Assembly: GCF_004010195.1 (NCBI RefSeq)
Contig: NC_057749.1
Coordinates: 9,746,196 to 9,768,026, forward strand
Origin: Chiloscyllium plagiosum
Taxonomy: Eukaryota
Direction of reading: 5' to 3'
DNA length: 21,831 bases
Position numbers and translations under genes: made by a program. The notes beneath the pieces are model-generated. The model did not search any database. It was not told where the DNA came from and saw nothing but the letters and a program-made list of their open reading frames with translations. This document shows positions 1 to 21,831 of the stretch, piece by piece. Position 1 is the first letter of the stretch; every line of letters begins with the position of its first letter.

Positions 1-916
1 GTTCAGTAGTAATTTTATACTTCACAAGCAGGACACTCAGCAGTCAAAATCGCTGACTGCAACCTGTAAATTTCTTCATTTAGCTGAACTTAGGTGGACT
101 TTTGAGCTCCTCTCAAATTTAGGAAATAATGATGCAAATGGTACTGGTTTCACCACCATTAGCAAGGCAAGCTCTTGAGCTATGGAATTAACTCCCAAAT
201 AGAGTTGTATTTTCACAAGAGGAAATATATTGCCTTGGCAGTATCATTCCCTTGGAATTCTTGTCACCAGAGTCCATTCACTGATACAAACCGGTCTTGA
301 CCAAGTGTGTAAAGCTTTTCTTATTTGAAAAAAAACCCCTCTCTTTGATTTAATTTGCTCAAAACAAAAATGCCAGAGGTTCAAGAAGAAAAATATGAAG
401 TATTAAAGTTTGACAGTTGCAAACAAGACAAACTTGTGAACTGGCGATCACATGACCGTAGTTCATGACCTTAGAGAACATTTAAGAGCAAAGAGCCAAG
501 AAAATTATCAGTACTGCTGCCATGTTCAGTCTAACTTGAGCTTGTTTAGCTCAAAGTTTCCCTAGCTCATTAAAAAAAAAATCAACTGTGAAGCCAACCA
601 CCACTAGGAAAACATCAAGATGCACAGCAATGAAGTGCAATTTATAGTGATTTTAACGACTTAGTAAATGCTAAAATTTAAATTTGAGAAAGCATTTCAT
701 TTCTGTCCATTTAATTGGTAAAATGTGGCTTTGACATTTAAGGATGTTAGTTGGTAACAATAGAACTGCATTTGGAGTTTACCAAAGTACTGTCATGTAT
801 GAAAGATTTATTAATTCAGTCCTTTAATTGCTGTGCACCCACTGTAAAACAGAATGTAAGCCAAATTCAGAACAAATAAAAGTTTATATTCTTCAGTGAG
901 CTTGAAAGAAAATTAA

Positions 917-996
917 GATCACACAACACCAGGTTGTAATCCAACAGGTTTATTTGGAAGCACTAGCTTTTAGAGCGCTGTTCCTTCATTAGGTGG
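917..996 (-). mobile_element. Penelope-like element terminal fragment with a degenerate hammerhead ribozyme motif
   Basis: The minus strand of 961-995 reads CAC-CTAATGA-AGGAAC-AGC-GCTCT-AAAAGCTA-GTG. This is a decayed CUGAUGA / stem II / GAAA layout with a CAC/GTG stem I. It resembles the abundant shark Penelope-associated repeat (from recall). Confidence 0.5.
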
Positions 997-1322
997 TCTG
1001 GCAATCCAGAAATCCAGGCCAGTGATATGACGTTATGGATTTGATCTACCATGGCAGATGAAATTTGAATTCAATAAAATTCTGAAATAAAAAGCTTGCT
1101 TAAGGTCAAGCACGTCACCATGGTGAATGATTTTTTAAAAAAAACACTCCGTTCACTGATATCCATAAGGGAAGGAAATCTGCCATCGTTTCCTGGTCTG
1201 CCCTATATGTGCTCCCAGACACACAGTAATGTGTTTGACTCTGAGCTGAGGCCTGGCATTTAGGGATGAGCAACAAATGTTGGCTGAGCCAGCAACACCC
1301 ACATCCCAAGAAGAAATAAAAA
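997..1322 (+). mobile_element. tRNA-derived shark SINE, decayed copy 1 (family also at 8227 and 13262)
   Basis: It shares blocks with the other two copies: TTTGAATTCAAT, GGGAAGGAAATCTGCCATC..CCTGGTCTG, ACAGTAATGTG.TTGAC, GGATG.GCAA.AAAT..TGGCT.AGCCAG, and an A-rich end. Confidence 0.75.
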
Positions 1323-2099
1323 GCTCCAATAGTTTACTTTCTGCAATAGGAGAGGCAAATAAAATCCAAGAACAGTAACTGAATATTCTTAATAAAATAT
1401 TTGGTATTTTTGTACACCTTCACCAACTGCCAAGGTACAATTTCACAAATGCCAACAGCATTTTGGAACTTTTCCCAAGTGGTTAGTGTCTCTGCGTGAG
1501 ACACATGTATGTCAACTCTGGTGACGGAAGGTGCAATACAATCAGGCCAACATCAAATTTACATACTGTATTTGCACTTATTTTAGAGTTTTGTATTTAA
1601 ACAATCAGAAACAGACAGCATTCATGGAATTTAGCACTTCCCAGCCTGAGACACGGCAATCAACTTTTTATGCCTTCCTCTGCTCTGCCCCAGACCGGTG
1701 AAACAGTTAAAAAGAAATTAGGAAATGTTGACTAAGATTCAAGTACATACATACTGTGGAGCCAAATATTATTCTGATACCCACACAGCATTCCGAACAA
1801 CCGAATCACTTCCTATTAGCTCCTATGATGTACATACTTGATGAAACACTGTAGGGATAATCATGTTGCATGCATATTTTCTACACAGATTTATCTTCAG
1901 TGCATCCTATTAACTGGCTATCAATCCAAAAGCCCAATTGCACTAAGAGATAGCAGCATCTACTGATTAACACTTTAATTCAAACCTCTTTACAAACATT
2001 TTCAGAGCATTTAAAATTTCCAACTTGATTCATACTTATCATCTGTGTAGGATTTTATCCAGCTAACTTGGAATGCAGTAAAATGTATGTATTTTACAT

Positions 2100-2890
2100 G
2101 GTCATAGAGATGTACAGCACAGAGACAAACCATTCGGTCCAACTCGTCCATGCTGTCCAGACATCCCAACCCAATCGAGTCCCACCTGCCAGCACCTGCC
2201 CATATCTCTCCAAACCCTTCCTATTCATATACCCATCCAGATTGCTTTTAAATGTTGCAATTGTACTAATCTCCATCACTTCCTTTGGCAGCTCATTCCA
2301 TGCACGTACCACCGTCTGCGTGAAAAAGTTGCCCCTTAGGTCTCTTTTATATTTTTACTCCTCACACTAAATCTATGCCCTCTAGTTCTGGACTCCCCCC
2401 ACCCCAGGAAAGAGAGTTTGTCTATTTATCCTATCCATGCCCCTCATGATTTTATAAACCTCTATAAGGTCACCCCTCAGCCTCTGAAGCTCCAGGGAAA
2501 ACAGCCCAGGTCTATTCAGCCTATCCATAGAGCTCAAATTCTCCAACCCTGGCAACAGCCTTGTAAATCTTTTCTGAACCCTTTCAAGTTTTGCAACATC
2601 GATTTGCCAGAGTTATCTCACGTTCCCTGCTGATTTCCCTCTTAAGTATACTCAGCTCCAGGGAAAACTGCCCTAGTCCAACACTGGTAACATCCTTGTA
2701 AATCATCTCTGAACCCTTTCAAGTTTCACAACATGTTTCCAATAGGAAGGAGACCAGAATTGTGCGCAATATTCCAACAGTGGCCTAACTAATGTCCTGT
2801 ACAGCCGCAACATGACCTCCCAACTCCTGTACTCAATACTCTGATCCGTAAAGGCAAACATACCAAATGCCGCCTTTGTTATCCTATTTA
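2100..2890 (-). mobile_element. CR1-clade LINE (HER1-like), 5'-truncated 3' end
   Basis: The minus ORF 2094-2312 encodes VRAWNELPKEVMEISTIATFKSNLDGYMNRKGLERYG, the typical CR1 ORF2 C-terminus. It is colinear with the copy at 10558-11280 (TCTATAAGGTCACC, CTGAACCCTTT, AATGTCCTGTACA). Confidence 0.85.
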
Positions 2891-2944
2891 CAATTTAGCA
2901 AATTGGGCAATAATTTGCAAGTAGCACTTATCCTTTGTTTTAAT

Positions 2945-3375
2945 AACAAGGCCTTACATTTTATCATGTATGTTAAAGGTGAGACATAAATGCAATAAGG
3001 CATTTTAAAGGATTAACAAAATTTGACATAGTTGCAAATGATATCTGGTCAAAGATGTAGGTTTTTATATAGAAAAAAAAAGGTAGCAAATTGTTGAGAT
3101 ATTAAGGAGCAAATGCCTTACCAGAGATGGCATGGCCACCAACGGAGGAGCAATTAAAATCAGAAATGCTGAAGAGATCAGAATTGGCAGAGTGCAGAGA
3201 TCTCGGAGGACTGTAATGGTGGAGGAGATTACAATGATAGAAAGGGGTGAGACCAAGCGAGGATTTGAGAAAAAAGACAAAAATTTTAAAATTCAGGCAC
3301 TGCTTAACTGGAAATTAATGTAGAGTATCAAACACAGTAGGATGGTGAATGAGCCTGGAGAGAATTAGGATCAAG
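2945..3375 (-). mobile_element. Old L2-like LINE 3' fragment
   Basis: This purine-rich block contains GGTCAAAGATGTAGGTTTT and GGAGGAGATTACAATGATAG..GGATTTGA..AATTTTAAAA, resembling the reverse complement of decayed L2 3' ends (from recall only). Confidence 0.45.
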
Positions 3376-3887
3376 AAGGGTCTCAGTCACCTGAATATAT
3401 GAAGCCTTCCATTTCGGCAGTTAAAAAGTTTCAGCCCATACAAACAATCTATGCCCTGCCAGTCAATAGACATTGGCCTTTTCAGTCAATGAAATCATGA
3501 GCTCAGTCTGCAAACATGTATGAAACAGTCACCCACTCAAAATATTAAAATCAAGTGCCACAGAAAAAGAACCAGTTCCCTTGTTTCAAGACTCTTTGCA
3601 GCCATCCTCCTTGTGGATCACTGCAGAACAGGCCTACATTTCAGAGCTCCCACAGGACAGCGAACAAAGGAGTCACACAGAAAGTGTAACATCTGGACAC
3701 TAAGAGTTCATAGTGTATGCCAGCTGTGGATGTGGAATCAGGAAAAGCAGGCATTATAGAGTGGGCCTTTAATTTATCAATTCATGAACATCTTTCAAGT
3801 GCAATTATGGAAGTGAAAAATAAATAACTATAATACATTTTTGCCTTAATGCAGGATATTCTAGAATGCCCTCGGCTCTTAGCATTA

Positions 3888-4180
3888 AAGATTAGATTCC
3901 CTTCAATATGGAAATAGGCCCTCCAAAGAGTAACCCACCCAGACCCATTCCCTATATTTACCCCTTACCAATGCACCTAAAACTATGGGTAATTTAGCAT
4001 GGCCAGTTCACCTGACCTGCACATATTTGGATTGTGAAAGGAAACTGGAGCACCCAGAGGAAACCCGAGCAGACACTGGGAGATTGTGCAAACTCCACAC
4101 AGACAGTTGCCCAAGGTGGGAATCAAACACGGGTCCCTGGCACTGCGAGGCAGCAGTGCTAACCACTGAGCCACCGTGCC
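3888..4180 (-). mobile_element. HE1-like V-SINE, near full length
   Basis: The minus strand begins GGCACGGTGGCTCAGTGGTTAGCACTGCTGCC (A box TGGCTCAGTGG) and has a B-box-like GTTTGATTCC. It contains the V-domain motif GGGTTTCCTCTGGGTGCTCCAGTTTCC and ends in a CR1-type tail, GGGAATCTAATCT. Confidence 0.85.
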
Positions 4181-4212
4181 ATGCATAAAGTCTTCTGCAA
4201 CTCCAATTTTAG

Positions 4213-4258
4213 GAAAATAAACAGCACTGCAGATGCTGGAAATCTGGAACAAAAACAG
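4213..4258. mobile_element. Short Penelope-associated terminal fragment
   Basis: ACTGCAGATGCTGGAAATC matches ACTGCAGATGCTGGAGATC at about 12620-12638. Confidence 0.4.
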
Positions 4259-4724
4259 TTTACCTTCTGTTTTAATCTAGTTATAAATTTTAAGATTACA
4301 AATTAAATGTTATGATAATAATGCAAGTAATAGACTTTAGTTGGTAAATTTGCTGTCTTCCGTGCTGTATCATTCTATGTGAACATGCTTAATATTCTAA
4401 AGATGAGCCAATGCTCTAAATGTTGGCACAGCTGCTGCAGATGCTTGGTGGAAAATGTGTCTGGAAGAAGGCAGTTTAAATGGGTTATTATTTTTTACAT
4501 TTCCTGTTATGTTGTTTGTCTCCTTCATGTTTCAGCAGTATGTGCTTTGCACTTGCAAAAGATTAAATTGTTTGAAGTGTGCTAAGTGCTACTCGGCAAT
4601 TAGGATGGTGTTCATATTTATTGTGGAGAAAGCACTGTGCCATCATATTAACTTGTAACTTTATTTTAGTTTTCTGCTTTATAAGGACTGTAATGTTGAA
4701 CTTGTAATGTTTCTTTTTTTTAAC

Positions 4725-4818
4725 TTAAGATGGCACCAAGAATAGTGACTCTGTACACTTTTCACTGTGCTCCTGTTCCCTGTACTCGAATACATGTGAC
4801 AATAAAATATAATTCTAA
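4725..4818 (+). mobile_element. Possible LINE 3' terminus (Rex1/Babar-like)
   Basis: CTTTTCACTGT...TACATGTGACAATAAA followed by a short AT-rich repeat tail resembles Rex1-type 3' ends (from recall only). Confidence 0.35.
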
Positions 4819-4987
4819 TGTCAATTTGATTTACAATTTTTTTAAATAAGAAACTAAGTTCAATTAATATATCTGCATTTACTTATGAAGTGTTTGTCAT
4901 TTCACACTTCAACCCAAGTAGAAACCATGCTGGGTTTTTTTTTGCATTGTGCTCTTAAACTTTCTTTAATCATTTTGCCTTTTTGAC

Positions 4988-5259
4988 AGAATCCCTACAG
5001 TATAGATACAGGCTATTTGATCCAACAAGTCAAAACCGACCCTTTGAAGAGTATTCCACCCAGACTCATCTCCCTACCCTTTCCCTGTAACCCTACATTT
5101 CTAATGGCTAACTCACCTAATCTATATATCCCTGAACACGACTGGCAATTTAGCAAGGCCAATCCACCTAACCTGCACACCTTTGGATTGAGGGAGGAAA
5201 CTGGAGCAGCAGTTAAAACCCATGTCGACATGGGGAGAATGTACAAACTCCACAAAGAC
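4988..5259 (-). mobile_element. HE1-like V-SINE, lacking the tRNA head
   Basis: It is colinear with 3888-4100: CAATTTAGCA.GGCCA.T.CACCT.ACCTGCACA..TTTGGATTG, GGAAACTGGAGCA, CAAACTCCACA.AGAC. Confidence 0.8.
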
Positions 5260-6360
5260 TTGAGCACAAAAATCATAATGGGGGTTCCAGTGCAGGTCTG
5301 AGGGAATGATGAAGTTTTGGAGTTCTCATCTTTTAAGAGAAGTCCCAAGACTTCTCTTAATTTAGTGCCATGGGATCGTTCACATTCACTATTTCAAAGA
5401 AAAATAGTTATTGTCCTGGTGAGTCTGGAAATTGAATTGGAGGCTGGCCATAAGTGGTTAATCTAAGATTTTGCTCATGTTGATTTATTTATTTATACGT
5501 TGTTCTGATGAAATCAAAAAACATTGCGTTTCTATTATGCCCTTTTGACTTAATGTGAGCAATGCAGTTGACCCTCCATTTACAATGCTATCAAATTCTG
5601 ATGTCATCTTTCCTCTTTCAATGGATGTTGCTCAATCTGAGGAGTTTTGGCATTTTCTATTTTGTATTTTCAGAAATTCAATAATCAAAGTATTCCAATA
5701 TAGCATAAATTCAAATTCACTGTGATCTACAGAAGAGAGTCTTCATGTTTTTCAAGAGCACTTTGGAAACATTTTTGTGGTTAACTTAAATTTTCAGTTA
5801 AATCTAACTTTAGCTTTGGGTTCTCACCGTTTACTGGAATTCCAATTCCCTGCTATCATTGTAAATAAGGCTGACGGAATTTTTAATGTAAAAATTTGAC
5901 AGAATAGATACAATATCATTTTTGTGGGTGAAGGTGCTTTTCATCCCAGTGCACACTTGAAGGGTGTAACTCTAATCATGATCTACCATCACCTATGACA
6001 CAAAGAATAGCTCAACACAAACCAATACCAGAGAGGGTGTGACGTAAAAATGGGAAAATAAAAAGCCATCACAGAGCATATAAAAGCCAAAGTATAAAAT
6101 ATGAAAGTTTGCAATTAAGATATATTTGCAAAATCAAAAAGCAAGTCAAAACTGTAGAAATCTGATCATTAATTTTGAATGCATACTTGCCTAGTGATGC
6201 TGTCACAGCTGTTCCTTGACTGACCAGGAGAATACAATACACATCATGGCCATTCTAAATACAAGAGTGAAGCTCAATCATTATTTTGTAAAATGAACCA
6301 GAATGTTAATTTGTAAATGAGAATATGCATTGCCACAATCTCAACATGGCCACTGCTCAC

Positions 6361-6486
6361 CTGTATATGCACTGATGGCGGTGGTGATATCGCAATAGTA
6401 CCATTTGTCACGAGAGATTCTGCTGGTTGCCTCCCCCACCCCGGCTGCCCTCCTGGCCATATTCTTCACTTGCATGGTTTGCTGTT
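6361..6486 (-). CDS. Candidate internal exon (126 nt, phase 1-1) of an unidentified host gene
   Basis: The minus strand shows a branch-like CTAAT, a pyrimidine tract CCCCTTTTTCT, a GAGCAG acceptor and a CAG|GTGAGC donor. One frame is open (QQTMQVKNMARRAAGVGEATSRISRDKWYYCDITTAISAYT) and the other two contain stops. The segment is GC-richer than its flanks. I do not recognise the peptide. Confidence 0.4.
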
Positions 6487-6755
6487 CTGCTCAGAAAAAG
6501 GGGCAATTAGTGAGGTAGTTAGGACTTTTTTCTGAGCATGTGTCTGGTTCAATGTTTTTCTAATTCATTTCAGGGCTACATCTTGCTTGGATGCTTTAAT
6601 AAAATCATGGGCAAATAACTTCTGTCATATTGTAATATTTGAGTTCAGTGAGCCGATGCCCAAGAATTTGTTGGCAACATTATTTCCGTGCACACACTGA
6701 TGCTGTGCCACCTTGCGGTGATGCGGTCAGTAAATGTAGCCTTTAAAAGTGCAAT

Positions 6756-6773
6756 TGTGTGTGTGTGTGTGTG
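6756..6773. repeat. (TG)9 microsatellite
   Basis: Read directly from the sequence. It is followed by TATGTATATA. Confidence 0.95.
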
Positions 6774-7003
6774 TATGTATATAAATTGAAGCTGTGTCAG
6801 GTGAGTAAAACCTAACTGTTGTGTATATCCTTCAATACTTAAGAGCAGTGAGGATTTTATTAATATTATTGAGAACTTTAATTTTGCTTTGAGCTACATA
6901 GAGGAAAGTTATAGAATACACAATGTCAATGTTTTAACACATTTTCTTGTTATCCTTTTCTTATCTTATTTATTATATGAATTATTCTACAATGGAATAA
7001 GCG

Positions 7004-7115
7004 AAAGTCACCATAGTTGTAGATGACCATAGGCTGTTCTCTTGTCAGAGACAGACAACTTGAAGGTCACAACACTACATTGAAAACCAGCCATCCAGCT
7101 AACTGAATCCCCCCC
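7004..7115 (-). mobile_element. Internally deleted tRNA-derived SINE remnant (a different family)
   Basis: The minus strand starts GGGGGGGATTCAGTTAGCTGGATGGCTGGTTT (tRNA-like head) and ends CAGCCTATGGTCATCTACAACTATGGTGACTTT. This resembles a common shark SINE (from recall only). Confidence 0.4.
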
Positions 7116-8079
7116 CACCAATAGCTAATATTGAACAAGCTTTTCAAAGTGGGCTTTTTCAGTGCAATTACACCTCAGGAGAGTGGGAATCAAATATGCC
7201 AACAATGAACAAGTGTGTTACGAGTTCAAAACAGGATTGAATGCTGGAGTGTGTGCGCTGTAAACTATTTATCGTTGATTTGGCAACAAGGTGCATGATC
7301 GAACTGTTCTACTTTCTAACCAACAAATTGAGTGGTAAACACAGTGCAACAACTGCATCTCAAGGTCCTGTGTCAATATAATCTTTGTCTAGAAGAGTGT
7401 GATGAGATAGCACTTAGCATATGTGTACAATGGTGATTTGAGAATGAAGTTAGATTCCACTTGTGTAATCTGAATCTGCCTCCCTGTTTGTGCAAGGGCA
7501 TGATCAGCCACAGTTTTAAAGGCAGCAGTTTTCTGTTAGACATAATTGTTTATTTTACTTGCGTATGTAAACCTTCCATGGTGTCATTTCATGCATTGAT
7601 TATATCTGAGTACATGTTACTCCTGTAAATATTTGAGAGAATATTTGAATACCTTGCATCTCTAACAAAATTAACTTAAAAGAGCTGTCTGTTTCAACAT
7701 TTGAATTTTATATCTACACATAGATATTGGTTTCAAGTTGTTTAAAATACACCTAACAAGATTTGTAGGTTAGAATATTGACCCAGGCCAACCACTAGCC
7801 TTGATTCAGATAGGGACTATTAACTATCTGAATTTATAATCCTTTAATTTGGCTCCTTCAACAGGAACATTTAGTACAGGAACTTAGCACTCCAGAAAGG
7901 TCCTTCTACATTTACCAATTTGACTGCAGATTTTGGATCCATTCCTTGAACAATTCTAATTTTGAGAACATTCCAAGTATAACTTGAACATTTTTAAACA
8001 TTTTAGTCATTTTGAACCTTGGTTTGACTACAGTTGGAATTCTGAGAATGATTCTACTGTATTGTAAAATGAATATCAG

Positions 8080-8215
8080 AACATTGGAGAGGGTAAGTAA
8101 GATCTGCTAAAATGATCATTTAGTTCAGAGACTGCATCCTCTGAGGAAAGCCTGATCAGGTCAGGGCTGATTTCTTTAAAAGACTGAGTAACCAGTAACC
8201 TAATACATGACCATA
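8080..8215 (+). mobile_element. Old CR1 ORF2 fragment
   Basis: ACATTGGAGAGGGT...TGAGGAAAGCCTGATCAG..AGGGCTGATTTCTTTA...ACCTAATA loosely follows the CR1 motif LERVQ..EERL..LGLFSL..DLI. It is strongly decayed. Confidence 0.3.
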
Positions 8216-8226
8216 ACACTCGAAAG

Positions 8227-8580
8227 GGGAGATGATGGCCTAGTGGTATATTGTGAGACTATTCATTCAGAGCAATAATTAATTTAGAATCCGCTAAGGT
8301 TAGCTGATATTATCTGTTTTCTGTTCTGGGGACCTGTGTTTGAATCTTGAGTTTGAATTCAATGAATATCGGGAATTAATCTACTGATGACCATGAAGCC
8401 ACTGTTGATTGTCATAAAGCTATCTGGCTCAATAATGTCCTTTAGGGAAGGAAATCTGCCATCCTCACCTGGTCTGGACTGCACGTCACTCCAGAACCAT
8501 AGCAATGCCCTCTGAAATGGTACAGCATGTGACTGAATTGTATCAATTGCTATGAAGTCTCAACAAAGAAATGAAACTAG
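8227..8580 (+). mobile_element. tRNA-derived shark SINE, copy 2
   Basis: It has an A box TGGCCTAGTGG and a B-box-like GTTTGAATC, then GAGTTTGAATTCAATGAA, TGATGACCATGAA and TTTAGGGAAGGAAATCTGCCATCCTCACCTGGTCTGG, shared with the copies at 997 and 13262. About 45 bp of AT-rich sequence is inserted between the boxes. The 3' boundary is approximate. Confidence 0.75.
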
Positions 8581-9144
8581 AATAGATCACATATTAATTG
8601 GGTGACCGTTACAATCAATAAGTATCAATAGCGGAGACCAAGCCCTTTATTGTTATACAACAAATGTTCTTAGCCTTGTTAACTGGATTAGTACAATGGA
8701 TACTTTCCCCTTGTTAGCTGACCTCGCAAACTGAATATTTCCAATATTGTTAAATGGCTAGACATAATGACTGTTTTTCCAACTTTTTAACCCATTACCC
8801 TTGTCTCCAGGATGCCATTGTTAACTGTAAGTACTTAACTGATCAGAGTGATGCTCAGCTGAACCTCTTGCTTCACAAACTCAACTCAACTCTTTCCCTG
8901 TCTGCTTATACCCCATACACATTCTCAAAGGCACTAACTGTTCAACCAAGATTAATTAATATAAGCAACAAAAGGTAAATTGAAGTTGCAATTTTATCAT
9001 GTTTAATGCCTTACTGAGTTTGGTTTATGACAGACTGGTCAAGGAGATGACAAAGTCAAGAGCTGCCTTTAGGCTTGGATTTCAAAGTAACACTTTATTA
9101 TATGTAACTACCAAATGCTATTGTACATGACAATGGTAGTTATA

Positions 9145-9339
9145 CAGTCAGTTCTTCTATAACACAATGGTTGCATTCTTGTGCAGCCCTGTGTTATAGA
9201 AAAATCGTGTTTTAGGGACAGAGTGTTGTCGCCAGCGCATGTTTTAAAAGTTTGTGCTGAAGAAACAGTGTCCCCAATCTGTCAGTCGTGTTACAGTGAA
9301 TTCACGTTGATGAAATGCATGTTATAACAGAACCACCTG
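9145..9339. mobile_element. Non-autonomous Tc1/mariner (Tigger-like) MITE, 195 bp
   Basis: The imperfect terminal inverted repeats are CAGTCAGTTCTTCTATAAC and GTTATAACAGAACCACCTG. The element is flanked by TA on both sides (9143-9144 and 9340-9341). Confidence 0.7.
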
Positions 9340-10557
9340 TACCAGGCCCTGACTTGTTACATTAGCTAATGGTGAATCTGCTCCCTATCTGTGCATGGCC
9401 ATATGCTCTCAAGCTTCTCTTATTCCAGTGTATTTTAACTTTGTCCACTTTGTGCTATTTATACGACTTGACATGTAACTCCAGAGTGCTGAAGCTGTTA
9501 GAAACATCCCTCCCCAAGCTTTCTTTCCTTGTCTTTGGCAATGTTTAATAATTAGATGCATTCTCAAAGGAGTTAAATTTCACTTTTTATAACATATTCT
9601 TGTATGTTCATACTTTTGTATCAGTCTGTATTGTTGATTGTAGACTGAAATGCGAAAAGAACTTTTAAAAATCAAGGACTGTGAAAAGATTACTGTAGTT
9701 TTTGAAAGAAGGTAATTTGACACTCACTATTTCAAGCAGCACTGGATGGTTTGCAGATGAGCTGGAGCCAATGACCCAATAAAAATTTCAGTTAGTAGCA
9801 ACTAGTTAACTGGTCTGTGGGCAAGTAACCAGTCATTAAAGACGAAGGCCTTCTGCCTCTCAACAATTGTGGCTTCCAGGAAACAGAATAGTTTGGGGGT
9901 GTGAACAAGATCATGAGAAGTCATCCAATTTCCACAAGCTCAGGACCTCTCTGTTCTCTGCAGTAAAAGCCACTTTAAAGCTGAAGAATGGCAGTTTACT
10001 TCATCTTCAACAGTTGCTGTAAGCCATGACACTTAATAGGTGAGAAATTTTTGTGTACGCCAGTCATCTTATGTGGAAGCACCCAGAGAAAGAGGATAGA
10101 GGAGCAGCATTCTGATCAGCACATAACTCATCTCACCTTCCAGACTCTCCCTGCAACCTTTTTTAATGTGTGTAGAGGGATAATTTGTAAAGGGGCGGGG
10201 TTAGAGTTTTAACTCGGGGAGTTATATGTCAAAAGCTCTCAGTTTTTTTTATCTGCAGCTAGAGTATTATTTCTAAATAGTGATTCCTGTTTAAATACAG
10301 ATAACAAGTCCATGATTTCTGTTAACTTGGGTCTGAAAAACAGGTAAATTGGCGAGTTGTAGTCCTTAAAATCTTGAACTTTTGTGATGACTCCACAAAA
10401 AACGAGGTTAATTTCCAGTGCACTACCTCATTGAGGTGTTGCACTTTGTTTTGTTTTGTTTTCTCCTACCCTGAGTTTTTGACCTGATCTGACAGCAGTG
10501 CTGACTAGATTGAGAAATTCTATGACCAGATCTAGAAAAACTTAAGGTAAAGTTGAT

Positions 10558-11280
10558 GATAGAGTCATACAGCATGGAAACAGACCCTTGGGTCCAACCA
10601 GTCCTTGCTGAACATAATCCCAAACTGAGCTAGTCCCACTTGCCTACACTTGGCTCATATCCTCCCCAAACATTTCTTATTCATGTACTTGTTCAAATGT
10701 CTTTTTAAACATTGTATCAGTATCTGCATCTGCCTCCTCCTCTAGAAATTCATTCCACACATGGGCCACTGCCTGTGTTTTTTAAAAAAAGTCTTTTTTT
10801 CCAAAAAGCTTCCTCCTCTACCTTAAAAATATGTCCCTAGTCTTGAAATCCTCCACCCTTTGGCCATTTGCCATTCACCCCTCAAAATTTCAGAAGCCTC
10901 TATAAGGTCACCTCTCAACTTGGCCGCCAGTGAAAAAAATCCCAGCCTATCCAGCTCTCCTTAAAACTCAAGCCCTCCATTCTGGCACAATCCTGATAAA
11001 TCTCTTCTGAACCCTTTTCAGCAAAATAATCTTCCTATTATAAAGCATCCAGAACTGAGCATAGTACCCCGAAGGGACCTCATCAATGTCCTGTACAACC
11101 TCAATATGATGTCCCAAGCCCTATACTCAGGTGTGAGCAATGAAGGCAAGTGTGCTAAATGACCGCTTAACCACCCTGTGAAGCAAATTTCAAAGAATTA
11201 TGTACCGGAGCCCCTAGGTCTCTTTGTTCTACAGCACTACCCAAACTCCTACTTTTAATTGTATAAATCTTGACCTTGTT
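10558..11280 (-). mobile_element. CR1-clade LINE (HER1-like), 5'-truncated 3' end, second copy
   Basis: On + it starts ATAGAGTCATACAGCATGGAAACAGACCCTTGGGTCCAAC, homologous to 2104-2142. It stays colinear with 2100-2890 throughout. Confidence 0.8.
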
Positions 11281-11302
11281 TGGCTGGTTATCTGCTGGCA
11301 GA

Positions 11303-12110
11303 TTAGAGATTCAATTGATTTGGTGACCTGAGCATGTGTCCTGAATGGACATATTGGTGTTTGGTGATACCCTGCCAGTCATGCCTGATTTTGTTCCAAC
11401 TGAGTAGGTAGCTCCTGCAGTTAGGTTGGTAACTGGGTAGGATGGAATAATGGAATGAGGTGACAGGAGTTGCAATGGATAGGCCTCTCCTTGTGGCCTA
11501 AGTATGATCGCTGCTGCTTGGGTACTTGCTGCCTAATAATATCCTTTTAAGAAGCTTAGTTGTTGAGACTGTTTGTTTGGTTGCCCATGTTCCCATGCAG
11601 ATGATGTTTTGGTGTAGGAATGCTTAACATAATTCTGTGCGTTCCTGCTCTGGAACAGCCATTAGGCTTCTGGGAAGTTTTCTTTTTAAATTATAACATT
11701 TCTTTTTTGACATAGCTGAAGGACTTCCAATGGATCTGTGCTCAACTTTCTTAATACCTTCATGCACTAAGGTTCGATTCTTTTAATTGTATGAGAAATG
11801 TCTGCTCTAGTGTTCACTTGATTTTGGCCAGAGGAACTTTTATGCCAGAGTTGACACCATGTGATCAGATTTGGACTCTTTTTCTTTATCTGATTATAAA
11901 TGGCTGTAAAAGCATTTTGAGACATGATGTCCTGGTGGTTTCTCTGGAAGAGTTTTTCTTCACAACAGCTCTTCAATGCTCATTCTTCTGGCTGCTAGTT
12001 GGACTTAAGACCATACTTGGAACATAAATTTGGTTGCATTCTTCTCTTCAACAATCTTTGGTCTGTTAGTAAATTTTCCCTGTTGCACAATTTGCTTGGC
12101 TGTGTATTCC
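11303..12110 (-). pseudogene. Heavily decayed Gypsy/Ty3-type LTR retrotransposon integrase C-terminal region
   Basis: The minus-strand peptides occur in the expected order: HSQANCATGK (compare HPQSNGxAER), SIEELL*RKTLP (SPAELLxGRKLRTxLP), QRSYL (PRSY), HCNSCHL (RRNRRHL with CpG decay), and terminal SGHMLRSPNQLNL* (SGRxVRPPxRLNL*). Confidence 0.5.
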
Positions 12111-12294
12111 ATTGCTGCCACCATATTTTACCATGTTGTTTAATGCCACTATGTATTGGGTTCAAGATAGACTATTCAAGGAGAGGCCAAAGTCAAGAAA
12201 TGTCTTCATGTTTTGACTTCAGAGTAACATTATTTATTAAGTATTGCCACCGAGTACTGGTGTACATTGTAGTCATTTATATAAAAGGCTCTGA

Positions 12295-12349
12295 CTTCAT
12301 TTCACCAGGTAATGACTATTCTACCTTCATTTCACCAGGTAATGACTAT
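12295..12349. repeat. Direct repeat, 2 x 25 bp with period 30
   Basis: CTTCATTTCACCAGGTAATGACTAT occurs at 12295-12319 and 12325-12349. Confidence 0.95.
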
Positions 12350-12608
12350 CATCTTTTAATGTCCATCTGCTCTCAAGATTTTCTTTGTAGAGCGTACTAA
12401 CTTTTCCCACACTGGGCTATTTATACTCAGAAATCTGCAGCAAACTGTCATAACTGCAAGGTTGTTCCAGGGGTCCTGAAGCCTTTACACAACATTTATG
12501 CAAATCGAAGGTATCAGACATTTGGGTATCCTGATGTAATCCACATTTAAAAAGAGTGGTTGTTTTTGAGTGCTAATAATCAGTAAACTGATGCAACCAG
12601 CAATGTAG

Positions 12609-12715
12609 AGAAAATGAGGACTGCAGATGCTGGAGATCAAAGTAGAGTGTGTGGTGCTGGAAAAGAACAGCAGGTCAGGCAGCATGAACTGCTGTGCTTT
12701 TCCAGCACCACACTC
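12609..12715. mobile_element. Penelope-associated fold-back repeat
   Basis: GAGTGTGTGGTGCTGGAAAAGAACAGCAG is followed about 15 nt later by its near reverse complement, CTGCTGTGCTTTTCCAGCACCACACTC. It shares GCTGGAA.AG.ACAGCAGGTCAGGCAGCAT with 21654-21683. Confidence 0.65.
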
Positions 12716-13170
12716 GCAACCATTAATGCATCAATAACAACCTGTTATTGGCAGCATGATATGATTCGGGTTAAGCCCATGAGAAATTATTATTGTTTTG
12801 AGTTCTTATCAGAGCAGGAATGTACAAAGCACTTTTATGGTCTCCTTAGCTATTAAACAGCATGTGCACCCAGCATGACTACATTCTTCTAACTTTTCAT
12901 ATGCTTGAAGTTCTGGATACAAAGTTATTAGATGTTCCGCATTCTGATTTGTCCATTGGTATGAACCTCCAATGCTGACAAAATTTAAAGCAGTGTGCTG
13001 GAAATGGGTTGCAATGGATGGGCAGAGTTGCCATGTACCCCACAGGGGTGTCTCCGTTTCAGCTTTAGAAGAGTTCAGACCTAAATAATGAAAGAAGAGA
13101 GTGTTGGCTTGTCTTTGCCATTTTTCAAGAGCATGGCAAAGACTCTCTCTGGTTCCTCAGAACAGACACT

Positions 13171-13672
13171 TTCTCGAAGTGTTTTTAATCCTTTGGGATG
13201 CAGGTATTGCTGTATTTACCCTTGAACTGTGTGGCCTGCTCAGCCATTTCATAGGGCATCTGGAAAGCAATGGCCTAGCGCTGTTATCGCTAGACTACTA
13301 ATCGAGAAATTCAGCTAATGTTCTAGGGACCCGGGTCATGGGTTCAAATCCCACCATGACAGATAGTTTGAGTTTGCATTCAATGAAGAATGTAGAATTG
13401 AGGGTCTAATTATGATCATGAAACCATTGTTGATAGTCAGAAAGACCCATCTGGTTCACTAGTATCTTTTGGGAAAGAAAATCTTTCATCCTTACCTGGT
13501 CTGGCCTAGATGTGACTCCAGATCCACAGTAATGTGGTTGACCCTTGACAATTAGGATGGGCAAAAAAATACTGGCTTAGCCAGAGACTCCCCCATCCTG
13601 AGAGCGATTAATAAAAAAAAAGAGTTAGCCATGCTCCTGAGGGCTTGGAGTAACATGTATGGCCAGACCAGA
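13171..13672 (-). mobile_element. Older antisense copy of the same tRNA-SINE family, split in two (about 13171-13260 and 13621-13672) by copy 3
   Basis: The reverse complement of 13621-13672 (TGGTCTGGCCATACATGTTACTCCA..GGCTAACTCT) aligns with 13497-13546. The left part GCCATTTCATAGGGCA is the reverse complement of TGCCCTCTGAAATGG seen at about 8506-8520. Confidence 0.6.
13262..13621 (+). mobile_element. tRNA-derived shark SINE, copy 3 (full length)
   Basis: It has an A-box-like TGGCCTAGCG and a B box GGTTCAAATCC. The body is shared with copies 1 and 2, and it ends CCCATCCTGAGAGCGATTAATAAAAAAAAA. Confidence 0.8.
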
Positions 13673-14348
13673 TATTTGGCAGAAGGCGGTGAGTTTTGGA
13701 CTTTCCAAAATGAATTTTTCTGGCAACGCCCCAGAGCTAGTGCAGTCATTAGCCCACCCCTCGCCCCAAACCAAAAAAAACACATGCATACAGATTCCTC
13801 CACTCAGTTTCAGACAACTTTCTGCACTACAAGACCAGGTTTCAGGCAATCCAAAGAGCACCTTTGGCCAAGTTACTAGTTCTCCAGCTGAGTTTGTCTT
13901 GCTAACAATCCCTGGGAACAGGCCATTGAGTACAGTGTCCTGTTTTATGCAGCAGATAGGAATCTAGATTACTGTAAGAAAATCTTGACAGGAGAGTTTA
14001 ATGGTTGTGAGCCTGTCACAAGGAAGTGTGTCATGACTCTGAGTAGTGCATTGAAGATCATGTACAGAGACAAGATTAGATGGATGTGTTATGGGTTGGC
14101 AAGGAGCATTTCTGGCATCATTCTGGATTACAAACCACAATATGTTTTCCTTCAGTTCCCTTTTGATTCCTTTTGCCTTTTTGAGGAGGATGTGAAAGTG
14201 TGGACCGATAAATTCTAAATCAATCTTTTGTTGGTTGAGGGTTCACTCTTTCAGTCTATCTGGTTTTCCCTTTTTGCTTTCCATAAGGGAATTTGCAGGG
14301 GGAGAGAGTAACTAGCTGCCTGGAATGTTCTTTTACTGCTCCACTCAC

Positions 14349-14466
14349 CGAAGGGGAAGTGAGGGAGAGTTGTTTTCACCTTGTCAGACTGGATGTTTGT
14401 GATGTAGCCATTTGCCCAGGAACCAGTCAAGAAGTTGTTGCCATGCTGAGTACTCCTGAACTGGTC
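14349..14466 (-). CDS. Candidate exon (118 nt, phase 0 to phase 1)
   Basis: The minus strand has an acceptor TTGATTTTTCACCCAG| and a donor TCG|GTGAGT. A single frame is open (DQFRSTQHGNNFLTGSWANGYITNIQSDKVKTTLPHFPF). Its end phase is compatible with the candidate exon at 6361-6486. I do not recognise the peptide. Confidence 0.25.
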
Positions 14467-15435
14467 CTGGGTGAAAAATCAATCTCCGTTCTCACTGGCA
14501 TAACTGTTCTGAACACACCGACAGAATCAAGGTGTCGAGCTTCCCTTCTGTTTTTGCTGTGCATGTAGAATATTACTTTATTCAATGAGTTCTGTTAAGC
14601 TAATCTTTTCACAAAAGCATCTTCCACAATCTCCTGTTTAAACCAGAATAATTTCCTATTTTTAAGTACACAGTCTAACAAATAATTAGTCTTTAAAGTG
14701 TTATTGTGTGTCATTGGTGAAAAAGGCAGGTTTTCATCAGCTTGTGGATGAACTGCTAACACAACATCCTGAAACTCCCAACGTATTCTGGAGGAAGATT
14801 GATTTCCACAGTTGACATTAAGTACACTAGTTGCTATCTCCAAAATTCCACCTATATGCCATTTATGACTATTTTAAAATAAACCTAGCAATCTGGTAAC
14901 ATCATCTTTTATTCACTTAGAACCTTCAAGATAGCACACCTCCAGCTGTGCACTTCAGTGGGGCTAAGACTGATCCAGCATTCCACCACTTCTTTCCAAT
15001 GCTCGACAATTCTTCGTGTTGAACAGATGCATCTGCTGAGTAAGTTGGAAATGTTACCGGGTAGGGATGCTTCAATTTTCCATGTGCAAGTATTTTGTCT
15101 GTAATTTGCAAGTGAAAATAGTTTTCTCGATTACTGTGTCCTGGACCAAAAAGGATTTGTTTCCTGCTCGGGCCAATTTCCATATTGTAAGTGCGAGAGA
15201 AGTTACCTCTGAATGAAGTATGCTTTGCTCATCCTGAACTAATTACTGTGCAAGACTGGGACCAATCATCTAATAAGAAAAGAATTTTTTCCAATCTGTT
15301 TCCTTCCAAAGTACAAGATGCTACTTTTGTTGAGTCATATCTGAACAGAGAAGTGGTTTCATGAAACTGTAGGTTTGTTCTGAATTATGTAGTTCCGAAT
15401 TATGGGTTCAATTTTAATTTCTCTGTGTGAACTAA

Positions 15436-15477
15436 CTTTTGGCTAAGATCAAGTGTAGTATCGGTTCTTGTCAGTTT
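15436..15477 (+). ncRNA. U2 snRNA fragment (nt 14-55), not a complete gene
   Basis: CTTTTGGCTAAGATCAAGTGTAGTATCGGTTCTTGTCAGTTT matches vertebrate U2 CTTTTGGCTAAGATCAAGTGTAGTATCTGTTCTTATCAGTTT at 40 of 42 positions. It includes the branch-point recognition sequence GTAGTA at 15455-15460. Confidence 0.93.
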
Positions 15478-15620
15478 TGCGAGTCATCAGAGCTAGTGGA
15501 GATCATTGCTGATCGTGATTGGACGTTGGAGGATCGTTTGGTTGTGCTGACCTGTTACTGGTGGATCTTCATGCTGGCTTCAGCCTAACGCCAATTCAGG
15601 GACCAGCCAGCCTCCGAGCT

Positions 15621-17208
15621 ATGGCCTCAACAGCTGCTCGCAACACAGTCAGAGTGACTGTCAAGAAGGTAGAGGAGTGTACACCAGTCGATCGGACGGT
15701 GTTCGTCAAGAAGATTTTGCTTGAGTGCTGTGGGTTCGCCGCAGCGGACGTGTACTGCCTGCAGGATTTCCCTGGGGCAGGCTACTTTGACGTCACTTTC
15801 AGGAGCGTGAAGCAATGCGAGCAGCTCCTGAAGGTCTTCAAAGAAAAGGAAGGGGAGCCGCTGTTCTCCATCATGTCGGCGGTCCTGTTGTGTGTGCTTC
15901 CTGCACAGAGGAATCGGGTTGTTACAATCCACATGTACAACCCCTATGTTCCAGCAACCGATGTCCTGACGTTCCTGAGAAGATATATGCAGGTTGAGGG
16001 AGAAAGCGCCGATGTGGTTGACCCTTTCAGGATCTGGACCAGCAAACGACAGGTCAAGGTAACCCTGAGGGTTGATACCAGTGGGAACATCCTCCACCCA
16101 CTCTCCAGCTTTGCTATCGGAGGGAGCAGAGGGTACCTGACTTACGCAGGGCAGCCGAAAGTGTGCCGAACCTGCGGGAGGTCAGGCCACATGGCGGACT
16201 GCAAGGTCACGATCTGTCGGAACTGCAAGAAGGAGGGCCACCCGACCAAAGAATGCAAGGAGGCCAAGAACTGCAGTCTGTGCAGGGAGGCGGGCCATGT
16301 GTACAAGGCCTGCCCAAGACGAGAGGCCACCACCCACGCGCAGCTGGCCAGGGATGGGCCGCAAAAGGACAGCAAGGCATCACTAACCAGCAAGGGAATG
16401 GTGTCTGGGGGCACGCAAAAGGAAGGACAGGCCGGAGCAGAGCAGATGCCAGCTACCGGAGAGGTACAGCGGCTGAGCGAAGCTCCGACAGGACAGACAG
16501 AGGAGGAGGAGGAGAAGGGAAAGAAGGAGGCAGAGGAATGGATCCCAGTACAAAACAGGAGGAAGAAAAGCCGCCAAGCCACCAAAACCTCCCAGAAAAG
16601 GGGGAAACGGCAGCTGCATGGGGAAGACATGGACAGCTCTTCGGAGGGTTAGGACGGGCTCACGGAGGGTCGTCACCAAAAGAAGAGGCAGAGCGCTGCA
16701 GGGAGAAAGGAGGGCAGCACCTGCCAAACAAGGGATGAAACAAGGGGGAAATGACCACCCCCCACCAGCTGACAGCCCCTGTTGTGTGTGCTTCCTGCGC
16801 AGAGGAGTCGGGTTGTTAAGATCCACATGTACAACCCCTATGTTCCACCAACCGATGTCCTGACGTTCCTGAGAAGATATGTGCAGGTTGAGGGAGAAAG
16901 CACCGACTTGATTGACCCTTTCGGGATCTGGACCAGCAAACGACAGGTCAAGGTAACCCTGAGGGTTGATGCCAGTGGGAACATCCTCCACCCACCCTCC
17001 AGCTTTGCTATCAGAGGGAGCAGACAACGTGGACCCTGGTCCTGGCCCAATGACACCGGAGCGGGCAAATGGGCCCAGTGAGGAGCTGGACAGCTACCTC
17101 AGCCCAGCGAGGGTCCAGCAGTTCGTGTACACCATGGGGATGCAGACAGCTACTGCAGAGGGGCAGGACCAGTGGCAAATGGACGCGGGTAACCTCACAA
17201 CTTGTTAA
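15621..17208 (+). pseudogene. Tx1 ORF1 (ZCCHC3-like nucleic-acid-binding protein). Open 15621-16652, then disrupted. Probable native stop is TAA at 17206-17208
   Basis: It starts at ATG 15621 (MASTAARNTVRV), followed by an RRM-like region (YFDVTF, VTIHMYNPYV). The knuckles are CRTCGRSGHMADC (one residue short), CRNCKKEGHPTKEC and CSLCREAGHVYKAC, then an acidic/basic linker (EEWIPVQNRRKK). There is a TAG at 16650-16652 and an inserted duplicate at 16778-17024. Confidence 0.85.
16778..17024 (+). repeat. Diverged 247-bp second copy of ORF1 segment 15884-16130
   Basis: Both copies run from CCTGTTGTGTGTGCTTCCTGC to AGGGAGCAGA without gaps. I counted about 14 substitutions by hand. Confidence 0.95.
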
Positions 17209-17210
17209 AA

Positions 17211-20200
17211 ATGGGTATAAAAATTGTAAGTATTAATGTGCGCAGCATAAAATCTGCTGCGCGATGTGTTTCAACGCTGGCCTTCCTGGCCAGTGTCAAA
17301 GTCGATGTCCTGTTTCTGCAGGAGTGTGGAACACCACACCTCAGCAGTTCCAGGAGATGGTCGAGCTTGTGGGCCCATGGGCCGTCAGTTTGATCGGGGG
17401 GCAACGATAACCGCTCCTCAGGCCTGGGTATTCTGTTGCGAAGAGGCAACTCCACCACCTCCGAGGTTAAGGAGGTGGTGGGCGGGTGCCTCCTCGTTGC
17501 TGATGTTACATACAGAAACGCTCCCGTGAGACTAATCAACGTGTACGCTCCAACGGGTAAGAGTGAACGGTTGGCCGTCCTGCAACAGCTTCCATTGTTG
17601 CTGGCTACGTCCAGGCCGGTCATTCTGGCCGGAGACTTCAACTGTATCATTGATGCAGATGGAGGATCCGGCGGGGGAGGAGACAGTAAACTGGATGCCA
17701 CGTCCAGAGCCCTGATGGAAACGGTCAAAGATGCCAAGCTGCACGATGTCTTCAGCACCCCTGCAGACGGAGCGCAGCATAGATACACCTGGTCATGGGC
17801 TGACGGGTCTATCCGCTCAAGGATAGATTACATGTTTGTGTCCCGAATGTTCTCGGTCAGAACCACCGATGTCAAGCCGGTGTTCTTCTCTGGCCACTGC
17901 CTCCTGCTGTCTGACTGTCACCTACAGGCTGAGCAGCGGGCTGGTAAGGGAACGTGGAAACTGAACACTAAGCTGTTGACCCCGGGAAACATCGAGGAGC
18001 TCAAGAGGGATTACGCAGGTTGGAGAACCGCAAAGCCCCTCTTAGTCCCCAGCGGACTGGTGGGAAACAGTAGAAGGGAACATCGAGGTTCTTCATCCTC
18101 AAAGGTGTTCAGGAGGCGAGAGAGAGCGACGAGGAAAACTGTCCCAGCTCCAGGAAAGTATGCAGAACCTGCTCCTGCTGCAGACGTTGGGAGTTGATGT
18201 CAGGGAGGACCTCAAGGAGGTGAAGGGCCAGCAAGCCTCGCTCTTTGCTTCGGAGGCCTCCAAGATAATCTTCTGGCCCAGGGTCCGCTCCGTGGAGCAG
18301 GACGAGACATGCTCATGTTTCTTCTTCCAGAAGGTGCACAAAGAGAGCTCCGTGCTCAGCAGCCTGAAGGAAGAAGATGGCTCGGTAACGTCATCTCAGG
18401 CTGACATCATGAGGATCAGCAAATTCTTCTATGCCGGTCTGTATGACTCGAAGCCAACCGACAGCGCAGCCTCCCAGTCGTTCCTGTCCTCTATCACGGA
18501 GGTCTTAGACGATGGAACACGAGCGAGGCTGGACCAGCCGCTATCTCTGGATGAGCTGACCAAGGGCCTCGAGTCCTTCGAAAAGAATAAAACTCCTGGA
18601 AGCGACGGCTTACCGGTCAAGATCTATTCTGCTCTTTGGGACGATGGGCCAGGACCTGCTGGAGGTGTATGTCAGTATGCTTCAGGCAGGTACCATGAGT
18701 GAATCCATCACGAAAGGCATCATCACCCTCATCTACAAGCAGAAGGGGGAGAGGGAGGAAATTAGAAATTGGAGACCAATCTCACTGTTAAACACAGACG
18801 ACAAAATCTTGTCAAAGGTCATCGCCAACCGGGTCAGGTCTGCTCTGGGATCGGTGATTCACCCTGACCAAACCTGTGCTGTGCCGGGCAGGAAGATCAC
18901 TGAGTCTCGCACTCCTCAGGGATACGATCGCCTACGTGCAGGACAGAGGGTTGGACACCTGCCTGATCAGCTTGGACCAGGAGAAAGCCTTTGACAGGAT
19001 ATCGCATACATATATGAGGGATGTCCTCTCCAAAATGGGCTTTGGGGAGGGAATCTGCAATTGGATCAGACTGCTCTACACCAACATTGTCAGTGCAGTC
19101 TCAATCAATGGGTGGGAATCAGATAGCTTCCCTGTAAGATCTGGAGTCAGGCAGGGCTGCCCTCTCTCTCCTGCCTTGTTTGTGTGTTGCATCGAGCCAC
19201 TTGCCGAATCAATCAGGAAGGATGTGAGCCTGAGAGGGGTGACTATTCCTGGCAGTGGGGGCCTGCAGGTTAAGGCCTCCCTATACATGGATGACGTCGC
19301 CATTTTCTGCTCGGATCCGCTGTCCGTGCACAGACTCATGTGCTTCTGTGACCAGTTCGAGCGGGCCTCAGGGGCCAAGGTAAACCGAGGCAAGAACGAG
19401 GCCATGCTCTTCAGGAACTGGGCTGACCAATCCTCTAACCCCTTCACCGTCGGGACGGACCACCTGAAGGTGCTGGGTATTTGGTTCGGGGGGGCTGGGC
19501 CGTGCGCCAAGACCTGGGAGGAGCGGATCAGGAAGATGAGACAGAAACTGGGCAGATGGGAGCAACGGTCGCTCTCCATTGCCGGGAAGAACCTGGTCAT
19601 CAGGTGTGAGGTACTCTCAGTATTGTTATATGTGGCACAGGTCTGGCCTATCCCCAGAACCTTTGCTCCCGCAGTCTCCCGGGCCATCTTCCACTTCATG
19701 TGGAGATCAAAGATGGACCAGGTCAGAAGAGACACAATGTACAAAGACCTGTGCAATGGGGAAAAAACATGCCCAATGCCACCCTCGCCCTGATGGCCAC
19801 CTTTGTGTATGGCTGCATCAAGCTGTGCGTGGATCCCCGGTACACAAATACCAAGTGTCACTAAGTACTGAGGTTCTACCTGTCCCTGGTGTTGTGAAGG
19901 ATGGGCCAGGCCTCGCTGCCGCGGAACGCTCTGAGTAGTTGGACCACTCCGTTCTCTTTGTGGAGAAATTTATGAAGAAAATACCTTTGACCACAAATCC
20001 ATCAGGAAGTTGTCAGCACGTAGTGTCCTTGAGACCCTTCAGGAAAAGGAGAGGGCGGATCCTATCGAGCGGTTCCCTGAGCAGACTGTCAAAGCCATTT
20101 GGCAGAATGCCTCATCGCCAGATATTTCCAACAAGCACCAAGACATGGCTTGGCTGGTGGTGAGAAGGGCTCTGCCTGTGAGATCCTTTATGCATGCCCG

Positions 20201-20600
20201 GACTCTCAGCCGCACCGCACGCTGCCCTCAAAGCGGCTGCAGTGGGGACGAGACTGTCACACACCACCTTCTGGAATGTGCCTATGCAGAGGAAGTCTGG
20301 AGAGGAATGCAGGGGCTTGTCGAGGTTCGTCCTGAGCAGCGCCGTGACGCAGGACTCCATGCTCTGCGGCCTGTTCCCCGCGACGCACACTGAGACGAAC
20401 ATCAACTGTGCCTGGAGGATCATCAACTCGGTGAAGGACGCTCTCTGGGCCGTCCGAAACCTGTTGATCTTCCAGCTGAAGGAGTTGACCCTGACTGTTG
20501 CAGACTGGCACTTTCCAAGGTCCAGGACTACGTGTTGAGGGACGCACTGAAGCTTGGGGCAGCTGCCGTCAAGGCGTGGTGGGGAAAGACCACCGTGTAA
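17211..20600 (+). pseudogene. Tx1 ORF2: APE endonuclease, reverse transcriptase and zinc finger, disrupted
   Basis: APE motifs: SINVRSI, LFLQE, NVYAP, GDFNC, RIDY, and SGH in place of SDH. RT motifs: KTPGSDGLP, NWRPISLLN, SLDQEKAFDRI, GVRQGCPLSP, and LYMDD (YMDD at 19284-19295). The zinc finger is CPQSGC..ETVTHHLLEC and the ORF ends WGKTTV-TAA at 20598-20600. Stops occur at 17391, 19862 and 19895, plus several frameshifts. Confidence 0.93.
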
Positions 20601-20766
20601 CATCTGCCTGCCTAAGAAGAACAGGGAGTCCACGCAGTCATTTGGGCTCTGCTGATGTCTCAGCTAAAAATGTAATCGTACAGACCTGTAAATAGGAATG
20701 CACAGAAATGGAATGTTTACGTATGTATGGCATGTCCAATTGTACAGATCATCAAAGTATTTTATG

Positions 20767-20803
20767 AATAAAGTATATTTTTGAAATAAAAAAATAAAAA
20801 AAA
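20767..20803 (+). terminator. Polyadenylation signal and A-rich tail of the Tx1 element
   Basis: AATAAA lies at 20767-20772, followed by AAATAAAAAAATAAAAAAAA at 20784-20803. Confidence 0.8.
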
Positions 20804-21086
20804 CTTATAGTGACGATCTTAAGTTTACTAATTGGATAAAGATTGAATAGGGGAAAGCAGAAAATTAAATGTTTATCATGAGTTTTGAAGTATTGAAGCC
20901 TTAAAGTCAATGGATAGAGTAGTTGGTTAGTTAGTTACTGAGGCCCAATATGGATATTTAACCTTGACATTGTATTATGTGATGATGCTGCTCCTTTAAC
21001 AAGGTTAAGTTGTCGTTTTTTTTCCCCAGAAGATCATAAAGACACAGGCTCCAAAGTGTCTGGGTTGATCTACTTGAGGAAGCTTT

Positions 21087-21215
21087 GGGGATGGGCGGGG
21101 GCAGGATTGGATAGGGTTTAGGGCATGGATGGGGTTGGGCAGGGTTGGACGGGGTTGGGCAGTGTTGGATGGGGGGAGGTGTTGGACGGGATTGGGGGCA
21201 GGTGAGGGCGGGGGC
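21087..21215 (+). repeat. G-rich degenerate repeat with G-quadruplex potential
   Basis: There are more than ten GGG or longer runs with short spacers, built from units like GTTGGA(C/T)GGGG and GGGCAGG. Confidence 0.7.
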
Positions 21216-21373
21216 TCGCGCGCGCTGTGCTGCTGCCTAGTCTGAACAGGGAGCAGACTTAATAGAAAACTCCGAACTCCAGAAAAAGTCATTGAATCGA
21301 TTAACCAAATAATCAATTATCCGAGCGAAATAGTTCCCACCCATCTCGTTCGGATAATCGAGGTTGCCCTATA
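21216..21373. mobile_element. Right end of a Tigger-like non-autonomous DNA transposon
   Basis: It has a subterminal inverted pair ATTATCCGA..TCGGATAAT and ends CGGATAATCGAGGTTGCCCTATA, resembling Tigger/pogo ends (..CGAGGT...CTG-TA). I did not find a matching left TIR. Confidence 0.45.
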
Positions 21374-21435
21374 AATCTTTTCCAGTCTGTGTTACTCATG
21401 TCACTGAACACCTCCATTTATCAAGTGTTGCAAAT

Positions 21436-21647
21436 GTGTCAACAATCACGTTTTCTCGTCCTGCTACATGTACCATTTTCAAATTGAATGGCTCTAACAG
21501 GAAGCTCCATTTAAACAGTCTGGAATGTTTGTCCTTAAATCGTGTCAACAATCACGTTTTCTCGTCCTGCTACATGTACCATTTTCAAATTGAATGGCTC
21601 TAACAGGAAGCTCCATTTAAACAGTCTGGAATGTTTGTCCTTAAATC
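21436..21647. repeat. Perfect tandem duplication, 2 x 106 bp
   Basis: 21436-21541 and 21542-21647 are identical (GTGTCAACAATCACG...TCCTTAAATC). Confidence 0.97.
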
Positions 21648-21650
21648 TTT

Positions 21651-21758
21651 ATTGCTGGAACAGCACAGCAGGTCAGGCAGCATCCAGGGAACAGGAGATT
21701 CGACGTTTCGGGCACAGGCCCTTCTTCAGGAATTCCTGAAGAAGGGCCTGTGCCCGAA
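21651..21758 (-). mobile_element. Penelope-like element terminal repeat fragment with an inverted duplication
   Basis: It is homologous to 12655-12685. It contains a perfect 52-bp palindrome (21707-21758) and a hammerhead core. Confidence 0.7.
21692..21738 (-). ncRNA. Minimal type I hammerhead ribozyme
   Basis: The minus strand reads CAGGAATTC-CTGAAGA-A-GGGC-CTGT-GCCC-GAAAC-GTC-GAATCTCCTG. It has the CUGANGA and GAAA cores, stem II GGGC/GCCC, a GUC cleavage triplet, and stem I CAGGAATTC/GAAT(C)TCCTG. Confidence 0.7.
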
Positions 21759-21831
21759 GCCTATCACTGATAAGCCCATTCTTTTCCAAATATAAGTAGA
21801 TTTTATCCCTCAGTACCTTCTCCAGCAACTT

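Follow-up and report, generated by a model that had tools for sequence, protein, structure and literature searches.

Keno elements are Tx1-clade LINEs specific to U2 snRNA genes (KenoDr1, KenoFr1 and Keno-1_SSa); under Kojima's criterion, a preference for U2 genes means that these make up more than 20% of the flanks. In the consulted parts of the literature, the Keno nick and the 3' junction of both Keno and Utopia were placed at U2 nt 38/39 (PMC4640811, PMC6136364), and reptile Utopia elements were described as duplicating 20 bp at that site in U2 (PMC4640811). The consulted sections of the crocodilian study (Kojima 2015, PMC4494074) described, among the Tx1-Mar elements, a U2 head in Tx1-11_Crp and U1 heads in Tx1-2_Crp, Tx1-2B_Crp and Tx1-4_AMi. 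These snRNA-headed families clustered with Keno; most of the group targeted a Mariner transposon, and Tx1-4_AMi preferred LTR retrotransposons. U2- and U1-headed families of Keno-related Tx1 LINEs outside snRNA genes are already on record in that source, and the locus analyzed here is a further example. Nothing specific on Tx1 or U2 in sharks was found in the portion of the literature that was consulted.

The window (the whole 21.8-kb stretch that was analyzed) contained a Tx1-type LINE with an ORF1 and an ORF2 of the APE, RT and zf-RVT type (Table 1). The first-pass annotation had placed the element at 15420..20815. Both ORFs were found, confirming the LINE, but its limits were narrower. Direct reading put the last base of the A-rich tail at 20803 and the first base of the flank at 20804, so that the element spanned 15436-20803. 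With both ORFs included it measured 5.4 kb.

Table 1. Features of the U2-headed LINE, with positions counted along the window
Feature	Position	Strand	Basis
U2 snRNA-derived head, U2 nt 14-55	15436..15477	+	Rfam U2 model and blastn
Remaining 5' UTR, 143 nt	15478..15620	+	Direct reading; no U2 likeness in sequence
ORF1, 343 codons followed by a premature stop	15621..16652	+	Pfam; shark ORF1 alignment
Internal 247-bp duplicate of 15884-16130	16778..17024	+	94% identical; repeat search, Pfam PF23058 (1.7e-23), tblastn
ORF1 C-terminal remnant, shifted frame	16969..17193	+	tblastn, P0138 residues 371-446, 51% identity
ORF2	17211..20600	+	Pfam, tblastn frame map, ORF list
APE endonuclease in ORF2	~17211-18035	+	Pfam PF03372 (3.9e-11)
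RT in ORF2	~18560-19790	+	Pfam PF00078 (2.6e-26)
zf-RVT in ORF2	~19935-20390	+	Pfam PF13966 (6.4e-11)
3' UTR with AATAAA motifs and A-rich tail (~20784-20803)	20601..20803	+	Direct reading

The G+C content climbed from about 38% to about 55% at the 5' UTR that follows the U2 head. The presence of this UTR and of the start of ORF1 suggests a complete LINE part, completeness of the UTR being read from the sequence itself rather than from a family consensus. Two ZCCHC3-type RNA-binding domains and CCHC zinc knuckles were recognized in ORF1 (Pfam PF23057, 1.8e-18; PF23058, 1.9e-23; PF00098, 1.7e-4). When a shark ORF1 of 450 aa (P0138) was aligned with the window, the alignment passed through the ORF1 stop and reached 16727. 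The internal duplicate was an extra copy of the second RNA-binding domain of ORF1, lying within the ORF1 C-terminal region. Homologues of ORF2 (P0122, P0005 and P0004) aligned by tblastn as a series of five or more pieces that differ in frame, showing that ORF2 is broken. The copy is therefore dead, with ORF1 both stopped and interrupted by the duplication and ORF2 in pieces, and a function for this dead repeat is not likely.

Two trees of hand-chosen RT rows were used to place the element. In the first, built from 67 of 190 extracted rows, the window RT fell inside a 10-row clade (100/96) that was sister (99/89) to a 19-row teleost clade (100/100) holding two metagenome loci, L001 and L002. 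In the second, built from 47 rows (seven newly extracted), the cartilaginous-fish clade of the window RT (100/95) joined an amphibian clade (99/95), and these two together were sister to the teleost Keno clade (93/88). Before the trees were built, 19 of 80 loci were dropped for having fewer than 230 aligned residues or more than one stop, and 17 of 146 proteins for having fewer than 270 aligned residues. Named Repbase Keno entries were absent from both trees, and no family name was found for BAD04856 or BAC82621; within this sampling, the sister position to a clade with verified U2-resident members supports assignment of the element to the Keno lineage of the Tx1 clade, and the Keno-like Tx1 identity proposed at first pass held in both trees.

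The loci L001 and L002 were verified to lie inside U2 genes, with U2 nt 1-26 adjoining their 5' ends. The A-tail of L001 adjoined U2 from nt 39 onward, a part that Rfam scored at 108 bits, and the locus was set in a U2-U5 gene cluster. Verified Keno junctions with U2 were thus at nt 26 in L001 and L002 (a 12-base deletion) and at nt 41 in L005; none was at nt 55. Another locus, L010, contained a verified U2 gene (190 bits) and a U1-resident LINE that repeated about 15 bases of U1. The copy in the window resembled these Keno elements in its ORF1/ORF2 domain architecture (RNA-binding and CCHC domains in ORF1; APE, RT and a C-terminal zinc-binding domain in ORF2, all by Pfam), in the position of its RT clade, in carrying at its 5' end U2 sequence that covers nt 38/39, and in its 3' end, L001 likewise ending in AATAAA and an A-rich tail. 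Its ORF1 was homologous to that of L001 (29% identity, E 7e-36). However, it lay outside a U2 gene and had no 3' U2; its U2 part ran to nt 55 and lacked nt 1-13, whereas L001 and L002 carried nt 1-26; and the RT identity to L001 and L002 was only 43-44%.

The U2 origin of the 5' end was observed with two methods. When the verified U2 gene of L010 was compared with the window by local blastn, U2 nt 14-52 matched 15436-15474 at 37 of 39 positions (E 9e-13), and this was the sole U2-like match at E < 0.1 across the 21.8 kb. The Rfam U2 model matched 15414-15615 with 26.1 bits (E 0.0019 in 401 bases searched), a score below the U2 gathering score of 46 bits. The confident columns of this alignment covered approximately U2 nt 21-55, and the posterior was low past nt 55. 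Against the Rfam consensus the match extended to nt 55 (15477), with two mismatches at U2 nt 41 and 48. Both the branch-point recognition sequence and the nick site published for Keno fall within the head. A weak snoU2-30 match on the minus strand was merely the complement of the U2 piece.

No other part of U2 was found beside the element. In the 40 nt upstream of the head, the best ungapped match to U2 nt 1-13 was 7/13, a value equalled by 805 of 2313 background 40-nt windows, and the pairing of 15414-15425 with U2 nt 1-12 proposed by Infernal was no better than chance. On the downstream side, a search of 20700-21400 that admitted matches up to E 10 returned nothing U2-like, showing that the 3' flank does not resume at U2 nt 39. 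Across the whole window no Rfam match attained the gathering score of its family, and there was no snRNA gene in the 21.8 kb. The earlier description of the locus, with a head of U2 nt 14-55 at the 5' end of the element, nt 1-13 missing upstream, an A-rich tail with no further U2 behind it and a position outside any U2 gene, was borne out on each of these points.

The insertion showed no target-site duplication: no word of 6 or more bases was common to both flanks, and the best likeness was a 5-base match, or 8/10 at an offset place. The 5' boundary was consequently placed by the U2 match alone. None of the 44 flank ORFs in the rest of the window matched a Pfam family or a transposase. The two flanks had no direct or inverted repeat in common and neither was copied elsewhere in the window; a non-coding target repeat is possible. 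A repeat search found no second copy of the element within the window.

As drawn from the published description rather than from sequence alignment, a close likeness is to the crocodilian Tx1-Mar families, which are also Keno-related Tx1 LINEs with a U1- or U2-derived 5' end, dispersed outside snRNA genes (PMC4494074, in the sections consulted). They differ in host (crocodilian rather than cartilaginous fish) and in target, since those sections describe insertion into Mariner-N4_AMi or LTR elements, whereas the flanks here held no repeat, inverted repeat or transposase. Their heads are also described as family-wide, whereas a single copy was seen here.

We put at roughly 55% the probability that the copy is a dead retrotransposed Keno-lineage LINE at a non-U2 site, whose leader is target sequence transduced from a U2-resident progenitor. 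Behind it we infer a progenitor in a U2 gene, co-transcription, a 17-bp duplication and 5' truncation. The progenitor would have sat at the canonical Keno site, where the bottom strand would be nicked at nt 38/39 and the top strand cut near nt 55, a geometry that would produce a duplication of about 17 bp. Being promoter-less and co-transcribed from the U2 promoter, it would give an RNA starting with U2 sequence to nt 55. When such a chimeric RNA entered another U2 gene, the leader would merge with the target; when it integrated elsewhere, the leader would remain joined. U2 nt 1-13 would then have been lost by 5' truncation. That a U2-promoter chimera from a U2-resident source landed off-target is plausible, and the cover of the nick site fits.

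Transduction is favored because the head, of all small RNAs, derives from the lineage's own target and includes nt 38/39, and because the copy shares its domain set with the U2-resident L001, has a homologous ORF1 and is placed beside the U2-resident clade by its RT. The relatives make an snRNA target duplication of about 17 bp credible, given the ~15 bases of U1 at L010 and the 20-bp duplications of Utopia. The figure of 17 bp is nevertheless an extrapolation, since the verified Keno loci meet U2 at nt 26 or 41 and not at nt 55. Co-transcription with the target is discussed as a mechanism for such elements in the consulted part of the crocodilian study (PMC4494074). R2 in 28S rDNA may by analogy serve as a model for leader acquisition, as a promoter-less, target-specific LINE expressed within its target transcript (PMC4494074, same sections), although it belongs to another clade and has another endonuclease. 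Further observations count against transduction: transcription from the U2 promoter should begin at nt 1, yet nt 1-13 were missing; only a single copy was seen, with no U2-resident family member; and the insertion had no target-site duplication.

The leader may have been gained by the immediate parent of the copy, or further back in time and be now fixed in a dispersed family like Tx1-11_Crp; we consider these about equally probable, leaning slightly to the earlier gain. A stronger form, in which a dispersed multi-copy Keno-derived family of cartilaginous fish left the U2 genes with U2 nt 14-55 fixed as its leader, independently of the crocodilian Tx1-Mar, is a tentative possibility on which we would not rely. 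If it were true, target-specific LINEs would have a recurrent escape route in carrying off part of their target as a 5' leader, and the branch-point-recognition segment might be retained for RNA stability, RNP assembly or residual homing.

Template switching is an unlikely but serious competitor. On reaching the 5' end of the LINE RNA, the RT would have switched to free U2 and copied it from about nt 55 to nt 14, the chimera having formed in this copy or in the ancestor of a subfamily. This mechanism was proposed for the U1/U2 additions on SINEU and for the heads common to Tx1-Mar families, and the author of the crocodilian study prefers it for comparable heads; additions that arose independently more than once, their 3' ends varying by up to 22 nt, are documented for SINEU/Tx1-Mar in the consulted sections (PMC4494074). 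The seemingly full-length LINE part, with its 143-nt UTR and ORF1 start, is as expected after a jump from the end of the RNA. However, a switch could fall on any point of any small RNA that is abundant, yet the head comes from the U2 target of this lineage and takes in the Keno nick site; and copying of free snRNA should usually attain nt 1, yet nt 1-13 were absent. SINEU, the crocodilian SINEs with U1/U2 heads, resemble the copy in having a U2 5' head that does not always begin at nt 1 (PMC4494074, as described there), but they are short and non-coding, whereas the copy is of full LINE size with both ORFs. Chimeras made by L1 (e.g., U6-L1) are likewise single insertions with an snRNA piece joined 5' of a LINE; according to the same sections they are products of template switching, typically with a 5'-truncated LINE (PMC4494074). 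Here, by contrast, the LINE seems complete and is joined to an snRNA piece that lacks the snRNA 5' end and belongs to the target of the lineage, so that neither mark of an L1-type chimera, an snRNA reaching its own 5' end and a LINE truncated at the joint, was found.

It is highly improbable that the element is a remnant in situ, inserted in a local U2 gene or retropseudogene whose upstream 13 nt and downstream U2 were later lost. The 247-bp internal duplication shows that the copy was rearranged elsewhere, and the invisible target-site duplication would also agree with such losses. However, two separate clean deletions would be needed, both sparing the element ends and the A-tail, and no trace of U2 or of an snRNA gene was found around the copy, unlike in the U2-U5 cluster of L001. 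A chance similarity to U2, or unrelated sequence joined in assembly, would accord with the Rfam score below gathering but is scarcely credible for a near-identical match, the only one in the window, whose place coincides with the 5' end of a LINE from a U2-targeting lineage.

With transduction as the preferred reading, the value of the copy is that of a molecular fossil, in that its leader, which includes the nick site, ties a non-U2 LINE of the Keno lineage to the U2 target. Such a leader, linking a LINE to the target of its lineage, favors the view that snRNA heads derive by 5' transduction from a master copy resident in the target. A transduction origin of this kind may extend to SINEU and the snRNA-headed Tx1 families of crocodilians, though template switching was proposed for them.

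Part of the stretch was contained in 20 of the 24 listed sequencing runs; among those listed, no RNA run contained it. In DNA-type runs from three organism codes, 0.33-0.48 of the sampled words were present, a word content that hints at a family that is multi-copy and common to related species.

By direct reading of 15000-21831 and an Rfam scan, a long coding repeat was found to begin with a U2 snRNA-derived stretch. The segment 15300-15700 matched the Rfam U2 model at 26.1 bits (E 0.0019 for the stretch; gathering score 46), with confident columns covering approximately U2 nt 21-55. When the verified U2 gene of metagenome locus L010 (190.5 bits) was used as the reference, its nt 14-52 aligned locally with 15436-15474 at 37/39 identity (E 9e-13); the match reached nt 55 (15477) when the Rfam consensus was used. 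No second match of the L010 gene below E 0.1 was found within the window. U2 nt 1-13 were absent upstream of the head, where the best ungapped match was 7/13, a level equalled by 805 of 2313 background windows; the apparent Rfam alignment of 15414-15425 with the 5' part of U2 was therefore attributed to chance. Nothing U2-like was found after the A-rich tail. The first-pass annotation had described a U2 head at the element start, missing nt 1-13 upstream and no remainder of U2 behind the tail, and all three points were borne out. The whole window contained no Rfam family at gathering score, and the weak minus-strand match to snoRNA U2-30 was rejected as a snoRNA gene, being explained by the complementarity of the U2-30 guide to U2.

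Features of the window and of snRNA-resident comparator loci
Sequence	Feature	Position	Details
Window	Element proper	15436-20803	U2-headed LINE
Window	snoRNA U2-30 match	15439-15495, minus	23.9 bits, E 0.024
Window	5' UTR		143 nt, directly after U2 head
Window	ORF1	ATG 15621; premature stop 16650-16652	two ZCCHC3-type RNA-binding domains, CCHC knuckles
Window	Duplication in ORF1	16778-17024	247 bp, 94% identical to 15884-16130
Window	P0138 C-terminal part	16969-17193	different frame
Window	ORF2	start 17211	APE, RT, zf-RVT domains
Window	3' UTR	end 20803	AATAAA motifs, A-rich tail
Window	92-nt repeat	1151-1242; 8427-8518; 13454-13545	three diverged copies, 66-77% identical
Window	Further repeat pairs	2440-2835; 10878-11129	
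Window	Shared motif	12642-12720; 21653-21760	~31 bases, 94% identical
Window	G-rich units	21090-21200	loosely repeated; GC skew up to 0.78
Window	Tandem duplication	21436-21647	106-bp unit, two copies, 100% identical
L001	U2-U5 snRNA gene cluster	74-99; 5807-5960; 6549-6665; 8698-8723	
L010	LINE within U1	491-507; 6094-6146	U1 nt 1-17 immediately 5' of element; A-rich end adjoins U1 from nt 3
L026	LINE within U1	3607-3621	
L037	LINE within U1	6083-6097	

The U2-headed LINE is a dead copy. The alignment with P0138, a shark ORF1 homologue, continued past the premature stop, and alignments of ORF2 with homologues broke into at least five consecutive frame pieces. The internal duplication placed the second RNA-binding domain of ORF1 in the ORF1 C-terminal region; it may be either private to one copy or a subfamily trait. 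Both G+C (~54% in the element, ~39% in the flanks) and CpG observed/expected (0.55 against 0.23) exceeded the flanks, indicating that the insertion has not decayed to background.

Metagenome contigs were scanned with an RT alignment, yielding 80 loci; RT segments were retained from 61 of these and from 129 of 146 proteins. In the 190-row FastTree phylogeny, a 23-row clade united the window RT with amphibian proteins and adjoined a group that contained loci L001 and L002. An IQ-TREE run on 67 hand-picked rows supported the window and amphibian clade at 100/96 and placed it as sister (99/89) to a 19-row teleost clade (100/100), which included L001, L002, Takifugu BAD04856 (sister of L001) and Danio BAC82621. 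When 47 rows were used, seven of them from RT-query protein matches including Heterodontus and Callorhinchus, a cartilaginous-fish clade (100/95) was sister to the amphibian clade (99/95), and the teleost Keno clade joined these two as their sister (93/88). Locus L005 lay outside this group in both IQ-TREE phylogenies. Grouping of the RT with elements confirmed as U2-resident supported the predicted Keno-lineage assignment, in trees without named Repbase Keno or Tx1-Mar (crocodilian Tx1) sequences.

L001 and L002 were the two best loci (43-44% identity) and were confirmed within U2 genes, with 5' ends adjoining U2 nt 1-26. The A-tail in L001 adjoined U2 from nt 39 onward (108 bits in Rfam), followed by a U5 gene and the next U2 nt 1-26. 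Two successive U2 genes in this cluster both began with nt 1-26 and continued into Keno sequence, showing that adjacent U2 copies were both occupied; each insertion carried a 12-base target deletion (U2 nt 27-38). The 5' end of L005 was immediately preceded by U2 nt 1-41. These junctions agree with PMC4640811 and PMC6136364, in which Keno and Utopia have a common 3' flank from U2 nt 39.

The ORF1 protein search returned nine matches, the named ones including Chiloscyllium (69% identity), Heterodontus (55%) and Cetorhinus (45%); the other five were unnamed gene models from a single eukaryote protein set. The unaltered 311-aa RT query matched fragments of seven named shark and ray proteins at 61-88% identity, and 21 gene models of a single eukaryote protein set were among the 120 matches listed. 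Among full-length proteins, those of amphibians scored 50-54% and those of teleosts 42-45%. Judged from protein similarity, the shark and ray matches indicate that the lineage is spread through cartilaginous fishes.

The first-pass annotation had proposed that a U2-resident Keno-like copy was retrotransposed to a non-U2 site. This reading was supported in part: the lineage and the non-U2 location held, given the RT trees and the lack of an snRNA gene, and the U2-resident source is favored at a probability of about 0.55. A U2-resident progenitor would have passed on the head by 5' transduction. This reading is preferred because the head derives from the snRNA that the lineage targets, includes the nick position (nt 38/39) and extends 17 nt past it. 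Such an end is what a target-site duplication would give; the U1-resident LINE of L010 has a duplication of similar size (~15 bases), and 20-bp duplications are made at this U2 site by reptile Utopia (PMC4640811). Against transduction, the junction with U2 lies at nt 26 or nt 41 in the verified Keno loci, the head lacks nt 1-13 and one copy was observed. A template switch to free U2, the alternative published in PMC4494074, is rather unlikely; it predicts neither that the head should be the element's own target nor that it should span the nick and end 17 nt beyond. An in-situ U2 remnant is improbable, and chance similarity or misassembly is scarcely credible. The head may have been gained in the immediate parent of this copy or further back, becoming a leader fixed in the family; signs that the family has many copies and occurs in several species (word shares of 0.33-0.48 with sequencing runs and many dispersed gene models in the RT-query matches) lean slightly to the latter.

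Crocodilian Tx1 families that co-cluster with Keno have been described, their targets being a Mariner transposon or LTR elements; snRNA heads are present in some of them (Kojima 2015, PMC4494074). There, 5' snRNA additions are described as having arisen repeatedly and independently, and template switching as well as transcription starting in the flank are discussed. A literature search at listing level found nothing specific to shark Tx1 or U2. The element, a dead copy, adds a new cartilaginous-fish example to the snRNA-headed Tx1 LINEs that are related to Keno and lie outside their target gene.

A different Tx1-type LINE lineage was observed within U1 snRNA genes. L010 had a U1 duplication around the element and an intact U2 gene 230 bases upstream. 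The same A-tail and U1 junction occurred in L026 and L037, and the elements in L026 looked tandem with a U1 piece as sole separator. No U1-specific LINE is listed in two 2015 papers on such elements, so this lineage may be unreported.

No target-site duplication of at least 6 bases was found at the element's flanks, and no repeat, direct or inverted, was detected between the two flanks or between them and the remainder of the window. Pfam searches of 44 ORFs across the window outside the element returned no families and thus no recognisable gene in the flanks. The 92-nt repeat is probably a SINE-like family. The shared motif adjoined a near-perfect hairpin with 39-nt arms at the first site and, by eye, a palindrome of ~48 nt (near 21709-21756) at the second; the two sites resemble copies of one short repeat that carries a hairpin.
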